DNA from: a virus
Virus genome (UHGV): UHGV-1730239
Strand: one strand, 5' to 3'
Length of the DNA: 14,195 nucleotides
Notes under the pieces: generated by a model
Databases searched by the model: none
Told to the model about the DNA's origin: nothing
Seen by the model: only the letters and a program-made list of their open reading frames with translations
In this document: piece by piece, positions 1 to 14,195 of the stretch
How the letters are laid out: each line of letters starts with the position of its first letter
Numbering within the stretch: the first letter of the stretch is position 1
Position numbers and translations under genes: made by a program

Positions 1-13
1 GCTCTTCCGATCT
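1..13. other. Illumina adapter remnant (GCTCTTCCGATCT); technical sequence marking the contig end
   Basis: Exact match to the reverse complement of the common adapter stem AGATCGGAAGAGC at the very first bases; biological sequence starts at ~14. Confidence 0.85.
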
Positions 14-51
14 ATAAACAGGTTGAAGGTGATGCGCTTAGAATTTTTCAT
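14..51 (-). CDS. Possible N-terminal fragment of a leftward gene running off the contig end (MKNSKRITFNLFI...)
   Basis: Minus-strand ATG at 51..49 preceded by AGGAG (revcomp of 61-65) with a 9-nt spacer; the frame stays open into the adapter. Only 13 codons visible. Confidence 0.2.
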
Positions 52-101
52 TTATAAATACTCCTGAATGCTCTGTGTTAGTTTTAATGTTTCATGCTAA
101 A

Positions 102-138
102 AGCCTCCTTGCGCCAACAGGGAGGCTTTTTTATTTTT
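102..138. terminator. Rho-independent terminator-like hairpin, usable in both directions
   Basis: Stem AGCCTCC (102-108) pairs with GGAGGCT (121-127), extendable to ~10 bp; followed on + by TTTTTTATTTTT and on - by TTTT. Sits ~40 nt downstream of the minus-strand gene 171-350. Confidence 0.6.
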
Positions 139-170
139 AAAGCCATCATATAATTCTCAGTGAAAGTGGA

Positions 171-350
171 TTAACAAACTTGAACGTTAATCTTTATCTG
201 AATTTCGTATTTCTTCATTAGCTTATAGAATCCGCTTCTATCAATTCCTTCCTTCTTAAAGAAATTCTCGCCGCCTCGTTCAGTATCGCCATAAAAGCGT
301 TTAGCAATATCAACAATCATTTCACGAGTAAACTTAACAGGTCTAGCCAT
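171..350 (-). CDS. Small DNA-binding protein with resolvase-type (HTH_7-like) helix-turn-helix, 59 aa
   Basis: ATG at 350 with GAGGA 8 nt upstream; the listed 64-aa ORF begins at an upstream TTG. Protein MARPVKFTREMIVDIAKRFYGD...SGFYKLMKKYEI matches the GRPxxFT...IA...S..FYK..KK pattern of invertase/resolvase C-terminal HTH domains. Paralog of the gene at 3448-3675. Confidence 0.6.
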   Translation of the reverse strand: MARPVKFTREMIVDIAKRFYGDTERGGENFFKKEGIDRSGFYKLMKKYEIQIKINVQVC

Positions 351-449
351 AAGTAGATTCCTCAAATGTGGATTAATAAGGACAATAAAAAGAGCTTTTC
401 GCCCTCGATACTTCTATTTATAAAATGATTTTCAGAAAACCCTGTAAAA

Positions 450-573
450 CCACTGTATATCCGATCAGTGGGAGCACGAATTGCTAAAGAGAAGATTAAT
501 AATTAATCAATTCGTACATTATTCAATCGAAAAAGCACTGTATGTTTAACCAGTGCTGTATGTGTTAACAGTG
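450..573. promoter_or_regulatory. Three copies of an 18-bp operator-like element CTGTAT-N7-CAGTG; the third also fits a LexA-box pattern
   Basis: 453-470 CTGTATATCCGATCAGTG; 538-555 CTGTATGTTTAACCAGTG; 556-573 CTGTATGTGTTAACAGTG, with the last two directly tandem. Copies 1 and 2 are flanked to form CCACTG..CAGTGG and GCACTG..CAGTGC inverted repeats. 556-571 reads CTGT-N8-ACAG. Confidence 0.5.
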
Positions 574-692
574 AATCAGGGGATTTTCAGAAGTGAACAA
601 TCATTTCATGCATGTATTTATACACGAAAAAATCTTGCTTATCATCAATATGGGGATTGTTTCGAAAATTTCAACCCCTATCAACGAGAAAA

Positions 693-737
693 AGTATAAA
701 ATAATCCTTGACAGTTGTCAATACACTTGACCTAAGC
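693..737. promoter_or_regulatory. Divergent promoter/operator: palindrome TTGACA-GT-TGTCAA with a leftward sigma70-like promoter and a rightward TTGACA-N13-TTGACCTAAG motif
   Basis: Palindrome at 708-721. Leftward: -35 TTGACA (721..716), 17-bp spacer, -10 TATACT (698..693), pointing at the operator triplet and gene 171-350. Rightward: bipartite motif 708-737, no convincing -10. Confidence 0.5.
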
Positions 738-918
738 GAGAAATGACTATCAAAATTTTTGTGTGAAAATGGCGGATAACGATTATCAACCTTTATAACC
801 TATTATAGCACGGCGACCTTTTGATCATTCCTTTTAAATCATGCGATTACCGCGATTTTTGGTGATTTTATGATTAAATAATATACAAGAATTTTCTATC
901 AAAATTTTTGATGAAAAC

Positions 919-1038
919 CCTACACTACAAACCTACACTTTAAAGGGATTGGCCTACACTACACTAGCCAGTAAACCTACACTATAACACCCTCAAACCT
1001 ACACTATGAAACCTACACACCTACACTAACCCTACACT
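919..1038 (+). repeat. Iteron-like array of eight direct CCTACACT copies (consensus aAACCTACACT) with irregular 8-23 bp spacing
   Basis: Copies at 919, 932, 953, 976, 998, 1012 (variant CCTACACA), 1020 and 1031, all in the same orientation, immediately after an AT-rich tract (841-915). No ORF covers the array. Confidence 0.8.
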
Positions 1039-1223
1039 TCAATCTCATAAGTGTATGATCTTGAAAGACATTTAACCCCACAGACCATAGAATATAAAAT
1101 TCGAACTAACGTTCTCCTTTTTGCTCGTTTTCTCTCACTACGTTCAAGAAAGATCTCGCAAAAAGAATACGGCGTAGCCGTGCGCGAAGCGCCCATCAAC
1201 ACCTTCTAAGACCTGCAAGCAGG

Positions 1224-1382
1224 ATTCGAAAGGGATTGGATAGTTCGCTTCGCTCACGTTCACGCCTACGGCGTTCACTCGCTTTTGAAAGGATTTTCTT
1301 AGAAAGGGATTTAATACTAGTTACTAACTGATTCTAGTAAACGAACGAAGTGAGTAACAATCACTTTCTAGAAAGGTATTGG
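1224..1382. repeat. Second repeat family: short palindrome followed by AAAGG(G)ATT(GG), inside a GC-rich ORF-free stretch
   Basis: TTCGAAAGGGATTGG (1224-1239), TTTTGAAAGGATTTT (1284-1298), TTCTTAGAAAGGGATTT (1296-1312), TTTCTAGAAAGGTATTGG (1365-1382); an extra copy TTTAAAGGGATTGG at 939-952 lies inside the CCTACACT array. Confidence 0.6.
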
Positions 1383-1383
1383 T

Positions 1384-1412
1384 ATCCCTTCGGGATTGCA
1401 ACCTTCGGTTGC
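1384..1412 (+). other. Two tandem stable hairpins with CTTCGG centres
   Basis: ATCCC-TTC-GGGAT (1384-1396) and GCAACC-TTC-GGTTGC (1398-1412), back to back with no U-tract; candidate RNA processing/stability elements or protein-binding palindromes. Confidence 0.5.
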
Positions 1413-1611
1413 TAAATTGCTTCCTGATTATTATTTCTCCAAAAGAAAGATTCTTATATTCTAAAGATACTTCTTCGTTTTGATGATGATTTAATCAAAA
1501 CTATGAAGGAGGGCTATGCCCGACTGAATACAATCACCTTTCATAATAACAAGAATTTTCTCTTTATAAATAATATTAGATTGATTCACTTTCTTTTAGA
1601 GGATTTCCACT

Positions 1612-2079
1612 ATGAACCATAAAATGACTACCACTACTCCTTTCATCCTGTTAGGTTTTGATGCTGATAGCTTCCACAATGACAAGTTAATGAAGATGTT
1701 CCGTGAACGTGGTTATAACATCCTTTTCAATTCCGATGAATCCCATTTCTCTAGTGCATGGTATGCGTTTTGCCGTAATAAGAAGCCGACCATTGTTGTT
1801 AACGTCTTCACCGATGAAGATCGCTTAAAGTACCAGAATCTACCAGCAATTATTGTTCGTGATGATCTGCCGTTTGAAGTCCGTTCCGGTGACATTGATC
1901 TGGGTAGCTTCGTTACTGTCTATGAACTGGATGAAGCAATGTTTAACTACGGCAAAGAAACCGCTCAGGAAGCCCCAGAACAAGATGAAGAAGATGAGGA
2001 AGACGAAGACTACGCTCCAATCTGTTTTTCTTCTCAGAATGGCTTCTACGGTTACGATGAAGGCTTAGATATGCTGTAA
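1612..2079 (+). CDS. Hypothetical strongly acidic early protein, 155 aa
   Basis: ATG at 1612 with AGAGGA 8 nt upstream; coherent codon usage; C-terminal tract EAPEQDEEDEEDEDY. By eye roughly 35 D/E against 13 K/R. Confidence 0.7.
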   Translation: MNHKMTTTTPFILLGFDADSFHNDKLMKMFRERGYNILFNSDESHFSSAWYAFCRNKKPTIVVNVFTDEDRLKYQNLPAIIVRDDLPFEVRSGDIDLGSFVTVYELDEAMFNYGKETAQEAPEQDEEDEEDEDYAPICFSSQNGFYGYDEGLDML

Positions 2080-2180
2080 GTTAGGTCAACCCTTTGGCGT
2101 CTTGTCAAGGTGTATTGACAAAAATTTCTGACTTTTTATGATTATCGCACTTGACAACTTTGATTATATTTGACCTAGAT
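2080..2180. promoter_or_regulatory. Promoter/operator region with inverted repeat TTGTCAA-N6-TTGACAA, a sigma70-like promoter, and two further TTGACA-N13-TTGACCTAR motifs
   Basis: Inverted repeat 2102-2121; -35 TTGACA (2115-2120), 16-bp spacer, -10 TATGAT (2137-2142). Bipartite motif on + at 2151-2180 (TTGACA-N13-TTGACCTAGA) and on - at 2108..2080 (TTGACA-N13-TTGACCTAAC). Confidence 0.55.
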
Positions 2181-2199
2181 TTGTAAAGAGGATGTAAGC

Positions 2200-2379
2200 A
2201 TGAAAACCTTTACCCGTGAACGTGAACCAGGAGTGATCGAAACCCGCCGTCGTCGTTATGTTAAGGGCTTTGGTTGGGCTACCGAAACCGTGGATGTGGA
2301 ATATAAAGACGAATCCAAAGCACCGAAACCATCACCTTTGCAAATGGCTTTACGCGGATTGTGTGCTAACAACAAATAA
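2200..2379 (+). CDS. Small basic hypothetical protein, 59 aa (MKTFTREREPGVIETRRRRYVKGFGW...); not in the supplied ORF track
   Basis: ATG at 2200 with AGAGGA (2187-2192) 7 nt upstream, ~55 nt downstream of the promoter; host-like codon usage (cgt, ccg, gaa, acc); stop TAA 2377-2379. Confidence 0.55.
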   Translation: MKTFTREREPGVIETRRRRYVKGFGWATETVDVEYKDESKAPKPSPLQMALRGLCANNK

Positions 2380-2402
2380 GAAATAGCTCTTATAAATAAA
2401 AT

Positions 2403-2426
2403 TGTTCCGGTGGTGATGCCGGAACA
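2403..2426 (+). other. Intergenic hairpin without U-tract between the 59-aa gene and the Rha-family gene
   Basis: TGTTCCGG (2403-2410) pairs with CCGGAACA (2419-2426) around an 8-nt loop; followed by GGGAGG, not a T-run. Possible processing site or attenuator. Confidence 0.4.
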
Positions 2427-2470
2427 GGGAGGATTAAATCGCAAAACCGTTAATTAAGGGGAATTTTACT

Positions 2471-3307
2471 ATGAATACTGTTACTGCTATGACTACTAAA
2501 ACTGCTTCCGTGTCTCTGGTTGTTGATAACACCAAACCGCTGACCATGTCTACCCGTCAGATTGCTGAATTAACCGGAAAGAGTCATGATCACGTTTTGC
2601 GTGATTTTCGTAATATGATTGCTTCTATCCAAAAAGGTAGCAAACTGGTCGGAGGAGATCTCACCAATTTTGGCGAGATTGGTTTTTATACAGAAACCAC
2701 GTACAAAGATAAACAAAACCGCAATCAGCGCATGTATGAACTGGATGAAGATCTCTGTAATACACTGGTTATGGGATACGATGCACCGCTTCGCTTCAAA
2801 ATTGCTAAAGAATGGCGTTTGATGAAAGAAGGTAAAGCTAATGTTCCGGTTAATCCATATGAACACTTTGAAGAAACCGATTGGATCGAACTGGCATTAG
2901 AGAAAACCCGTGAAAATAAACGTCTGGTTGAATTACATGTTCGTAAAGCTATCGACACTCACAGCTTAACCCGTCTTCTGGGCGAAAAACGAGGCTCAAC
3001 GAAGGTACAAATGATTCTGAAAGGATTGTGTGCGGCTGGTGTTCTTGAGCGTCGTCTGGATGCTTCTGGTAAGCCTAACGGCTATGATCTGCTTCCTCCT
3101 GGTTATATGTTCGCTCGTATGTCTGCACACGGTCAGATCGAGTTCACTGCTGATGCTATCCCGCATCTCGTAAAACTCGGATTGCTTGAAGAAGAAAAGG
3201 CCGCAACTTTGAAATTGCCACAGCCGAACAACTCACGAGCAATCGTCAATAATACTGCTTTGCTGATTCGTCAGAATGCCGGATCGCTGGAACACTTCGG
3301 ACTGTAA
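2471..3307 (+). CDS. Rha-family phage regulatory protein (antirepressor-like), 278 aa
   Basis: ATG at 2471 with AAGGGGA upstream. N-terminal segment LTMSTRQIAELTGKSHDHVLRDFRNMI matches the Rha/ORF6N motif (IAELTGK.H..VLRD.R); ends with tandem stops TAA-TAA. Confidence 0.8.
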   Translation: MNTVTAMTTKTASVSLVVDNTKPLTMSTRQIAELTGKSHDHVLRDFRNMIASIQKGSKLVGGDLTNFGEIGFYTETTYKDKQNRNQRMYELDEDLCNTLVMGYDAPLRFKIAKEWRLMKEGKANVPVNPYEHFEETDWIELALEKTRENKRLVELHVRKAIDTHSLTRLLGEKRGSTKVQMILKGLCAAGVLERRLDASGKPNGYDLLPPGYMFARMSAHGQIEFTADAIPHLVKLGLLEEEKAATLKLPQPNNSRAIVNNTALLIRQNAGSLEHFGL

Positions 3308-3315
3308 TAATTTTT

Positions 3316-3341
3316 GCCCCTGAAATTCAGGGGCTTTTTTG
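3316..3341 (+). terminator. Rho-independent terminator after the Rha-family gene
   Basis: GCCCCTG (3316-3322), 5-nt loop, CAGGGGC (3328-3334), then TTTTTT (3335-3340). Confidence 0.8.
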
Positions 3342-3412
3342 TATCTACATCACGCGAATTTTCGCGCCATCTTCCACCAACCCGCCGATGGCGTTTTGGT
3401 CACCTTACAGAT

Positions 3413-3439
3413 ATAAAAAAAGCCACTCCGAAGAGTGGC
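3413..3439 (-). terminator. Rho-independent terminator for the leftward two-gene operon
   Basis: On the minus strand: GCCACTC, UUCG loop, GAGUGGC, then a 7-8 U run (A-run 3414-3421 on +); 8 nt beyond the stop of gene 3448-3675. Confidence 0.8.
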
Positions 3440-3447
3440 AAAGAGAA

Positions 3448-3675
3448 TCAAAAACCTGTTGCTTCTACGATCTGACCGTCGCCAATCTGAACATAGAATT
3501 TAATATCTAACTTCTTGATATTTTTATAGAATTGAGCTACCGATATAGCGTGCTCACTAAGAATCTGTTCTTTCGCTTCCTTCCCGCGATCCGCTGTATA
3601 GTAAGCGTAGGCAATATCAGCCATTTGTTCTTGAGTGAAACGTGCCGGACGACCGCGAGTAGCTTTAATAGTCAT
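3448..3675 (-). CDS. Small DNA-binding protein with resolvase-type (HTH_7-like) helix-turn-helix, 75 aa
   Basis: ATG at 3675 with GGAGGA 7 nt upstream; the listed ORF starts further upstream without an SD. Protein MTIKATRGRPARFTQEQMADIAYAYY...ISVAQFYKNIKKLDI carries the GRPxxFT.EQ...IA...S..FYK motif. Paralog of gene 171-350. Confidence 0.65.
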   Translation of the reverse strand: MTIKATRGRPARFTQEQMADIAYAYYTADRGKEAKEQILSEHAISVAQFYKNIKKLDIKFYVQIGDGQIVEATGF

Positions 3676-3710
3676 AGTTACTTCCTCCAAATTAAAGTGA
3701 ATGTTCACCT

Positions 3711-4313
3711 TTATTTAGAGGACTTACATTTTATCGGAAAAAGTTCTCCATCGTCAACTGACATAAAAAACTCTGCCTTAATCCCGTACTTCTTCAACCG
3801 TGAATAATATGTACCCCGACTTATATCAACCTTGCGAAGCACTTCAAAGAAGGATTTAGGATCGTTGTAATAGTGGCTGTACTTCACGTTAGCGAGTTCT
3901 ACAAACAATTCCCTTGTATCACCATAGCCTTTCTTGAAAGCCACGTTACGATAGCGTGTAATAGCGTGATTTAGTCTCTTCTGTTTCAACACTTCCCTGA
4001 TCGGTGTCCACTGCAACCGATAGATCGGACCGTCATCCACTCGATAATAACGCTTGATATCAAAATCAAACCATTCACGGACTCTCTGGAACTCTGTATG
4101 TGATGTTCTATGCTTCTTAAAGAAGTTGTGAACGTCTGTATAACCATTATCACGGTAAAATTCTATTAAAATCTCTTTCGCTTCCTCACGGCTAAACCCA
4201 GATGTTGTGTAATCGGTCTTTAAGTGCTTATGTTTTACTGGCAAACGATATTCATGATCGGTACAAGACAAGGCTAATTCTAATTCATCTCTTTCTTGCT
4301 GATTAATTAGCAT
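3711..4313 (-). CDS. Hypothetical protein, 200 aa, with C-terminal HTH-like segment ([13 protein letters not shown]); first gene of the leftward operon
   Basis: ATG at 4313 with AAGGGGGG upstream; its stop sits 35 nt before the next start. The C-terminal motif resembles the recognition helices of the two small HTH proteins. Function not recognised. Confidence 0.6.
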
Positions 4314-4400
4314 ACACCCCCCTTAAATCTTAATACCCGTATTTATCAGAAAATCAACAATTTAATAAATACCTTCATATTTCGTAATGAGGGTAATTAC

Positions 4401-6308
4401 ATGAAACTGATTTCGAACAAGGCCAAATTAAAAAAGATTCTTAAAAATGCCGCAAAATATATCACTCCACCGCCTAAACTCCTTCCGTCTGAATGGTGCG
4501 AAGCGAATATGGTGCTGGTAGATGGTCCTCAAGCTGGGGATAAAGTTAAATTGTTGTCATTCCAAAAAGGCATGATTGATGCACCTTTCCTTGAGAACAA
4601 GAAAAAGTATGTCCTGATGACCAGTGCACAGATCGGAAAGACTACCATCCTGAACGGTATCCTGTTTAACCAGATGGCTAACGATCCATGCAATATGATT
4701 ATCGGACAATCAACCGCTAAAGAAATGTCTCAATATCTCGCTGGTAAGATCCGACCGTCTATCGAAGCATGTGATGCATTAAAAGACGTTGTTACAGACA
4801 AGAATGATCGCAATGCGGTTAACAACAATAACCAACTCCAGCTAAAAACGAATCACTTCCTGTACATGGTATCGCTAACCAGTCCATCGACCCTACGTGG
4901 TAAGACCGCAAAGGTTGGATTGCTTGACGAAATCGATGCTGCTACAGCCTCAGAAGAAGGTGATCCGGTGGCACTGGCTGCTAACCGTTTAACTACCTTT
5001 GGCGATGAAGGCCGATTAGTCGTATCCAGTACCCCGACCAGTAAGCTGGGAAGCATTAACCAGCAATGGTTATCAAGCGATATGCGTATGTTTTTTGTTC
5101 CGTGTCCTCATTGCGGTAGACACCAGGTGATCGAGTGGGAAAACGTTCAATTTGAATGGCGTAACATCGATGGTAAGAACTTGCCCGATCCTGATACCGC
5201 TCGTTATATTTGCCCCCACTGTAAGCAATCATGGACAGAAGGGGAACGAATCAGGGCAGTAGCGCAAGGCGAGTGGAGAGCAACCCGTGAAAGTGAAGTA
5301 GCCGGATTCTGGATCAGCCGTTTGTATTCACCTTTCAGCACGATCCGCGCTTGTGTGGTTGATTTTAGCCATGCGTGGCAATCCTTTGATTTACAATCAT
5401 TTTATAACACCGTGTTAGGCAAGGTATACGACGATCAGGACACGGCAGTAGAAGCAAATGAACTGGAACAACTCAAAACAGATGTTTCTATCGAGAATAT
5501 CCCTGATGACGTGATTTTCTTGTGCTCAGGAATTGACCAGCAATTGGACCGCGCAGAATCTACCATCTTAGGTGTAGCGAAAGATAAGGTTTACATTCTG
5601 GATCACCGCAGCTTTTACGATCATAACTGTGAACGATATGAATCACCTGTTTGGGATCGCCTGGTTAACTTCAAGAAAACCAAATTCTATAACGTTAATG
5701 GTGAACGTGTACCAATGCTCGCCAGCTTCCTTGATACATCGAACGGTCGATTCACTCAAGCCGGATACCGTATTTGCGGCAAGTGGAAGAACCTACACGC
5801 GATCAAAGGTAGTTCATCTGGTAATGCTCCAGTGATTCCGGTTAAACCTACCCGCACAGGTGGTCATGAATTGCTTATGCTGGGTGTTAACGTTGGTAAA
5901 TCCGCTGTTCGTGAAATGCTGGTTAGAAACCTGAAAGATAATCCTCATATTGGCTTAGAAATATCAGAAACCGTTCCTGATGATTATCTCGATCAGCTTT
6001 TGAGTGAATCCATCAAGCGTACTACTACTGGCGTGCGTTGGGTGAAAAATCCAGGTAGTACCCGAAACGAGGCTCTCGACTGTCTGGTTTATAGCTATGC
6101 TGCTTCTCGCTACGTCCTTTCAAAAATGTCATGGGATAAACTCATTGCAATGAAAGATAGTTTGAACCGTGAACCAGAAGAATCCGTAGAATCTCCTAAA
6201 TCGCAATCTAACGAGCAAATCGAAGAAACTAAGCCAATCACACGACCGCAACGTCAAAACATCGCCAGACGCCCAAATAGAGGCCGTAGCTGGATAACAT
6301 CGTTCTAA
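4401..6308 (+). CDS. terL: Terminase large subunit, lambda gpA family, 635 aa
   Basis: ATG at 4401 with GAGGG upstream. Walker A-like TSAQIGKTT and Walker B-like GLLDEID; the segments GIDQQLDR and RNEALDC(L)VY match what I recall of lambda gpA (GIDSQLDR, RNEALDCFVY); CxxC pairs (CPHCG, CPHCK). Confidence 0.9.
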
Positions 6309-6313
6309 TCATT

Positions 6314-6332
6314 CGCCGTCCTTCGGGGCGGC
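6314..6332 (+). other. Stable UUCG-tetraloop hairpin right after the terminase stop, no U-tract
   Basis: GCCGUCC-UUCG-GGGCGGC (one G-U pair) followed by TTACTCC; more consistent with a processing/stability element than a terminator. Confidence 0.45.
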
Positions 6333-6380
6333 TTACTCCTAAATATTGTTAATCCAATAACAATTAAATAAGGGGTAATT

Positions 6381-6875
6381 ATGAGTTTAGAACTAATTCC
6401 CTTAGTAATTCGTAAAGGCGAAAAAATCACGCTGGCGAATGAAGAGGGTGTAACCATTCAGATAGGAAATAGTAAAGGCATCATTTATCAGGTTGATGAT
6501 ACTCCGGCTAATCACGAGATTAAAACCTTAGATTTTGCCGAAGGTAAATATACCATCGTAACCACGTTGGAAGATGAACTGGTATCAATGCAGGAATTAA
6601 CTGTTTTACCTATTTTTCAGCGTCAATCCAAAAAAGAATATCTGCGGGAAACTATCGCCACTGTCGAGCAAGTTATTTTCGCCCGGCTATCGGGGGATGA
6701 GGCCGCATTATCTCAAATGACAGTGAAAGGGAATACTTTCGCCTATGAGTCATTGGCTGTTCTCCAGCAATTAAAGACTGATTATGAACGTCAGTTATCT
6801 AAATTAATTCAAGCCGAACGACGTAAACAGGGAATTAGCCCGATTAAAAATATTAAAGTACGTCTTACGCGATAA
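6381..6875 (+). CDS. gpW-like head-tail joining protein with ~90-aa N-terminal extension, 164 aa
   Basis: ATG at 6381 with AAGGGG upstream; sits between terminase and portal as lambda W does. The C-terminal ~70 aa (LSGDEAALSQMTVKGNTFAYESLAVLQQLKTDYERQ) resembles my recollection of gpW ([37 protein letters not shown]); the N-terminal part is unrecognised. Confidence 0.5.
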   Translation: MSLELIPLVIRKGEKITLANEEGVTIQIGNSKGIIYQVDDTPANHEIKTLDFAEGKYTIVTTLEDELVSMQELTVLPIFQRQSKKEYLRETIATVEQVIFARLSGDEAALSQMTVKGNTFAYESLAVLQQLKTDYERQLSKLIQAERRKQGISPIKNIKVRLTR

Positions 6876-6885
6876 GGGGTAAATC

Positions 6886-8397
6886 ATGTTTAATCTTTTT
6901 CGACGCAAAAAGGCGGTAGAAACTCCAGTTAAAACTAATCACCGCCAGCAACAACAAAAAATCTTTATCGACAAACAAGTAGAAAAATTCCAGAAAGATT
7001 TGTCTAAGCGTTCTTTGGGCTTAGTCGGTGATCGCATTGATGGACAACTTCAACAAGATACTATCACAGGAACCTTCAATAAGGCTCTCAAATCGAACGG
7101 TAAGCGCCTTTATGATCAGGGTCGTACTCTGGCCTTAAACACTTCCGTAGGCAGTCGCTACACGCAATACATCACCGATATGGTGGTTGGTACTGGTCTA
7201 GATCCGAAGCCGTCAGTTGTTAAATCAAATGGCAAACTTGATAGCGCACTGAATAAGCAGATCGAGAATGCTTTCTGGAAGTGGGCGCAGAATGCTAAAC
7301 GCTTCTCTCGTAACGGTCGCTTTAACTTCCGTGAATTGCTGGTAATGGCTGAACGTGAGCGCGTTATGGGTGGTGAGTGCTTCATAGTTTTAACCAAAGA
7401 AAACAATGAGTTAAATGTTTCTATCCTGTCTGCTGATAAGTGCGACTGGACGCTCAACCGTGAAGTAAGCAAAGAACGCGCTATCTATCAGGGGATCGAG
7501 TATGACGTAGAAACAATGCGCCCTGTTGCATTTTGGTTTCGTAAAATCAACCTACTGACTCAGACTTACACAGGTGATAACTATCGCGTAGATGCTTCGC
7601 AAGTATGCCATTATTATCAACCACTTGCGGCTGAATCTCTGCGTGGTGTGACTGACTTCCTGCCAGTGATCAAGGATATTGCGCATCAAGACGCATTCCG
7701 CGAAACCGCGATCATCCAGAAACGTATTGCAGCTAGCTCTATGGGCTTTATCGAACGTCCGAAAGATTCTGGTGACGATTTTGATACTGGTGAAGAGGAT
7801 GAACAATATCAAGCGCCGGAAGTAGTACAGGATTTTGCACCGGGTACTATTCAGGAATTGCCGGAAGGGGCAACGATTAAATCAATCCAAGCTACTCAAT
7901 CAGGCGATGATTTCAATTCCTTCAATGATGCGATGTTTACTAGCGTATCAATGGGCTTAGGCGTGTTCAAACAGGGCTTAACAGGAGATTGTTCACAAAT
8001 CAACTACTCAGCCGCGCGTTTTGGTGAATTAACTCAACGCACACGAGTTAAAGCACTGCAAAACAAATTGATTGAAACAGTGGTATTGCCAATTTTCGAA
8101 GCGTATCTGCGTCATTATTCCGCGCGTGGCATTGTTCCGATTCGTATTACTGCAATTCCGCATATTATCGACAACACTACTATTATTCGTCCGCGTTTTG
8201 AATCCGTCGATCCTATTAAAGACGTAAACGCTGAAATTGCTTTAATTGATAAAGGACTTAAATCACGTACTGCTGTTATTTTGGAACGTGGCGACGATCC
8301 AGAAAAGGTATTTTCAGAGATCAGGTCTGAATCCAGTGCACTAAATATTATCGTTAATGGTGAGGGTGAAGAAAAAAATTCCCCAGCCGATCCCTAA
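6886..8397 (+). CDS. Portal protein, 503 aa
   Basis: ATG at 6886 with AAGGGG overlapping the upstream stop; portal-typical size and position between terminase and protease/capsid; acidic segment DSGDDFDTGEEDEQY; ends TAA-TAA. Confidence 0.8.
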   Translation: MFNLFRRKKAVETPVKTNHRQQQQKIFIDKQVEKFQKDLSKRSLGLVGDRIDGQLQQDTITGTFNKALKSNGKRLYDQGRTLALNTSVGSRYTQYITDMVVGTGLDPKPSVVKSNGKLDSALNKQIENAFWKWAQNAKRFSRNGRFNFRELLVMAERERVMGGECFIVLTKENNELNVSILSADKCDWTLNREVSKERAIYQGIEYDVETMRPVAFWFRKINLLTQTYTGDNYRVDASQVCHYYQPLAAESLRGVTDFLPVIKDIAHQDAFRETAIIQKRIAASSMGFIERPKDSGDDFDTGEEDEQYQAPEVVQDFAPGTIQELPEGATIKSIQATQSGDDFNSFNDAMFTSVSMGLGVFKQGLTGDCSQINYSAARFGELTQRTRVKALQNKLIETVVLPIFEAYLRHYSARGIVPIRITAIPHIIDNTTIIRPRFESVDPIKDVNAEIALIDKGLKSRTAVILERGDDPEKVFSEIRSESSALNIIVNGEGEEKNSPADP

Positions 8398-8405
8398 TAA
8401 CCAAC

Positions 8406-8422
8406 GGGGGCGCAATGCCCCC
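8406..8422 (+). other. Intergenic hairpin after portal, no U-tract
   Basis: GGGGGC-GCAAT-GCCCCC followed by AATTAATT. Confidence 0.4.
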
Positions 8423-8442
8423 AATTAATTAAAGGTGATTAA

Positions 8443-10446
8443 ATGCTTAAATTTCGCCGCGATCTTAACGGTTACGGTGGAGTTATTAATGAAGGGCATA
8501 ACGATCAATACGAATTTGAAATTGCTTTCTCAAGTACACAGCCTTATCAGCGCCAATTTTGGGATGAGCAAAATCAAGAAATGGTGGTATTAGATGAAAT
8601 TCTGGTACATACACCGGAAGCGGTTGATCTGTCTCGTCTGAATAATAACGCTCCGTTGCTGTTCAATCACAATTTCGATAATCACATTGGTGTAGTTTGT
8701 AACGCTCGAATCGATGCGGATAACGTAGGTCGTGCTCTGGTTAAGTTCTCCAAGCATGGGACTTTGGCTAATGATATTCGTAATAAAGTCATTGAAGGTA
8801 CGATGGAAAAAATTTCGGTCGGCTATGACATTAAAGAGTATCACATCGACTACGCTAAATCGCAACTCATTGTTTCTAAATGGATTCCTCACGAGATTTC
8901 ATGGGTGTCGGTGCCCGCAGACGATACGGTCGGTTTAAATCGCTCTCTAAATACTATCACAGTTAATTTGGAGGCTAAACGCGATATGACTAAAGAACAA
9001 ATCGAAGAAATCAAAGAAGAACAAGAACCCGCTCAGGTTGAAGAAACTCCGGTAGAAGAAAATAAAGAATCGGAAGTAGAAGAAACTCAAGAGCGCCAAG
9101 TTGAAGAGAATGAAGAAAATGAAAATCTCGAAGACGGAAAAGACGCTGAACATCCTGAAAGTGTTGATGATGATAGTTCAACTGTTCGGGAAGCAGAAGA
9201 AGTAAAAGAAGAACGTGAAGCCGCGCCGGTTGAAGAAGAAAAAATCGAAGAAGTGGCTGAACGTTCCGAAGAAGACGAATTAGAAATTCGCGAGATCGCT
9301 CGCGAGCTAAATATTAACGACGAAGAATTAGAACGCGCATTGGCAGTTAAAGACATGACGCCGGAAGCATTCCGCACTAAGGCACTAAATAATCTCGTCA
9401 ATTCTCAACGTAATAACGAACAACAAATTAAGGACTCTAAAATGGAAAAAACTTTTGACCTGAATGCTGTATTTCGCTCTCTGATCGATGGTGACACTCT
9501 GGGTGCTCATGAAGCTGAATATTCCGCGATGGCTGCTACTGCAACTGTACAGCGCGGTCGTGCTGCTCGTAGTGGCTCTGTATTCGTTCCGGCTGCTGCT
9601 CTGCGTGCTGCTGCTGCTGGTAACACTAAAGCTACTCTGGAAGCTGTAACTGATGAAAAACTGCTGACTGAATCCTATGTAGAAATGCTGATGCCTCAGT
9701 CCGTTCTGGGTCGTCTGGGTGTGACTGTCCTGTCTGGCCTGAATAGCCCGATCGCAGTACCAAAAATGACATCTTCTTGTGTTGACGGTTTCGGTTTCGT
9801 TTCGGAGAACGGCGAGGCACCAGAAAATAAAGCAGGTTTCGCAAACGTGAAAATGGCTCCTAAGACTTTCGCAGGGGGCAACCCAATTTCGCGCCTCAGC
9901 CTCAAAACCGTTCCGGGTATCGCAACCCTGATCACTGATCACATGAACAAAGCTGTTCGCATCAAACTGGAACAACTGGTGCTGTCTGATAAAGAAAACG
10001 CTAACGGTCCGAAAGGTCTGATTAAACATCTGGTTGATGCAAGCCGTGTTGAAAAGAAAGCTGCTTTCACCTACAAAGACTTCCTGAAAGAAATCGCAGC
10101 ACTGACTGATGCTGGCGTTCCGGCACAGTCCATCAAATTTGCCATGAGCGGTGCAACTGCTGCTGAACTGGAATCTACCCTGAAAGATAACGGCGTTTCC
10201 GGTTATATCATCGAAAACGGCAAACTGGCTGGTTACGACGTAGTTACTTCTGGTGTTATTCCGGCTGGCCACATCGTTCTGGGTGACTTCTCCGCGATTA
10301 CTATCGGTGAGTGGGGCGGTCTTGAGGTAGATCTGGACGATTCAACCTACCGAGCACAGGGCGCTATCGTTCCGCGTATCTGGGTAGACCTGGACTTCAC
10401 CGTAGTTCAGCCGGAAGCTCTGAAAGTTCTTCATATCTCTGAATGA
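8443..10446 (+). CDS. Single-ORF fusion of prohead protease (HK97 gp4-like), acidic scaffold-like linker and HK97-fold major capsid protein, 667 aa
   Basis: ATG at 8443 with AAAGGTGA upstream. N-terminal ~170 aa carry prohead-protease motifs (LLFNHN..HIGVV, ISVGYD, ISWVSVPADD). Residues ~180-330 are an E/D/K-rich predicted coiled coil. The C-terminal ~335 aa look like an HK97-type capsid protein ending in ...VQPEALKVLHISE. Single TGA stop. Confidence 0.85.
   Translation: MLKFRRDLNGYGGVINEGHNDQYEFEIAFSSTQPYQRQFWDEQNQEMVVLDEILVHTPEAVDLSRLNNNAPLLFNHNFDNHIGVVCNARIDADNVGRALVKFSKHGTLANDIRNKVIEGTMEKISVGYDIKEYHIDYAKSQLIVSKWIPHEISWVSVPADDTVGLNRSLNTITVNLEAKRDMTKEQIEEIKEEQEPAQVEETPVEENKESEVEETQERQVEENEENENLEDGKDAEHPESVDDDSSTVREAEEVKEEREAAPVEEEKIEEVAERSEEDELEIREIARELNINDEELERALAVKDMTPEAFRTKALNNLVNSQRNNEQQIKDSKMEKTFDLNAVFRSLIDGDTLGAHEAEYSAMAATATVQRGRAARSGSVFVPAAALRAAAAGNTKATLEAVTDEKLLTESYVEMLMPQSVLGRLGVTVLSGLNSPIAVPKMTSSCVDGFGFVSENGEAPENKAGFANVKMAPKTFAGGNPISRLSLKTVPGIATLITDHMNKAVRIKLEQLVLSDKENANGPKGLIKHLVDASRVEKKAAFTYKDFLKEIAALTDAGVPAQSIKFAMSGATAAELESTLKDNGVSGYIIENGKLAGYDVVTSGVIPAGHIVLGDFSAITIGEWGGLEVDLDDSTYRAQGAIVPRIWVDLDFTVVQPEALKVLHISE
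9442..10446 (+). CDS. Candidate nested product: major capsid protein alone, from an internal in-frame start (334 aa)
   Basis: In-frame ATG at 9442 with AAGGA 7 nt upstream; from here codon usage switches by eye to the highly-expressed style (ctg, cgt, ggt, gct, tcc). A second in-frame ATG at 8986 has GGAGG 11 nt upstream. Confidence 0.4.
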   Translation: MEKTFDLNAVFRSLIDGDTLGAHEAEYSAMAATATVQRGRAARSGSVFVPAAALRAAAAGNTKATLEAVTDEKLLTESYVEMLMPQSVLGRLGVTVLSGLNSPIAVPKMTSSCVDGFGFVSENGEAPENKAGFANVKMAPKTFAGGNPISRLSLKTVPGIATLITDHMNKAVRIKLEQLVLSDKENANGPKGLIKHLVDASRVEKKAAFTYKDFLKEIAALTDAGVPAQSIKFAMSGATAAELESTLKDNGVSGYIIENGKLAGYDVVTSGVIPAGHIVLGDFSAITIGEWGGLEVDLDDSTYRAQGAIVPRIWVDLDFTVVQPEALKVLHISE

Positions 10447-10575
10447 ACTAACGTAGAACCTTCTGTTCCTTCCCCCGATTTGGGGGAAGAAAATCTGATT
10501 CCTGAACCGGAAGAAGATTCCCAGACGGTTACGGCGAAAGCCACAGTTAAAAAACAACGTAAAACTAAAGAATAA
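10447..10575 (+). other. 42-codon in-frame extension beyond the capsid UGA stop (candidate read-through product), ending TAA-TAA
   Basis: After TGA (10444-10446) the same frame stays open for 42 sense codons (TNVEPSVPSPDLGEENLIPEPEEDSQTVTAKATVKKQRKTKE) to tandem TAA-TAA (10573-10578). An 8-bp hairpin CTTCCCCC-GATTT-GGGGGAAG sits at 10469-10489. Confidence 0.35.
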
Positions 10576-10580
10576 TAATT

Positions 10581-10608
10581 AGCCCTGCCTTAACGGTGGG
10601 GCTTTTTT
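10581..10608 (+). terminator. Rho-independent terminator after the capsid gene and its extension
   Basis: ~9-bp stem (AGCCCTGCC / GGTGGGGCT, two G-U pairs) with 5-nt loop, then TTTTTT (10603-10608). Confidence 0.75.
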
Positions 10609-10638
10609 GTATGTAAATACTCCATAAAGGGGGTAACT

Positions 10639-10929
10639 ATGTTCAAATTATCAGAATCACAATTATCAAGAATGTTTAAAAGTGCTCCTGTATTTTCGGT
10701 GGAAGGTGGTAAATCAATTCGTGCTTACCATGAATTTACTACTACCGACGAACAAGGGGTAATTACAGAATCAGAATTTCTATTCTGTCGTGAGGGAGAC
10801 TTAAATCAGGGTGATGTTGTCATTGTAGACGGTGAACGCTTCAAAGTTCAATACGTTAAGCGCAATGGTGATAATACTTCTGATTGCTTTATTGCTCGTG
10901 CGGGGGGTACACATGCTCGCTACCGTTAA
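10639..10929 (+). CDS. Small virion protein, putative head completion/head-tail connector, 96 aa
   Basis: ATG at 10639 with AAAGGGGG upstream; first gene after the capsid terminator. Function inferred from position only. Confidence 0.5.
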   Translation: MFKLSESQLSRMFKSAPVFSVEGGKSIRAYHEFTTTDEQGVITESEFLFCREGDLNQGDVVIVDGERFKVQYVKRNGDNTSDCFIARAGGTHARYR

Positions 10930-11335
10930 TAACATGCCGAGACTGAAAATCAAACGCGCCTTGCAAGATATTATTGAACAAGATTTAGGTCTGGCTTTAA
11001 ACGTAGAACAAACTCAGCAAGGCTTTAGTGATGATGTGGTTTGTTGGATTATTGGCATGAATGAAACTTACACTAGGGTCCGTGGCGGTAATGCAATGCA
11101 AGCTGAATGTGTTATCGAAATGCAGTTGTATTCTCAGAATCATGAAACCAAAATTCATGAGGGTATTTGCCAGATAATCCAGATTCAGCCGGATAATCCA
11201 CGTTTTAAAGATTTGGGCTTCTCTATTTCAGATATCACTCCAGTAGCTTCTAATACCGATTATGACGATGATTCTAGTGATGGGGGTATCGTTGGGACAC
11301 TTAGCCTTAAATTTTCTTATCTAGCGCGTTTTTAA
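10913..11335 (+). CDS. Small virion protein, putative neck/tail-joining, ~140 aa
   Basis: The listed ORF begins at GTG 10832 inside the previous gene; the first SD-preceded start is ATG 10913 (GGGGGG 5 nt upstream), overlapping the upstream gene by 17 nt. Another in-frame ATG at 10934 lies 4 nt past the upstream stop. Acidic C-terminus. Confidence 0.5.
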   Translation: MLATVNNMPRLKIKRALQDIIEQDLGLALNVEQTQQGFSDDVVCWIIGMNETYTRVRGGNAMQAECVIEMQLYSQNHETKIHEGICQIIQIQPDNPRFKDLGFSISDITPVASNTDYDDDSSDGGIVGTLSLKFSYLARF

Positions 11336-11344
11336 GGGGTAATA

Positions 11345-12181
11345 ATGAATATTACACAAGATAACTTAGACATTTTCACGGGGTCGCATGTTGAATTATC
11401 CATTTCTACGAATATTGATGCTGAACCTAGTTTTTTCGATCCGTCATTCTCTACTGTAGAGAATCTGGCGTCGTTTCCTACCATCTCGTTTAGCAATGAG
11501 ATTGAGACATTGGAAGAATATAATTCTGATGTTACGGCAAAATTACGCGGTGGACGCAAGATCGAAAATACAAACTTGAGTCTCTATCGTGTCATTAACG
11601 ATGAACATCAAGAGCTATTAAATCAGGCTGTACTAAGCAAGCAATTGCTCCGCTTCCGAGTGTTTTATGTGATCGATACTGACCAGAATACAAGCGGTCA
11701 GACGGGCTATTATGTTTTGTATGATGCCTATGTCACTAGCGCCAAAACAAAGGGAAGTGATACCAGCGCGGTTACTGTTGAGTATCGATTAGAACCGGAA
11801 GGAAGTGTGTTGTTAGACGGGATCGCAACTCAAGGGCGCGTCTTGCGGGAGGGTGACTTCGGTATCGGTGCTGGCGTTGGTGTTTTCCCTGGTGTTATTG
11901 ATAGCGAATCTCTATCTGGAAACCGCTTCGTAACGTATAAGGGAACAGTTAGTTCCAACCCGTTCGGTGCTGACACTACAATGATCAGCCTACAGCCTAA
12001 TGAAGATGGTGGATGGCAATTAACTAGCTCGGTAACTGGCAATCCTCGTTTGCGTGTCCGCACTATCCAAAAAGATGGTGCTACCGGATGGTTTAAAGTT
12101 TACACATCGGCTGAAAAACCAACCGCCGCAGATGTTGGGGCAGTGTCGCTAACTGCACGCGTGGACTTTGGCGAGTATTAA
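11345..12181 (+). CDS. Virion structural protein, putative tail tube/adaptor, 278 aa
   Basis: ATG at 11345 with AAGGGG upstream; Gly-rich segment GDFGIGAGVGVFPGV; lies between the small connector-like genes and the tail fibre. No family recognised. Confidence 0.5.
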   Translation: MNITQDNLDIFTGSHVELSISTNIDAEPSFFDPSFSTVENLASFPTISFSNEIETLEEYNSDVTAKLRGGRKIENTNLSLYRVINDEHQELLNQAVLSKQLLRFRVFYVIDTDQNTSGQTGYYVLYDAYVTSAKTKGSDTSAVTVEYRLEPEGSVLLDGIATQGRVLREGDFGIGAGVGVFPGVIDSESLSGNRFVTYKGTVSSNPFGADTTMISLQPNEDGGWQLTSSVTGNPRLRVRTIQKDGATGWFKVYTSAEKPTAADVGAVSLTARVDFGEY

Positions 12182-12209
12182 GGGTGAACCCTAAATAAAA
12201 CATGACGCG

Positions 12210-12240
12210 GGGAGGTTATGCCTCCCTTATTCCTGTTTTA
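12210..12240 (+). terminator. Weak terminator/attenuator hairpin between the 278-aa gene and the tail fibre gene
   Basis: GGGAGG-TTATG-CCTCCC (12210-12226) followed by the U-rich TTATTCCTGTTTTA; the stem also sequesters an SD-like GGGAGG. Confidence 0.35.
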
Positions 12241-12254
12241 TATGAGGTGAATAA

Positions 12255-14195
12255 ATGCAAAGTCTACAGCACAAACGATCCGGTGTTGCTGGTAAAAAAC
12301 CGACGCCGGAACAATTACAGGTCGGTGAATTAGCAATAAACTTAGTCGACCATGTAATTTACACTAAAGATAAAAGCAATGCGGTAGTGCAAATCAGTGT
12401 TTCCCCAGAAAGTCATAATACTTTAAACAAAAAAGTAGACACCAACAAGACGAACACCGATAAAGTTATTGTCGCAAATAAAAAAGAAGCTGCTAATAAT
12501 CTGGCTACCGCTAAAACTGAATTAACTAACACTATCAACACCAAAGACGCCGCAATCAATAAACGTGCTGATGGTATCAATACCGCTGTTTTGAATCTAC
12601 AGAAGATGGTAGCGGCAAATAAAACTGATGCAGATAACAAGATTACTTCTTTAACATCGACTGTCACCGCAAACAACACAGCGATCAATAAAAAAGTTGA
12701 TGCAAACAAGATGCAAGCCGACAAAGAGATCACCCGCTTAGATGGTCGTATCGATGATGCTGTTTTCCGTGGTGAATTGCCAACTGATGCAAATTTAGAT
12801 ACATATGGTCCACTTCCTGAATTTGTCGGTGTATGGGGCAAATCAACGTCTACTAACGCAACTCCGGCTTATAGTTTCCCGGAAGATGGCGCGGTTGGTA
12901 TTCTTGAAGTTTTCTCCGCTGGTAACTTTGCGGCAACTCAGCGTTATACGACGCGCTACGGTAATATTTTTGTTCGTAACCTTTCCGCTAAATGGAATGG
13001 CTCTAATGGTCCGTGGACGCCGTGGCGTAATATTCAGATGGGTACTCGTCCGCTTTCGACGTCAATTAATCTTAATGATTTTGGCGGTGTTGAGCATTTT
13101 GGCTTATGGCGAAACGGGTCTACATCAATTGCGTCGTTAGATCGAAACTTCCCAGAAGCAGGGGCAGACGGTCGAGGATTGTTAGAAGTTTTTGAAGGTG
13201 GTAGTTATTCCCGTATGCAGCGTTACACAACCATTAACGGTCGTGTGTATATTCGTACTCTCGCCGCTTCGTGGGATGCATCCGCGCCGAGATGGGAAGC
13301 GTGGAAAAAGGTTGGTCTTTTTACCCCGTCTGAAATTGGCACATACAATAAAGCGGAAATTGATAAGAAAATTTCTGATTTGGACAATGCGCTAGTATCT
13401 AAACCGATCCAGCCGTTACCGGACGTATGGATACCGTTTAATGATTCTCTGGATATGATCACAGGATTTGCGCCGGGATATAAAAAAATTACTGTTGGTG
13501 CGGATGTTGTCACTATGCCTAGTGACAAGATTGTTAGCTTTACTCGTGCATCAACCGCTACATATATTAATAAATCTGGTAGGCTTAGTGTCGCTGCAAT
13601 TGATGAACCACGATTTGAAAAAAATGGTTTATTGATTGAAGGCCAACGAACTAACTATTTTGTTAAATCTAACACCCCTGCCGAATGGACTAGCACAAGC
13701 AATATTGATAAAAGCAATAATGGCGTTGATGAATTTGGTTTTTCATTTGCAAAAATGAAAACTAAGGAAAATATGACGGGTCAATCATCCGCTCTTAGTT
13801 TGCATACATGCAGCGCATCCCGTGGTGTTGATGTTAGTGGTGATAATAAGTTTTGCACAGTTTCTTGTCGTGTTAAGGCTCCTGATGGCCTCCGTTGCCG
13901 TTTACGCTTTGAAAAATACGATGGATCGGTTTACACCTTTTTGGGTGATGCTTATTTGACTTTCGGTAGCACATTGACAATAGAAAAAACTGGTGGTGCT
14001 GCTAATCGTATTACGGCTAACGCTACTAAAGATCCGGTTACTGGTTGGATTTTTTACGAAGCGACGATAGAAGCGGTTGAAGGGGAAACCTTGATTGGTG
14101 CAATGATTCAGTATGCACCGAAAAAAGGCGGTGTAACCGAAGCAGGGGATTATATCTATCTTGCCACACCACAATTCGAAAATGGTAGTTGTGCG
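12255..14195 (+). CDS. Tail fibre protein, 3'-partial (at least 647 aa, continues past the window end)
   Basis: ATG at 12255 with GAGGTGA upstream; the frame is open to the last base and is absent from the ORF track only because no stop falls in the window. Contains an N/K/T/A-rich coiled-coil-like shaft (~12400-12760) and two ~48-aa repeats with motif LEVF...QRYTT..G..(F/Y)(V/I)R.L.A.W....W..W resembling the knob domain of pyocin/phage tail fibres. Confidence 0.75.
   Translation, partial: MQSLQHKRSGVAGKKPTPEQLQVGELAINLVDHVIYTKDKSNAVVQISVSPESHNTLNKKVDTNKTNTDKVIVANKKEAANNLATAKTELTNTINTKDAAINKRADGINTAVLNLQKMVAANKTDADNKITSLTSTVTANNTAINKKVDANKMQADKEITRLDGRIDDAVFRGELPTDANLDTYGPLPEFVGVWGKSTSTNATPAYSFPEDGAVGILEVFSAGNFAATQRYTTRYGNIFVRNLSAKWNGSNGPWTPWRNIQMGTRPLSTSINLNDFGGVEHFGLWRNGSTSIASLDRNFPEAGADGRGLLEVFEGGSYSRMQRYTTINGRVYIRTLAASWDASAPRWEAWKKVGLFTPSEIGTYNKAEIDKKISDLDNALVSKPIQPLPDVWIPFNDSLDMITGFAPGYKKITVGADVVTMPSDKIVSFTRASTATYINKSGRLSVAAIDEPRFEKNGLLIEGQRTNYFVKSNTPAEWTSTSNIDKSNNGVDEFGFSFAKMKTKENMTGQSSALSLHTCSASRGVDVSGDNKFCTVSCRVKAPDGLRCRLRFEKYDGSVYTFLGDAYLTFGSTLTIEKTGGAANRITANATKDPVTGWIFYEATIEAVEGETLIGAMIQYAPKKGGVTEAGDYIYLATPQFENGSCA

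Follow-up and report, generated by a model that had tools for sequence, protein, structure and literature searches.

A lineage-specific family of small, putative DNA-binding proteins in the control region of an uncharacterised enterobacterial prophage

Three genes in the 14,195-nucleotide stretch of viral DNA analysed here (the window) encode small proteins, P1, P2 and P3, which sequence comparison confirmed to be paralogous, well beyond chance. They constitute one lineage-specific, so far unannotated family of putative DNA-binding proteins. What they add is a new protein family of modest interest, not a system of a new kind; the outcome is a useful annotation without a new principle. HTH paralogues are common in phage early regions, and the compact HTH family described here is located in the control region of a prophage lineage that is widespread yet unstudied, with an early region that is almost wholly unannotated.

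The P1, P2 and P3 open reading frames, which had been picked out in a sequence-only reading as minus-strand proteins of 59, 75 and 200 residues, coincide with RefSeq CDSs in NZ_CP024232.1 (Table 1). P1 and P2 shared 33% identity (E 2e-9), and P1 matched P3 twice, over residues 40-87 (E 2e-4) and 133-186 (E 2e-5), while P2 matched residues 40-97 of P3 (E 3e-4). The proposed paralogy of the three proteins was thus borne out. Both halves of P3 were matched by P1 and by the module HMM, and the two copies in P3 mean that four modules are spread over the three proteins; no fifth copy was found with this HMM within the window or the whole 36-kb prophage.

Table 1. Coordinates of the genes, modules and DNA elements in the window.
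Feature	Position	Strand	Description
P1	171..350	(-)	Single module, 59 aa, with ARP arm, HTH of three helices and a short strand at the C-terminus; ORF + RBS; RefSeq WP_000113737.1
ATAAATA box and hairpin upstream of P1	390..421	(-)	Box at 415-421, then conserved hairpin and T-run at 406-390
Iteron array	919..1037	(+)	8 x CCTACAC(T), single orientation
Terminator-like hairpin	3422..3439	(-)	Closes the P3-P2 operon
P2	3448..3675	(-)	Single module, 75 aa, with RGRP arm; follows P3 in the P3-P2 operon
P3	3711..4313	(-)	200 aa: conserved N-terminal helix, variable linker, two tandem module copies
P3 module 2	3714..3929	(-)	Residues 129-200; more conserved of the two
P3 module 1	4002..4199	(-)	Residues 39-104; hypervariable; 36-69% identity between loci
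Control region P3/TerL	4314..4400	.	87 bp, divergent; inverted ATAAATA(C) boxes at 4340-4346 (-) and 4365-4371 (+)

The module comprises about 60-70 residues, with a three-helix HTH and a C-terminal β-hairpin, and in P1 and P2 it carries a basic N-terminal arm. Structure prediction gave the HTH that had been read from the sequence: the AF2 model of P2 (pLDDT 81.8) placed helices at residues 15-27, 32-41 and 46-55 and the hairpin at residues 61-71, and that of P3 (pLDDT 73) contained two units, each of three helices plus a hairpin. The conserved residues R9, P10, F13, E16, I44, F49, K51 and K55 are located in the arm and in helix 3. The GRP pattern that all three proteins had been said to share is literal in P2 (RGRPARF) and present in a near form in P1 (ARPVKF), but is absent from both modules of P3. 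All P1 homologues begin with MARPVKFT; a longer TTG start considered for P1 received no support from the homologues, and the ATG start (59 aa) was kept. As had been noted earlier, all three proteins stand alone, with no catalytic domain attached.

A search of 1.84 billion representative proteins returned 24 matches at E<=1e-3, and the real relatives among them all came from Enterobacterales prophages, in agreement with the suggestion that the proteins are specific to this type of element. The homologues of P3 fell into 42 clusters, every one of them annotated 'hypothetical'. Pfam, PHROGs, NCBIfam and PADLOC gave zero matches for P1-P3, a sequence-profile search of the PDB gave no meaningful match, and Foldseek with the P2 model against the BFVD viral models returned nothing at E<=0.001. 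A tblastn search of 50,697 phage genomes with P3 gave zero matches, and the nearest TerL among phage genomes was only 44% identical, so that no annotated relative could be used. Nothing relevant on this prophage type was found in the literature.

The HTH had been assigned to the resolvase/invertase type, and this part of the sequence-only reading was weakly supported. The G-I-S...F-Y-K pattern of the turn and recognition helix does resemble HTH_7, but it resembles HTH_23 and HTH_Tnp_1 equally. Pfam HTH_7 (PF02796) did not match P1, P2 or P3 (Pfam, E<=1), and hhalign of the family alignment against the DNA-binding domain of Hin, with a manually entered Hin sequence, gave a probability of 3%. 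Outside the family, the profile matched only proteins with tandem repeats, to which Pfam assigns HTH_7, HTH_23, HTH_28 or HTH_Tnp_1 (E 1e-20 to 1e-55), and it is only transitively, through these proteins, that P1-P3 are linked to the Hin/Gin invertases and the Tn3/gamma-delta resolvases. In the invertases and resolvases the HTH is fused to a serine-recombinase catalytic domain, unlike in P1-P3, and Hin is without the C-terminal β-hairpin of the P1-P3 module. The N-terminal HTH domains of IS3/IS630/Tc1-type transposases and the CENP-B/Myb-type tandem HTHs (HTH_Tnp_1, HTH_23, HTH_28, CENP-B_N) showed no significant direct sequence match; in contrast to transposase HTHs, P1-P3 have a β-hairpin wing and a phage early-region context, and carry no transposase domain.

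The three genes belong to an uncharacterised 36-kb prophage, a temperate siphophage of Enterobacterales, which in this E. coli O6:H16 genome sits in hicB. The lineage is characterised by a gpA terminase and a large serine integrase, and its prophages are widespread in Enterobacterales (E. coli, Shigella, Salmonella, Proteus and Providencia). The gene order (TerL <-; P3 -> P2 ->; <- Rha <- o59 <- o155; ~1.3 kb non-coding; P1 -> h331 -> h80; <- TerS) is kept from TerL to TerS in E. coli, Salmonella and Proteus, and the family had the same synteny wherever it occurred. Except for Rha, no CI, Cro, Q or other recognisable regulator was found in the prophage, which makes P1-P3 the main candidates for its control circuit. 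We infer that they bind DNA and regulate transcription; the likeliest reading, to which we give even odds, is that they are sequence-specific transcription regulators whose specificity differs between alleles.

Serine integrases have, in some cases, a small HTH protein as their recombination directionality factor (RDF). This prophage uses a large serine recombinase, and neither an excisionase nor an RDF has been annotated in it; one or more of P1-P3 could therefore serve this integrase as an RDF or as an architectural protein. The recombinase (559 aa) is encoded by a separate gene about 30 kb from P1-P3 on the prophage map and contains no such module, and nothing in the data links P1-P3 to att sites. 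We regard such a role as decidedly improbable.

P3 and P2 directly adjoin the large terminase gene, directly upstream of which there is no small terminase gene, and it is conceivable that they act in packaging specificity, as helpers of the gpA-type terminase that recognise a cos or pac site in the manner of the N-terminal DNA-binding domain of TerS. The module recalls the N-terminal domain of Sf6 gp1-type TerS (Sf6_terminase, PF20901) in that an HTH comes after a GRPxx(F/Y)xxE arm and a terminase gene adjoins, and hhalign aligned the two over 52 columns, with a probability of 23% only and with a manually entered Sf6 gp1 sequence. P1-P3 differ from these proteins in that they have no oligomerisation or terminase-binding domain, and none of them had a terminase match in PHROGs. 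Moreover, a separate Nu1-like TerS candidate located upstream of the window (L001 17518-18072, 6.3 kb upstream; phrog_57 match, E 1.6e-10) is conserved in all loci, the alleles of P3 do not co-vary with TerL or TerS, P2 is absent from 2/8 loci, and P3-P2 is transcribed away from the packaging operon. P2 or P3 as the missing small terminase was rejected on the basis of the Nu1-like candidate and the lack of co-variation of P3 with TerL or TerS, and a helper role in packaging is also very unlikely.

Comparison of divergent loci revealed a cassette-like swapping of P1 and of P3 module 1 between otherwise near-identical phages. Loci L004 and L005 were 95% identical in TerL, 95% in P2 and 89% in TerS, but only 45% identical in P3 and 31-32% in P1. 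The P1 cassette consists of the ORF plus ~80-90 nt upstream, with exchange boundaries that hug the ORF, whereas the exchange in P3 between these two loci was intragenic, spanning roughly codons 17-135 with flanks that are 80-100% identical. Such exchange is as expected for specificity determinants of the immunity type. The alleles of P1 differed at the start of helix 3 (RSGFYK, KSTFHK, PSDFRK and RRTFSR), a pattern that specificity residues would show. The recognition-helix motif of P3 module 2, ISRGTYYxRxKKY, was present in 4/8 divergent loci; L006, L007 and L008 had variants with substitutions, and L005 and L009 had ISR(P/A)WYKKK. P2, with 55-95% identity across loci and its gene missing from two of the eight divergent loci compared in detail, is a conserved but dispensable accessory member.

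P1 is encoded at the head of the leftward early operon P1-h331-h80, in which h331, a replication-type protein linked to the iterons, is encoded too. The two-gene P3-P2 operon and the packaging/structural operon stand back to back, and P3 is a covalent tandem pair of the module. Among the putative regulators, P1 and P3 module 1 would be the exchangeable specificity determinants, with P2 as a conserved accessory. There is a functional analogy to lambda CI and Cro, also small HTH proteins that head early operons and whose alleles are swapped as cassettes among near-identical temperate phages, and P1 resembles Cro in its size and in its first place in an operon toward a replication-type gene. The analogy is limited by a different HTH class, by the intragenic nature of the P3 swap and by the fact that no operators co-varying with the alleles were found. 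A CI/Cro-like pairing of P1 with P3 on shared operators was rejected, since their alleles assort independently of each other.

A classical immunity regulator is expected to travel together with its operators. We found no DNA motif co-varying with P1 or P3 alleles within or near the cassettes, and a k-mer comparison aimed at motifs confined to particular allele groups of P1 or P3, which were small, gave noisy results. The P3 swap left the adjacent control region unchanged, indicating that module 1 could recognise a protein or a distant site. P1-P3 may be modular factors for protein interaction or host takeover (for example anti-defence, superinfection exclusion or polymerase-modifying), in which the three-helix scaffold would be reused without sequence-specific DNA binding and hypervariability would reflect an arms race and not operator specificity. 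Hypervariability of P1 and P3 module 1 with zero co-varying cis motif, exchange within P3 that spares the neighbouring regulatory DNA, weak fold matches and a location among unknown small early genes such as acidic o155 are all consistent with this. However, the arm and helix 3 carry a conserved basic and aromatic G-I-S...F-Y-K..KK pattern typical of DNA-reading HTHs, the profile cross-matched solely DNA-binding HTH repeat proteins, and PADLOC and the anti-defence families gave zero matches. We therefore consider these factors a rather unlikely alternative to transcription regulators. With the iterons tied to another protein, P1 and P3 module 1 as exchangeable cassettes provide a short list of parts for work on lysogeny and induction.

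The region is rich in repeats and holds several HTH modules, and the three proteins had been proposed to match the repeat families in number and to form a network in which each paralogue binds one family. Several distinct families are indeed present. The iteron, here CCTACACT, was matched 9 times in the window, where 0.93 matches are expected, and besides it the region contains seven ATAAATA boxes, repeats of the GAAAGGGATT type and, at two sigma-70 promoters, TTGACAA palindromes. As there are more than three families, the counts of proteins and repeats do not match, and the four modules face at least four motif families. Nor did proteins and motifs co-occur as such a network would have them. 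Iteron type partitioned exactly with the adjacent ~330-aa protein h331, encoded just outside the window, in all 35 loci that allowed scoring of the two. None of P1, P2 and P3 co-varied with the iterons in the 35 loci scored; P1 and P3 alleles assorted independently of iteron type, P1 allele 1 being combined with 5 iteron/h331 types, and h331 clusters 1, 2, 5 and 6 all being found alongside P3 allele 1. Since iteron type follows h331 and not the paralogues, we assigned the iterons to h331. The TTGACAA palindromes were kept irrespective of P1 or P3 allele, and P2 was rejected as their binder because the palindrome upstream of o59 is kept in both P2-less loci. Together with the similar constancy of the ATAAATA boxes, this leaves a network of three proteins and three repeats highly improbable.

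The ATAAATA element is a lineage-wide promoter-like box. Almost all operons, whether early or late (TerS, TerL, P3, Rha, o155 and P1), have a (T)ATAAATA box in front of them at a constant distance; the distance to the start codon was about 26 nt for P3 and 30 nt for TerL in 8/8 loci, irrespective of P3 allele. The boxes were kept whatever the allele of P1 or P3, and also in loci without P2. No conserved -35 partner of the boxes was apparent by eye, and the box resembles the late-promoter element of T4. Between the two ATAAATA(C) boxes of the 87-bp P3-TerL region lies an IHF-consensus-like AATCAACAATTTA. It is possible, though we think it unlikely, that P1-P3 are the phage's own promoter-recognition system. 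At the (T)ATAAATA boxes, P3 with its two modules, perhaps together with P2 or P1, would then either activate as a monomer in the manner of MarA/SoxS or appropriate sigma, and its hypervariable module 1 would make a further contact that is specific to the allele. If true, a temperate enterobacterial phage would here carry a self-contained programme of transcription of a new type.

The early region of the prophage is rich in unknown small genes, of which acidic o155 is one example. Two prophages of the P1-P3 type were present in one E. coli genome.

The three minus-strand genes of the early region, here called P1, P2 and P3 (59, 75 and 200 aa), had been described from sequence alone as paralogues, and comparison of their products bore this out. 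P1 and P2 share 33% identity (E 2e-9), and both match P3. Residues 40-87 and 133-186 of P3 were each matched separately by P1, the match of P2 corresponding to the first of these stretches. P3 is therefore a tandem duplication (modules 1 and 2), and the element carries four copies of a single module. A profile search of six-frame translations of the window, the whole prophage and related loci found no further copies.

Coordinates of features, as window positions unless locus L001 or L002 is named
Feature	Position	Strand	Remark
P1	171-350	minus	annotated gene; good ribosome-binding site
P2	3448-3675	minus	annotated gene; good ribosome-binding site
P3	3711-4313	minus	annotated gene; good ribosome-binding site
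gpA-type large terminase (TerL)	4401-6308		downstream of paralogue genes
ATAAATA boxes	54-60(+), 415-421(-), 615-621(-), 1566-1572(+), 2392-2398(+), 4340-4346(-), 4365-4371(+)		
Possible leader or small RNA	385-690	minus	
Near-consensus sigma-70 promoter	721->693		TTGACA-17-TATACT
Strong sigma-70 promoters	705-730, 2084-2160		
Iteron array	919-1037		
GAAAGGGATT-type repeats	944, 1225, 1299, 1367		
Non-coding region	1205-1425		
UUCG-loop hairpins	~1381-1412		two
o155	1612-2079		
Protease-major capsid fusion	8443-10446		
Tail-fibre fragment	13419-13662		
Nu1-like small terminase (TerS) candidate	L001 17518-18072		outside window
h331	L001 19043-20038		just left of window
Large serine recombinase	L002 27982-29661		
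IS1 copy	L002 31171-31868		

Structures were modelled using AlphaFold2 with family alignments. The P2 model (pLDDT 82) contained helices at residues 15-27, 32-41 and 46-55 followed by a beta-hairpin at 61-71, and the P3 model (pLDDT 73) contained two such three-helix and hairpin units, with low confidence for the first 29 residues and for a linker of 10 residues. No match to P1-P3 was obtained in Pfam, PHROGs, NCBIfam or PADLOC, and neither a sequence-profile search of the PDB nor BFVD recognised them. Searching 1.84 billion representative proteins with the family profile gave only 24 matches at E<=1e-3; those outside the family were proteins of 4-8 tandem HTH repeats, which score strongly in Pfam as HTH_7, HTH_23, HTH_28 or HTH_Tnp_1. 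The G-I-S turn, the F-Y-K..KK recognition helix and, in P1 and P2, the basic R-P arm lead us to read the module as a generic, homeodomain-like HTH of the resolvase/transposase class. The HTH proposed by the sequence-only reading is reasonable, but membership of the resolvase HTH family in particular was not established: profile comparison with the DNA-binding domain of Hin gave a probability of 3% (23% for the N-terminal domain of Sf6 gp1; both against hand-entered reference sequences). The conserved C-terminal beta-hairpin is particular to the family that P1-P3 belong to; this family is new and of narrow distribution, and proteins of its kind are very common.

Homologues occurred only in prophages of E. 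coli, Shigella, Salmonella, Proteus and Providencia, every one annotated 'hypothetical'. We compared 42 loci: the window's own prophage, 7 divergent loci from assemblies and 34 IMG/VR contigs. Gene order was constant: drawn with P1-P3 pointing right, it runs TerL (leftward), P3 and P2 (rightward), Rha, o59 and o155 (leftward), ~1.2-1.8 kb of non-coding DNA, P1, h331 and h80 (rightward) and TerS (leftward); P2 was absent from 2 of the 8 divergent loci. Two near-identical phages (L004 and L005; TerL 95%, P2 95% and TerS 89% identical) diverged sharply in P3 (45%), P1 (31-32%), h331 (26-27%) and h80 (29-30%). The exchange in P3 was intragenic and took in the variable linker together with module 1; P2 and the P3-TerL control region stayed conserved. 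Between the window's locus and another locus (L034), exchange of P1 was limited to the ORF and ~80-90 nt upstream, and P1 alleles differ at the start of helix 3. The variation in P1 and P3 has the pattern of specificity cassettes.

Judged by their fold class, their position at the head of early operons, this cassette behaviour and the absence from the prophage of any recognisable regulator other than Rha, P1-P3 are best explained as regulators that would control transcription of the phage programme in a sequence-specific way, a reading to which we give about an even chance, DNA binding being predicted. P1 would regulate the early operon, and P3, possibly with P2, would act at or from the divergent P3/TerL control region. 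No DNA motif travelling with the P1 or P3 cassette was found in the loci compared; that the paralogues are instead protein-interaction or host-takeover factors seems rather unlikely.

The sequence-only reading also equated the number of proteins with that of repeat families and suggested a small regulatory network, taken here as one protein per family. The most prominent repeat is an iteron array of eight CCTACAC(T) copies, where 0.93 matches would be expected across the full window. Related prophages carry arrays of different sequence at the same position (ATCCCTAG, TTGCCCCTGA, TCACGGACAAAA or GATGTACA). In the 35 loci scorable for both, the five iteron types (TTGCCCCT, n = 16; CCTACACT, n = 14; the others n = 2, 2 and 1) partitioned exactly with the cluster of h331, a ~330-aa protein encoded downstream of P1. 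P1 allele 1 co-occurred with five h331/iteron types and alleles 3 and 4 with two each; the window's P3 allele was found with P1 alleles 1-4 and h331 clusters 1, 2, 5 and 6; and iterons differed between L004 and L005, whose P2 proteins are 95% identical. Since iteron type tracks h331 and not the paralogue alleles, the iterons go with h331, which is presumably replication-initiator-like, and the pair is probably an origin with its initiator. It had no match in any family library. h331 has a variable N-terminus, a coiled coil and an acidic tail.

A second motif, the (T)ATAAATA(C/A) box, precedes the start codons of TerL, P3, Rha, o155, P1 and TerS at constant spacing (40 of 47 gene-locus combinations in the 8 divergent loci), and the internal genes P2, o59, h331 and h80 have no such box in front of them. 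What speaks for the motif is that it keeps its place where the flanking sequence has diverged, not its count (7 matches in the window, 4.3 expected), and it is kept whichever P1 or P3 allele is present. The box resembles the T4 late-promoter element. A GAAAAT-like tract often precedes it by 7-10 nt; no conserved -35 partner was seen by eye. The four HTH modules do not pair off one-to-one with the motif families, of which there are at least four; the proposed numerical match fails, and a network of one protein per repeat family, contradicted for the iterons by co-variation, is very improbable.

Upstream of o59, a strong sigma-70 promoter is overlaid by a TTGTCAA-N6-TTGACAA palindrome. Every locus keeps this palindrome, the P2-less ones among them, which makes it a candidate operator that a conserved factor might bind. 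This promoter and a second strong sigma-70 promoter have the 12-mer GTGTATTGACAA in common. The ~300 nt between P1 and the near-consensus promoter fold far more stably than shuffled sequence (z -4.6), contain two terminator-like hairpins and an invariant CTCTTTAGCAATTCGTGCTCC, and are 90-99% conserved across loci with different P1 and h331 alleles, a level at which covariation is uninformative; they may be a structured leader or small RNA. Folding of the repeat-bearing non-coding region reached z of only -2.2 (plus strand) and -2.5 (minus strand), and it had no Rfam match.

TerL is followed by a head-tail joining protein, a lambda-type portal and a protease-capsid fusion. A role as packaging-specificity helpers is improbable: a Nu1-like TerS candidate (phrog_57, E 1.6e-10) lies 6.3 kb upstream of TerL, so P2 and P3 are not required as small terminase. 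The whole early region separates the two terminase genes, which is unusual for a lambda-type packaging module. At the far end of the prophage is a 559-aa large serine recombinase (Resolvase, Recombinase and Zn_ribbon_recom domains), for which the paralogues might serve as directionality factor, a role we hold to be quite improbable.

From base 14 to base 4400 the window matches, at 100% identity, the chromosome of E. coli O6:H16 strain 2014EL-1346-6 (NZ_CP024232.1), where the ~36-kb prophage, whose left third is the window, splits hicB; bases 1-13 (GCTCTTCCGATCT) are Illumina adapter. The serine recombinase carries out the integration into hicB; relatives in Salmonella and other E. coli adjoin a truncated PHP-domain gene instead. 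An IS1 copy lies between tail and lysis genes, so the prophage may be defective. The C-terminal tail of the o155 product (EEDEEDEDY...) is strongly acidic and aromatic; this protein, 35-89% identical between loci and without a family match, might serve as a DNA mimic or in anti-defence. Relatives of the protease-major capsid fusion have Peptidase_S78 and Phage_capsid domains; its long glutamate-rich linker has an AT skew of 0.36, especially at ~9000-9500. Sequenced phages are distant (best TerL match 44% identical), and the sole DNA-level similarity to them, ~80% identity over a tail-fibre fragment, is to tail-fibre genes of the T5-like phages T5_ev219, VSe12 and NG_A1, which suggests that a receptor-binding module was exchanged.

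Follow-up and report, generated by a model that had tools for sequence, protein, structure and literature searches.

The window, i.e., the whole 14,195-bp stretch of viral DNA analyzed here, belongs to a prophage lineage of E. coli. Its first 1.7 kb is 99.9% identical to a chromosomal prophage inserted in hicB of E. coli O6:H16 strain 2014EL-1346-6. This prophage is ∼36 kb long, splits hicB, and encodes a large serine recombinase (integrase), a lambda-type large terminase, a portal protein, a protease-capsid fusion, tail proteins, and a Rha-family protein. Related sequence is present in 58 of 5,426 complete E. coli genomes, while the leader described below, including its three boxes, is found in 31 of the 5,426, in one copy each and unannotated, and also in Salmonella. 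Neither the RefSeq annotation nor Pfam and PHROG scans of ∼20 prophage proteins contained a CI/Cro, XRE, or S24 protein and, thus, no alternative SOS sensor is evident; replication genes were likewise found neither in the RefSeq annotation nor in the Pfam and PHROG scans of prophage proteins. A megablast search of the window against 50,697 phage genomes matched only a 240-bp tail-fiber segment, and TerL is at most 44% identical to that of any listed phage; hence, there is no characterized relative from which function could be borrowed. The segment at 13425–13662, the only one with DNA similarity to cultured phages, is ∼80% identical to tail-fiber genes of T5-like Escherichia and Salmonella phages, which suggests exchange of a receptor-binding module. 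At the other end, bases 1–13 (GCTCTTCCGATCT) match no E. coli genome, all database matches begin at base 14, and we take these bases to be the tail of an untrimmed Illumina adapter. The next leftward gene, which encodes a 331-aa coiled-coil protein with its ATG at ∼51, is also cut by the contig end. A promoter-like TAAACA-18-TAGAAT at 15–44 on the + strand is followed by a strong + strand terminator at 99–130 and by no + strand gene, and 15–130 might give rise to a short antisense RNA against the beginning of the 331-aa gene.

The leader of interest precedes a leftward gene for a 59-aa protein (Table 1), which the initial annotation had described as an HTH protein. The protein matches no family in Pfam or PHROG, and a tblastn search against 50,697 phage records gave no match. 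An AlphaFold model has three helices (pLDDT 77). Foldseek comparison of this model with the PDB gave nothing below E = 2, the best-placed entries being small HTH DNA-binding domains at nonsignificant values, and a profile search of the PDB gave nothing meaningful. Thus, the three predicted helices agree with the description while a significant fold or family match is lacking, and an HTH protein is a plausible reading of the model. The 59-aa protein is paralogous to a 75-aa protein (3448–3675; E = 2e-9) and to the C terminus of a 200-aa protein (3711–4313; hhalign 90%). All three are encoded on the − strand and share an (A/G)RP-x-(K/R)FT...FYK..KK three-helix module that belongs to no Pfam or PHROG family; the genes for the 75-aa and 200-aa proteins lie upstream of the large terminase gene and in divergent orientation to it. 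Homologs of the 59-aa protein are found in E. coli, Salmonella, and Proteus, and the 37 loci with such a homolog in these genera make up our comparison set. A scan of genome contigs added two distant relatives only, both in unrelated MAGs and uninformative on the boxes.

Table 1. Features of the leftward leader and its surroundings (positions in the window)
Feature	Position	Strand	Description
Box A	554..573		TGCTGTATGTGTTAACAGTG; LexA-type SOS box closest to the promoter; ∼+113 relative to the predicted start of transcription; box-bearing relatives have it at −223 from the ATG
Box B	536..555		CACTGTATGTTTAACCAGTG; best LexA-type match; 2-bp overlap with box A (18-bp register)
Box C	451..470		CACTGTATATCCGATCAGTG; weakest of the LexA-type boxes; 85 bp away from box B; 120 bp ahead of the ATG; ∼+216; at −120 in relatives
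Inter-box segment	471..535	−	GGAGCACGAATTGCTAAAGAG invariant among box-bearing relatives; shorter core AGCACGAATTGCTAAAG also in box-less leaders
59-aa gene	171..350	−	Putative regulated target; GAGGAA ribosome-binding site; three predicted helices; N terminus MARPVKFTRE
Leftward sigma-70-type promoter	693..721	−	TTGACA-17-TATACT, 11/12 consensus; −35 hexamer within palindrome TTGAC-N4-GTCAA
TATAAATA element	415..422	−	Conserved in all leader classes aligned or inspected, 7–14 nt ahead of the hairpin
Terminator-like hairpin and T-run	390..406	−	Between the boxes and the ribosome-binding site
ATTAATCCAC element	368..377	−	Directly upstream of the ribosome-binding site; ATTAATCCA (first nine bases) invariant in eight aligned relatives
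Hairpin terminator, strong	99..130		After the 59-aa gene; better T-run on the + strand; conserved in relatives

The local anatomy given in the initial annotation, i.e., a promoter, a leader, a small three-helix gene, and a Rha gene nearby, holds, and the leftward promoter that it placed at ∼693–721 is real as a consensus match. In Salmonella relatives, the corresponding promoter matches the consensus at 12 of 12 positions, and 34 of the 37 loci, with Proteus among them, have TTGAC[AC]-N16-18-TA[TA]A[AC]T ahead of the gene. From this promoter (721→693) to the 59-aa gene, the predicted transcribed leader measures ∼336 nt. The 14-bp palindrome that includes the −35 hexamer (708–721) is kept in box-bearing relatives in which the promoter was found and is absent in box-less leaders; it is a candidate operator for a phage repressor. 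Further downstream, the GAGC...GCTC stem with its T-run is present in all aligned relatives, including those of Proteus. The element GTGGATTAA has a second copy at 166–174. A 21-nt element, AGAATTTTTCATTTATAAATA, to which the TATAAATA element is related, occurs in three copies at 40–60, 615–635 (inverted), and 1552–1572 and may be a phage-specific promoter or regulatory element.

Within this leader, CTGTAT-N7-CAGTG occurs three times on the + strand, at 453–470 (CTGTATATCCGATCAGTG), 538–555 (CTGTATGTTTAACCAGTG), and 556–573 (CTGTATGTGTTAACAGTG), as originally proposed and as confirmed by direct reading and a pattern search. The last two copies abut, with starts 18 bp apart, and the first lies 85 bp away. 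These are the only copies on either strand of the 14,195 bp, even if one mismatch is allowed; 0.11 are expected by chance, and none of 200 dinucleotide-preserving shuffles gave three. With two flanking bases added, the copies become the 20-mers that we refer to as boxes A to C, all of which contain CTG-N10-CAG. The initial annotation had singled out the third copy, box A, as a fit to a LexA box. Box A is indeed the only one of the three to fit the stricter CTGT-N8-ACAG exactly, a pattern that at one mismatch is not enriched across the whole window (7 found vs. 3.9 expected); however, it is not unique in resembling a LexA site, as all three copies have the CTG-N10-CAG core and the second copy, box B, scores best.

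Three sets of observations bear on the identity of the boxes. First, all three are 20-bp imperfect palindromes with the core CTG-N10-CAG of the enterobacterial LexA box (consensus TACTGTATATATATACAGTA) and have the CTGTAT half-site in addition. We scored them with a heterology-index (HI)-type score in the Berg-von Hippel form of Lewis et al., using a matrix built here from 18 E. coli SOS boxes (PMC3009722, Table 4) rather than the original Lewis et al. 1994 matrix. On this scale, the 18 genuine boxes, each left out of the matrix in turn, score 0.6–12.8, and all three boxes fall inside this range (box B, 6.7; box A, 8.6–9.1; box C, 11.5); in Salmonella relatives, box B scores 4.4–4.8. Second, such scores are rare by chance: Markov shuffles of the window give 0.04 positions per 14.2 kb at a score of ≤9.1 and 0.42 at ≤12. 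Among the 27 CTG-N10-CAG sites in 78.7 kb of prophage and flanking chromosome, which have a median score of 16.7, the boxes rank first, third, and fifth, and this ranking agrees with the bimodal behavior reported for E. coli K-12 (PMC12527982). Third, a LexA of this specificity is present in the host, the prophage being chromosomal in E. coli and its box-bearing relatives residing in Salmonella. The similarity to known sites is close: the SOS box of E. coli dinB is CACTGTATACTTTACCAGTG (PMC3009722, Table 4), and box B differs from it at three central positions, while the arms CACTGTAT...CCAGTG are common to both (PMC3009722). They differ in placement, the dinB box lying at most 100 nt upstream of its gene in the promoter search of PMC3009722, the usual short range, and box B within a transcribed leader.

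Other LexA-type matches were also seen. In the same prophage but beyond the window, CACTGTACATACAACCAGAA (L020, 33129–33148; score 7.8) lies inside a tail-tip gene, and a weak match at 13447–13466 of the window (score 12.2) lies in the tail-fiber region; both are probably due to chance. Unrelated IMG/VR viral contigs contain head-to-tail runs of LexA-type boxes, in 2 to 5–6 copies, mostly in an 18-bp register and with HI-type scores of 2.9–10. Such runs are located at L001 7135–7259, L006 2042–2133 (five near-identical copies of CTGTATGGATAACCAGTG), L003 3300–3337, and L002 6805–6859, and the adjoining genes have no known function.

The 37 loci of the comparison set allowed us to ask what the boxes are inherited with. 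Twenty of these loci, which belong to E. coli and Salmonella, have boxes at exactly −223, −205, and −120 from the ATG (−224, −206, and −121 in one Salmonella lineage), and the sites at −223 and −205 are the only ones that score 9.5 or better in ∼190 kb of related sequence. Whereas the distance from the promoter to the boxes varies among relatives (+35 and +48 in Salmonella, +113 in the window), the distance to the downstream elements is fixed. Of the 51 boxes in 17 distinct triples, 49 retain CTG and CAG, and the positions that carry more information in the E. coli LexA motif tend to vary less (Spearman −0.67 and −0.73; p ∼1e-3 and 2e-4, for sequences that are related by descent). Thus, the boxes vary where LexA tolerates variation. 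The inter-box DNA is conserved at least as well as the boxes and, therefore, conservation alone is not specific to the boxes. Some relatives have changes predicted to weaken binding, i.e., CTG to CCG in box A and CTGTAT to CTGTGT; CTG to CCG is the variant seen in L026, L027, and L048. Boxes are absent in the Proteus relatives and in a second class of E. coli and Salmonella leaders, in which TAACA repeats and duplicated CGCTTTAGCAA-N-GTGCT elements take their place; both box-less leader classes retain the promoter, TATAAATA, and the hairpin, and nearly all of these leaders have the ATTAATCCAC element.

The box cluster is real and nonrandom, and it is LexA-type by sequence and conservation. Chance similarity or decay from former sites is accordingly a very improbable account of it. 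The weakening substitutions and the loss of boxes from whole lineages are what decaying relics would look like; however, three sites lie within 123 bp where 0.04–0.4 are expected per 14 kb, and their positions are conserved between E. coli and Salmonella lineages even though the flanks have diverged or been replaced.

The boxes were originally proposed to be autoregulatory operators, and we weighed the broader possibility that they bind a phage protein, be it the 59-aa protein itself or its 75-aa or 200-aa paralog, with the likeness to LexA sites coincidental or a form of mimicry. Consistent with this possibility, the gene whose leader contains the boxes probably encodes a DNA-binding protein, two paralogs of which are encoded in the window; moreover, the spacing of the boxes is fixed, and they are outside the usual position of LexA sites. 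However, operator and protein are not inherited together. The same boxes are found ahead of the window-type protein and ahead of a variant ∼53% identical to it, with differences in the predicted third helix; conversely, an identical 60-aa protein is encoded behind three boxes in one locus (L041) and behind none in four others (L039, L040, L042, and L043). Because this identical protein occurs with and without them, the boxes form a module independent of the downstream protein. This check of co-variation covered the downstream protein. Moreover, the variation among relatives follows the LexA motif, and the occurrence of the same motif in arrays on unrelated phage contigs points to a shared host factor. 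A phage-specific protein is, therefore, unlikely to be what binds the boxes, and the proposed autoregulation is not supported. By contrast, the suggestion of SOS control gains from the scores, the hosts, and the motif-like conservation, and it extends from one copy to all three.

What has not stood is the idea that the boxes occupy the position expected of operators: none overlaps the promoter, and all fall within the transcribed leader, between +35 and +235. The usual place of a LexA box is over the transcription start or the −10/−35 region, 20–60 bp from the ATG (PMC8072944). The only strong promoter here is 113 nt upstream of box A, or 35–48 nt in Salmonella relatives, and none of the boxes overlaps or abuts a −35, a −10, or a start. 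This position in a transcribed leader is unusual for LexA. A consensus scanner run on the window and three relatives, together with reading by hand, identified no promoter on either strand that overlaps the boxes and is shared by the E. coli and Salmonella versions. Weak candidates at the boxes (TTGAAT-16-AATTAT leftward; TTAATA-16-CATTAT and TTGCTA-17-TAATCA rightward) were dropped, as was an antisense candidate, TTCAAA-18-TATATT, seen in L014 only. The + strand ORFs at 553–699 and 593–730 (45–48 aa) were ruled out as targets, this stretch being missing in Salmonella relatives.

That no clear promoter is overlapped could mean that LexA binds here for another purpose, such as control of an antisense or rightward transcript, an action on the iteron region as a possible origin or packaging site, or titration of LexA during phage replication. 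An iteron-rich 0.9-kb noncoding region does lie 350 bp away, and arrays of up to 5–6 boxes on other phage contigs look more like sinks than like simple operators. However, neither a rightward promoter nor an ORF is conserved with the boxes, the 45–48-aa ORFs within 553–730 being absent from the Salmonella relatives; the spacing that stays fixed is that between the boxes and the downstream gene, not that to the iterons; and three sites per genome make a small sink. We consider this alternative unlikely. The noncoding stretch itself separates divergent gene sets and contains ∼ten copies of the iteron (A)AACCTACACT at 916–1042; copies are also present upstream of and within promoters of box-less relatives, e.g., TTGACACTGTGTAGG. 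A role of the iterons as repressor, origin, or packaging sites is possible. A GC-rich inverted repeat, GGCGTAGCCGTGCGCGAAGCG / CGCTTCGCTCACGTTCACGCC, is embedded in AT-rich noncoding DNA at 1171–1266, which is a possible cos or origin region in a phage with a lambda-type terminase, and AAAGGGATTGG is repeated at 942, 1229, and 1372. The only gene resembling that of a small terminase (phrog_57, E = 1.6e-10; L010 17518–18072) lies to the left of the window near the hicB junction, ∼6.3 kb from the large terminase gene and with the LexA-box region in between.

As the boxes are palindromic and lie in a leader, they could also act as RNA hairpins, in a structured leader or in a small RNA ending at 406→390, with no protein bound to the DNA. 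The leader has a better fold than its shuffled versions (z = −3.55), the boxes add stems to the fold, and a terminator-like hairpin follows them. However, only three base pairs per box, those between CTG and CAG, are invariant; the outer stem positions 1–2 and 19–20 change without compensation, e.g., from CACTG...CAGTG to TACTG...CAGGT; the conserved TAT would fall in the loop; and an Rfam search of positions 1–2500 at a permissive E-value returned no family. With compensatory changes absent, we rejected this reading, to which we give hardly any weight.

Altogether, these comparisons support a model, to which we assign a probability of roughly 0.6, in which the three boxes are sites for host LexA that place the leftward unit under SOS control. 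That LexA binds at least box B in vitro appears more likely than SOS-dependent control itself. The following account of how LexA would occupy the sites, in which direction and by which mode it would repress, and what the 59-aa protein does is inferred. In an undamaged lysogen, LexA dimers would occupy the abutting pair at 536–573 and the single site at 451–470 and would thereby hold the leftward unit at a low level of expression. Repression could occur in two modes. In the first, LexA at several sites would form a roadblock that halts RNA polymerase elongating from the upstream promoter; strong promoters tend to push through roadblocks, which counts against this mode. For LexA, pausing of RNA polymerase has been described in vitro (PMC4132739). 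In the second, LexA would occlude a weak or activator-dependent proximal promoter, of which TATAAATA at 422→415 is possibly the −10, and box C would then span approximately −41 to −60. Reading the sequence of the box-bearing class by eye revealed no acceptable −35 for this element. In either mode, DNA damage would lead to RecA-stimulated self-cleavage of LexA, the block would be released, and the small protein would be made. The functional outcome would be that the regulatory state of the prophage is tied to the SOS response. Because the gene is separated from the boxes by a terminator-like hairpin, the leader RNA rather than the 59-aa protein could be the regulated product.

Direct control of prophage regulators by LexA is established for Gifsy phages, 186, and N15 (PMC3121763). 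The LexA-controlled induction genes in these systems are gfoA, gftA, and gfhA of Gifsy-1/2/3, which lie behind a dinI homolog, tum of coliphage 186, and antC of N15 (PMC3121763). The locus described here resembles them in that boxes for host LexA precede a small gene that is outside any recognizable immunity region, and the logic would likewise lead from damage through LexA cleavage to a small effector (PMC3121763). No self-cleaving CI-type repressor is seen in the RefSeq annotation or in the ∼20 prophage proteins scanned. It differs from them in three respects. The 59-aa protein, which resembles a three-helix DNA-binding domain, matches no family of antirepressors and neither Tum nor DinI; the boxes here number three rather than one, and they lie far downstream of the promoter without overlapping it; and in Gifsy a terminator precedes the LexA box, whereas here the terminator-like hairpin comes after the boxes (PMC3121763). 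On the basis of sequence and conservation, we class the sites as SOS boxes; the locus is not classed as a Tum/Gfo-type antirepressor module, as the 59-aa protein does not belong to the Tum, Gfo/Gft, or AntC families and the boxes differ in number and placement.

Two further systems are informative. In colicin operons, double boxes sit just past the −10 of the promoter. These SOS boxes overlap and provide tight repression of a strong promoter (PMC2994835). As in colicin operons, two LexA sites are adjacent here and two dimers would be expected (PMC2994835), and by analogy the abutting pair may give similarly tight repression (PMC2994835). The arrangement is nevertheless not of the colicin type, in that the overlap between the 20-mers is limited to 2 bp, their first base lies 35–113 nt downstream of the predicted start, and a third box follows 85 bp on. 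In the Bacillus thuringiensis phage GIL01, LexA itself is the lysogeny repressor, with boxes in promoter P1 that need a phage cofactor, gp7, to enhance LexA binding (PMC4551915). The present prophage may be similar to GIL01 as a temperate phage that lacks a classical CI and has host LexA sites in a regulatory region, and it differs in host and box consensus and in that no gp7-like gene was identified here.

A more far-reaching version of our model is that host LexA is a principal lock on lysogeny, that three LexA dimers form an elongation roadblock in the leader of a promoter of consensus strength rather than occluding the promoter, that leaders with and without boxes are natural SOS-dependent and SOS-independent alleles of one prophage, and that the 18-bp arrays of 2–6 boxes on unrelated phage contigs represent the same device scaled up. 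The box cluster would in this version be a swappable SOS sensor cassette because an identical downstream protein is found behind box-bearing and box-less leaders. Taken as a whole, we regard this version as rather unlikely.

If LexA binds the boxes, this prophage lineage would be wired directly to the SOS response through a small protein of a DNA-binding type rather than through a known antirepressor. Leaders with and without boxes precede one and the same protein, and they could serve as a natural test of how much the LexA cassette alone contributes to SOS-dependent induction, a property that the tool PSOSP attempts to predict from sequence (PMC12527982). Boxes this deep in a transcribed leader would also be a natural test case for repression by a LexA roadblock. 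Our findings extend a known theme and leave current concepts unchanged; what they add is the location of the boxes in the leader and their modular presence or absence among relatives.

What the first reader, a model, noticed from the sequence alone, without database searches (positions are those of the whole stretch)
708..2180. Conserved bipartite motif TTGACA-N13-TTGACCTAR present three times in the early region
Three instances share identical spacing: 708-737 (+, TTGACCTAAG), 2151-2180 (+, TTGACCTAGA) and 2108..2080 (-, TTGACCTAAC). Two are embedded in TTGACA-based palindromes (708-721 and 2102-2121). Identical 13-bp spacing with a conserved 9-bp second box is unlikely by chance in ~2 kb of AT-rich DNA. 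It suggests a dimeric regulator site or a phage-specific promoter class, and instance 1 points into the ORF-free region, so it may drive a non-coding transcript.
Basis: seen in the sequence. Interest (0 to 1): 0.6.

Follow-up and report, generated by a model that had tools for sequence, protein, structure and literature searches.

The report
Bipartite regulatory motif in prophage switch
A 27-bp two-part DNA motif occurs exactly three times, on and beside the two strong early promoters of an uncharacterised E. coli prophage. It is most likely the site through which a phage protein controls those promoters, which makes it a real but fairly ordinary kind of feature.

Summary
TTGACA-N13-TTGACCTA occurs exactly three times in the window (708-734 +, 2108-2082 -, 2151-2177 +), against 0.13 expected by chance. 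The window is part of a 35.8-kb E. coli prophage inserted in hicB, and that prophage has no further conserved copy. In about 25 related prophages both boxes and the 13-bp spacing stay fixed while the spacer sequence drifts.

Site 1 straddles the -35 of a near-consensus leftward sigma-70 promoter, P_L. Sites 2 and 3 form an inverted pair bracketing a near-consensus rightward promoter, P_R, at about -67..-41 and +3..+29.

Box 1 is a consensus -35 hexamer, and box 2 puts a TG at the extended -10 position. The hexamer that follows (CCTAAG, CCTAAC, CCTAGA) lacks the essential A-11 and T-7, so these are not self-sufficient promoters. Distant relatives keep TTGACA plus TG at all three positions but carry box 2 only in some lineages. 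At site 1 they have an extended -10 promoter-like sequence instead.

Best reading (about 0.4): these are oriented bipartite operators built on promoter-like scaffolds. A phage regulator binds them, possibly the 200-aa protein with two tandem HTH-like domains.

Main rival (about 0.3): they are factor-dependent or non-productive RNA polymerase docking sites.

This is a new member of a known kind, of modest interest.

The parts
708..734 (+). Site 1: box 1 TTGACA (708-713), N13, box 2 TTGACCTA (727-734). The -35 hexamer of P_L (721..716, - strand) lies inside the N13, so the two boxes sit at about -22..-27 and -41..-48 of P_L.
   Evidence: conserved in window-lineage relatives
2082..2108 (-). Site 2: box 1 at 2108..2103 and box 2 at 2089..2082. 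It starts 2 nt after the stop codon of the 155-aa ORF, lies at about -41..-67 of P_R, and points away from P_R.
   Evidence: also present in distant relatives L031, L032, L033 (TTGACCTC) and L037
2151..2177 (+). Site 3: box 1 at 2151-2156 and box 2 at 2170-2177, about +3..+29 of P_R, in the 5' UTR of the first rightward gene (ATG at 2200).
   Evidence: present in L031 and L033; only box 1 is kept in other lineages
693..721 (-). P_L: leftward near-consensus sigma-70 promoter, TTGACA-17-TATACT, 11/12 matches.
   Evidence: prediction only, no transcript data
2115..2142 (+). P_R: rightward near-consensus sigma-70 promoter, TTGACA-16-TATGAT, 11/12 matches. The inferred transcription start is about 2149.
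   Evidence: conserved in all relatives
3711..4313 (-). p200: a 200-aa ORFan with two tandem three-helix + beta-hairpin (HTH-like) domains. It is the candidate binder of the bipartite motif, unproven.
3448..3675 (-). p86/p75: a single-domain paralogue of the p200 domain, co-transcribed downstream of p200.
171..350 (-). p59L: a single-domain paralogue and the first ORF of the leftward operon, in a Cro-like position.
   Evidence: annotated CDS in NZ_CP024232.1

Best explanation
The three copies are oriented, bipartite operator sites of the prophage's early-control (immunity/switch) region. Each is a direct repeat of TTGAC, about two helical turns apart (19 bp start to start), laid over a promoter-like scaffold of consensus -35 plus TG.

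A sequence-specific phage protein binds box 1 and box 2 together. This masks the -35 of P_L (site 1) and clamps P_R from both sides (site 2 upstream, site 3 over +3..+29). Both otherwise constitutive early promoters are thereby held off or throttled.

The most plausible binder is p200. It carries two similar but non-identical HTH-like domains in tandem, matching two similar but non-identical boxes. The single-domain paralogues p59L and p86 may compete at single TTGAC elements.

Shown here: the motif, its conservation, its placement relative to predicted promoters, its lack of a usable -10, and the tandem-domain architecture of p200.

Inferred: that a protein binds it, that binding is repressive, and that the protein is p200.
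For: (1) Non-random and confined. There are three exact copies against 0.13 expected. No other conserved copy exists in the 35.8-kb prophage. In IMG/VR only this phage family has multi-copy contigs.

(2) Selective constraint. Across 16-27 related loci, 0/18 box-1 columns and 5/24 box-2 columns vary, against 22/39 N13 columns and 70/150 flank columns (Fisher p = 4e-5 and 3e-5). The N13 length never changes.

(3) Placement. Site 1 brackets the P_L -35. Sites 2 and 3 are an inverted pair around P_R.

(4) Not autonomous promoters. The hexamers after TGn are CCTAAG, CCTAAC and CCTAGA. None of the three sites, read from its TTGACA box, passes the scan. In relative L031, box 2 of site 3 abuts the Shine-Dalgarno sequence, so a transcript started there would lack it.

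(5) Box 2 repeats the TTGAC of box 1. A two-headed or tandem binder explains this; a -10 element does not.

(7) p200 is the only early protein present in every relative locus that is uniformly 90-96% identical across the lineage in which the motif is fixed.

(8) Precedent: a monomeric phage repressor that reads an asymmetric site with two domains, at promoters and inside transcription units (PMC9283540).
Against: No binding data exist.

In distant relatives (p200 42-74% identical), the presence of box 2 does not track p200 similarity or its putative recognition helices, nor any other early protein in the loci.

The TTGACA-N13/14-TG geometry is conserved at all three positions even in lineages without box 2. 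This is exactly the sigma-70 -35/extended -10 geometry, so RNA polymerase itself may be a reader.

The distance between sites 2 and 3 varies from 42 to 44 bp, which argues against rigid cooperative phasing.

Three LexA-box-like sequences downstream of P_L suggest that part of the repression may come from the host.
Confidence: 0.4

Rival explanations
1. The sites are RNA polymerase docking sites, either a factor-dependent promoter class or non-productive pseudo-promoters. Sigma-70 region 4 reads TTGACA and region 3 reads the TG 14 bp downstream. Box 2 then replaces the -10 and is read by a phage or host factor that allows opening. Alternatively nothing opens the DNA, and bound polymerase simply occludes or buffers the overlapping P_L and adjacent P_R.
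For: Box 1 is the perfect -35 hexamer in all three sites.

Box 2 puts TG exactly at -15/-14 for a 17-bp spacer.

All lineages keep TTGACA-N13/14-TG at the three positions whether or not box 2 is present.

At the site 1 position the relatives have an extended -10 promoter-like sequence, TGCTATAAG, TGCTAGAAG and similar. It aligns base for base with the window's TGACCTAAG.

Other promoters of the family use TTGACA with an extended -10: TTGACA-N14-TGCTATACT and TTGACA-N15-TGGTATAAT in L033.

The lack of covariation with any phage protein fits a host reader.
Against: The hexamers lack A-11 and T-7, which sigma-70 needs for DNA melting (established knowledge). No activator is known to substitute for a -10.

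No sigma-like or polymerase gene was detected by Pfam among the early-region, head and prophage-end ORFs scanned.

The identical ACCTA and the repeat of TTGAC in box 2 are not explained by polymerase contacts.

Site 2 has no gene to express. Site 3 in L031 would start downstream of the Shine-Dalgarno sequence.
Confidence: 0.3
2. The sites bind a host transcription factor that reads TTGAC-type half-sites, for example an FNR/CRP-family or TetR-type protein, coupling the phage switch to host physiology.
For: TTGAC-N4-GTCAA at 708-721 resembles the FNR/FixK-type box TTGAT-N4-ATCAA (from my own knowledge). That palindrome is kept with a variable N4 in most relatives.

TTGACC is a RutR half-site (from my own knowledge).

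Box 2 does not covary with phage proteins.
Against: No known E. coli factor has a TTGACA-N13-TTGACCTA direct-repeat site.

Sites 2 and 3 lack the FNR-type dyad.

The RutR partner half-site is absent.

No host factor site was tested with a matrix here.
Confidence: 0.08
3. The box 2 sequence has no function of its own. The three copies are by-products of promoter duplication or gene conversion among -35/spacer regions.
For: P_L and P_R share an identical 12-mer, GTGTATTGACAA. This shows sequence exchange or common descent among these promoter regions.
Against: The flanks and N13 of the three sites are unrelated.

The boxes are significantly more conserved than spacers and flanks.

Box 2 is retained at site 2 in lineages whose surrounding sequence has diverged to about 72-77% identity.
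Confidence: 0.05

Closest known systems
Asymmetric operator/'stoperator' sites of cluster A mycobacteriophages (L5 gp71; TipsytheTRex repressor, PDB 7tz1)
   Different: The cluster A site is a contiguous 13-mer present in more than 20 copies genome-wide. Here there is a 27-bp split site with a 13-bp variable gap and only 3 copies. There is no sequence homology between the proteins, and the host phylum differs.
Phage P2 C repressor operator (two direct repeats about two helical turns apart at the early promoter Pe)
   Same: Both have direct-repeat half-sites roughly two turns apart that overlap an early promoter of a temperate coliphage (from my own knowledge, not checked here).
   Different: The sequence is different. 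P2 has one operator pair at face-to-face promoters, and the P2 C protein has no detectable similarity to the proteins here.
Lambda CII-dependent promoters (pRE, pI, paQ; TTGC-N6-TTGC)
   Same: Both have three copies per genome and a direct repeat tied to the -35 region. In both, one copy points antisense into the end of a gene, as site 2 does (from my own knowledge).
   Different: CII sites flank a poor -35 and keep a usable -10. Here the -35 is perfect and the -10 is missing. The repeat period is 19 bp rather than 10, and no CII-like protein was found.
Extended -10 sigma-70 promoters (TTGACA-N14-TGnTATAAT)
   Same: The geometry of TTGACA and TG is identical. Orthologous positions in relatives carry an extended -10 promoter-like sequence.
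   Different: The -10 hexamer is CCTA(A/G)N without A-11 and T-7, and box 2 is sequence-specific beyond the TG.
MarA/SoxS/Rob-type monomeric two-HTH activators with asymmetric bipartite boxes
   Different: The half-sites there are one helical turn apart, not two. p200 shows no AraC-family sequence signature.

Membership tests
Sigma-70 promoter | -35 hexamer close to TTGACA | tested here: met
   6/6 match in all three sites
Sigma-70 promoter | -10 hexamer 16-18 bp downstream with A at position 2 and T at position 6 | tested here: not met
   The hexamers are CCTAAG, CCTAAC and CCTAGA at 17 bp. None of the three, read from its TTGACA box, is reported by the scan, while P_L and P_R score 11/12. 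At 19 bp the hexamers are TAAGCG, TAACTT and TAGATT, which is inconsistent.
Sigma-70 promoter | extended -10 TG at -15/-14 | tested here: met
   TTGACA-N14-TG in all three sites and in all lineages
Sigma-70 promoter | transcript start and a sensible downstream product | not testable with these tools
   No transcript data. Site 2 faces the 3' end of an ORF. In L031, site 3 would start beyond the Shine-Dalgarno sequence.
Temperate-phage repressor operator | several copies confined to the early control region, overlapping or flanking early promoters | tested here: met
   Three copies, at P_L and P_R only. None is conserved elsewhere in the prophage.
Temperate-phage repressor operator | recognition boxes more conserved than spacer and flanks | tested here: met
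   5/42 variable columns in the boxes against 22/39 in N13 and 70/150 in flanks
Temperate-phage repressor operator | a cognate DNA-binding protein encoded nearby whose specificity tracks the operator | tested here: inconclusive
   p200 is co-conserved within the lineage and has tandem HTH-like domains. There is no covariation across distant relatives.
Temperate-phage repressor operator | demonstrated protein binding and repression | not testable with these tools
   Needs EMSA or footprinting and reporter assays.
Cluster A mycobacteriophage stoperator system | many (more than 20) oriented copies across the genome | tested here: not met
   Only three copies in 35.8 kb
Cluster A mycobacteriophage stoperator system | gp71-family repressor | tested here: not met
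   [not shown]
Lambda CII-type activated promoter | TTGC-N6-TTGC flanking a weak -35 | tested here: not met
   Read directly from the sequence: the -35 is consensus, and the repeat is TTGAC with a 19-bp period.
MerR-type promoter | 19-20 bp spacer containing a dyad operator | tested here: not met
   Sites 2 and 3 have no shared dyad in the spacer.

The most novel reading that the evidence does not exclude
The motif defines a promoter class in which RNA polymerase is docked by a consensus -35 plus TG, while the -10 is replaced by TGACCTA. That element would be read by a phage factor: a sigma-region-3/4 mimic or sigma-appropriating protein built from the ORFan tandem HTH-like domain family (p200, p86, p59L). 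The same 27-bp element would then work as an operator or a promoter depending on that factor.
Probability: 0.1. Interest if true: 0.75.

Novelty: new member of a known kind. Interest (0 to 1): 0.35.

Why it matters
The motif marks the control region of a prophage family found in about 1% of complete E. coli genomes, and in Salmonella and Proteus. This family has no cultured relative in GenBank phage records. Its whole early module is made of proteins without family assignment.

Identifying the operators and their binder would define this family's immunity system. If p200 is the binder, it would add a second example of a two-domain protein reading an asymmetric split operator.

Practically, the motif together with P_L and P_R gives clear targets for reporter and footprinting experiments.

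Tried and rejected
Alternative sigma factors. I compared box 2 by eye with the sigma-32, sigma-E, sigma-28 and sigma-54 consensus sequences, from my own knowledge. None fits.

Box 2 as the -35 of a shifted promoter. This works only for site 1 (TTGACC-18-CAAAAT, 9/12), not for sites 2 and 3.

RNA-level pairing between site 2 and site 3. The boxes are complementary in a read-through RNA, but the two N13 segments are not. Site 1 is also unpaired.

An invertible promoter segment flanked by sites 2 and 3. The 42-44 bp segment is too short, and P_R has the same orientation in every relative.

p155, the only ORF between P_L and P_R, as the repressor. Its fold is P-loop-kinase-like without a P-loop, followed by a disordered acidic tail. 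It is only 57-96% conserved where the motif is fixed.

Covariation of box 2 with p200 helices or any other early protein. None was found.

A fourth site in the tail-tip gene. It is not conserved.

Rfam scan of window 1-4500. Nothing meaningful.

Literature search for the box sequence. It returned only primers.

Search for hicB-integrated prophages in the literature. Nothing relevant.

Genome-contig scan with the terminase. No relatives.

Pfam, NCBIfam, PHROGs and PDB sequence searches for p200, p86, p59L and p155. No family.

Foldseek search of the whole p200 model against PDB. Uninformative.

Full report
**What is in the sequence**

The pattern TTGACA-N13-TTGACCTA occurs at 708-734 (+), 2108-2082 (-) and 2151-2177 (+). 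Allowing two mismatches gives no additional match. The expectation from 200 dinucleotide shuffles is 0.13, and no shuffle reached three. TTGACCTA occurs nowhere else in the window. Five of the window's six TTGACA hexamers lie in the two short regions 708-721 and 2103-2156.

Each consists of box 1 plus the -35 hexamer of a divergent, near-consensus sigma-70 promoter:
- P_L on the minus strand: -35 at 721..716, 17-bp spacer, TATACT at 698..693, 11/12 matches.
- P_R on the plus strand: -35 at 2115-2120, 16-bp spacer, TATGAT at 2137-2142, 11/12 matches.

None of the three motif copies, read from its TTGACA box, is reported by that scan. The hexamers that follow at 17 bp are CCTAAG, CCTAAC and CCTAGA. 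They lack the A at position 2 and the T at position 6.

**Where the window comes from**

Bases 14-4400 are 100% identical to the chromosome of E. coli O6:H16 2014EL-1346-6. Fifty-eight of 5,426 complete E. coli genomes carry a relative, always chromosomal. The first 13 bases of the window are an Illumina adapter tail.

The element is a 35.8-kb prophage inserted in hicB, with a large serine recombinase at one end. It has:
- a GpA-type terminase,
- a lambda-type portal,
- a protease-capsid fusion,
- a Rha-family protein.

Almost every early gene is an ORFan. There is no close relative among GenBank phages. The best terminase match there is 44% identical.

Across the whole prophage the motif has only the three copies and nothing with one or two mismatches. 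A looser fourth match, TTGACA-N14-TGACC inside the tail-tip gene, is lost in relatives that are 80-82% identical there. I treat it as chance.

Among the 120 stretches it returned, most were single hits consistent with chance. Every contig with two or three hits belongs to this family, apart from one duplicated-gene artefact.

**Conservation within the lineage**

About 25 related IMG/VR contigs were fetched through the 155-aa ORF and the Rha protein. Nearly all carry the motif at the same places.

Counting columns over 16-27 loci per site:

| Region | Variable columns |
|---|---|
| Box 1 | 0 of 18 |
| Box 2 | 5 of 24 (one at 7 of 16 loci, the rest singletons) |
| N13 spacer | 22 of 39 |
| Flanks | 70 of 150 |

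Boxes differ from N13 with p = 4e-5 and from flanks with p = 3e-5. The spacer length is always 13. Natural variants include TTGATCTA, TTGACCTC and TTGACCTG, so TTGACCT is the core. The distance between sites 2 and 3 varies from 42 to 44 bp.

**Geometry relative to the promoters**

Take +1 of P_L at about 686 and +1 of P_R at about 2149. These are inferred from the -10 positions.
- Site 1 has its boxes at about -22..-27 and -41..-48 of P_L. The P_L -35 hexamer therefore lies inside the N13.
- Site 2 lies at about -41..-67 of P_R and points away from it.
- Site 3 lies at +3..+29 in the 5' UTR of the first rightward gene.

Sites 2 and 3 are thus an inverted pair bracketing P_R. P_L and P_R also share the 12-mer GTGTATTGACAA.

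**Distant relatives**

Homologues of the 200-aa protein p200, at 42-74% identity, led to ten syntenic prophages in Salmonella, Proteus and E. coli. Their control regions are informative.
- Box 1 is positionally conserved almost everywhere, at all three sites, and is followed 13-14 bp later by TG.
- Box 2 at site 2 is present in L031, L032, L037 and, as TTGACCTC, in L033.
- Box 2 at site 3 is present in L031 and L033.
- Box 2 at site 1 is present in no distant relative.

At the site 1 position most of the others carry TTGnnn-N14-TGCTA(T/G)nnG. This is an extended -10 promoter-like sequence pointing into the ORF-free region, although its hexamer ends in G or A rather than T at -7. L034 aligns without gaps: TGC-TAGAAG there, TGA-CCTAAG in the window. 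So in the window's lineage the T-12 and A-11 of a promoter-like -10 hexamer have been overwritten by the same 8-mer found at sites 2 and 3.

In L031, box 2 of site 3 runs straight into the Shine-Dalgarno sequence (TTGACCTAGAGGA, 8 nt, ATG). A transcript started from such a 'promoter' would lack its ribosome-binding site.

**Candidate readers**

A tblastn matrix compares the early proteins across the lineage in which the motif is invariant:

| Protein | Identity range |
|---|---|
| p200 (window 3711..4313, minus strand) | 90-96%, in every locus |
| Rha | 50-92% |
| p155 | 57-96% |
| p59L | 35-100% |
| p86 | 55-95% |

p331 and p80 are also well conserved (93-100% and 84-100%) but fall within only about ten of the loci.

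p59L aligns to two separate parts of p200, residues 40-87 and 133-186 (E = 2e-4 and 2e-5). p86 aligns to the first part (3e-4). p59L and p86 align to each other (2e-9). The two halves of p200 align weakly (0.019).

No Pfam, NCBIfam, PHROG or PDB sequence match exists for any of the three paralogues.

A protein with two similar but non-identical DNA-reading domains is a natural match for two similar but non-identical boxes in direct repeat. There is also a precedent for a monomeric two-domain phage repressor on an asymmetric site, at promoters and within transcription units (PMC9283540).

Against this, across the distant relatives the presence of box 2 does not follow p200 identity, its putative recognition helices, or any other early protein.

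p155, the only ORF between P_L and P_R, has a P-loop-kinase-like fold without a P-loop, plus a disordered acidic tail. It is not an obvious DNA binder.

**Interpretation**

The boxes are under selection. They sit on and around the only two strong early promoters. They are confined to the switch region. They cannot act as self-sufficient sigma-70 promoters. Box 2 also repeats the TTGAC of box 1 at a fixed distance of about two turns.

The best-supported reading is therefore an oriented bipartite operator, bound by a phage regulator with p200 as the leading but unproven candidate. It would repress P_L by covering its -35, and P_R by occupying its upstream edge and its +3..+29 region (confidence about 0.4).

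The strongest rival, at about 0.3, is that RNA polymerase itself reads TTGACA and TG. That geometry is conserved family-wide even without box 2. The sites would then be factor-dependent or deliberately non-productive promoters.

A host factor (about 0.08) or no function (about 0.05) is less likely.

**Bottom line**

The feature is a regulatory motif of a familiar kind, in an unstudied prophage family whose regulators are all novel proteins. Interest is modest unless the polymerase-docking or sigma-mimic reading proves true.

Noticed in passing
window 1-13: GCTCTTCCGATCT is the tail of an Illumina TruSeq adapter. The match to the E. coli chromosome starts at base 14. The contig end is therefore an artefact or a read-defined end, not phage sequence.
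   Followed up: partly
window 453-571: There are three CTGTAT-N7-CAG sequences: CTGTATATCCGATCAG, CTGTATGTTTAACCAG, and the perfect LexA-type CTGTATGTGTTAACAG. All lie in the roughly 340-nt leader between P_L and the first leftward ORF. Chance expectation is 0.09, and they are conserved in the Salmonella relative L031. They could be SOS boxes giving direct LexA control. Each also extends to CACTG-N10-CAGTG, so they could instead be RNA hairpins in the leader.
   Followed up: partly
window 390-406 (-) and 99-130: Intrinsic-terminator-like hairpins sit about 40 nt upstream of the p59L start, and between p59L and the next leftward ORF. The first is conserved in relatives. Either P_L makes a roughly 300-nt non-coding RNA, or the leftward operon needs antitermination.
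   Followed up: no
window 474-491: The 18-mer GCACGAATTGCTAAAGAG in the P_L leader recurs once or twice, nearly unchanged, in distant relatives L031-L033, L036 and L039. Its function is unknown.
   Followed up: no
window 916-1042: About nine iteron-like copies of (A)ACCTACACT lie in the ORF-free region. They are preceded by two copies of CTATCAAAATTTTTG (746-761 and 895-910), which look like IHF sites. This may be a replication origin. This central stretch is lineage-specific.
   Followed up: partly
window 1424-1504: This stretch is about 78% identical to intergenic stretches present several times in RB49-like T4-type phages (with coordinates corrected by +399). It includes a promoter-like TTGATG-16-TATGAA upstream of p155. 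It resembles the mobile PeSL early-promoter cassettes described for RB49/phi1 (PMC2839356, PMC4122927).
   Followed up: partly
window 1100-1450: The ORF-free region folds better than shuffles (z = -2.5). It contains two adjacent UUCG-tetraloop hairpins at about 1383-1413. Conserved islands at 1279-1337 and 1366-1408 are shared with distant relatives. This may be a structured non-coding RNA.
   Followed up: partly
window 171-350, 3448-3675, 3711-4313 (all -): Three paralogous ORFans share a roughly 50-aa HTH-like domain (GRPxxFT...FYxxxKKxxI). The domain is present twice in p200. It seems restricted to this prophage family: there are no Pfam, NCBIfam or PHROG hits, and homologues occur only in E. 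coli, Shigella, Salmonella and Proteus.
   Followed up: yes
[not shown]
   Followed up: partly
L029 8441-44241 (NZ_CP024232.1 4616440-4652240): The whole prophage is 35.8 kb and splits the antitoxin gene hicB. It carries a large serine recombinase, an IS1 insertion and an LprI-like lipoprotein gene at the other end. No recognisable repressor, replication protein or small terminase is annotated.
   Followed up: partly
window 8443-10446: A single 667-aa ORF fuses a prohead protease (Peptidase_S78), an acidic linker and an HK97-type major capsid protein.
   Followed up: no

Follow-up and report, generated by a model that had tools for sequence, protein, structure and literature searches.

The window (the whole stretch of 14,195 nucleotides analysed here) includes the early region of an integrated prophage. 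Over positions 14-4400 the window matches the chromosome of E. coli O6:H16 strain 2014EL-1346-6 with 100% identity; there the prophage is 35.8 kb long and splits hicB. Read in the orientation of the window, the prophage begins next to the left part of the split gene (hicB') with genes for an LprI-like lipoprotein (- strand), for a small-terminase-like protein (+ strand; match to phrog_57, E 1.6e-10) and for two small membrane proteins. These are followed by p80, p331 and p59m, all on the - strand, and by a spacer of about 1.25 kb which carries an array of short direct repeats. To the right of the spacer lie p155, p59p, a Rha-family gene, and p75 and p200 (both - strand), then a large terminase gene of the lambda gpA type, a lambda-type portal, a protease-capsid fusion and the tail genes. 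The right end includes an endolysin, a large serine recombinase and three small genes before the right part of the split gene ('hicB). The early region is wholly unannotated, and none of the genes in the 35.8-kb prophage is recognisably a replication gene. Features of the array region are collected in the table.

Features of the array region, in window coordinates.
Feature	Position	Strand	Remarks
Illumina adapter remnant GCTCTTCCGATCT	1..13		Read directly; homology with relatives begins at base 14 and runs on upstream
p331, first 12 codons	14..51	-	ATG at 49-51; remainder past the window edge; L003 ORF 2652-3653, L153 CDS 19043-20038
p59m, 59 aa, putative small DNA-binding protein	171..350	-	RefSeq CDS L153 20158-20337; first gene of the leftward operon
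Three LexA-box-like sites (CTGTAT-N6-8-CAGT)	453-469, 538-554, 556-572		Leader of the p59m-p331-p80 operon; repeat families D10, D20
Leftward promoter-like site TTGACA-17-TATACT	721-693	-	Consensus scan; strong; putative
Palindrome TTGACAGTTGTCAA	708-721		Read directly; flanked by divergent promoter-like sites (region 693..756)
Rightward promoter-like site TTGACC-18-CAAAAT	727-756	+	Consensus scan; putative
AT-rich tract, 27-30% GC, short GATTTT-type repeats	841..915		Composition; adjoins the array on the left
Variable array cassette (array and about 240 bp)	915..1279	+	Breakpoints q913-915 and q1279 (type B) or q1371-1426 (types C, D)
Array, eight direct (A)AACCTACACT(A)	916..1042	+	Cores at 919, 932, 953, 976, 998, 1012 (one mismatch), 1020, 1031
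Dispersed motif GAAAGG(G/T)ATT, 6-7 copies	941..1380	+	Common to all cassette types
Inverted copy AGTGTATG, one mismatch	1050-1057	-	11 bp past the last direct copy; gives CCTACACT-N11-AGTGTATG
Weak sigma-70 promoter-like sites, 9/12 matches	1065..1100	+	Directly downstream of the array; poor -35 hexamers; starting 27-34 bp past the last repeat
Conserved non-coding hairpin-rich leader	1100..1611	+	About 500 bp, up to the first rightward gene p155 (1612-2079)

An earlier note on this sequence had placed the array near a putative genome terminus, marked by the adapter. Window position 14 corresponds to codon 12 of the 331-aa p331 gene of the integrated prophage, and all relatives show homology further upstream. 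The adapter-marked end is therefore an artefact of assembly and not a phage end. The same note had described the region as free of open reading frames, and indeed RefSeq annotates no CDS at window 350-1612, either in the identical genome or in four relatives. It had also located the array upstream of the packaging genes. This is correct for the large terminase gene, 3.4 kb downstream, but not for the small-terminase-like gene, which lies 2.5-3 kb upstream.

Members of this prophage family were found in 58 of 5,426 complete E. coli genomes (about 1%), inserted in hicB or ycdX, and all 60 places of occurrence are chromosomal, with none on a plasmid. No isolated phage in the collection resembles the prophage: a megablast comparison with the window matched only a tail-fibre segment, and a tblastn search of isolated phages with p331 found nothing. 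DCP80, the nearest isolated "phage" as judged by its large terminase (44% identity), carries no such array and its record looks chimeric, and it was set aside. Two scans of species-representative genomes returned either no relatives or only terminases with at most 32% identity. More distant relatives among viral contigs, with large terminases 39-51% identical, carry no comparable array, and two of them have contiguous tandem repeats of 6-7 bp. Viral contigs scanned for pairs of the form CCTACACT-N2-25-CCTACACT gave scattered chance matches only, and literature searches on the motif and on hicB or ycdX prophages found nothing relevant.

The array is built on the octamer CCTACACT, of which the window contains seven exact copies, all on the + strand (chance expectation 0.19; none of 200 dinucleotide-preserving shuffles reached seven). 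An eighth direct copy, at 1012, differs by one mismatch (CCTACACA), and together the eight cores span positions 919-1038. The array is genuine and far above chance, and the eight same-orientation copies beside an AT-rich tract which had been noted earlier are all present if the imperfect copy is counted. The extended consensus of the repeat is approximately AAACCTACACTA. Another one-mismatch copy, ACTACACT at 958, overlaps a neighbouring direct CCTACACT. Start-to-start spacings are 13, 21, 23, 22, 14, 8 and 11 bp. Iterons are expected as at least three direct repeats in one orientation and in helical phase, and this is the arrangement of the eight + strand copies. Outside the array, the octamer occurs in the entire 35.8-kb prophage only once, as an inverted copy within the p331 gene; about one occurrence in the prophage is expected. 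The search for a second array, which the earlier note had suggested, covered the rest of the prophage and found none. Neither DnaA boxes (TTWTNCACA) nor matches to the IHF consensus WATCAANNNNTTR occur within 366-1611.

In relatives, the position of the array (starting exactly at window 913-915) is occupied by other direct-repeat arrays. These are arrays of TTGCCCCTGAA (5-13 copies) and of TCCCCG-type repeats (at least 13 copies in two blocks), another set composed of CCCCGGTATTAG (7 copies) and GATGTACAAG (9 copies) and, in a more distant relative, an array of CCTGCACT (5 copies). In all array types the copies are direct and their spacings cluster around 11, 22 and 43 bp (in the types other than CCTACACT at about 10-14, 20-24 and 41-43 bp), near one, two or four helical turns. 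Copy number is variable even within one type: CCTACACT is present in 5-8 copies among relatives, the TTGCCCCT array varies between 5 and 13 copies, and a 22-bp stretch has been lost from L024, removing one repeat. In L017 and L020, repeat blocks lie on either side of AT-rich spacers of 50-100 bp. Types A and B also carry a single degenerate inverted copy past the distal end of the array (for type B, after the TTGCCCCTGAA array in L013).

We then compared the arrays with the proteins encoded beside them by clustering residues 1-170 encoded by the large leftward ORF or ORFs upstream of p59m. The p331 gene (at least 93% identity) is present in exactly those loci which have the CCTACACT array. Cluster N1, which includes p331, accompanies CCTACACT in 11/11 loci and cluster N2 (proteins of 313-319 aa) accompanies TTGCCCCTGAA in 11/11, while the two paralogues forming clusters N3 and N4 are found with TCCCCG-type repeats in 2/2 loci (L017 and L252). 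Two further paralogues are present in L020 together with two distinct arrays. An N-domain which is 44-47% identical to that of p331 is paired with CCTGCACT, a repeat differing from CCTACACT by one base. The association between N-domain type and repeat sequence is thus perfect over 25 loci and 5 repeat families. Neighbouring genes do not follow this pattern: no co-variation with the array is seen for p155, Rha, p75, p200 or either terminase subunit, small or large. The small-terminase-like protein and the large terminase are 87-100% identical across types A and B, and the former, in the type-B loci L016 and L146, is 98-99% identical to the type-A protein.

The two partners are not adjacent. The p331 gene and the array form separate cassettes some 870-900 bp apart, and among relatives the array cassette is swapped as one unit, always with the matching protein type. 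Between types, homology begins a short way upstream of the p331 start codon, at q52-98, and ends at q913-915. The intervening segment of about 860 bp (q52-913), comprising p59m with its control region as well as the AT-rich tract, is 80-93% identical between types or has been swapped independently. Two variants of p59m exist and assort independently of array type, both occurring with both array types (L251 unlike L005; L006, L010 and L024 unlike L003). The AT-rich tract is common to cassette types A, C and D and to some B loci, and so belongs to the neighbouring shared segment and not to the array cassette; other AT-rich sequence takes its place in L006 and in L013-type loci. The pairing is kept across a spacer which recombines independently, and is most simply explained if the repeats are recognised by the N-terminal domain of p331. 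We consider it highly probable that the array is the cognate site of this domain, and direct binding would account for the pairing. For metagenomic relatives, contigs ending near q1303 and q1440 raised the possibility of cos ends there. This was rejected, because these contig ends coincide with cassette boundaries, where mixed-strain assemblies break.

The p331-like proteins are coiled-coil proteins of 313-371 aa and have a common layout. About 170 residues at the N-terminus form a divergent domain, followed by a coiled coil, an acidic stretch and, at the C-terminus, a short conserved motif. In p331 itself (WP_099548403.1) the coiled coil is central and the C-terminal part acidic. Sequence searches with p331 against Pfam, PHROGs, PADLOC and PDB returned only coiled-coil noise, and PADLOC gave no defence matches. 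There is no similarity between p331 and known initiators (Rep, lambda O, TrfA and RepA families), no NTPase or primase motif in p331, and no match to HTH, winged-helix or RHH families for any of the six protein types. The search for homologues of the N-domain found only 3 among 1.84 billion representatives, and profile searches with six paralogues retrieved near-identical E. coli proteins only. The AlphaFold model of p331 is of low confidence (mean pLDDT 55) and gave no significant Foldseek match. As for p59m, it shows a weak match to a PHROG annotated "HTH DNA binding" (E 0.03).

Expression of p331 appears to be connected to the SOS response. The three LexA-box-like sites of the table are the only such matches within the 14-kb window and are confined to one of the two regulatory variants. 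They are situated between the leftward promoter-like site and p59m, so that in this variant the p59m-p331-p80 operon looks SOS-inducible. Such a position, in front of the p331 operon, can also be argued to make p331 a lytic-phase protein rather than a maintenance repressor.

Taken together, the array and p331 would form a module of a cognate repeat array and its binding protein, probably an origin of replication, with a protein from an undescribed family. The best-supported function for the array is that of an iteron-type lytic origin at which p331 acts as initiator, and we adopt it tentatively, as having close to an even chance of being correct. This assignment is based on the phased direct repeats, the tolerance of the array to changes in copy number, the AT-rich neighbourhood, the modular co-exchange, the SOS wiring and the otherwise missing replication function. 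The element also encodes its own cognate protein, with a specificity matched to the repeats, as expected of an initiator, a role which p331 is predicted to fill. In such a scheme, DNA damage would lift LexA repression of the leftward p59m-p331-p80 operon. Oligomers of p331 joined by their coiled coils would fill the eight repeats, which lie on the same face of the helix, and the resulting complex would open nearby AT-rich DNA and recruit the host replisome. The repeats would then be the iterons of the lytic origin, p331 its initiator, and initiation of replication the predicted outcome of their pairing.

Several observations do not fit an origin easily. p331 falls outside every known Rep or O family tried and has no fold match, no DnaA box or IHF consensus lies near the array, and the AT-rich tract is not constant in relatives (L006). 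Some loci have two proteins and two arrays, which would not be expected of an origin, the LexA-like boxes are confined to one regulatory variant, and the weak promoter-like site right after the array would suit a regulatory role equally well. The term "iteron-like" used in the earlier note is largely justified, in that the repeats are direct, phased and co-vary with one protein, but not in terms of membership of a known initiator family or of accompanying DnaA or IHF sites.

The regulatory role is the main rival. Here the array would be a transcriptional control region and p331 a master activator or repressor of the rightward operon, with the weak promoter around 1065-1100 driving the leader, p155 to Rha and on to the terminase and head genes; the joint exchange of protein and array would represent an immunity-like or regulatory-specificity swap. 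The array does lie between divergent operons, as in phage control regions, and is closely followed by the weak promoter-like sites with their poor -35 hexamers, the inverted copy at 1050-1057 being just upstream of them. Additional copies of the motif are found near promoter-like sites in relatives: in L013-type loci an inverted motif pair overlaps strong leftward promoter-like sites, and in L257 one motif copy abuts the promoter palindrome. Moreover, strain UTME-9 harbours two prophages whose protein and array types differ while their Rha, p75 and p200 are identical, as would be the case for heteroimmune phages. These prophages also differ in p59m variant and control region, which could alone explain heteroimmunity. 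In types B, C and D the array is not followed by a promoter-like site, and sets of 8-13 phased direct repeats with freely varying copy number would be unusual for operators or activator sites (for example O1-O3 of the Mu c repressor). In addition, p331 carries no recognisable HTH or repressor domain, and the LexA-like boxes in front of its operon speak against a maintenance repressor. We regard a control region as less likely than an origin.

An origin with p331 as initiator has its closest parallels in the lambdoid ori/O systems (lambda, phi80, P22 gene 18). There too, several phased repeats lie beside an AT-rich stretch, in a region transcribed from an early promoter, and are read, as predicted here for p331, by the variable N-terminal domain of an early protein of about 300 aa, the specificities of protein and site being exchanged together between otherwise similar phages. 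The lambda iterons are different in detail: there are four of them, each an inverted repeat of 18-19 bp situated within O, whereas here 8-bp cores are repeated directly, in an intergenic cassette separated from the p331 gene by about 870 bp and by another gene. Furthermore, p331 has no sequence similarity to O, and a P-like helicase loader is not recognisable.

In satellite phage P4, the type I iterons of ori and crr are copies of an octamer, TGTTCACC, and are bound by the alpha protein. P4 and the present prophage share the short octamer core, a number of copies between 6 and 10, irregular short spacing and a phage-encoded initiator, for which p331 is the candidate here. The alpha protein is a 777-aa primase-helicase, whereas p331 lacks an NTPase or primase motif. 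The repeats of P4 form two clusters at separate places, ori and crr; those of the present prophage form a single array.

Iteron plasmids (P1, F, R6K, RK2, pPS10) and the Rep-ori systems of SaPIs also have direct repeats about 11 or 22 bp apart, an AT-rich segment which is adjacent or enclosed, and a specificity matched to a protein encoded in cis. The inverted copy could serve autoregulation here, as in those systems, and the repeat blocks flanking an AT-rich spacer in SaPI origins recall L017 and L020. In contrast to iteron plasmids, the present element is an integrated prophage, with neither DnaA boxes nor winged-helix Rep homology, and its repeats are much shorter than plasmid iterons (17-22 bp).

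It is possible, and we propose it with some hesitation, that the p331-like proteins are phage replication initiators, or master lytic switches, of a family not recognised before, with a new, beta-rich, sequence-specific DNA-binding domain, whose specificity is re-assorted by the exchange of two non-adjacent cassettes, the gene and its site. They would provide the only phage-encoded replication function of a 35.8-kb SOS-wired prophage which otherwise relies on its host. If the array and p331 are indeed an origin and its initiator, they would define a new initiator family and a compact case in which protein-DNA specificity stays matched while the intervening DNA recombines freely. They would also supply a ready set of orthogonal protein/site pairs with at least five specificities, one of them differing by a single base. 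Should the module prove to be a regulatory switch, this would be an SOS-triggered activator of an unusual kind, served by a multi-site array. In both cases, a "hypothetical protein" becomes a testable candidate DNA-binding factor with a predicted target sequence.

The array might also organise DNA, as a partition-like centromere, a tether, or a site for titration or handcuffing which controls copy number or excludes related phages. Plasmid centromeres (R1 parC, pB171 parC) and KfrA-like proteins typically involve arrays of short direct repeats to which coiled-coil proteins bind. The wide range of copy number, 5 to 13, would agree with such a role. On the other side, the annotated prophage has no gene for a ParA, ParM or TubZ-type NTPase, there are no PADLOC defence matches, and the prophage is chromosomally integrated in all 58 complete genomes and never on a plasmid. 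We regard a DNA-organising site as improbable.

Packaging or end-processing, a role considered plausible in the earlier note, is in our view very improbable. The array would then be a cosB- or pac-like signal, or a block of the T7 type, and p331 a packaging-specificity factor. T7 does have the repeat array with which the note compared this one: bases 175-340 of NC_001604 carry 12 CCTAAAG-like direct repeats beside the terminal repeat. The anatomy of this left-end block resembles that of the array, with same-orientation repeats of 7-8 bp at irregular spacings of about 11-17 bp in non-coding DNA. The likeness goes no further. In T7-type podoviruses the repeat blocks adjoin direct terminal repeats of 160 bp, one at each genome end, whereas the array lies in a prophage early control region, and the prophage has neither a terminal repeat nor a block at its other end and is not a genome of the T7 type. 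The large terminase is of the lambda gpA type, which implies cos packaging. Compared with lambda cosB (R1-R3, bound by gpNu1), the present system also has repeated sites, a protein with a coiled coil and a predicted N-terminal DNA-binding domain, and a gpA-type terminase. With its variable N-terminal domain, its coiled coil and its conserved C-terminus, p331 is loosely reminiscent of small terminase subunits. However, cosB is situated between cosN and the gene for Nu1 and varies together with Nu1, whereas the small-terminase-like protein here does not co-vary with the array, any more than the large terminase does, and its gene is 2.5-3 kb away. A cos-like GC-rich sequence is found elsewhere, directly upstream of the small-terminase-like gene, 2.7 kb to the left. 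The adapter-fused end inside a gene of a hicB-integrated prophage and the single array likewise argue against packaging. In its favour, the conservation of the GC-rich motifs GGCGTAGCC...GCGCGAAGCGCC, in the leader downstream of the array, extends even to a phage with only 44% identity in the large terminase.

The leader itself contains hairpins with UUCG, UACG and GAA loops. The window, leader included, has no match in Rfam, and RNAalifold applied to 18 relatives gave no covariation support for positions 1100-1611, so that the idea of a structured RNA stays unproven. The motif GAAAGG(G/T)ATT is concentrated near the array, the segment 941-1380 holding 3/3 exact and 4/10 one-mismatch matches of the window. 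The leader, this motif and the GC-rich motifs could be sites for host or phage factors acting at an origin, an RNA element or something else. The GC-rich motifs recur in both DCP80 and L257.

The leftward operon p59m-p331-p80, which encodes the 331-aa coiled-coil protein p331, a candidate binder of the direct repeats, has a leader that contains a cluster of three LexA-box-like sites, and a window-wide match found only these three (Table). Their clustering in the operon leader suggests that the prophage is under direct SOS control. The alternative regulatory segment carried by other relatives lacks the LexA-box-like sites. Two elements may serve as operators for a small regulator, for instance one of the paralogues p59m and p75: a perfect palindrome located between divergent promoter-like sites and, further to the right, a related double TTGAC element. 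The window also includes three copies of an AT-rich sequence of about 22 bp, one lying over the p331 start codon and another just upstream of p155, the first rightward gene. The recurrence may be due to chance, given the AT-rich composition, or may reflect a regulatory site that the copies have in common.

Table. Coordinates of putative regulatory and packaging features and of the prophage
Feature	Pattern or sequence	Location	Remarks
LexA-box-like sites (n = 3)	CTGTAT-N6-8-CAGT	window 453-469, 538-554, 556-572	
Perfect palindrome	TTGACAGTTGTCAA	window 708-721	between divergent promoter-like sites
Double TTGAC element		window 2150-2177	upstream of 59-aa gene at 2200
AT-rich sequence, ~22 bp	AGAATTTT-C-TTTATAAATA	window 40-61; 614-635 (inverted); 1550-1572	
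Retained motif copies	CCTACACT	L013 3925-3990; equivalents in L011, L014, L016, L255	just upstream of the array of those loci
Small-terminase-like gene		L153 17518-18072	~2.5 kb left of window, extreme left of prophage
GC-rich cos-like sequence		L153 17300-17400	spacer upstream of small-terminase-like gene
Prophage		NZ_CP024232.1 4616441-4652239	L153 / L154

To the right of the array, positions 1100-1611 form a conserved non-coding leader with numerous GC hairpins capped by UUCG, UACG or GAA loops. The leader outperforms shuffled sequences in folding, with z of -2.5 for one strand and -5.1 for the other, but has no Rfam match and shows no covariation among 18 relatives. In some relatives, GGC-GAA-GCC takes the place of the hairpin GGGC-TAT-GCCC. 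Positions 941-1380 are enriched in a second, dispersed motif, GAAAGG(G/T)ATT, mostly on the + strand: this interval contains all three exact matches in the window and four of the ten with one mismatch. Since this motif is found in every type of exchangeable array cassette, it may be bound by a conserved factor.

Loci with a TTGCCCCTGAA array and without p331 retain the CCTACACT motif as an inverted pair together with two direct copies. In L005 these copies are in decay. The retained copies look like remnants of a recombination within the array.

In an alignment of p331-like proteins, the C-terminus of the array proteins reads ...YAYAA, ...DFAA or ...LLAM. That of p80 (an 80-aa coiled-coil protein; L153 18785-19027) and of the second paralogues reads ...LRIVA or ...LRLVA. 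Such C-termini are similar to degradation tags of the ssrA type, and the proteins may accordingly be unstable. p80 itself looks like a paralogue which has lost the DNA-binding domain.

The small- and large-terminase genes are 6.3 kb apart, with the entire early region between them. Members of this prophage family use a large serine recombinase and are integrated within either hicB or ycdX, which the insertion splits (L153 / L154, L251, L252, L256). Strain UTME-9 carries two copies, one in each gene, with unlike array and protein types.

A megablast of the window against isolated phages found nucleotide similarity only at 13425-13662, whose ~80% identity to T5-like phage tail-fibre genes points to horizontal exchange of a receptor-binding segment. 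Positions 1424-1504 share ~79% identity with short sequences that each genome of the RB49-like T4-type phages carries at three to four sites without annotation, and may constitute a mobile promoter or stem-loop cassette common to unrelated coliphages. The record 'Escherichia phage DCP80' (PQ671644.1; L001 / L002) is assigned to the T4-like viruses. It contains both a lambda-like terminase-portal-capsid module and genes of T4 type (topoisomerase, ndd and rI), and seems to be a chimeric assembly. The initial 1.29 kb of this record are non-coding and hairpin-rich and have short motifs in common with the leader of the window.

Follow-up and report, generated by a model that had tools for sequence, protein, structure and literature searches.

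The window (the whole stretch of DNA analysed, 14.2 kb) is the left arm of an E. coli prophage of about 35 kb (35.9 kb here), inserted in hicB via a serine recombinase. Of 5426 complete E. coli genomes, 58 (about 1%) carry this prophage family, ETEC and O55:H7 strains among them. Neither replication nor repressor genes were recognisable in it. No cultured representative was found in the phage collection searched, a TerL scan of species-representative genomes returned no relatives, and our literature search brought up no publication describing such a prophage integrated in hicB of E. coli. In more distant relatives, terS adjoins terL and a 6-kb module is absent, from which we conclude that this module carries early functions of the lineage.

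The window contains an ORF-free region of 1.25 kb in which an AT-rich tract, eight iterons, a hairpin dyad, a box array, two terminal hairpins and a PeSL-like stretch follow one another in this order (Table 1). The segment under study, 1141-1420, is the right half of this region. The initial annotation had described the segment as having no SD-preceded ORF, and our results agree that it is non-coding: only ORFs of 31-52 aa with GTG or TTG starts were found in it, and these carry indels in relatives (a 2-bp insertion in L004 and a 1-bp deletion in L051). The RefSeq annotation leaves the interval between the 59-aa and 155-aa genes without a CDS, and a search for tRNAs and tmRNAs found none. Further to the right, positions 1511-1521 are not coding either, since the stem is kept among relatives while the length varies. 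The ORF-free region is the obvious place for the control of replication and induction.

Table 1. Features of the ORF-free region and of the genes that border it (positions in the window; a point marks features given without a strand).
Feature	Position	Strand	Observation
p331 gene, 5' end	14..50	-	window from 14 aligns inside the ORF in L001/L024; remainder lies beyond the window start
AT-rich tract, 80-82% A+T, ending in palindrome ATCAAAATTTTTGAT (898-912), abutting the iterons	860..915	.	kept in all cassette types; 80-82% A+T over 860-919
Eight direct CCTACAC(T) iterons, type-A specificity element	916..1041	+	spacing 13, 21, 23, 22, 14, 8, 11 bp
Box AAAGGGATTGG within the iteron array	942..952	+	box scan
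AT island CATAGAATATAAAAT, -10-like (TAGAAT / TAAAAT)	1086..1100	+	common to types A and B amid otherwise unrelated sequence
Hairpin CTTTTTGC...GCAAAAAG	1117..1165	.	motif CAAAAAGA-ATA ahead of the first GC hairpin kept in types A and B
Pair of G-N-A-loop mini hairpins, ACGGC-GTA-GCCGT (1169-1181) and GCGC-GAA-GCGC (1182-1192)	1169..1192	+	second loop GAA/GTA in relatives
Imperfect dyad of two 21-nt arms, centred on palindrome CCTGCAAGCAGG (1212-1223), with box 1229-1239 inside	1171..1266	.	
TCGCTTCGCTCA (GC-GAA-GC on -) and ACGCC-TAC-GGCGT (1262-1274; loop GTA on -)	1245..1274	-	12-mer also in type B, and twice in phage DCP80
Boxes AAAGGATT (1288) and AAAGGGATT (1303)	1288..1311	+	A/B-conserved sequence begins here, about 1279
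Imperfect palindrome of inverted box AATCACTTT (1359-1367) and direct box AAAGGTATT (1372-1380)	1355..1384	.	
Tandem hairpins ATCCC-TTC-GGGAT (1384-1396) and GCAACC-TTC-GGTTGC (1398-1412)	1384..1412	+	
Stretch 78-79% identical to RB49-like (Krischvirus) intergenic DNA	1424..1504	+	invariant in all four cassette types
Hairpin GGGC-TAT-GCCC	1511..1521	+	GGGC-TTTA-GCCC or GGC-GAA-GCC in relatives
First downstream gene, 155 aa, acidic C-terminus, no known family	1612..2079	+	TATAAATA (1565-1572) and SD GAGGA upstream

The heptamer CCTACAC occurs nine times in the window, against 0.93 expected, and eight of the nine copies are in the iteron array (919-1037). Comparison of related loci showed that the cassette exists in at least four sequence types, with the iterons CCTACAC in type A, TTTTTGCCCCTGAAA in type B, ATCCCCG in type C and GTACAAGGATGTACA in type D. 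All four have 8-13 direct repeats placed about 11 or 22 bp apart, and in each type an inverted iteron copy is located just upstream of the AT island. The iterons and the dyad (915-1279) are swapped as a unit, with breakpoints at about 915 and 1279. In all 30 distinct contigs, the cassette was of the same type as the p331-family gene upstream of it; the 64-aa gene and positions 423-915, which lie between the p331 gene and the cassette, assort independently (free recombination).

The product of this gene, p331, is an orphan protein of 331 aa. Its family had no match in Pfam, PHROGs or NCBIfam, a sequence search of the PDB returned coiled-coil noise only, tblastn against phages and plasmids gave no match, and two large protein searches gave only 'hypothetical' E. 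coli and Shigella proteins. A profile search of 1.84 billion representatives recovered six clusters, all inside the family, and the AlphaFold2 model, with a pLDDT of 42, was unusable. Three LexA-box-like sites are located at 453-571, between a predicted leftward promoter (721→693) and the operon leading to p331, which suggests that p331 is made on induction and is not a maintenance repressor.

The segment had also been described as much richer in GC than its surroundings. This was true of its core (1160-1280, 53.7% GC), but the segment as a whole has 44.6% GC compared with 42.1% for the window, and positions 1281-1383 are AT-rich (32% GC). The abundance of short hairpins was borne out: under a strict rule (a perfect stem of at least 4 bp with at most one A-T pair, and a loop of 3 nt), four of the nine hairpins of the window fell within these 280 bp, against a mean of 0.18 in 2000 shuffles of the segment, none of which reached four. 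The complementary segments reported earlier, GCGAAGCG (1184-1191) and CGCTTCGC (1246-1253), are indeed complementary, and they belong to a larger inverted repeat of 21 nt (1171-1191 and 1246-1266) that is 81% complementary. Hairpins with G-N-A loops are found on opposite strands of this dyad, on the plus strand at 1169-1192 and on the minus strand at 1246-1274, and type B has the same layout. The predicted DNA fold had a z-score of -3.7.

Comparison of types A and B showed a common skeleton of GGCGTAGCC, GCGCGAAGCGC, ... CGCTTCGCTCAC and one or more hairpins, and one of the stems carries a compensatory change from C-G to T-A. Three of the four loop differences between the two types concern the middle base alone, with G-N-A retained; variants of type B have a TTT or TTTA loop in the first hairpin, so that G-N-A is not universal. 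The near-invariance of positions 1101-1350 is partly an effect of comparing type-A loci alone, and we therefore did not count the conservation profile as a sign of special constraint. A REP/BIME origin of the GC-rich dyad was also considered and rejected, as positions 1160-1285 matched 18 of 5426 genomes, at one place in each and always inside the prophage.

The family of repeated motifs noted initially is present in the form of 9-bp AAAGGGATT boxes, with exact copies at 942, 1229 and 1303 and none elsewhere in the 35.9-kb prophage, and with one-mismatch copies at 1359 (minus strand) and 1372. The number of boxes varies in relatives, from two to five AATCACTTT units of about 21 bp, and the palindrome at 1355-1384 is perfect over 36 bp in L020. 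The presence of the box in both orientations, the palindrome, the variable copy number and the fact that the left part of the segment lies in a cassette co-varying with a nearby protein gene favour putative protein-binding sites, which fit better than the structured non-coding RNA that the initial annotation had offered beside them.

We tentatively read the segment, with a probability of about 0.4, as the right half of a replication-origin-like control region and not as a gene. A type-specific DNA-binding protein, here p331, would coat the phased iterons (916-1041), and its binding would melt neighbouring AT-rich sequence (the tract at 860-915, the island at 1086-1100, or both). The GC-rich dyad (1169-1274) would extrude small, very stable hairpins, with G-N-A loops that the left arm presents on the top strand and the right arm on the bottom strand, and these may serve as entry or priming signals for the host primase or primosome, leading to outward DNA synthesis. 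The phage has no helicase, primase or polymerase of its own, which is why host priming would be required; no replication protein was recognisable in the whole 35.9-kb prophage. The AAAGGGATT/AATCACTTT boxes (1229-1380) would bind a second factor common to all types, and the terminal hairpins (1384-1412) would keep transcripts from running into the promoter cassette that serves the first early gene.

Known iteron origins bordered by AT-rich DNA include lambda ori with its O protein and P1 oriR with RepA. Comparison with these and with P4 (ori/crr and the alpha protein) showed the same large number of short direct repeats in phase at intervals of about 11 or 22 bp, an AT-rich tract next to them, and the joint exchange of repeat sequence and protein type between related phages. 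In our region the helically phased array lies just left of the segment, with the AT-rich element beside it. However, unlike in the known systems, the candidate initiator resembles no known initiator, the p331 gene is 0.9-2 kb away, beyond another gene, and the iterons are followed by a GC-rich hairpin dyad and a second family of repeats. There are also no good DnaA boxes: within 400-1650, the only match to TTATNCACA with at most one mismatch was at 618, none being near the iterons, and no perfect IHF site (WATCAANNNNTTR) was found in the same interval. Most enterobacterial iteron origins have DnaA boxes, IHF sites or both.

The dyad finds its closest counterparts among single-strand initiation (ssi) signals. 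RSF1010 oriV has ssiA and ssiB on opposite strands, and plasmid R1 has a G-site; mini hairpins of the d(GCGAAGC) type with G-N-A loops are said, from the work of Hirao and co-workers, to be exceptionally stable. Like the RSF1010 (IncQ) oriV and the G4- and phiX-type ssi (the R1 G-site and the ColE1 primosome assembly sites), the region has iterons, a spacer and a large inverted repeat, the arms of which carry hairpins on opposite strands in an outward priming orientation, and these hairpins are of the very stable d(C-GNA-G) class. It differs in having no sequence similarity to them (blastn of 1100-1420 against 72,556 plasmids gave no match at E<=1) and in belonging to a phage without a primase, so that host DnaG or PriA would be needed. 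It is conceivable, though we think it unlikely, that the p331 protein, the iterons and the hairpin dyad make up a previously undescribed minimal phage replicon, with an orphan initiator that is confined to this prophage group and opens the DNA, with G-N-A-loop mini hairpins on opposite strands that recruit host priming enzymes, and with types A-D as specificity or incompatibility groups shuffled at PeSL-like boundaries. If the origin-like reading is right, the region would provide a new initiator family, a compact origin wholly dependent on host enzymes, and natural specificity types fit for swap experiments.

A repressor or activator and its operators would yield identical co-variation of protein and sites, which is how groups of heteroimmune phages with exchangeable cassettes are classically recognised. 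The p331 family might then be a type-specific transcription regulator (of immunity or of activation) with the iterons as its operators, while the AAAGGGATT boxes would be operators of a second, conserved small helix-turn-helix protein (the 64-aa, 75-aa or 200-aa product) and the hairpins would be palindromic binding sites by coincidence. The boxes are indeed confined to one region of the prophage, they make the palindrome at 1355-1384 that L020 has in perfect form, and in L008 and L022 a box overlaps the -35 position of a candidate promoter at 1065-1100. However, 8-13 phased direct repeats are unusual for an operator, and a stem that differs between types A and B by a compensatory change is an argument for real folding of the hairpins. 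Moreover, p331 is downstream of the LexA-like boxes and of a terminator-like hairpin at 99-130, and looks induced rather than lysogen-maintaining; a separate, type-independent candidate operator, TTGACA-N13-TTGACCTA, is found at 708, 2082 and 2151. We consider such a regulatory switch rather improbable, and an origin-like control region remains our preferred reading.

The results of RNA folding gave no support to a single structured RNA. A search of the whole window against Rfam 15 gave no match at the gathering thresholds and, at E<=10, matches at chance level only (snoRNA and miRNA models). Global folds of both strands in the four cassette types had no common architecture; the comparison across relatives that the initial annotation had proposed as a check showed that minimum-energy folds differ between the types and that only local hairpins recur. 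The minus strand folded better (-109.6 kcal/mol, z = -4.8) than the plus strand (-90.7 kcal/mol, z = -2.3), and this was the case in types A, B and C, as an antisense small RNA on the minus strand would predict. Such an RNA would start right of the dyad, at candidate promoters 1360→1331 or 1570→1543, end at hairpin ACGGCUACGCCGU followed by AUUCUUUUUG (1181→1160), and regulate replication or early genes through a type-specific core. The terminator-like site is on the appropriate strand, its hairpin and ...TCTTTTTG are kept in types A and B, and the natural variant G1264A (L042) makes a wobble pair on the minus strand only. But the candidate promoters match at only 9 of 12 positions, the one at 1360 is missing from the long form of type B, the U-run is 10 nt past the hairpin in that type, and variant A1187T disrupts the long-range stem on either strand. 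With no Rfam family and with predicted folds that are not kept between types, we regard an antisense RNA as improbable.

The right end of the segment has another kinship. The two back-to-back stem-loops that had been described as centred on CTTCGG are present at 1384-1412, but their best pairing leaves a loop of 3 nt (TTC on the plus strand, GAA on the minus strand) and not a C(UUCG)G tetraloop. They probably correspond to the stem-loop of a PeSL-like cassette. The PeSL cassettes (early promoter plus stem-loop) of RB49 and phi1 have the same succession of short GC-rich stem-loops, AT-rich DNA and the start of a gene; over 81 bp the prophage is 78-79% identical to intergenic DNA of RB49-like phages, and in both cases exchangeable modules recombine at this place. 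The likeness covers 1384-1504 alone, without the dyad or the boxes, and the prophage lacks the -10 part of the RB49 promoter; hairpins and AT-rich stretch are present, but no convincing conserved -35/-10 pair was found. RB49 and phi1 are T4-type phages, whereas this prophage is temperate and siphovirus-like. Promoter/stem-loop cassettes of the kind described in lytic T4-type phages are thus probably present in a temperate phage too, where two modules meet.

In RB49, two mini hairpins (GTCGC-TTT-GCGAC and GCC-GTA-GGC) directly precede the 81 bp with 78% identity to 1424-1504, and PeSL stem-loops terminate transcription in vivo, as demonstrated for RB49 PeSL211/210 only (PMC2839356; Arbiol et al. 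2010). These observations would also suit an element that acts in the transcript, namely an untranslated leader or spacer of early transcription in which hairpins of the RNA, by terminating or attenuating transcription or by stabilising the transcript, shield the promoter of the 155-aa gene, the iterons and p331 controlling the promoter-like sequences at 1065-1100. In types C and D the terminal hairpins are swapped for different ones, among them a 7-bp stem (GACGCTC-AGG-GAGCGTC), which are unrelated but in the same place; the structure is kept and not the sequence. The promoter-like matches on the plus strand (1065-1093 and 1072-1100) would provide a start, but the -35 of this candidate varies within type A (L008/L022), types B-D have no equivalent promoter, and no sigma-70 promoter before the segment is conserved across types. 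Furthermore, no U-tract follows the plus-strand hairpins, the plus strand folds only marginally better than its shuffles (z from -2.3 to -0.7), and the boxes in both orientations and the dyad in a type-specific cassette are left unexplained. A role in the transcript is possible but somewhat doubtful.

The initial annotation had also proposed that a bipartite motif at 708-737 is oriented to transcribe into the segment. The motif (708-734) is in the plus orientation, but the best sigma-70 match there (11 of 12 positions) is on the minus strand (721→693) and faces away, and about 400 bp, including the iteron array, separate the motif from the segment. Another copy of it is located at 2151-2177, also in the plus orientation, ahead of an ORF.

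The terminase is of the lambda gpA/Nu1 type, and a GC-rich dyad flanked by repeated boxes could be its packaging site, the dyad being cut as cosN is and the AAAGGGATT boxes being bound by the small terminase as are the R sites of cosB, which they loosely resemble (AGAAAGGAAACG). Comparison with lambda cos (cosQ-cosN-cosB) showed the same terminase family and a GC-rich symmetric core with boxes nearby. However, the site is away from terS (3.4 kb from it, and 3 kb from terL), and type specificity is seen in the core but not in the terminase, the dyad differing between types A and B while TerS and TerL are 91-99% identical. A more conventional candidate, GC-rich ...ACGCGGGCGGGATTC... with a GAGTTTTCG motif, is found directly upstream of terS and recurs in distant relatives that have terS next to terL. 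A packaging site at the dyad is very improbable, and we retain the origin-like control region as the preferred reading of these features.

Breaks of metagenome contigs at the cassette boundary were considered as a clue to cos and set aside, an assembly branch point being their simplest account. A Logan contig of 35.1 kb stops at the attachment site.

The window matched E. coli chromosomes in 58 of 5426 complete genomes, with 100% identity in two of them, and belongs to a prophage family that is uncharacterised yet fairly common in E. coli. In strain 2014EL-1346-6, hicB is split by a prophage of 35.9 kb; the window is its left arm, and a gene for a large serine recombinase (559 aa) is found at the opposite end. 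The structural genes were of ordinary types: the large terminase is gpA-type and the portal lambda-type, and there are a protease-capsid fusion and tail genes. Searches of Pfam, PHROGs and NCBIfam matched no prophage protein to a family of replication proteins, repressors or polymerases. The gene for the small terminase (phrog_57) is located 6.3 kb upstream of the large terminase gene. Since terS adjoins terL and the intervening module is missing in distant relatives (TerL 39-43% identical), gene order places all the early functions of this lineage within the 6-kb module between them. This module contains a gene-free stretch of 1.25 kb (366-1611), with the segment 1141-1420 in its middle.

Several side observations concern the structural genes. 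A single 667-aa ORF (8443-10446) carries prohead protease (Peptidase_S78) and major capsid (Phage_capsid) domains. A megablast search of the phage collection with the whole window gave one match, at 13425-13662, where nucleotide identity to genes for tail fibres in T5-like phages (T5_ev219, VSe12) is about 80%. The 2014EL-1346-6 copy may be defective because an IS1 is inserted in its lysis/tail end (15171-15868 of L025, the locus from this strain).

Coordinates of features in the gene-free stretch and the surrounding early region (window positions unless another locus is named)
Feature	Position	Remarks
LexA-box-like sites (three)	453-571	downstream of the 721->693 promoter
LexA-box-like site	453-468	CTGTATATCCGATCAG
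LexA-box-like site	538-553	CTGTATGTTTAACCAG
LexA-box-like site	556-571	CTGTATGTGTTAACAG
Leftward sigma-70 match	721->693 (-)	strong, 11/12
TTGACA-N13-TTGACCTA	708-734 (+), 2082-2108 (-), 2151-2177 (+)
A+T tract	860-919	80-82% A+T
CCTACAC direct repeats (eight)	919-1037	spacing of about one or two helical turns
AT island	1086-1100	CATAGAATATAAAAT
Hairpin dyad	1169-1274
Boxes	1229-1380	palindromic pair at 1355-1384
Terminal hairpins (two)	1384-1396, 1398-1412
RB49-like stretch	1424-1504	81 bp, 78-79% identical to intergenic DNA of RB49-like T4-type phages
Additional hairpin	1511-1521	followed by TATAAATA, ribosome-binding site and 155-aa gene
TATAAATA	53-60 (+), 415-422 (-), 615-622 (-), 1565-1572 (+), 2391-2398 (+)
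terS	L024 (related locus) 16682-17236
terL	4401-6308	6.3-kb early-gene module between terS and terL

Sequence reading and a repeat scan confirmed the two adjacent stem-loops of the initial annotation, which had described them as CTTCGG-centred; their stems close with three-base loops and not with UUCG tetraloops. The complementary segments GCGAAGCG and CGCTTCGC were also found, within an inverted repeat whose 21-nt arms (1171-1191/1246-1266) are 81% complementary, and the several short hairpins include further GC-rich ones at 1169-1181, 1182-1192 and 1262-1274. High GC content, claimed for the whole segment, holds for 1160-1280 (53.7%) but not for 1281-1383 (32%). The segment is devoid of genes, as proposed: it carries just ORFs of 31-52 aa with GTG or TTG starts, broken by indels in relatives, and RefSeq annotates nothing there. 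Under a strict definition (a perfect stem of 4 bp or more with no more than one A-T pair, and a loop of 3 nt), the 14.2-kb window contained nine hairpins, four of them within these 280 bp and a fifth at 1511; the shuffled segment gave a mean of 0.18 and never four. The clustering of hairpins and repeats is real and non-random. A REP-like origin of the dyad was excluded, 1160-1285 matching 18 of the 5426 genomes at one place each, always in this prophage.

Comparison of about 30 distinct contigs, from searches of viral contigs and assemblies, showed that positions ~915-1279 form a cassette with sharp boundaries and at least four types, whose repeats (A, CCTACAC; B, TTTTTGCCCCTGAAA; C, ATCCCCG; D, GTACAAGGATGTACA) are all phased at about 11 or 22 bp. 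The cassette type agreed with the type of the divergent upstream gene or genes in 30 of 30 contigs: p331 (a 331-aa protein) and p80 with type A, a 313-aa protein with type B, and two proteins of 333-371 aa with types C and D. Simple linkage does not explain this match, because both alleles of the 64-aa gene between the cassette and p331 were found with type A and positions 423-915 were common to different types. This is most naturally read as recognition of some element of the cassette, most plausibly its repeats, by the p331-family protein. By sequence searches this family is an orphan: 1.84 billion representative proteins yielded six clusters, and the PDB, phage and plasmid collections no match. 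In the AlphaFold model of p331, too poor for use, all that could be seen was an N-terminal part rich in beta structure and a long coiled coil. A bidirectional terminator-like hairpin (99-130) separates the 64-aa gene from p331; its stem is kept and its loop changed in relatives.

The hairpin parts of types A and B are homologous and diverged, with a common skeleton of CAAAAAGA-ATA, GGCGTAGCC, GCGCGAAGCGC, a spacer and TCGCTTCGCTCAC, then one or two further hairpins. A compensatory C-G to T-A change was seen in one stem (ACGCC-TAC-GGCGT in A, ACGTC-TGC-GACG in B). Loop differences affected mostly the middle base (GAA/GTA, TAC/TGC, TTC/TGC), so that a G-N-A loop persists: the left arm has it on the top strand, the right arm and what lies beyond on the bottom strand. 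Some copies of type B deviate, with TTT or TTTA loops. Types C and D have a shorter dyad with one GC hairpin. The same short words, GGGCGTAGCCC, GCCGAAGGC, TCGCTTCGCTCA (twice) and CTCACTTCGTTCG, recur in a long gene-free leader of phage DCP80, whose TerL is 44% identical. The skeleton, compensatory change and loop pattern indicate from sequence comparison that the hairpins are selected as hairpins; they may act as DNA or as RNA, on either strand. As to the DCP80 record (PQ671644.1; 141 kb, classed as T4-like Straboviridae), positions 1-9614 comprise this hairpin-rich leader of 1.3 kb and, after it, a lambda-type block of terminase, portal and capsid genes related to the prophage; a chimeric assembly may underlie the record.

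RNA folding favoured the - strand in types A-C, which together with a terminator-like site lends some support to an antisense small RNA from that strand; lacking a conserved promoter or fold, this reading is quite improbable. The predicted overall folds differ from type to type, no Rfam family matched, and the common variant A1187T breaks the long-range stem and leaves the local hairpin intact. A cos site in the dyad is very improbable, because the dyad varies between types with nearly identical terminases and a conventional GC-rich candidate adjoins terS. The latter (L024 16450-16640, directly upstream of terS, …GAGTTTTCGGCACCCCGG…ACGCGGGCGGGATTC…) contains a GAGTTTTCG motif common to distant relatives and is likely the cos region. 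In one distant relative (L084 6213-6266), nine tandem CCCTTA hexamers directly followed by TCGCTTCGC were seen upstream of terS.

The second repeat family of the initial annotation consists of 9-bp boxes, AAAGGGATT, with three exact copies in the window (942, 1229 and 1303), close variants at 1288, 1359 (inverted) and 1372, and no exact copy elsewhere in the 35.9-kb prophage. Boxes occur in both orientations (AAAGGGATT and AATCACTTT); relatives have one to five units of about 21 bp, the palindrome is perfect over 36 bp in L020 (another related locus), and types A and B have one box inside or beside the iteron array. Between the structured RNA and the protein-binding sites first proposed, this pattern fits candidate sites of a DNA-binding protein common to all types and does not fit an RNA motif. 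An operator array, bound by a type-specific regulator and a common one, predicts the same co-variation of cassette and protein; it is nevertheless unlikely, since neither 8-13 phased direct repeats nor the position of p331 under putative LexA sites suits it well.

The terminal hairpins are candidate stem-loops of a PeSL. PeSLs are composite elements of T4-type phages with a stem-loop, an AT-rich region and an early promoter, then a Shine-Dalgarno sequence and start codon; one such stem-loop was shown to terminate transcription, and PeSLs to be recombination points in module shuffling (Arbiol et al., PMC2839356). In RB49, the stretch similar to 1424-1504 is directly preceded by two mini hairpins (GTCGC-TTT-GCGAC and GCC-GTA-GGC), and in types C and D unrelated hairpins replace those at 1384-1412 at the same position. 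This parallel argues for a transcript leader with terminator or stabiliser hairpins; such a leader is rather unlikely, given hairpins without U-tracts and no conserved -35/-10 pair found at the PeSL-like cassette.

We favour, at a probability of roughly 0.4, a replication-origin-like control region of the phage. In the mechanism that we infer, a type-specific protein would coat the phased repeats, the AT-rich DNA beside them would open, the stable dyad hairpins, on opposite strands, would be entry or priming signals for host enzymes, a common accessory factor would bind the boxes, and the last two hairpins would insulate the early-gene promoter cassette. The oriV of RSF1010 has iterons, a spacer and a large inverted repeat with opposite-strand hairpins (ssiA/ssiB), and the prophage appears alike in all of these; its layout also recalls origins that have priming sites downstream, the G-site of R1 being an example. 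Against an origin, the p331 family has no known initiator fold, no DnaA box with at most one mismatch was present near the iterons, nor a perfect IHF site, and blastn of 1100-1420 against 72,556 plasmids (E<=1) gave no similarity to plasmid origins. In kind the region is familiar, an iteron-type control region between putative promoter/stem-loop cassettes; what is unusual in it are the orphan protein, the hairpin dyad, the second family of boxes and the four specificity types that occur naturally.

The LexA-like sites, the last two in tandem as in colicin operators, are kept in relatives. Their location between the leftward promoter on one side and the 64-aa gene and the operon leading to p331 on the other suggests that p331 is an induced function and that the prophage, without a CI-like repressor, is under direct SOS control. 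The bipartite TTGACA-N13-TTGACCTA (three copies, 0.01 expected) is independent of cassette type, and two copies flank a strong promoter (2115-2142); it may serve as operator for a type-independent regulator and is the better candidate for that of the maintenance repressor.

TATAAATA, a sequence identical to the T4 late-promoter consensus, occurs five times (0.89 expected), always in the early region and in three cases just upstream of a gene (64-aa, 155-aa and Rha); no gp55-like factor was seen. Finally, positions 1-13 (GCTCTTCCGATCT), the end of an Illumina adapter, precede the phage sequence, which starts at base 14 within the p331 gene; they are probably untrimmed adapter at a contig end, or could mark a recurrent fragment end.

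Follow-up and report, generated by a model that had tools for sequence, protein, structure and literature searches.

The window, a stretch of 14,195 nucleotides of the virus genome UHGV-1730239, carries a large-terminase gene, terL (4401-6308, plus strand), which is the first gene of a rightward structural operon. Its product belongs to the lambda gpA family and has the N-terminal ATPase and C-terminal nuclease of gpA-type enzymes: the GpA ATPase domain (PF05876, E 2.8e-56) spans residues 54-292, the GpA nuclease domain (PF20454, E 2.6e-44) spans residues 301-571, and the protein matches phrog_15 at E 2.6e-136. The portal encoded downstream of terL is also of the lambda family. The last rightward gene before terL encodes a Rha-family regulator (2471-3307, plus strand; PF09669, E 2.3e-17), and by the list of open reading frames and the sequence its stop codon (3307) is separated from the terL ATG (4401) by 1093 bp (3308-4400). 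The open reading frames, the sequence and the gene calls on related contigs agree that there is no gene on the terL strand in this interval, and that its two credible genes are both on the minus strand. The initial annotation, which had described the ~1.1 kb upstream of terL as holding two leftward genes divergent from it, was thus correct. One of them encodes a protein of 200 aa and starts with an ATG (3711-4313, minus strand). The other encodes a protein of 75 aa (3448-3675, minus strand); the mechanical open reading frame reaches a GTG at 3708 (86 aa), and the ATG preceded by a GGAGG ribosome-binding site gives the 75 aa used here. The same pair of genes was called independently on more than 20 contigs. 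The gap between the two genes is 35 bp, and the 75-aa gene is probably co-transcribed with the 200-aa gene.

An intrinsic-terminator-like hairpin (3316-3334, plus strand) ends the rightward Rha unit and holds a single TTGCCCCTGAA, the unit repeated in an alternative type of the array described below. A second intrinsic-terminator-like hairpin with a T-run (3422-3439, minus strand) is predicted to end the leftward unit. Since the Rha unit and the 200/75-aa unit each close with a terminator of their own, the 200-aa and 75-aa genes form a self-contained leftward cassette, which starts in the 87-bp divergent intergenic region that it has in common with terL (4314-4400). Only weak sigma-70-like hexamers were seen in this region. 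It is near-identical among the E. coli relatives, while relatives from Proteus and from a metagenome retain mainly a TTAATAAATA-like core; no obvious operator-like repeat was found between terL and the 200-aa gene, the conserved part being the AT-rich core only. None of the window's proteins matched a small-terminase family in searches of Pfam, PHROGs and other family collections. What is observed here concerns annotation, and chance statistics do not enter into it.

The window is the left part of an E. coli prophage

Apart from its first 13 bases, which are an Illumina adapter tail (GCTCTTCCGATCT), the window is 100% identical to NZ_CP024232, the chromosome of E. coli O6:H16 2014EL-1346-6. 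There it forms the left part of a temperate prophage of ~35.8 kb that is inserted in hicB and splits this gene in the RefSeq annotation, and at the far end of which a 559-aa serine recombinase is encoded. Relatives of the prophage are inserted beside ghrA/ycdX rather than in hicB. Exact copies of the TerL and 200-aa proteins were found on many E. coli contigs, and 56-63 of 5426 complete E. coli genomes (~1%) carry this enterobacterial prophage lineage.

In the orientation of terL, the prophage begins with attL, an LprI-family moron (minus strand), a 184-aa gene (plus) and small membrane ORFs (plus). These are followed by an operon of 80-aa, ~331-aa and 59-aa genes (minus), by ~1.25 kb of non-coding DNA with an array of CCTACACT repeats, and by the 155-aa, 59-aa and Rha genes (plus). 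The right part consists of the 75-aa and 200-aa genes (minus), terL and then the head, tail and lysis genes (plus), the recombinase with three small genes (minus), and attR. Family searches across the whole prophage found no recognisable CI-type repressor or replication genes. The lysis region of the reference copy carries an IS1. When the complete window was compared at the nucleotide level with collections of phages and plasmids, the only match was a 240-bp T5-like tail-fibre patch; an Rfam scan of positions 1-4500 returned nothing credible, and our literature search found nothing specific on this prophage or on a split arrangement of small- and large-terminase genes.

A Nu1-family gene lies 6.3 kb upstream of terL

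To account for the missing neighbor of terL, the initial annotation had offered three possibilities: that the small subunit is encoded elsewhere, that the 200-aa protein does its job from the opposite strand, or that packaging works without a canonical small subunit. A search of the rest of the genome for a small-terminase gene, which it had proposed, supported the first of these. Outside the window and on the terL strand we found the 184-aa gene (14224-14778 of locus L022, corresponding to about -2469 to -1915 of the window), which we refer to as the terS candidate; its stop codon precedes the start of the window by ~1.9 kb and the terL ATG by 6315 bp, a spacing that is conserved (see below). 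The third possibility becomes unnecessary because a Nu1-family gene is encoded elsewhere, and the second is addressed below together with the 200-aa protein.

Residues 24-168 of the 184-aa protein match phrog_57, 'terminase small subunit' (E 1.6e-10). This is the family of lambda Nu1, which itself scores E 2.5e-76 in phrog_57 and E 2.9e-100 in PF07471, there along the entire model; these scores also verify the Nu1 sequence used as query. When a profile of the 184-aa family, built from 16 members, was aligned to Nu1 with hhalign, the probability was 93.6% (E 2e-7) over residues 5-94, which cover the Nu1 winged helix-turn-helix (HTH) and the following helix. A profile search of PDB sequences placed three N-terminal domains of small terminases (6hn7_B, 1j9i_A and 7lw0_A) among the top matches, with weak E values of 0.12-0.8. 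The AF2 model of the 184-aa protein starts with a beta-alpha-alpha-beta-beta-alpha winged HTH and continues with long helices and a disordered acidic tail, so that the protein has both the winged HTH and the helical self-association region of a small terminase. A few database sources name its close homologs 'terminase small subunit', while in all 60 E. coli genomes listed the gene is annotated 'hypothetical protein'. Against Pfam the 184-aa protein had no match at E 0.1 or better and did not reach the gathering threshold of PF07471 (Phage_Nu1); it had no match among the NCBIfam terminase models either. Its homolog in phage DCP80 obtained 20.5 bits against PF07471, where the cut-off is 30. No other protein of the prophage matched a small-terminase family, leaving the 184-aa protein as the only candidate. 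Based on homology, it is likely to be a diverged Nu1-type small terminase, and we infer from this its terminase function and that it works with the TerL encoded here.

A conserved promoter-like sequence with a TTGACA -35 hexamer precedes the 184-aa gene, whereas a consensus promoter scan gave no plus-strand site there. The cos site was not located: the ends of ~35-39 kb assemblies fall at or beyond the prophage boundaries and have no internal point in common. A GC-rich stretch (GCGGGCGGGA) that precedes terS by ~175 bp was considered as cos and set aside, as its likeness to the lambda cohesive ends is by eye only and it is poorly conserved in relatives. Purely by analogy with lambda, the conserved region upstream of terS would be our first guess for cos.

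The separation of terS from terL is conserved

We compared all complete E. coli genomes for which the coordinates of both terS and terL were available (25 genomes). The two genes co-occur in all 25, so that a gpA-family partner is always present in the same genome, and in every one of them terS lies upstream of terL on the same strand at a distance of 5721-7689 bp (median 6262). The terS gene does not immediately precede terL in one operon. Terminators of its own close the terS unit, which therefore cannot be co-transcribed with terL; operons on the opposite strand, a long structured non-coding stretch and regulatory or early genes lie between the two. The relatives from Proteus and from a metagenome keep the same order, namely terS, ~320-aa, ~60-aa, long non-coding stretch, ~155-aa, 74-aa, ~200-aa and terL, with homologs of the 200-aa protein that are 68% and 42% identical to it, respectively. 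Thus, the split is a conserved arrangement and not an accident of one copy.

Other gpA-type phages showed different orders. In DCP80, the closest deposited phage (TerL 44% identical), the terS homolog follows the endolysin gene, 24 kb downstream of terL, and matches phrog_57 at E 9.4e-20 and a second small-terminase PHROG at E 1e-7. The DCP80 record is apparently chimeric with a T4-like genome. In the distant phages ep3 and phiRSP the order is lysis-terS-terL, with terS adjacent to terL or at most 0.8 kb away. The simplest reading is that lysis-terS-terL is the ancestral order and that an early/regulatory module later came between terS and terL in the lineage studied here.

The 200-aa, 75-aa and 59-aa proteins are lineage-specific orphan paralogs

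In the 200-aa protein (pI 9.3), a ~70-aa unit of three helices and a beta-hairpin is duplicated in tandem behind an N-terminal extension of ~35 aa, and the AF2 model of the protein (pLDDT 74) shows two copies of this fold and a disordered N-terminus. The 75-aa protein (pI 9.0) has a single copy of the unit and an N-terminal RGRP motif. A third paralog, a basic protein of 58/59 aa, is encoded at 171-347 (minus strand), where it is the first gene of the leftward operon, which codes for proteins of 59, ~331 and 80 aa and extends beyond the window. Their relatedness was evident in hhalign comparisons of the 75-aa family with repeat 1, the first half of the 200-aa family (94.2%, E 1.1e-7), of the two halves of the 200-aa protein with each other (84.9%, E 6.5e-6) and of the 59-aa protein with the 75-aa family (94.8%, E 5.1e-8). 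All three paralogs are basic (pI 9.0-9.6).

Profile searches of the 200-aa and 75-aa proteins against small-terminase families, which the initial annotation had also suggested, gave no match. More broadly, neither protein matched anything in Pfam, PHROGs, NCBIfam, PADLOC or PDB sequences, and no PDB terminase chain was matched even at E 10. Among 5.8 billion proteins we found 42 homologs of the 200-aa protein and 13 of the 75-aa protein, all within the same prophage lineage; a complete HMMER search of 1.84 billion representatives, run with the profile of the 200-aa family, retrieved only that family and fragments, a tblastn search of phages with the 200-aa protein had no match, and a Foldseek search of its model against viral predicted structures yielded nothing at E 0.001 or better. 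The fold resemblances of the 200-aa protein are to generic HTH only, and the match to Sf6 ranks 58th, below many unrelated HTH domains. The suggestion that this protein acts as the small subunit from the opposite strand therefore found no support: the protein has no terminase profile match, resembles only generic HTH folds and, as described in the next section, does not covary with the CCTACACT array, which the initial annotation had put forward as its target. The initial annotation would have been overturned by a small terminase elsewhere in the genome together with clear unrelated homologs of the 200-aa and 75-aa proteins; the former was found, whereas both proteins remain orphans.

The position of the 200-aa and 75-aa genes adjoining terL is conserved across relatives. 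Because the paralogs are basic and the AF2 model suggests an HTH-type fold, it is plausible that the 200-aa and 75-aa proteins bind DNA, and most likely they are regulators rather than packaging proteins. The cassette runs leftward as an autonomous unit, divergent from the first late gene, in a prophage with no recognisable CI-type repressor, which suggests a regulatory role; the two proteins may be DNA-binding regulators, for example a repressor of late or early promoters that is expressed in lysogeny.

The repeat array varies with a neighboring protein

An array of eight CCTACAC(T) repeats in the same orientation lies at 919-1038 (plus strand); counted as CCTACACT, the eight copies (919-1037) compare with 0.93 expected in the window. 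At the same place there are arrays of TTGCCCCT(GAA) in other E. coli copies, of ATCCCTAG in Proteus and of TTCTAGT in the metagenomic relative. Natural mosaics among these copies enabled a covariation test, which presupposes a type-specific protein that reads the array. At locus L019 the 200-aa, 75-aa and Rha proteins match those of the window at 100% identity, yet the array is of the TTGCCCCT type, and L003, L011 and L013, with TerS 98% and both the 200-aa protein and TerL 100% identical, also have TTGCCCCT arrays. We accordingly rejected the CCTACACT array as a set of binding sites of the 200-aa or 75-aa proteins, given the identical proteins and different array of L019, and also as a set of cosB-like TerS sites, given that TerS is near-identical (98-100%) across the two array types. 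L013 and L019 are both of the TTGCCCCT class, yet their 59-aa paralogs share only 60% identity. By contrast, the N-terminal 150 residues of the neighboring 313-342-aa protein (the ~331-aa protein of the leftward operon) share 99-100% identity within each array class, against at most 27% across classes. Thus, as natural mosaics swap the array together with the N-terminus of this neighbor, the array type tracks the neighbor's N-terminal domain and not the 200-aa, 75-aa, Rha or TerS proteins. As a caveat, two stray CCTACACT copies persist next to the TTGCCCCT arrays of L019 and L028. The array and the ~331-aa protein look like a pair of the iteron/initiator type or of the centromere type.

Upstream of the leftward 59-aa operon there are three LexA-box-like sites (CTGTAT-N7-CAG; 453-571), where 0.09 are expected and none of 200 shuffles reached three. 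This suggests, speculatively, an SOS-wired control circuit built from the 59/75/200-aa protein family. One might go further and imagine the three mini-HTH paralogs as a hitherto undescribed prophage switch, with the 200-aa protein (together with the 75-aa protein) as maintenance repressor and the 59-aa protein as an SOS-induced antagonist that displaces or titrates it; we regard this scheme as rather unlikely. If true, it would explain why 35.8 kb contain no recognisable CI-type repressor or classical antirepressor partner, and why terS and terL are separated by the entire control module.

Discussion

We propose that the prophage encodes a lambda-type two-subunit holoenzyme, in which a 184-aa Nu1-like subunit and a gpA-type TerL would be produced from separate transcription units. 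Between their genes lies a regulatory/early module composed of the leftward operon preceded by LexA boxes, an iteron-like array matched to the ~331-aa protein, the non-coding stretch, the rightward early genes with Rha, and the leftward 200/75-aa cassette. The two genes of this cassette would be transcribed from the 87-bp region in common with terL and stop at their own terminator. Taken as a whole, this explanation, a split lambda-type terminase in which the 200-aa and 75-aa proteins are not terminase subunits, is likely to be correct.

One challenge concerns the identity of the 184-aa protein, which might instead be a regulator of the MerR/excisionase type, e.g., a directionality factor of the serine recombinase, with the true small subunit unrecognised or absent. 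The winged HTH of Nu1 is indeed related to excisionase and MerR domains, and Nu1 itself matches phrog_66, 'excisionase and transcriptional regulator'; moreover, the 184-aa gene lies near the prophage end (attL) and its product does not match PF07471. We nevertheless find such a role unlikely, since the phrog_57 match extends well past the HTH (residues 24-168) and there is no match to phrog_66 or another excisionase family at E 0.1 or better, the sole match in the integration category being a marginal one to phrog_32871, 'integrase' (E 0.047). Furthermore, the DCP80 homolog matches two small-terminase PHROGs and is placed after lysis genes, as are the small terminases of ep3 and phiRSP, and the 184-aa gene is retained, with its spacing to terL fixed, irrespective of where the prophage is integrated. 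It is quite improbable, too, that the 200-aa and/or 75-aa proteins are packaging-recognition factors, either a non-canonical small terminase or a cos-binding accessory, with the 184-aa protein dispensable or in another role. They adjoin terL and may bind DNA, but they have no terminase profile match, with Sf6 ranking below unrelated HTH domains, and their genes are on the opposite strand, have their own terminator and are outside the late operon. In L028 the 200-aa protein is 91% identical where TerL is 59% identical, so that it does not co-evolve with TerL, and a Nu1-family gene is present in every relative.

The unusual gene order could also be a product of decay in a defective or degenerating prophage, a view with which the lack of recognisable replication genes or a CI-type repressor and the IS1 in the reference lysis region would agree. 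This seems very improbable in light of the same order and intact frames from E. coli to Proteus, at protein identities of 42-68%, and of the at least two different integration sites. The modules also recombine as mosaics, which argues for an active, exchanging phage population.

Preferring the split lambda-type terminase, we see the arrangement as unusual and the biology as ordinary: a variant gene order with a diverged Nu1-type subunit. The lineage is a case in which the subunit genes of a lambda-type terminase are unlinked, and for annotation it implies that the absence of a small-terminase gene beside terL should not be read as a phage without TerS. The view of the packaging mechanism is unchanged. 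The residual interest is in the control module, a compact and almost wholly unannotated region with LexA-like boxes, a swappable array/protein pair and a duplicated mini-HTH family. For the proteins of this family, the closest known systems include small tri-helical HTH DNA-binding domains (Myb/homeodomain-like, phage repressor and KorB domains, and the Hin-type 'GRP' arm).

In lambda, Nu1 lies immediately upstream of A, in one operon and next to cos. The system described here resembles it in three respects: both gpA domains are present in TerL, the 184-aa protein belongs to the same PHROG as Nu1 and can be aligned to the Nu1 winged HTH, and the portal is of the lambda family. It differs in that terS and terL are 5.7-7.7 kb apart in separate units with a regulatory module between them, and in that the 184-aa protein is too diverged for PF07471. 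In P2 and 186 the small (M) and large (P) terminase genes are in two different divergent late operons, a precedent for a cos phage with non-adjacent terminase genes in separate transcripts; in P2, however, the head cluster contains both genes, only a few genes from each other, and the protein families are different, whereas here a whole early/regulatory module separates the two. The Escherichia phage vB_EcoM-ep3 and the Ralstonia phage phiRSP have TerL proteins 28-30% identical to the one studied here and an annotated small terminase after the lysis genes. In these phages terS directly precedes terL (overlapping it or 0.8 kb away), while in the prophage lineage described here terS is flanked by the integration and early modules.

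Repeat array and adjacent protein

The direct-repeat array at window positions 919-1038 seems to be one half of a module with a protein partner. Across related prophages the array is built of CCTACACT, TTGCCCCT, ATCCCTAG or TTCTAGT units, and a change of array type goes with a change in the N-terminal domain of the neighbouring protein of 313-342 aa; this domain is 99-100% identical within an array type and at most 27% identical between types. The protein beside the array is an acidic coiled-coil, and family searches with the ~331-aa version encoded here found no match. The array and the protein look like an exchangeable pair of iterons and their binding protein, which would make the site an origin or a centromere-like element.

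The ~331-aa gene occupies window positions 1-52 and continues further left; its counterpart in L022, a locus bearing part of the same prophage, lies at 15749-16744. Positions 1-13 (GCTCTTCCGATCT) are the 3′ tail of an Illumina adapter and not phage sequence, and the identical prophage in the E. coli chromosome NZ_CP024232 differs there. The left end of the window is an assembly artefact within this gene.

After the gene of the Rha-family regulator, the terminator hairpin contains TTTTTGCCCCTGAAATTC (3311-3328), which over 18 nt is identical to a repeat unit found in sister prophages whose array is of the alternative TTGCCCCT type. Every checked locus with this Rha allele has a single TTTTTGCCCCTGAAATTC copy.

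Candidate regulatory elements

Three LexA-box-like sites (CTGTAT-N7-CAG; 453-468, 538-553 and 556-571), against an expected 0.09, lie within 120 bp upstream of the leftward operon encoding the 59-aa, ~331-aa and 80-aa proteins. The variant prophage locus L013 also keeps them. We suggest that the operon is under direct SOS control.

To the right of the array, a long non-coding stretch (~1050-1600) carries many short GC hairpins with UUCG or GAA loops, and (T)AGAAAGG(G/T)ATT motifs recur along it. The minus strand of the stretch has a much better fold than shuffled sequences (z -5.4; plus strand, z -2.7), and an Rfam search gave no match. Stretches of similar style are present in Proteus, in the related prophage locus L026 and in Escherichia phage DCP80, where the stretch is located upstream of terL. 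The non-coding stretch is a candidate structured RNA or DNA element.

Outside the window, the region upstream of the 184-aa small-terminase gene terS (L022 13975-14223) includes a conserved segment containing TTGACA and, ~175 bp 5′ of the terS ATG, the GC-rich sequence GCGGGCGGGA. Directly 5′ of the ribosome-binding site there is also an inverted repeat (TGCGTAA-N15-TTACGCA) conserved from E. coli to Proteus. This region could be a promoter/operator or a part of cos.

Integration site, structural genes and related phages

The prophage splits hicB, the antitoxin gene of a hicAB toxin-antitoxin pair (L022 12524-12853; L023, a second locus with part of the prophage, 31325-31441). After insertion the hicB frame runs on into phage DNA and still encodes a 116-aa product. 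Sister prophages use a second site, beside ghrA/ycdX.

Among the structural genes, a single 667-aa ORF (8443-10446) has both prohead serine protease (PF04586) and HK97-type major capsid (PF05065) domains and is a protease-capsid fusion. In the DCP80 record (PQ671644.1; L001 and L035 in our set), 141 kb long and classified in Straboviridae, the first ~26 kb encode a Nu1-like protein along with a gpA-type terminase and a lambda-type head/tail module, and the remainder has T4-like genes (motA, rIIA, ndd). Two phages seem to have been joined in this record as an assembly chimera. The sole nucleotide-level match of the window to deposited phages is a 240-bp patch (13425-13662) within a tail-fibre gene (821 aa, 'pyocin knob domain'). 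The patch is ~80% identical to T5-like tail-fibre genes and suggests that a receptor-binding segment was exchanged horizontally.

Follow-up and report, generated by a model that had tools for sequence, protein, structure and literature searches.

In an E. coli prophage (strain 2014EL-1346-6), the gene for the head shell encodes a prohead protease, a scaffold-like region and the major capsid protein in one uninterrupted frame. It contains two internal in-frame ATG codons preceded by SD sequences, and the second of these coincides with a step in codon usage. The conserved start signals and the codon step suggest that, besides the full-length protein, the gene also makes shorter and more abundant versions of it. 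We consider it fairly probable that three co-terminal nested proteins are translated from one late mRNA of this S78 fusion gene. The fusion itself is not new, being both curated and published; judged from its sequence, the gene is of a known type, with a probable new form of lambda C/Nu3-style nesting. Positions (Table 1) are counted in the window, i.e., the whole stretch of 14,195 nucleotides of viral DNA (UHGV-1730239) that was analysed.

Table 1. Features of the fused gene and its surroundings, in order of position in the window.
Feature	Position	Strand	Details
GC-rich hairpin between portal stop codon and RBS of the fused gene	8405..8423	+	RNA folding
SD of the full-length ORF (AAGGTGA; 4-nt spacer to ATG 8443)	8432..8438	+	anti-SD duplex −4.3 kcal/mol
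Fused prohead protease – scaffold – major capsid protein ORF	8443..10446	+	667 aa, 73.5 kDa
S78 (HK97 gp4-type) prohead protease domain, aa 21–160	8503..8922	+	PF04586; AF2 pLDDT 76–91
Candidate catalytic residues H76, S125 and E151	8668–8670, 8815–8817, 8893–8895	+	conservation
Acidic linker, predicted disordered, aa 171–272	8953..9258	+	AF2 pLDDT <30
Internal start site 1 (candidate): GGAGG 8970–8974, 11-nt spacer, ATG 8986–8988 (codon 182)	8970..8988	+	
Helical scaffold-like segment, aa 276–330, three predicted helices	9268..9432	+	AF2
Internal start site 2 (candidate): AAGGA 9430–9434, 7-nt spacer, ATG 9442–9444 (codon 334)	9430..9444	+	
Conserved N-terminal segment of the capsid module, aa 334–398	9442..9636	+	homology to R4C capsid
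HK97-fold major capsid protein core, aa 399–667	9637..10443	+	predicted mature protein ~28.5 kDa
Intrinsic terminator after the capsid ORF	10581..10609	+	9-bp stem, 6 GC pairs, then TTTTTT; −17.1 kcal/mol

Domain architecture of the fused gene product

The ORF begins with an ATG immediately 3′ of an in-frame TAA, has no internal stop codon and lies directly 3′ of the portal gene, as in other fusion genes. Its product is labelled 'phage major capsid protein' in RefSeq (WP_097739970.1). As the sequence-only reading had stated, three modules share the one 667-codon frame, in which both Peptidase_S78 (PF04586, aa 40–162, E 1.7e-9) and Phage_capsid (PF05065, aa 409–664, E 1.3e-26) were detected with Pfam. 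The PHROG 617 profile matched end to end (aa 23–663, profile positions 26–621 of 626, E 3.4e-88). TIGR01543 matched the protease domain with an E of 1.3e-7, a match too weak to reach the cut-off of that model, and TIGR01554 matched the capsid part with 56.1 bits, exceeding its cut-off of 27.5 bits. The three candidate catalytic residues are invariant in 29 lineages and 32 database homologues.

Structure prediction agreed with the assignment of both terminal modules. The protease domain was modelled by AF2 with the confidence given in Table 1, the capsid core with a pLDDT of mostly 72–92, and the best Foldseek matches of the core were the capsids of 8GTA, HK97, D3 and GTA (E 1e-18 to 1e-11); phmmer aligned the capsid part with 8GTA_A (E 1e-25). 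The module in between (aa 182–333) holds most of the acidic linker, contains 46 Glu among its 152 residues and had no match in PHROG. The helices predicted towards its end (276–289, 293–301 and 307–330, pLDDT 62–74) suggest that the segment of aa 276–330 may act as a scaffold.

Chain A of PDB entry 8GTA, the R4C capsid chain, comprises residues 362–629 of the R4C protein, and its first residue aligns with residue ~399 of the window protein. The mature N-terminus is therefore placed near residue 399. The segment before it (aa 334–398) carries the motif (Y/F)SL..A.RA...ARG..VP, which is kept in distant homologues, and is probably a propeptide or delta-like segment that is absent from or disordered in the mature shell. 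An antisense ORF of 295 aa (9385–10272) was dismissed as a by-product of biased codons.

Relatives of the fused gene

The fusion had been taken in the sequence-only reading as a departure from HK97 and lambda, which did not hold. The same layout of S78 domain, variable linker and HK97 fold is represented by PHROG 617/4523 and by NCBIfam NF045541 ('prohead protease/major capsid protein fusion protein', scaf_prot_MCP2). Examples are Vibrio VP882, Halomonas phiHAP-1, Escherichia ep3, Rhodobacter RcCronus and the RcC phages, Dinoroseobacter R4C and Xanthomonas Murka, whose product is annotated as 'major capsid protein and protease'. NF045541 scored 126.7 bits against a cut-off of 525 and matched aa 22–346 only, which indicates the same architecture class and a lineage other than that of the model. 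The fusion was found in 29 of 29 sampled lineages, to which the window protein is 22–44% identical; the closest database phage is DCP80 with 46% identity. When compared with the phage collection by megablast, the ORF returned no match, and for the whole window the sole match was a T5-like tail-fibre segment. Stx2 phages were rejected as carriers of such a fusion, since the coat protein of Sp5 is P22/N4-like and a protease is lacking there.

The open frame could in principle stem from a sequencing or assembly error that deleted a stop codon or a frameshift between separate protease and capsid genes. This explanation was rejected, its probability being practically nil: the identical uninterrupted frame is present in 10 further complete E. 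coli chromosomes, none of which has a stop or frameshift between protease and capsid, in almost all of 80 IMG/VR loci (retrieved with a four-sequence alignment), in 8 cultured phages and in >2,000 database proteins with both Pfam domains. The prophage family is carried by 55 of 5,426 complete genomes.

A full-text literature search found no description of internal starts in fused protease-capsid genes. A paper on fused genes notes merely the fusion of capsid and protease, and the R4C paper ignores the N-terminal part.

Flanking signals and the annotated start

When the SDs of seven gene starts in the window were compared, that of the full-length start proved the weakest; the remaining ones range from −6.1 to −12.0 kcal/mol, and four of these share TAAGGGGTA-N3-ATG (−8.4 to −12.0 kcal/mol). 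The hairpin upstream of the full-length start has a 6-bp stem inside a −15.4 kcal/mol structure of 8398–8445 and was detected as resembling a terminator when read on the minus strand; in several other lineages a hairpin or terminator-like element is found at the equivalent place before the fused gene. An internal promoter as the origin of a shorter product is unsupported, as no promoter-like site could be found within the ORF (8443–10446).

Candidate internal translation start sites

The two internal SD-ATG combinations pointed out in the sequence-only reading could be read directly from the DNA. They are the only ones among 11 internal in-frame ATGs whose anti-SD duplex reaches −5 kcal/mol (−9.3 kcal/mol for site 1 and −5.8 kcal/mol for site 2), a strength that is attained at 5.7% of all positions. 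Because ~0.6 such ATGs are expected, SD strength alone is weak evidence, and the significance comes from the comparative data. Both sites lie in the least-structured local mRNA of the ORF, with an MFE of −3.2 at site 1 and −2.6 at site 2, the lowest degree of structure of all in-frame ATGs; the other in-frame ATGs range from −7.8 to −18.4, and the mean of the ORF is −10.3. The predicted products are 486 aa (52.9 kDa) from ATG 8986 and 334 aa (35.2 kDa) from ATG 9442. The spacer of site 1 exceeds the optimum.

The ATG of site 1 is located 15 codons past the conserved G.GR motif that ends the protease. Lineages with <60% identity (29 in total) were surveyed for an in-frame ATG with an SD of −5 kcal/mol or stronger, 10–34 codons after G.GR. 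An equivalent of site 1 was found in 18 of the 29, with 1.9 expected (binomial P ~1e-14), and an SD precedes 18 of the 26 in-frame ATGs of this region, where SDs have a density of 16.5% (P = 3e-9); both P values are too small, because the lineages are phylogenetically non-independent. The SD is built from different codons and encodes different peptides in each lineage, and the other two frames gave no SD-ATG match in this region. Site 1 is missing from 7–11 lineages. The Glu/Lys-rich linker has a ~3-fold higher density of SD-like strings, and 51 codons before the anchor the conserved peptide ExEVxxM creates an SD-ATG mimic in six related lineages. Among the E. coli copies, the ATG is kept in 10 of 11 and GGAGG in 9 of 11.

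Site 2 is conserved as AAGGA-N7-ATG in all 11 E. coli copies, with a spacer that encodes either DSK or EQI (KDSKM vs. KEQIM), and an SD-preceded ATG is present at the M334 position in 32 of 32 close IMG/VR loci scored. It also occurs in four distant low-GC lineages (L064, L067, L068 and L071; 28–34% identity). Across the lineages, site 2 is present in ~8/29 and site 1 is far commoner. Both sites together are present in the window family and in L068 and L071 (~29% identity). The M334-equivalent positions of DCP80, VP882, ep3, HAP1, Cronus, Mano, Murka and R4C have no conserved SD-ATG; site 2 is therefore lineage-restricted. Most high-GC lineages have neither site 2 nor a codon step, and an SD-ATG is found at neither site in Mano, Murka, L077, L073 and L066. 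Nesting is thus not a general feature of these genes, and a phage can evidently manage with the full-length product alone.

It is quite unlikely that this phage relies on just one of the two internal starts. If only 9442 were used, site 1 would be a decaying, badly spaced remnant. In line with this are its 11-nt spacer, its loss or weakening in L003 (no ATG) and L012 (GGGGG in place of GGAGG), and the unoptimised codons of the scaffold region (182–333; see below), which argue that few ribosomes start at 8986. If only 8986 were used, the product would be a scaffold-capsid protein of the lambda C/Nu3 kind, and the motif at 9442 and the codon step would be caused otherwise; the much wider conservation of site 1 points in this direction. 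Against both versions stand the joint retention of the two sites in the window family, L068 and L071 and the position of both in the least-structured mRNA of the ORF.

The SD-like motifs might also act not as starts, but as elongation pause sites at domain boundaries that aid co-translational folding. They are located exactly at predicted boundaries, namely the ends of the protease domain and of helix 307–330. Pausing at SD sequences is itself a disputed effect. Moreover, an ATG is unnecessary for pausing, yet in 18 lineages the SD stands at a start-like distance from an in-frame ATG, and no out-of-frame ATG is combined with one, and the codon-usage step would be left unexplained, which makes this explanation very improbable.

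Codon usage along the ORF

The fraction of E. coli optimal codons rises from 0.49 (aa 1–181) to 0.67 (aa 182–333) and 0.81 (aa 334–667), and CTG accounts for 5/14, 0/7 and 27/31 of the Leu codons in these parts, respectively. Within aa 182–333, Asn is encoded nine times by AAT and twice by AAC. A single unsupervised change-point was placed best at codons 331–347 (nt 9433–9481) with a log Bayes factor of 10.4, which was reached by 0 of 300 synonymous-codon shuffles (mean −2.7, maximum 6.4), confirming the codon switch that the sequence-only reading had placed at 9442. In 29 of 32 close IMG/VR family members the best change-point lies at codons 317–344. The E. coli phage DCP80 has its step elsewhere, namely at site 1 (codon 177, log Bayes factor 13.6); upstream of its M180 lies AATAAGGAAAAAcgaATG, which is nearly identical to the RBS at the annotated start of the DCP80 gene.

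The highest optimal-codon fraction of the ORF (0.82–0.95) is found in aa 334–398. The optimised codons thus start at M334, 65 codons ahead of the predicted mature N-terminus, and therefore track a candidate translation start. For the same reason, it was rejected that codon optimisation follows the part retained in the virion.

A further explanation is that only the polyprotein is made: all chains would start at AUG 8443, the three modules would be present 1:1:1 and process themselves, and the internal SD-ATGs would be unused, either as relics of an ancestral junction of protease and capsid genes or as by-products of the Glu/Lys-rich linker with its enrichment of SD-like strings. The step would then reflect a mosaic ancestry of the capsid module. 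Such an ancestry is consistent with the synonymous diversity of the family, which is near zero in codons 161–336 and shifts at ~codon 336, where the codon step starts; this shift resembles a recombination junction and could contribute to the step. A module exchange at the protease/scaffold boundary is seen in L003, and the lineages without SD-ATG (Mano, Murka, L077, L073 and L066), as well as the absence of a codon step from most high-GC lineages, fit a polyprotein too. As codons 161–336 have nearly no diversity, synonymous-site conservation around the starts in 41 family members is uninformative.

Several observations speak against expression of the polyprotein only, which we consider unlikely. 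A relic would hardly last in 18 of 29 lineages at 22–44% identity, rebuilt from other codons and always in frame. Within E. coli hosts, the divergence of the protease part is similar to that of the capsid part, yet the protease codons are not optimised. In DCP80, a step of separate origin is found at an internal SD-ATG of that gene, and the optimisation in the window begins at M334 and not at the mature N-terminus. Finally, one would not expect the most abundant protein of the virion to depend entirely on a start with an SD as weak as that at 8443.

Proposed expression of nested products

From these features we infer that the internal AUGs are used, and how the products would differ in yield, co-assemble and be cleaved. 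The full-length 73.5-kDa chain, starting at AUG 8443 with its weak SD, would be a minor species that brings the protease into the prohead by co-assembly of its own capsid domain into the shell. AUG 8986 would give rise to a 52.9-kDa scaffold-capsid chain, a counterpart of Nu3 within lambda C that stays attached to the capsid protein. The major product would be the 35.2-kDa chain from AUG 9442, composed of the conserved N-terminal segment of ~65 residues and the capsid core. Owing to the relative strengths of the three initiation regions, there would be fewer copies of protease and scaffold than of the shell subunit. Once assembly is complete, the three chains would be cut down by the protease to a single mature species of ~28.5 kDa that begins at about residue 399.

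Three nested products had already been proposed in the sequence-only reading and gained substantial comparative support from the 18 of 29 lineages and the 11 of 11 E. coli copies. The third one is not 'capsid alone', as had been claimed, since a segment of ~65 residues precedes the predicted mature start at ~399 (8GTA). In sum, the earlier interpretation was partly supported: the modules, the SD-ATGs and the codon step stood, whereas the fusion as a departure and the 'capsid alone' product had to be given up.

Comparison with known systems

In lambda C/Nu3, Mu I/Z and herpesvirus UL26/UL26.5, initiation at an in-frame codon where the protease ends produces large amounts of a co-terminal scaffold, and the full-length protein is the minor protease. 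Site 1 matches lambda C/Nu3 in logic and position, with an in-frame SD and AUG just past the protease. In these systems the capsid gene is separate, whereas the nested products of the window would stay fused to the capsid protein, as there is no stop before 10444. A further difference is the second nested start, with a candidate product that lacks both the protease and the long scaffold.

HK97 gp4 and gp5 share the protease family and the capsid fold with the window protein. Gp5, consisting of delta domain and capsid, resembles the predicted products of AUG 8986 or 9442, with an N-terminal assembly segment that is later cut off. In HK97 a stop codon separates gp4 and gp5 and gp4 is recruited non-covalently; in the single ORF of the window, without such a stop, the protease would be covalently attached to some of the capsid subunits.

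The Gifsy-2 capsid reportedly uses a lambda gpD-like decoration protein. Its tripartite gene likewise unites protease, a central scaffold-like region of ~200 residues and capsid protein (Effantin et al., 2010, Virology 402:355, as cited in PMC12315714 and PMC8538268). The protease is of the unrelated ClpP/S49 type (annotated as Clp protease), whereas that of the window belongs to Peptidase_S78. A scan of the Gifsy-2 gene revealed GAGGAG-N6-ATG where protease and scaffold meet, at the point of the gene with the least mRNA structure; a codon-usage step and a second internal site were absent.

Implications for fused capsid genes

According to the searchable literature, the evidence for internal initiation in fused protease-capsid genes is the new part, and the fusion was known. 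Fused genes are annotated merely as 'major capsid protein', and capsid studies ignore the N-terminal two-thirds. A strict 1:1:1 polyprotein would bring ~415 proteases and scaffolds into each T = 7 shell. We lean, by a little, towards the view that fused genes broadly, including the ClpP-type Gifsy-2 gene, are nested in-frame sets, in which scaffold-capsid chains (and, in enterobacterial low-GC lineages, also short-propeptide capsid chains) exceed the full-length protein, the strengths of the starts set the stoichiometry and a minority of subunits carry the protease.

As the present case suggests, a codon-usage step within an ORF may flag hidden internal initiation. If conserved nested starts are indeed used, they would be a simple and testable answer to the control of the protease-to-capsid ratio, a question that has existed since the tripartite gene of Gifsy-2. 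The principle of lambda C/Nu3 and herpesvirus UL26/UL26.5 would then extend to the capsid protein itself. Fused genes would have to be annotated as three products instead of one, and their expression for the production of capsids and virus-like particles would be altered.

Genomic setting of the fused gene

E. coli O6:H16 strain 2014EL-1346-6 carries in its chromosome a prophage with 100% identity to the window, and there the ORF bears the annotation 'phage major capsid protein'. Related copies with 86-90% nucleotide identity were found in 55 of 5,426 complete E. coli genomes. The ORF is preceded by genes for a lambda gpA-type large terminase, a 164-aa ORF and a lambda-family portal, and is followed by three small ORFs and then tail-fibre genes. 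Upon re-reading of the sequence, all coordinates that the sequence-only reading had given for the ORF, its internal ATGs and their Shine-Dalgarno (SD) sequences proved exact. A sequencing artefact behind the open frame is excluded.

Features of the fused capsid gene and its surroundings
Feature	Position	Strand	Description
Fused protease-scaffold-capsid ORF	8443-10446	+	667 codons, starts right after an in-frame TAA, stop-free inside
Site 1	ATG 8986, codon 182	+	GGAGG 8970-8974, spacer 11 nt
Site 2	ATG 9442, codon 334	+	AAGGA 9430-9434, spacer 7 nt
GC-rich hairpin	8405-8423		between portal stop codon and RBS of the fused gene
Unusual RBS of structural genes	6367-6381, 6872-6886, 10625-10639, 11331-11345		TAAGGGGTA + 3 nt + ATG
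Promoter-like site	10547-10576		directly 5' of the terminator
Intrinsic terminator	10581-10609		~135 nt 3' of the capsid ORF; 9-bp stem, 6 GC pairs, T6; strong
Antisense ORF	9385-10272	-	295 aa
Tail-fibre segment	13425-13662		~80% nucleotide identity to N-terminal domain of T5-like tail-fibre genes (T5_ev219, VSe12, NG_A1)

No sigma-70-like promoter was found within the ORF; the sole promoter-like site of the region lies downstream of it. The hairpin 5' of the fused gene might act in partial termination, in processing or in stabilising the mRNA. In seven compared loci (L053, L058, L063, L076, L086, L093 and L013, the last being phage DCP80), the same place is taken by a hairpin or terminator-like element, followed in some by a T-run, and the lineages with such an element include several unrelated ones. 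The antisense ORF, wholly inside the codon-optimised capsid part, was rejected as a gene and is most likely a by-product of biased codon usage. Megablast of the whole window against the phage collection matched the tail-fibre segment alone, which suggests a recent exchange of the fibre module.

Domains and classification of the fusion

Pfam domains Peptidase_S78 (HK97 gp4 type) and Phage_capsid were detected at aa 40-162 and 409-664. A match to PHROG 617 spans aa 23-663, PHROG 4523 bears the name 'major head and protease protein', and NCBIfam NF045541 ('prohead protease/major capsid protein fusion protein') matched with a score under the model's cut-off. Structure prediction bore out the protease and capsid modules read from the sequence. 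In an AlphaFold model computed from 32 sequences, the protease domain (aa 21-160) and the capsid core are confident, the acidic linker (aa 171-272) is disordered, three helices lie at aa 276-330 and aa 336-400 are moderately confident; Foldseek groups the core with the capsid proteins of R4C, HK97, D3 and GTA. Since His76, Ser125 and Glu151 are invariant across 29 lineages, the S78 protease is probably active.

tblastn recovered the same two-domain gene from 79 phage records, those of VP882, phiHAP-1, ep3, RcCronus, R4C, Mano and Murka among them, and it is one ORF directly 3' of the portal gene in all eight records inspected. Searches at E ≤ 1e-10 and E ≤ 1e-5 each matched over 2,200 database proteins, with both Pfam domains in all matches listed. 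Fused protease and coat genes are recorded for Gifsy-2 (Effantin et al., 2010, as cited in PMC12315714) and for Rhodobacter RcC phages (PMC8601537). The fusion in one frame was therefore upheld, whereas its presumed departure from HK97 and lambda describes a known class, of which the window's gene is a new member.

Candidate internal translation starts

ATG 9442 with AAGGA-N7 is invariant in 11 of 11 E. coli copies, the spacer encoding DSK or EQI by copy (AAG GAC TCT AAA vs AAG GAA CAA ATC); ATG 8986 is present in 10 and GGAGG in nine of them. All 32 close IMG/VR loci scored have an SD-preceded ATG at both sites. Locus L003 (NZ_CP122872.1, 1997-5103) carries a different protease module joined at the protease/scaffold boundary, lacks the site 1 ATG and has an additional 1-kb hypothetical ORF between portal and capsid genes, which is evidence that modules were exchanged right at the domain boundary. 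The gene copies of L002 (NZ_CP124819.1) and H47 (NZ_OW848980.1) are truncated or IS-interrupted (IS3 family after codon ~520; IS903B), and such prophages appear to be decaying in some hosts.

Both sites are little structured: 60-nt windows fold at -3.2 kcal/mol at 8986 and -2.6 at 9442, compared with -7.8 to -18.4 at other in-frame ATGs and an ORF mean of -10.3. The SD duplex of the annotated start (-4.3 kcal/mol) is the weakest among the window's seven measured gene starts. The remaining six range from -6.1 to -12.0 kcal/mol, and four of these share TAAGGGGTA-N3-ATG, which is absent from the fused gene.

For a wider survey, 80 viral loci and cultured phages were clustered at <60% identity into 29 lineages and anchored at the conserved G.GR motif ending the protease domain (window R167); for some metagenomic ORFs the start codon was set by rule. 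In 18 lineages, among them VP882, phiHAP-1, RcCronus, R4C and ep3, an in-frame ATG with an SD of ≤ -5 kcal/mol lies 10-34 codons past the anchor, against ~1.9 expected from background (binomial P ~1e-14, lineages not independent). An SD precedes 18 of the 26 in-frame ATGs of this interval, compared with 16.5% of local positions (P = 3e-9, lineages again not independent), and none of its out-of-frame ATGs in the lineages surveyed. The SD codons and peptides differ by lineage (AAG GAA, GAA GGA, AAA GGA, ATG GAG GTT, AGA AAG GAG, GTG AGG AGC, TTG GAG GCT). SD-mediated pausing, which would leave the obligatory in-frame ATG unexplained, is highly improbable as their function. The published tripartite gene of Gifsy-2 (L102), whose ClpP-type protease is unrelated to S78, likewise has an internal SD-ATG at the protease/scaffold boundary: GAGGAG-N6-ATG at codon 221 (L102 8117-8134; record ~23116-23133), its least structured in-frame ATG (-6.0 kcal/mol, others -9 to -23).

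Site 2 lies in a motif K[D/E]xxx-M-E-[K/N], 3-4 residues ahead of a conserved F/Y-S-L motif. With AAGGA it occurs in the window's family and four lineages (28-34% identity, 39-41% GC), and in the DCP80 group and L053 an SD-ATG lies 7-16 codons upstream of its position. Corrected for local SD density, the signal is only moderately significant (8/16, P = 0.004). L053, L064 and L067 have site 2 and no site 1; that just one of the two starts is functional in the window is quite unlikely. DCP80 (PQ671644.1, 1.7-10.9 kb) is the closest phage-database relative of the lambda-like head module; its 141-kb record, classed as Straboviridae (Gaprivervirus), looks chimeric or mis-assembled.

Codon usage

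E. coli optimal codons make up a fraction of 0.49 of the protease part, 0.67 of the Glu-rich linker and 0.81 of the stretch from M334 on. The linker uses non-optimal codons for Leu, Asn and Gln (CTG 0/7; AAT 9 vs AAC 2), and downstream of M334 27 of 31 Leu codons are CTG. Unsupervised change-point analysis recovered the switch proposed at ATG 9442, placing it within codons 331-347 with a log Bayes factor of 10.4, a strength reached by none of 300 synonymous-codon shuffles (maximum 6.4). Among close IMG/VR relatives, 29 of 32 show it again, at codons 317-344. In DCP80, an E. coli phage and the nearest cultured relative (46% identity), the step is equally strong (log Bayes factor 13.6) and falls on the protease/scaffold boundary, at codon 177; none was found in seven more distant, mostly high-GC phages, and the optimal-codon sets hold for enteric hosts only.

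Among 41 family members, synonymous diversity is 0.00-0.06 over most of the scaffold block (codons 161-336, 8923-9450) and 0.1-0.4 in the capsid part, which could reflect a recent sweep, block recombination or selection on the RNA sequence. In a synonymous-rate test, this near-zero diversity leaves local dips at the internal starts invisible. The recombination-like boundary at ~codon 336, the richness of the linker in SD-like strings and the lineages without either internal site would suit a polyprotein, with the full-length chain as sole translation product. This is unlikely, as it leaves unexplained the frame-specific, codon-independent conservation of the internal SD-ATGs, the DCP80 codon step and the weak first SD.

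Predicted products and proposed expression model

Among solved structures, the R4C capsid alone is similar in sequence to the fused protein; its chain (8GTA chain A, 268 aa, R4C residues 362-629) has a first residue that aligns to window residue 399. Since this chain lacks residues 334-398, which are conserved in all distant homologues, the AUG 9442 product would be a 35.2-kDa precursor with an N-terminal segment of ~65 residues, not the capsid alone as first proposed; the mature protein is predicted at ~28.5 kDa. The codon step, starting 65 codons ahead of the inferred mature N-terminus, does not simply follow the virion-retained part.

At least one internal start is probably used. We regard as fairly likely a nested scheme in which one mRNA with three in-frame starts would yield a minor full-length chain, an intermediate amount of scaffold-capsid chain and, as major product, a short-propeptide capsid chain. 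The capsid domain common to the three chains would let them co-assemble, and the S78 protease would then cut off everything N-terminal of ~residue 399.

A full-text literature search, with subscription journals mostly outside its coverage, yielded no description of nested expression of fused capsid genes. Lambda C/Nu3, Mu I/Z and herpesvirus UL26/UL26.5 are known nested-gene systems. The expression strategy we infer for the window is alike, but unlike in these systems the nested products would remain fused to the capsid protein, and two nested starts are possible in one gene.

Follow-up and report, generated by a model that had tools for sequence, protein, structure and literature searches.

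The major capsid gene of an E. coli prophage ends in a UGA stop codon, behind which the same reading frame stays open for another 42 codons. From comparisons among related prophages, we think it likely that selection maintains a low level of read-through of this UGA-A signal by tryptophan tRNA, which would produce a minor, extended form of the capsid subunit; this is the best reading of the region. Most ribosomes would terminate at UGA-A and so make capsid protein of normal length. A minority, probably 1–5%, would accept Trp-tRNA(Trp) at the UGA, translate the 42 further codons (28–45 codons in relatives), and halt at a TAA-TAA just upstream of the terminator. The resulting minor subunit, ~4.7 kDa larger than the normal protein, would have a flexible extension at its C-terminus, rich first in proline and glutamate and then in lysine and arginine, so that probably a few percent of the capsid subunits would carry an extra charged tail. 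An RNA structure whose base lies 10 nt past the UGA may raise the level of read-through, and the arrangement would be held by selection within this group of E. coli prophages. We infer the read-through, its level, the insertion of tryptophan, the incorporation into capsids, and the stimulation by RNA structure from the sequences.

The window that we analyzed is a stretch of 14,195 nt from a dsDNA tailed prophage of roughly 35 kb (UHGV-1730239), of a type that is present in ~1% of complete E. coli genomes. The features that we refer to are as follows.

8443–10443 (ORF to 10446 with the TGA), + strand: capsid gene, an ORF of 667 amino acids (ORF listing, Pfam, PHROG, and RefSeq)
10444–10449, + strand: stop signal UGA plus ACU, with TGA at 10444–10446 and A at position +4 (from the sequence; TGA with A at +4 in 88 of 88 related copies)
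10447–10572, + strand: in-frame extension of 42 codons, Pro/acidic in its first half and Lys/Arg-rich in its second
10447–10456, + strand: spacer of 10 nt from the UGA to the base of the structure, constant in length and variable in sequence
10457–10530, + strand: branched RNA structure, with an outer stem (10457–10465/10522–10530) that encloses hairpins 1 and 2
10469–10489, + strand: hairpin 1, 8 bp with loop GAUUU (CUUCCCCC/GAUUU/GGGGGAAG)
10499–10512, + strand: hairpin 2 (UUCC/GGAA), whose core of 4 bp persists although the loop sequence changes
10573–10578, + strand: tandem stop TAA-TAA that closes the extension (from the sequence; a double stop in 88 of 88 copies)
10581–10609, + strand: intrinsic terminator, a 9-bp stem (10581–10603) plus a T-run, 2 nt past the double stop
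10639–10929, + strand: next gene, a head-tail attachment-like protein (weak match to Pfam PF05354; RefSeq CDS)

The capsid ORF joins a prohead protease (S78), an acidic scaffold-like linker, and a major capsid domain with the HK97 fold in one polypeptide. Pfam PF04586 matches amino acids 40–162 (the protease part, 1.7e-9) and PF05065 matches amino acids 409–664 (1.3e-26); the ORF also matches the major head protein family PHROG 617 (3.4e-88) and the capsid protein in PDB 8gta (3.3e-26). RefSeq names it “phage major capsid protein” and has no annotation over the interval of the tail. The next gene marks the end of the capsid transcription unit.

The stop codon and the relatives

An earlier note on this DNA had described a lone TGA at the end of the capsid ORF, TAA-TAA at the ends of the portal and Rha-family genes, 42 open codons past the UGA in the capsid frame, and a TAA-TAA directly before the terminator. 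All of these are present as described, and one further gene also ends in TAA-TAA. Of the 12 genes in the window, only the capsid gene uses TGA.

For comparison, we collected 88 copies of the region from E. coli prophages and metagenomes, which contain 30 distinct tail sequences and span two capsid lineages that are 40% identical; the copies are related and recombine, so the number of independent observations is far below 88. The tail is common to both capsid lineages via mosaic exchange (~95% DNA identity), rather than by deep vertical conservation, and the exchange has its boundary at the final codons of the capsid gene. A search of phage records for near-identical DNA gave no match; the element turned up instead on E. 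coli chromosomes and on IMG/VR prophage contigs. One carrier of the prophage is E. coli O6:H16 2014EL-1346-6 (NZ_CP024232.1).

TGA followed by A is present in all 88 copies, across 14 different flanking contexts, and the last sense codon before it varies (GAA, GAC, GAG, or GAT). No copy has a sense codon, including Cys, at the position of the UGA. In two relatives without an in-frame tail, the stop codon is TAA. No termination signal in E. coli is weaker, or leakier, than UGA-A. Highly expressed bacterial genes prefer UAA as their stop codon, and among stop contexts UGA-A is the one that tRNA-Trp misreads most (PMC5289835). The hexanucleotide at the read-through site of the Q-beta coat gene, where read-through is 3–5%, is UGAACU (PMC13517186). 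The same six nucleotides are found here, so the analogy to Q-beta that the earlier note drew is closer than it had claimed. RF2 of natural E. coli isolates is more efficient than RF2 of K-12, so read-through may be below 1%. In a K-12 reporter, read-through of UGA is 2–4% (PMC10570021). No suppressor tRNA was found in the window. In relatives, ARAGORN reported a 91-nt “tRNA-Glu/Gln” that lies antisense within a downstream gene and has no support from Rfam, and we treated these hits as false positives.

In phage DCP80, which is the nearest match among phage records, the capsid gene ends in TAA, and because another TAA closes the frame again one codon later, read-through is impossible there. (DCP80 does have a hairpin 7 nt past its stop, and an open +1 frame that ends in a basic peptide.) A relative from Salmonella has no tail, and its ribosomes all stop 18 nt from the terminator, which implies that the tail is dispensable for building such a capsid. 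Among distant homologues of the capsid protein, none has a homologous long tail, and most end 8–15 residues past the DLD motif. A few of these homologues have short ends that are rich in K, T, and A, which is suggestive only. We also scanned a genome collection with the capsid alignment, and this gave only four relatives, at 24–27% identity and with a different gene order (the capsid gene and then the protease gene), which were uninformative.

Possible coding signature of the tail

The translation of the extension (10447–10572) is TNVEPSVPSPDLGEENLIPEPEEDSQTVTAKATVKKQRKTKE. Because the sequence is purine-rich, open frames are fairly likely: ~6% of shuffles of this sequence alone give at least 42 open codons, so the open frame is significant only via the relatives. 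Frame 0 is open in 30 of the 30 distinct tails; frames 1 and 2 are open in none of them and close within 4 codons of the stop in every variant. Two reverse-strand frames are also open in most variants (28/30 and 20/30), which weakens openness alone as an argument. The lengths of the tails carry more information. They fall into six classes (84, 99, 126, 129, 132, and 135 nt), and every one of these is a multiple of 3. At least five insertions or deletions are needed to explain the six classes, and the chance that all of them would be in frame is about (1/3)^5, or 0.004. Frameshifts or internal stops were found in 0 of the 30 variants, and the tail is followed by a double stop (TAATAA or TGATAA) in all 88 copies. 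The earlier note had asked if the extension frame is conserved in relatives; the TGA, the open frame 0, and the double stop are present together in 88 of 88 copies. A search for the 42-amino-acid tail in 5.8 billion predicted proteins found nothing, which indicates that the UGA was never replaced by a sense codon and that the tail was never called as an ORF.

The tail also has the codon usage of a gene. Frame 0 scores +0.43 to +0.47 bits per codon, which is within the range of real genes and above all of the 10,355–13,480 off-frame and antisense windows of 42 codons; this result holds with a model that was trained without the capsid gene. Furthermore, the class of residue is retained. For example, KKQRKTKE and KRGRKPKE are two tail alleles separated by 9 changes in 27 nucleotides, and all five basic positions are kept (P about 0.004 under random substitution). 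The tail that the earlier note proposed, Pro/acidic and then basic, is encoded here, and the acidic-then-basic pattern of charge is found in every variant, including the short one.

The amino acid constraint on the tail is weak. In frame 0, pN/pS is 0.71 (with pS of 0.19), as compared to 0.83 and 0.91 in the other frames, and the numbers of variable sites by codon position (14, 20, and 18) show no excess at the third position. Because the pN/pS signal is weak, the argument rests on the frame, the indels, the codon usage, and the residue class. As to whether the segment reads like coding sequence, codon usage and the retention of basic residues point to translation in this frame, and pN/pS and the counts by codon position speak against it. 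The diversity of the tail is 0.137, versus 0.006 for the terminator and the intergenic region that follows it (~20-fold). A tail that changes fast beside a nearly frozen terminator is not simply a conserved non-coding element. Some tail alleles contain an AT-hook-like GRP core.

RNA structure behind the stop codon and alternative explanations

The earlier note had placed an 8-bp hairpin 22 nt past the UGA. That hairpin is there (hairpin 1; -14.4 kcal/mol, z = -3.1), but it is one part of a larger branched structure, whose base is at 10 nt. The branched structure (-30.4 kcal/mol, z = -3.4) is the consensus fold of 14 variants, and fold z-scores across variants range from -3.4 to -6.5. The stem of hairpin 1 is invariant in all long variants, and the sole change in the hairpin is from U to C in the loop (L037 type). 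In this window, hairpin 2 has an extra stem (AAUCU/AGAUU, 10492–10519). The structure starts exactly 10 nt past the UGA in all three length classes (long, 33-codon, and short). The 33-codon variant retains the outer stem and hairpin 1, and the short variant has a non-homologous hairpin at the same spacing. Compensatory changes were seen for two pairs, in two stems, in the short class. No Rfam family matched this region up to E = 10, and none matched anywhere in the window at the gathering thresholds. Selection at the RNA level is evident, and it could account for part of the conservation.

This raises the alternative that the 126 nt is a structured untranslated 3' region: a stabilizer, a processing signal, or a 3'-end-derived small RNA that ends at the terminator. 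On this view, purine-rich composition and close relatedness would be enough to leave the frame open. We consider this unlikely, although it is consistent with the significant folding (z = -3.5 and -4.8), with the two stems with compensatory changes and the invariant stem of hairpin 1, and with the weak constraint on the amino acids and the mostly open frames on the reverse strand. Also, 10 nt past the stop is probably the first position that is free of the terminating ribosome. However, an untranslated region would not explain why at least five changes in length were all multiples of three, why frames 1 and 2 are closed in 30 of 30 variants, why gene-like codon usage is seen in frame 0 only, or why basic residues are retained across 9 nucleotide changes. 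Nor would it explain the invariable double stop or the exclusive use of TGA-A, as opposed to TAA in the relatives that lack a tail. A segment that is ~20 times more variable than the adjoining terminator, with no match in Rfam, also does not fit well with this alternative.

Another explanation would keep the read-through but make the peptide irrelevant: ribosomes that reach the TAA-TAA might mask the stem of the terminator and so tune transcription into the head-tail genes. In every copy, the distance from the double stop to the adjoining terminator stem is the same, the frame and its openness are conserved while the peptide is weakly constrained, and the terminator and the intergenic region behind it are almost invariant. 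But only a few percent of the leading ribosomes would be affected, which is probably less than the normal leak of intrinsic terminators; masking does not need the conservation of basic residues or of the acidic-then-basic pattern; and the Salmonella relative, with its stop 18 nt from the terminator, has no such device. We consider masking to be very unlikely.

Two further readings are not supported, and we consider each of them to be highly improbable. The first is that the UGA encodes selenocysteine via SelB, with the downstream hairpin as a bacterial SECIS. As in bacterial selenoprotein genes, a stable stem-loop lies past an in-frame UGA; its apical loop starts with G, and the host, E. coli, has the machinery for selenocysteine. 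In E. coli, the SECIS elements of fdhF and fdnG combine a G-U in the apical loop with a bulged U, and they lie ~11 nt past the UGA. The loops here (GAUUU and GAAA) have no adjacent G-U, no stem has a bulged U, and hairpin 1 is at 22 nt instead of 11 nt. Two variants, one of them the short variant, have unrelated hairpins, no SECIS family from Rfam matched even at E = 10, and no relative has Cys or another sense codon at the UGA. The second is that the segment is a small gene in its own right, or else what is left of a longer capsid gene that was cut by a nonsense mutation and is decaying. The exchange boundary at the last capsid codons does mean that the tail travels with the downstream module, as a separate gene would, but the variants share neither an ATG or GTG start nor a ribosome-binding site, the sole in-frame TTG lies inside hairpin 1 (it is TCG in the L037 type and is missing from the short variant), the segment does not appear as an ORF among 5.8 billion predicted proteins, and a remnant at pS of 0.19 should have stops and frameshifts, which none of the 30 variants has.

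Known systems and implications

Read-through of the capsid UGA would most closely resemble the production of protein A1 by Q-beta. Both involve an E. coli host and a UGA stop in the hexanucleotide UGAACU; read-through by Trp-tRNA at a few percent, and a C-terminally extended coat or capsid protein in a minority of the subunits, are predicted here as well. In contrast to our dsDNA tailed prophage with its HK97-fold capsid, the small ssRNA levivirus Q-beta has a coat protein of unrelated fold. Also, the Q-beta extension is a folded domain of 196 amino acids that is required for infectivity, whereas the tails here are 28–45 amino acids, of low complexity, and probably disordered, and one relative manages without. 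To our knowledge, the only phages that use read-through of a coat-protein stop are RNA phages such as Q-beta, and all known cases of minor, C-terminally extended capsid forms in tailed phages arise by frameshifting. We found no case of read-through in the capsid gene of a dsDNA phage in recoding reviews or in the literature that we searched.

The frameshift-extended major capsids include those of T7 (10A/10B), T3, Lactobacillus phage A2, and Listeria phages A118 and A500 (all by -1 frameshifting) and Listeria phage PSA (+1), and several of these genes have RNA structure at the 3' end (PMC5009743). As is predicted here, one capsid gene of a dsDNA phage gives a major short form and a minor extended form. 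In those phages, the extension is reached from a slippery site and lies in the -1 or +1 frame, whereas here it lies in frame 0 behind a stop codon. The C-termini of T7 10B and of encapsulins face outward, and by analogy the tail would most likely be located on the exterior of the capsid.

The structure behind the UGA also resembles elements of eukaryotic viruses. The MuLV pseudoknot and the stem-loops of alphaviruses and Colorado tick fever virus are stable structures that sit at least ~8 nt past a UGA or UAG; here, a constant spacer of 10 nt precedes a stable structure in three length classes. Those elements act on eukaryotic ribosomes and were verified by mutagenesis, while the stimulatory role here is a proposed one. 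We know of no established case of structure-stimulated read-through by bacterial ribosomes. It is a tentative idea, and in our view a rather unlikely one, that the RNA structure is a genuine bacterial stimulator of read-through, which would set the dose of a capsid subunit with a surface-exposed, fast-evolving, cassette-like charged tail; the alleles with the GRP core could then be involved in adhesion or in binding nucleic acids.

Annotation pipelines miss products of this kind: RefSeq is blank over the tail, and 0 of 5.8 billion predicted proteins contain it. If read-through is confirmed, then the textbook mechanism of Q-beta, with the same six nucleotides, operates in an HK97-type DNA phage. 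The prophage would also offer a natural and easily engineered system for studying how downstream structures affect read-through by bacterial ribosomes, as well as a ready-made site for low-copy display on the capsid of a temperate coliphage. If the RNA structure does act as a stimulator, then the capsid gene would be the first structural gene of a dsDNA phage with programmed stop-codon read-through, as well as the first example of structure-stimulated read-through in bacteria, a prokaryotic counterpart of the retroviral and alphaviral elements.

The region downstream of the capsid gene

A prophage on the E. coli O6:H16 strain 2014EL-1346-6 chromosome matches the window at 100% identity. Besides the capsid gene, the window encodes a large terminase of the lambda type, a portal protein of the lambda family, and a Rha-family regulator. 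The RefSeq annotation is empty from the capsid stop to the next gene. The TGA, the open frame of 42 codons, the TAA-TAA, the terminator, and the 8-bp hairpin 22 nt past the UGA had been described in the earlier note, and that description is accurate in every detail.

Features around the capsid stop codon (window coordinates, 5' to 3')
8443-10446: capsid gene, 667 aa; S78 prohead protease, acidic linker, and HK97-fold capsid domain in one ORF
10444-10446: capsid stop codon, TGA
10447-10572: in-frame extension (the "tail"), 42 open codons, reading TNVEPSVPSPDLGEENLIPEPEEDSQTVTAKATVKKQRKTKE
10457-10465 with 10522-10530: outer stem, surrounding hairpin 1 and a second small hairpin
10469-10489: hairpin 1, 8 bp, 22 nt past the UGA; -14.4 kcal/mol
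10573-10578: TAA-TAA that closes the extension
10581-10603: stem of the intrinsic terminator (9-bp stem plus T-run)
10639: start of the next gene

The linker between the protease and the capsid domain (window 8980-9300) is extremely acidic, Glu-rich, and of low complexity over about 130 residues (EEIKEEQEPAQVEETPVEENKESEVEE...). It is presumably a scaffold or delta-like domain that is lost at maturation, and it diverges strongly between two capsid lineages (see below). Window 1-1611 has no ORF of more than 64 codons on either strand, and the remainder is densely coding; we found no tRNA and no Rfam match in the first 1.6 kb.

Conservation and coding potential of the open frame

From a single sequence, the open frame is hardly beyond chance: about 6% of local-sequence shuffles yield at least 42 open codons. 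Two reverse-strand frames are likewise open in most variants because the segment is purine-rich. We compared 88 copies of the region, from 33 IMG/VR prophage contigs (identified by capsid-protein search), more contigs (identified by DNA patterns), and four E. coli chromosomes. These copies include 30 distinct tail sequences. Despite differing last sense codons, the capsid stop is TGA followed by A in all 88 copies. In all 30 distinct tails, frame 0 (the frame of the capsid gene) is open and neither of the other forward frames (1 and 2) is. Tail lengths are 84, 99, 126, 129, 132, and 135 nt, every one a multiple of three; they imply at least five separate length changes, with a probability of about (1/3)^5 = 0.004 if the frame were irrelevant. 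A double stop (TAATAA or TGATAA) closes every tail. The tail was absent from all 5.8 billion predicted proteins that we searched, which implies that, in the sampled genomes, the UGA is never swapped for a sense codon and gene callers never call the tail an ORF.

We scored codon usage with a model built from the genes of the window itself and repeated this with the capsid gene excluded. Frame 0 scores +0.43 to +0.47 bits per codon, which is within the range of real genes and exceeds all 10,355-13,480 off-frame or antisense windows of 42 codons; the scores are about -0.6 for frame 1 and -1.1 for frame 2. For frame 0, the result stands without the capsid gene in the training set and also holds for the short variant (a tail of 28 codons). 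The classical substitution test is weak (pN/pS of 0.71 in frame 0 and 0.83 and 0.91 in the other frames; 14/20/18 variable tail sites by codon position), and the substitutions suggest that the sequence of the peptide is loosely constrained.

The order of charges, acidic and proline-rich and then strongly basic, is the same in every variant, including the 28-codon one, whose first half is largely different. Between AKKQRKTKE and AKRGRKPKE, 9 of 27 nt differ, among them two synonymous changes and a Lys-to-Arg replacement (AAA to CGA), and the frame and all five basic positions are retained; about 0.4% of random-substitution trials match this, which is indicative, as the pair was picked after inspection. 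Diversity is 0.137 in the tail, 0.121 in the capsid gene, and 0.006 in the terminator and intergenic region. Such rapid change with the frame always intact is consistent with a peptide that is under loose constraint and probably disordered, and not with a conserved non-coding element.

The earlier note had proposed that low-level read-through of the UGA adds a tail that reads like coding sequence to a minority of capsid subunits. The frame's retention among relatives, a check that the note itself had suggested, supports this reading, frame 0 is gene-like in codon usage (with a weak signal in pN/pS), and the predicted progression from Pro/acidic to basic recurs throughout. Selected low-level read-through of the capsid UGA is, on the strength of these comparisons, the probable explanation. 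It is unlikely that the region is purely a non-coding structured 3' region, which would leave unexplained why insertions and deletions come in multiples of three, why codon usage is phase-specific, why the basic residues and the double stop are kept, and why TGA goes together with the tail. Considerably less likely is that read-through matters only via ribosomes that cover the terminator, which lies 2 nt past the double stop: this would fit the weak constraint on the peptide, but it would reach only a few percent of transcripts and has no need of a conserved charge pattern.

Window 10579-10638 (the terminator, a spacer, and the next gene's ribosome-binding site) is nearly invariant: diversity is 0.006 among 40 distinct sequences, which include the same region of L001-L094 (copies and relatives), and its coding flanks vary 10-20 times more. 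There are few changes in the terminator's loop and stem, and the hairpin is preserved. This 60-nt stretch may be constrained beyond termination, for instance as a recombination junction or regulatory site.

Stop codon context and RNA structure

UGA is the leakiest stop codon in bacteria, and among the 12 genes of the window it ends only the capsid gene (ten end with TAA and one with TAG). The capsid gene is presumably the most highly expressed gene of the window, and highly expressed bacterial genes prefer UAA (PMC5289835). UGA-A is the context most misread by tRNA-Trp in E. coli, according to Engelberg-Kulka 1981 as cited in PMC5289835, and UGA read-through was 2-4% in a K-12 reporter (PMC10570021). 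The hexanucleotide at the window's capsid stop is UGAACU; most relatives share it, and the remainder have UGAAAU. UGAACU is also the reported hexanucleotide of the Q-beta coat site (PMC13517186), which is read through at 3-5% (PMC13517186; PMC7026636), so the analogy to Q-beta A1 that was drawn before extends to the stop context itself. The window encodes no suppressor tRNA.

An ATG overlaps the capsid stop (gaATGAACTAA, window 10443-10451) and gives the -1 frame a mini-ORF of two codons (M N stop), which is probably incidental because the ATG is gone in variants with GAC as the last codon. In many relatives (L047, L059, L074, L077, L078, L084, L085, L088, L090, and L093), but not in the window, ARAGORN predicts a "tRNA-Glu(ttc)" or "tRNA-Gln(ttg)" of 91 nt that is antisense in the second gene past the capsid, about 500 nt downstream of the terminator. 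These calls are most likely false positives, as Rfam shows no tRNA at the site.

The structured element as a whole (-30.4 kcal/mol, z = -3.4) has its base exactly 10 nt past the UGA. In the 33-codon variant, the second hairpin is gone and the outer stem and hairpin 1 are retained (-23.3 kcal/mol, z = -4.6). In the 28-codon variant, an 11-bp hairpin with a GAAA loop (-13.8 kcal/mol, z = -6.3) takes the place of this structure, and it, too, begins exactly 10 nt past the UGA. In this short variant (five distinct sequences, a small sample), no stem substitution breaks the pairing, two double changes are compensatory, and 98.9% of the cells are paired, versus 12-53% with the partners slid. The spacer from the UGA to the structure is constant in length and variable in sequence. 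Selection at the RNA level is thus real. The footprint of a terminating ribosome ends about 10 nt past the stop. The layout matches that of read-through stimulators in eukaryotic viruses, which have a spacer of 8 nt or longer and then a stable structure (PMC13517186). The structure could be a read-through stimulator or, equally, an mRNA-stabilising element just clear of the ribosome.

We consider it very improbable that the UGA encodes selenocysteine. Bacterial SECIS elements have an adjacent G-U in the loop, a bulged U, and a set spacing; here, the adjacent G-U is missing from both loops (GAUUU and GAAA), no U is bulged, the spacing is different, different variants use two unrelated hairpins, Rfam identifies no SECIS, and Cys occupies the site in none of the relatives. 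Just as improbable is an independent small gene or a remnant in decay, as a conserved start codon and ribosome-binding site are both absent and no decay is seen at a pS of 0.19.

Distribution of the tail and a proposed read-through model

The same tail also lies behind a second capsid lineage (L036, L037, L038, L043, L052, L054, L061, L072, L073, L079, and L083), which is 40% identical in protein. The tail and downstream head-tail genes are about 95% identical in DNA between the two lineages, which indicates mosaic exchange rather than deep vertical conservation, and we did not count the second lineage's tail as independent support. The boundary of the exchange lies inside the last few capsid codons (window about 10420-10446), so it is the downstream module, rather than the capsid gene, that the UGA and tail accompany.

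Two relatives lack an in-frame tail, and both stop at TAA. In a Salmonella enterica prophage (L095; contig AATSSX010000025.1, 1100-1180), the capsid protein has a short basic C-terminal sequence fused directly to it (...MKAPAGRSK-TAA), and the terminator follows directly, with no UGA and no long tail. This relative shows that the tail is accessory and dispensable for assembly. The capsid gene of Escherichia phage DCP80 ends with TAA-ACC-TAA. The DCP80 record (L034; PQ671644.1, 2503-2640; 141 kb) is T4-like by classification, and its HK97-type protease-capsid fusion gene is 42% identical to the window's. A hairpin (7 bp, GCAA loop) is found 7 nt past its stop; the +1 frame is open and finishes with a basic peptide (…APVKKSKSASG) ahead of a terminator. 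Either a frameshift equivalent of the tail or a chimeric assembly could account for this arrangement. A few distant homologues end in short K/T/A-rich tails (ATVQATKK, KKGTVTK), and in this family of capsids a basic C-terminus may be an older trait.

Under the read-through model, most ribosomes would stop at UGA-A via RF2, and a few percent would accept Trp-tRNA(Trp) and translate the 42 codons as far as TAA-TAA, yielding the capsid protein plus Trp and a 42-aa tail, about 4.7 kDa longer. Each mature capsid, having lost the fused protease and scaffold, would include a handful of tailed subunits (on the order of 4-20, assuming a T=7 shell, about 415 subunits, and a genome of roughly 35 kb). The host, the stop, the hexanucleotide, and the (predicted) kind of product are in common with Q-beta A1, whereas the two systems differ in the virus, in the fold of the capsid protein, and in the extension, both its size and its nature. 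The capsid proteins of T7, T3, A2, A118, A500, and PSA are extended by frameshifting (PMC5009743); the outcome would be similar here, but the proposed route is read-through. Because the recoding reviews that we consulted name Q-beta alone among phages for read-through (PMC5009743; PMC7026636) and we found no case of capsid read-through in a dsDNA phage in the open-access literature, this would be a new variation on known recoding.

The C-terminus of the HK97 fold faces outward in T7 10B and encapsulins. If this is so here, then the tail would be a flexible charged appendage on the capsid surface. The tail alleles KKVGRPPKAK and AKRGRKPKE presumably resemble the AT-hook core, and for this reason the tail may possibly bind nucleic acid or a polyanion.

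Follow-up and report, generated by a model that had tools for sequence, protein, structure and literature searches.

Gene order at the head-to-tail junction

Why does a large tail fibre gene lie only three genes after the capsid terminator? The question is raised by the window studied here, a stretch of 14,195 nucleotides of viral DNA in which a capsid gene, a hairpin terminator and genes for proteins of 96, 140 and 278 aa are followed by a large fibre gene that leaves the window (Table 1). An earlier note had described this arrangement and proposed three readings of it: a short-tailed virion, a rearranged gene order, or a capsid-forming element that takes its tail parts from elsewhere. The coordinates bear out its count of three genes, and Pfam and PHROG show no tape-measure or sheath homologue between the capsid and fibre genes, as it had said. 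It was also right that the large gene encodes a tail fibre (phrog_1419, tail protein, 1.1e-130; phrog_1699, long-tail-fibre distal subunit, 2.9e-20).

Table 1. Features of the window, and two further features located in locus L010
Position	Strand	Feature	Remarks
8443..10446	+	Prohead protease (S78)-linker-HK97-fold major capsid protein fusion, 667 aa	Pfam, PHROG
10447..10572	+	Candidate read-through extension, 42 sense codons in the capsid frame directly after TGA	Ends TAATAA (10573-10578)
10581..10609	+	Intrinsic terminator-like hairpin and T-run, 3' of capsid gene	9-bp stem, hairpin 10581-10603
10639..10929	+	96-aa head-tail connector candidate (lambda FII-like stopper)	Position between capsid and terminator genes
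10913..11335	+	140-aa tail terminator protein (lambda gpU / T5 p142 / RcGTA g8 class)	
11345-12181	+	278-aa gene	Third gene after capsid terminator
11345..11836	+	278-aa protein, residues 1-164: tail-tube-fold domain	Paralogue of the prophage's 156-aa tube protein
11837..12079	+	278-aa protein, residues 165-245: Gly-rich flexible linker (GDFGIGAG...) and small beta domain	Fold uncertain
12080..12181	+	278-aa protein, residues 246-278 and stop: gp36-type C-terminal joint	...KVYTSAEKPTAADVGAVSLTARVDFGEY-COOH
12209..12227	+	Weaker hairpin between 278-aa gene and fibre gene	8-bp stem, poor T-run
12255..12395	+	Fibre residues 1-47: T4 gp37-type N-terminal joint motif	tblastn, phrog_1699
12396..14195	+	Fibre residues 48-647 of 821: Asn/Thr/Lys-rich shaft, start of receptor-binding region	
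L010 23813-26278		Full-length fibre gene	
L010 28362-28670 and 28730-29041		G/T-like chaperone ORFs	

The same sequence, with 100% identity over the window, is found in a ~36-kb prophage that interrupts hicB in E. coli O6:H16. This prophage is flanked by the two halves of the split hicB gene and has a serine recombinase at one end. Annotation of the rest of this genome, which the earlier note had proposed as a check, brings out the usual tail genes of a siphovirus directly after the fibre genes, one of two findings that the note had said would refute its idea. The set consists of a 156-aa tail tube protein (Phage_TTP_11, 31.5 bits for a cut-off of 28.4; phrog_158, 4e-21), a 102-aa tail assembly chaperone (phrog_344 TAC, 5.5e-9) and its 103-aa T-like partner (weak match to Phage_tail_T), an 809-aa tape measure (phrog_13674 TMP, 8.7e-67), a 186-aa distal tail protein (phrog_1302 DTP, 1.2e-17), a 217-aa protein with a weak match to a hub N-domain, and a 1249-aa J-like tip (Phage_Tail_Tip / Ig_GpJ_C). 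This complete module lies no more than 3.6 kb from the 278-aa gene, with the same operon orientation, and every related locus long enough to include it has it downstream. No sheath family matched among the ORFs scanned. Since tube, chaperones, tape measure, DTP, hub and J-like tip follow the fibre genes, the tail should be long and non-contractile. Judged by its genes, the window therefore covers the junction of head and tail genes in an ordinary E. coli prophage with a long, non-contractile tail of the siphovirus type, and of the three readings it is that of a rearranged gene order that stands.

Lambda-like features of this prophage include a gpA-type terminase, a lambda-family portal, a small gene at the position of W, a tail terminator, a tube protein, G/T chaperones, a tape measure and a J-like tip. 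With R4C and related phages it shares the protease-capsid fusion and the hub/DUF6950/tip set. In contrast to the lambda-type, RcGTA and R4C order, the fibre cassette stands between the tail terminator and tube genes, and not after the tip gene.

The 140-aa protein has a gpU-like alpha/beta fold, as in the tail terminator class, whose members cap long tails; an alternative start of its gene (ATG at 10934) would give 133 aa. The 96-aa protein is weakly assigned as a head-tail connector, a putative stopper like lambda FII (Pfam Phage_attach, 24.3 bits, under the cut-off of 26). The NCBIfam scan returned nothing for the three small proteins, and searches of PDB sequences with profiles of the 278-aa and 140-aa proteins, with the 96-aa protein and with a 164-aa protein gave no significant match. 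An Rfam scan of the window gave no match either. When positions 8443-14195 were compared by Megablast with 50,697 phage records, the sole match was a 240-nt fibre segment common to T5-like phages.

A tube-fold protein ending in a probable fibre joint

The third small protein is composite. The N-domain of the 278-aa protein adopts the beta-sandwich plus helix of the tube fold. It is paralogous to the 156-aa tube protein (E 3e-11), and both begin with a DIFTGS N-terminus. Similarity to the curated tube families is lower (Phage_tail_2, 19.7 bits for a cut-off of 23.8; phrog_158, 2e-4), and no Pfam tube family reaches its cut-off. The C-terminal half of the predicted model is of low confidence, with pLDDT below 50 at residues 165-211 and of 52-65 beyond. 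Residues 165-245 are weakly similar to the collar spike of phage XM1 (E 0.28), and this linker and beta-domain unit recurs 4-8 times in many long fibre proteins.

The last 33 residues are 48% identical, end to end, to the C-terminus of gp36 of phage JSE (E 7e-7). A terminal (I/V/L)D(F/Y)Gx(Y/F) motif is common to the 278-aa protein and to gp36 of T4, RCIP0052 and fHyAci03, the chains ending in VDFGEY in the 278-aa protein, QDFGYY in T4 and IDFGTF in JSE. Pfam Phage_T4_gp36 does not match the 278-aa protein, and is found in P0096, a longer member of the same family (28.8 bits, above the cut-off of 26); an hhalign comparison of the family with T4 gp36 gave a probability of 8% and aligned the KPxAAD motif alone. 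The resemblance to gp36, which rests on 33 residues, is clear only when the comparison is made with a JSE-type C-terminus. A tblastn search with the 278-aa protein and the N-domain of a one-piece relative (see below) found Escherichia phage DCP80 as its sole phage match, a record with the appearance of a T4-like genome to which a module of the 278-aa type has been joined.

A probable counterpart of this joint is found in the adjoining gene. The fibre gene starts at ATG 12255 on the + strand and stays open through 14195, so that the window holds 647 of the 821 codons counted in the identical genome. Its product begins with MQSLQHKRSGVAGKKPTPEQ..., and is 44.7% identical in this region to T4 gp37 (tblastn, E 3e-6). 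Residues 1-47 matched 1149 phage records by tblastn; in 40 of these that were sampled, the match lay in T4-like genomes, mostly under a long-tail-fibre distal subunit. The 278-aa gene lies directly upstream of the fibre gene, as g36 does of g37 in T4. The rest of the fibre comprises two internal repeats (residues ~213-262 and ~306-357), a GTA_spike_fiber-type domain at residues 460-661, and a C-terminal ConA-like lectin domain that falls outside the window (Laminin_G_3, 29.3 bits). The prophage also carries a second fibre of 394 aa with Peptidase_S74, and a 92-aa protein (phrog_1361).

With its tube-fold N-domain, its gp36-type C-terminus and a gp37-type fibre next to it, the 278-aa protein is most likely a fibre adaptor or proximal piece, a role that the earlier note had named as the other finding that would refute its idea. 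We regard it as probable that, in this long-tailed siphovirus prophage, the 278-aa duplicate of the tube protein anchors a two-piece side fibre through a gp36/gp37-type joint. The 278-aa protein would be the proximal, anchoring piece; its tube domain would most likely be built into the tail as a ring in the stack formed by the ordinary tube rings, and its flexible linker and C-terminal tail would point outward from this ring. The 821-aa distal piece, with its receptor-binding domains, would dock on that tail. The position of the fibre genes between the tail terminator and tube genes could then be explained by the anchor having arisen as a tandem duplicate of the tube gene. Points against such an anchor are the sub-threshold matches to Pfam tube families, the low confidence of the modelled C-terminal half, the shortness of the gp36 resemblance, and the symmetry mismatch implied by a hexameric ring with six C-termini and trimeric fibres.

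Relatives with one-piece and two-piece fibres

Every related locus spanning this region has the same capsid-to-fibre gene order, namely 8 assembly contigs, 3 complete E. coli genomes, about 30 of 37 IMG/VR contigs, and 3 other genera. The contig scan for relatives used one degenerate pattern, which is why it returned only 3 loci. In an exhaustive HMM search with the 278-aa module, most relatives were the N-terminal ~240 aa of proteins of 600-1500 aa. Some of these proteins are named tail fibre proteins; a Peptidase_S74 chaperone forms the end of some, and a gp36-like tail that of others. In distantly related prophages, from Pseudocitrobacter, Phytobacter and Rouxiella, the module is part of a one-piece fibre of ~970-1018 aa (ORF sizes read for loci L055 and L057) encoded between the tail terminator and tube genes; over its first ~140 aa this fibre has 33-40% identity with the 156-aa tube protein (E 1e-23 to 1e-29).

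Alleles of the 278-aa protein, the fibre N-terminus and the tube protein form classes that co-vary, and the tail terminator is 97-99% identical throughout. The cassette that separates the terminator gene from the tube gene is the variable, host-range-determining block of the prophage. A wider proposal, to which we give even chances, is that a group of Enterobacterales siphovirus prophages uses a tube-protein duplicate within the tube as the base of its side fibres, which in some members, this one included, are split at a gp36/gp37-type joint.

Alternative explanations

Three other scenarios are considered. The 278-aa protein could be the real major tube protein with a C-terminal decoration, the 156-aa protein being a minor, specialized ring and the fibre attaching elsewhere, for example at the J-like tip. 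Flexible C-terminal domains that face outward from a tube domain are indeed known from lambda gpV (C-terminal Ig), SPP1 gp17.1* and Sf11 gp24. However, the proteins in question are major or frameshift-variant tube subunits with adhesin-like Ig/FN3 domains, whereas here a separate paralogous gene is extended by a fibre joint motif, not an Ig-like decoration, and in relatives by a full fibre of up to ~1400 aa. Homologues of the module form the N-termini of 600-1500-aa fibre proteins, an implausible make-up for a subunit with ~180 copies. Moreover, it is the 156-aa protein that passes the Pfam tube cut-off and directly precedes the chaperone and tape-measure genes. Strong hairpin terminators stand 3' of the capsid gene and of the 156-aa gene, and only a weak one follows the 278-aa gene, which agrees with an abundant tube subunit of 156 aa. 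We therefore think this scenario unlikely.

The 821-aa protein might also be a head fibre, and for that reason be encoded beside the head genes. Some genomes carry the PGAP name 'phage head spike fiber domain-containing protein' for it, NF048003 (GTA_spike_fiber) scores 62.4 bits for a cut-off of 36, and the head and tail modules of the prophage are distantly RcGTA/R4C-like. This domain is shared with the RcGTA head spike fibre, but the match is confined to an internal, probably sugar-binding part of the protein. In RcGTA, the fibre is attached to its pentameric base by an N-terminal Ile/Leu-Gly repeat (PMC7296036); the N-terminus of the prophage fibre lacks this repeat (IALGLGLGL) and is of gp37 type. 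No protein matched a head-spike-base family in the Pfam, PHROG and NCBIfam scans, and the partner encoded upstream of the fibre has a tube fold. A head fibre is thus very improbable. Lastly, a short-tailed virion or a capsid-forming satellite borrowing tail parts could be read from the window alone, where Pfam and PHROG make no tube, tape-measure or sheath gene visible, but has practically no likelihood left, with the tail terminator encoded in the window, the tube, tape-measure and tip genes directly downstream, and all of them within the same 36-kb prophage.

Comparison with known anchoring systems

A tube-protein duplicate that anchors fibres is known in T5, where p140 forms one ring and, together with p132, holds the L-shaped fibres; fibre anchoring in other siphophages must work differently, according to the same structural study (PMC10038345). 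The prophage resembles this collar, from its genes alone, in dedicating a tube-protein duplicate to the fibre. In T5, however, p140 is undecorated and fibre pb1 is held by a separate Ig-like dodecamer, p132, whereas here the tube domain would be covalently continuous with the proximal part of the fibre, and the Pfam, PHROG and NCBIfam scans gave no Ig-like or p132-like match among the fibre-cassette proteins. The anchor genes of T5 also lie among baseplate genes, and those of the prophage between terminator and tube genes.

The likeness to T4 lies in the joint, with a C-terminal ...KPTxA(D/E)VGAV...(I/V)DFGx(Y/F)-COOH motif in the upstream, gp36-like protein, an N-terminal F(K/L)RSxxAGxxP...GELAINxxD motif in the downstream, gp37-like fibre, and the same gene adjacency and order. 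T4 fibres, in contrast, hang from the baseplate of a contractile tail via gp34 and gp35, while here the gp36-like tail is carried by a tube-fold domain in a siphovirus. The Dit/DTP of Gram-positive siphophages and FtbK of monocin carry a galectin domain and make up the single DTP ring of the tail tip; the prophage has a separate 186-aa DTP, and the 278-aa protein is nearer to tube proteins than to DTPs.

In the literature searched, tube-paralogue fibre anchors appeared only for T5, monocin and in general reviews. If true, the proposed anchoring would be a mode on non-contractile tails that we did not find described there, distinct from the T5 collar, the J-bound Stf fibre of lambda and the Dit platforms of Gram-positive phages. 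The module is a concrete, testable candidate for one of the non-T5 siphophage solutions. It also shows that fibre-joint parts have been exchanged between T4-like myophages and temperate siphophages. For annotation, a fibre gene near the capsid gene is not, in this prophage group, evidence of a short tail or a satellite, and 'tube-domain-anchored fibre protein' is a suitable annotation for the 278-aa 'hypothetical protein' and for its relatives of 600-1500 aa.

The end of the capsid gene

The capsid fusion matches Pfam Phage_capsid (1.3e-26), Peptidase_S78 (1.7e-9) and phrog_617 (3.4e-88). In all 39 of 39 related loci, its TGA-A stop is followed by 28-45 in-frame codons and then by TAATAA. Indels inside this extension are multiples of 3, and 1-nt indels occur just downstream. 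The retention of an in-frame extension after the UGA stop suggests that the capsid gene undergoes programmed read-through. The hairpin that follows has a folding energy of -17.2 kcal/mol (z = -3.2), and none of 200 shuffled sequences folded as well.

Gene order and the downstream tail genes

The early position of the fibre gene, as remarked in the earlier note, is borne out: the capsid gene is followed by ORFs of 96, 140 and 278 aa, none of which resembles a tape measure or sheath protein, and then by the fibre. The short tail or missing tail genes proposed on this ground do not hold, because the genes 3' of the fibre genes form a complete siphovirus tail set, without sheath. This set was read in E. 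coli O6:H16 2014EL-1346-6, to which 8443-14195, the stretch searched, is 100% identical, and where the full-length fibre has 821 aa. There, an insert of about 36 kb splits hicB and has a large serine recombinase at its end; no repressor or replication genes were recognisable in its annotation. An ordinary long-tailed prophage in which the fibre cassette is displaced thus accounts for the finding as posed.

The insertion site in this strain is the antitoxin gene of the hicAB toxin-antitoxin pair (7389-7697 and 43497-43613 in the strain's locus, L010), and in strain KSC64 it is ycdX (2078-2482 in its locus, L012). The source strain carries an IS1 within the prophage lysis region. If ATG 10913 is used, the 96-aa gene and the 140-aa gene share 17 nt (10913-10929); an alternative start, ATG 10934, gives 133 aa and no overlap. 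Between the two ATGs, residues vary among homologues, the initial Met and Asn7 being invariant.

Genes and hairpins of the prophage; coordinates are those of the window unless marked L010 (2014EL-1346-6 locus)
Feature	Coordinates	Strand	Remarks
Rha-type regulator		+	first in gene order
gpA-type large terminase	4401-6308	+	
164-aa protein, lambda W position		+	phrog 'head-tail joining'; between terminase and portal
Lambda-family portal	6886-8397	+	
667-aa protein, S78 prohead protease fused to HK97-fold capsid protein	8443-10446	+	
9-bp G+C-rich hairpin with T-run	10581-10603 (L010 22139-22161)	+	directly 3' of capsid gene
96-aa ORF	10639-10929	+	weakly FII-like, 24.3 bits (cut-off 26)
140-aa ORF (terminator)	10913-11335	+	
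278-aa ORF	11345-12181	+	
Weak hairpin	12209-12227 (L010 23767-23785)	+	after 278-aa gene
Fibre gene	from 12255	+	open at window end
92-aa protein			first gene after fibre
394-aa second fibre			after 92-aa gene; coiled coil and Peptidase_S74 chaperone
156-aa tail tube protein			Phage_TTP_11 31.5 bits (cut-off 28.4); phrog_158 4e-21
Strong hairpin	L010 28288-28307	+	outside window, after 156-aa gene; form similar to capsid one
102-aa assembly chaperone			phrog_344 5.5e-9
103-aa T-like protein			after 102-aa chaperone
809-aa tape measure			phrog_13674 8.7e-67
186-aa distal tail protein			1.2e-17
Hub, DUF6950 protein, 1249-aa J-like tip			last genes of the set

A tube domain with a probable T4-type fibre joint

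In the predicted model of the 278-aa protein, an N-terminal domain (residues 13-164) is confident, with pLDDT of 80-90; residues 165-211 are a Gly-rich, disordered linker, and a small beta domain of low confidence comes after it. The figures for this protein were 12.1 with the NF5 tube, 11.3 with the R4C tube, 11.1 with T5 p140 and 10.3 with the RcGTA tube. It shares 24% identity over 149 aa (E 3e-11) and a DIFTGS N-terminus with the prophage's own 156-aa tube protein, of which it is, at the sequence level, a paralogue.

Its other end points to T4. There, gp37 is the distal subunit of the long tail fibre, and gp36, the distal hinge connector, is joined to its proximal end; in T4-like phages the gp37 gene lies directly 3' of the gp36 gene. 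Over its first 47 or so residues, the fibre matches T4-type gp37 at the N-terminus (phrog_1699, 2.9e-20), and by tblastn this part finds matches in 1149 phage records, T4 itself at 44.7% identity. The C-terminal 33 residues of the 278-aa protein (ATGWFKVYTSAEKPTAADVGAVSLTARVDFGEY) align end-to-end with the last 33 of JSE gp36 (48% identity, pairwise E 7e-7), and a terminal (I/V/L)D(F/Y)Gx(Y/F)-COOH motif is common to it and to gp36 of T4, RCIP0052 and fHyAci03. The 278-aa/821-aa pair therefore reproduces the g36-g37 arrangement, except that here the proximal partner begins with a tube domain. We infer from these similarities that the 278-aa protein binds the 821-aa fibre. It thus reads as a fibre adaptor, an outcome that the earlier note itself had named as counting against its reading.

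Relatives and probable origin of the arrangement

The order 96-aa gene, terminator, 278-aa gene, fibre, variable 3.4-4.5 kb, tube, chaperone and tape measure is kept in all related loci covering the region, and the fibre N-terminus is conserved within it. The terminator is 97-99% identical among these loci, and the others fall into co-varying classes: 100% or about 62% for the 278-aa protein, 100% or about 72% for the fibre N-terminus, and 100% or 60-76% for the tube protein. In KSC64, one 1173-aa fibre stands in for the distal part, together with three Gly-rich proteins, each of about 100 aa and without family match. These three (L012 21381-22287) are tandem paralogues (MxxWV...IPNGW...) that end the fibre cassette, in place of the 92- and 394-aa genes.

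The 278-aa family, used as an HMM in an exhaustive search, gave 325 clusters. Among the 150 listed, the majority are proteins of 600-1500 aa with the module in the first 240 residues or so; matches 150-165 aa long are plain tube proteins. In Serratia and Leclercia, some of the listed relatives bear the name tail fibre protein. A Peptidase_S74 chaperone forms the end of some, which makes these one-piece fibres, and a gp36-like tail forms that of others; one longer family member (P0096) also exceeds the Pfam Phage_T4_gp36 cut-off. Prophages of Pseudocitrobacter, Phytobacter and Rouxiella have a single fibre of 971-1018 aa in the terminator-tube slot (sizes read for two loci, L055 and L057). Over their first 140 or so residues, these fibres share 33-40% identity with the 156-aa tube protein (E 1e-23 to 1e-29), nearly as much as those prophages' own tube proteins do. 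Given such tube-like fibres in the same slot, the ancestral layout of the group looks to be a fibre fused to a tandemly duplicated copy of the tube gene, and in our prophage the fibre looks to have been divided into two pieces at a joint of gp36/gp37 type.

In the phage database, this head, neck and fibre module occurs in a single record, Escherichia phage DCP80 (PQ671644.1), which is filed as a 141-kb T4-like Gaprivervirus. Roughly its first 23 kb (1-23000) are a siphovirus-type structural module, from terminase to a 1252-aa tip, after which come T4-like genes (motA, rIIA, endonuclease VII). Its make-up suggests either a chimeric assembly or an induced prophage that was co-assembled.

How the fibre may be anchored

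Most likely, the tube domain of the 278-aa protein would enter the tail as a ring, and its linker and C-terminal tail would point outward and carry the distal fibre. The abundant tube subunit is more probably the 156-aa protein: it passes a curated tube-family cut-off, it has chaperone genes directly 3' and, like the capsid gene, a strong hairpin terminator, and relatives of the 278-aa module reaching 1400 aa are hardly possible at some 180 copies per tail.

In the Dit proteins of Gram-positive systems, a tube-fold ring holds side fibres. Such rings are also described for T5 p140/p132 (PMC10038345) and for monocin FtbK (PMC11830787). The principle is common to all; here, however, the tube domain is covalently continuous with the fibre, the joint is of T4 type and the gene position differs. 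We found no description of such an arrangement of tube domain and fibre in the literature searched. Beyond an ordinary long-tailed prophage, there remains a variant of fibre anchoring that is of moderate interest.

Hairpins, candidate capsid extension and repeats

Within the structural operon, the best hairpin/T-run sites on the + strand lie 3' of the capsid, 278-aa and 156-aa genes. At -17.2 kcal/mol (z -3.2), the capsid hairpin is more stable than any of 200 shuffles. The 96-, 278- and 156-aa genes have in common a nearly identical ribosome-binding site, AAAGGGGTAA(C/T)(T/A)ATG.

The capsid gene stops at TGA-A, and the frame stays open for 42 more codons (TNVEPSVPSPDLGEENLIPEPEEDSQTVTAKATVKKQRKTKE) up to a TAATAA just before the hairpin terminator (10444-10578). 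All 39 related loci have TGA-A, 28-45 in-frame sense codons and TAATAA, with 19 peptide variants; indels within the extension are multiples of 3, and 1-nt indels occur immediately downstream. The extension has neither a start codon nor a Shine-Dalgarno sequence, and its peptide is acidic, then basic, in some cases with an AT-hook-like GRP. The conserved frame and the indel pattern suggest a candidate programmed UGA read-through, which would yield a minor, C-terminally extended capsid protein.

The region 366-1611 (about 1.25 kb, about 35% G+C) is gene-poor, with no ORF above 64 aa and no Rfam hit. Within 120 bp of it (918-1038) stand eight same-strand copies of (A/C/G)CCTACAC(T/A), a motif with 10 matches in the window against 2.0 expected, a number reached in 0 of 200 shuffles. 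These repeats form an iteron-like array that may serve as an origin or as a regulator binding site.
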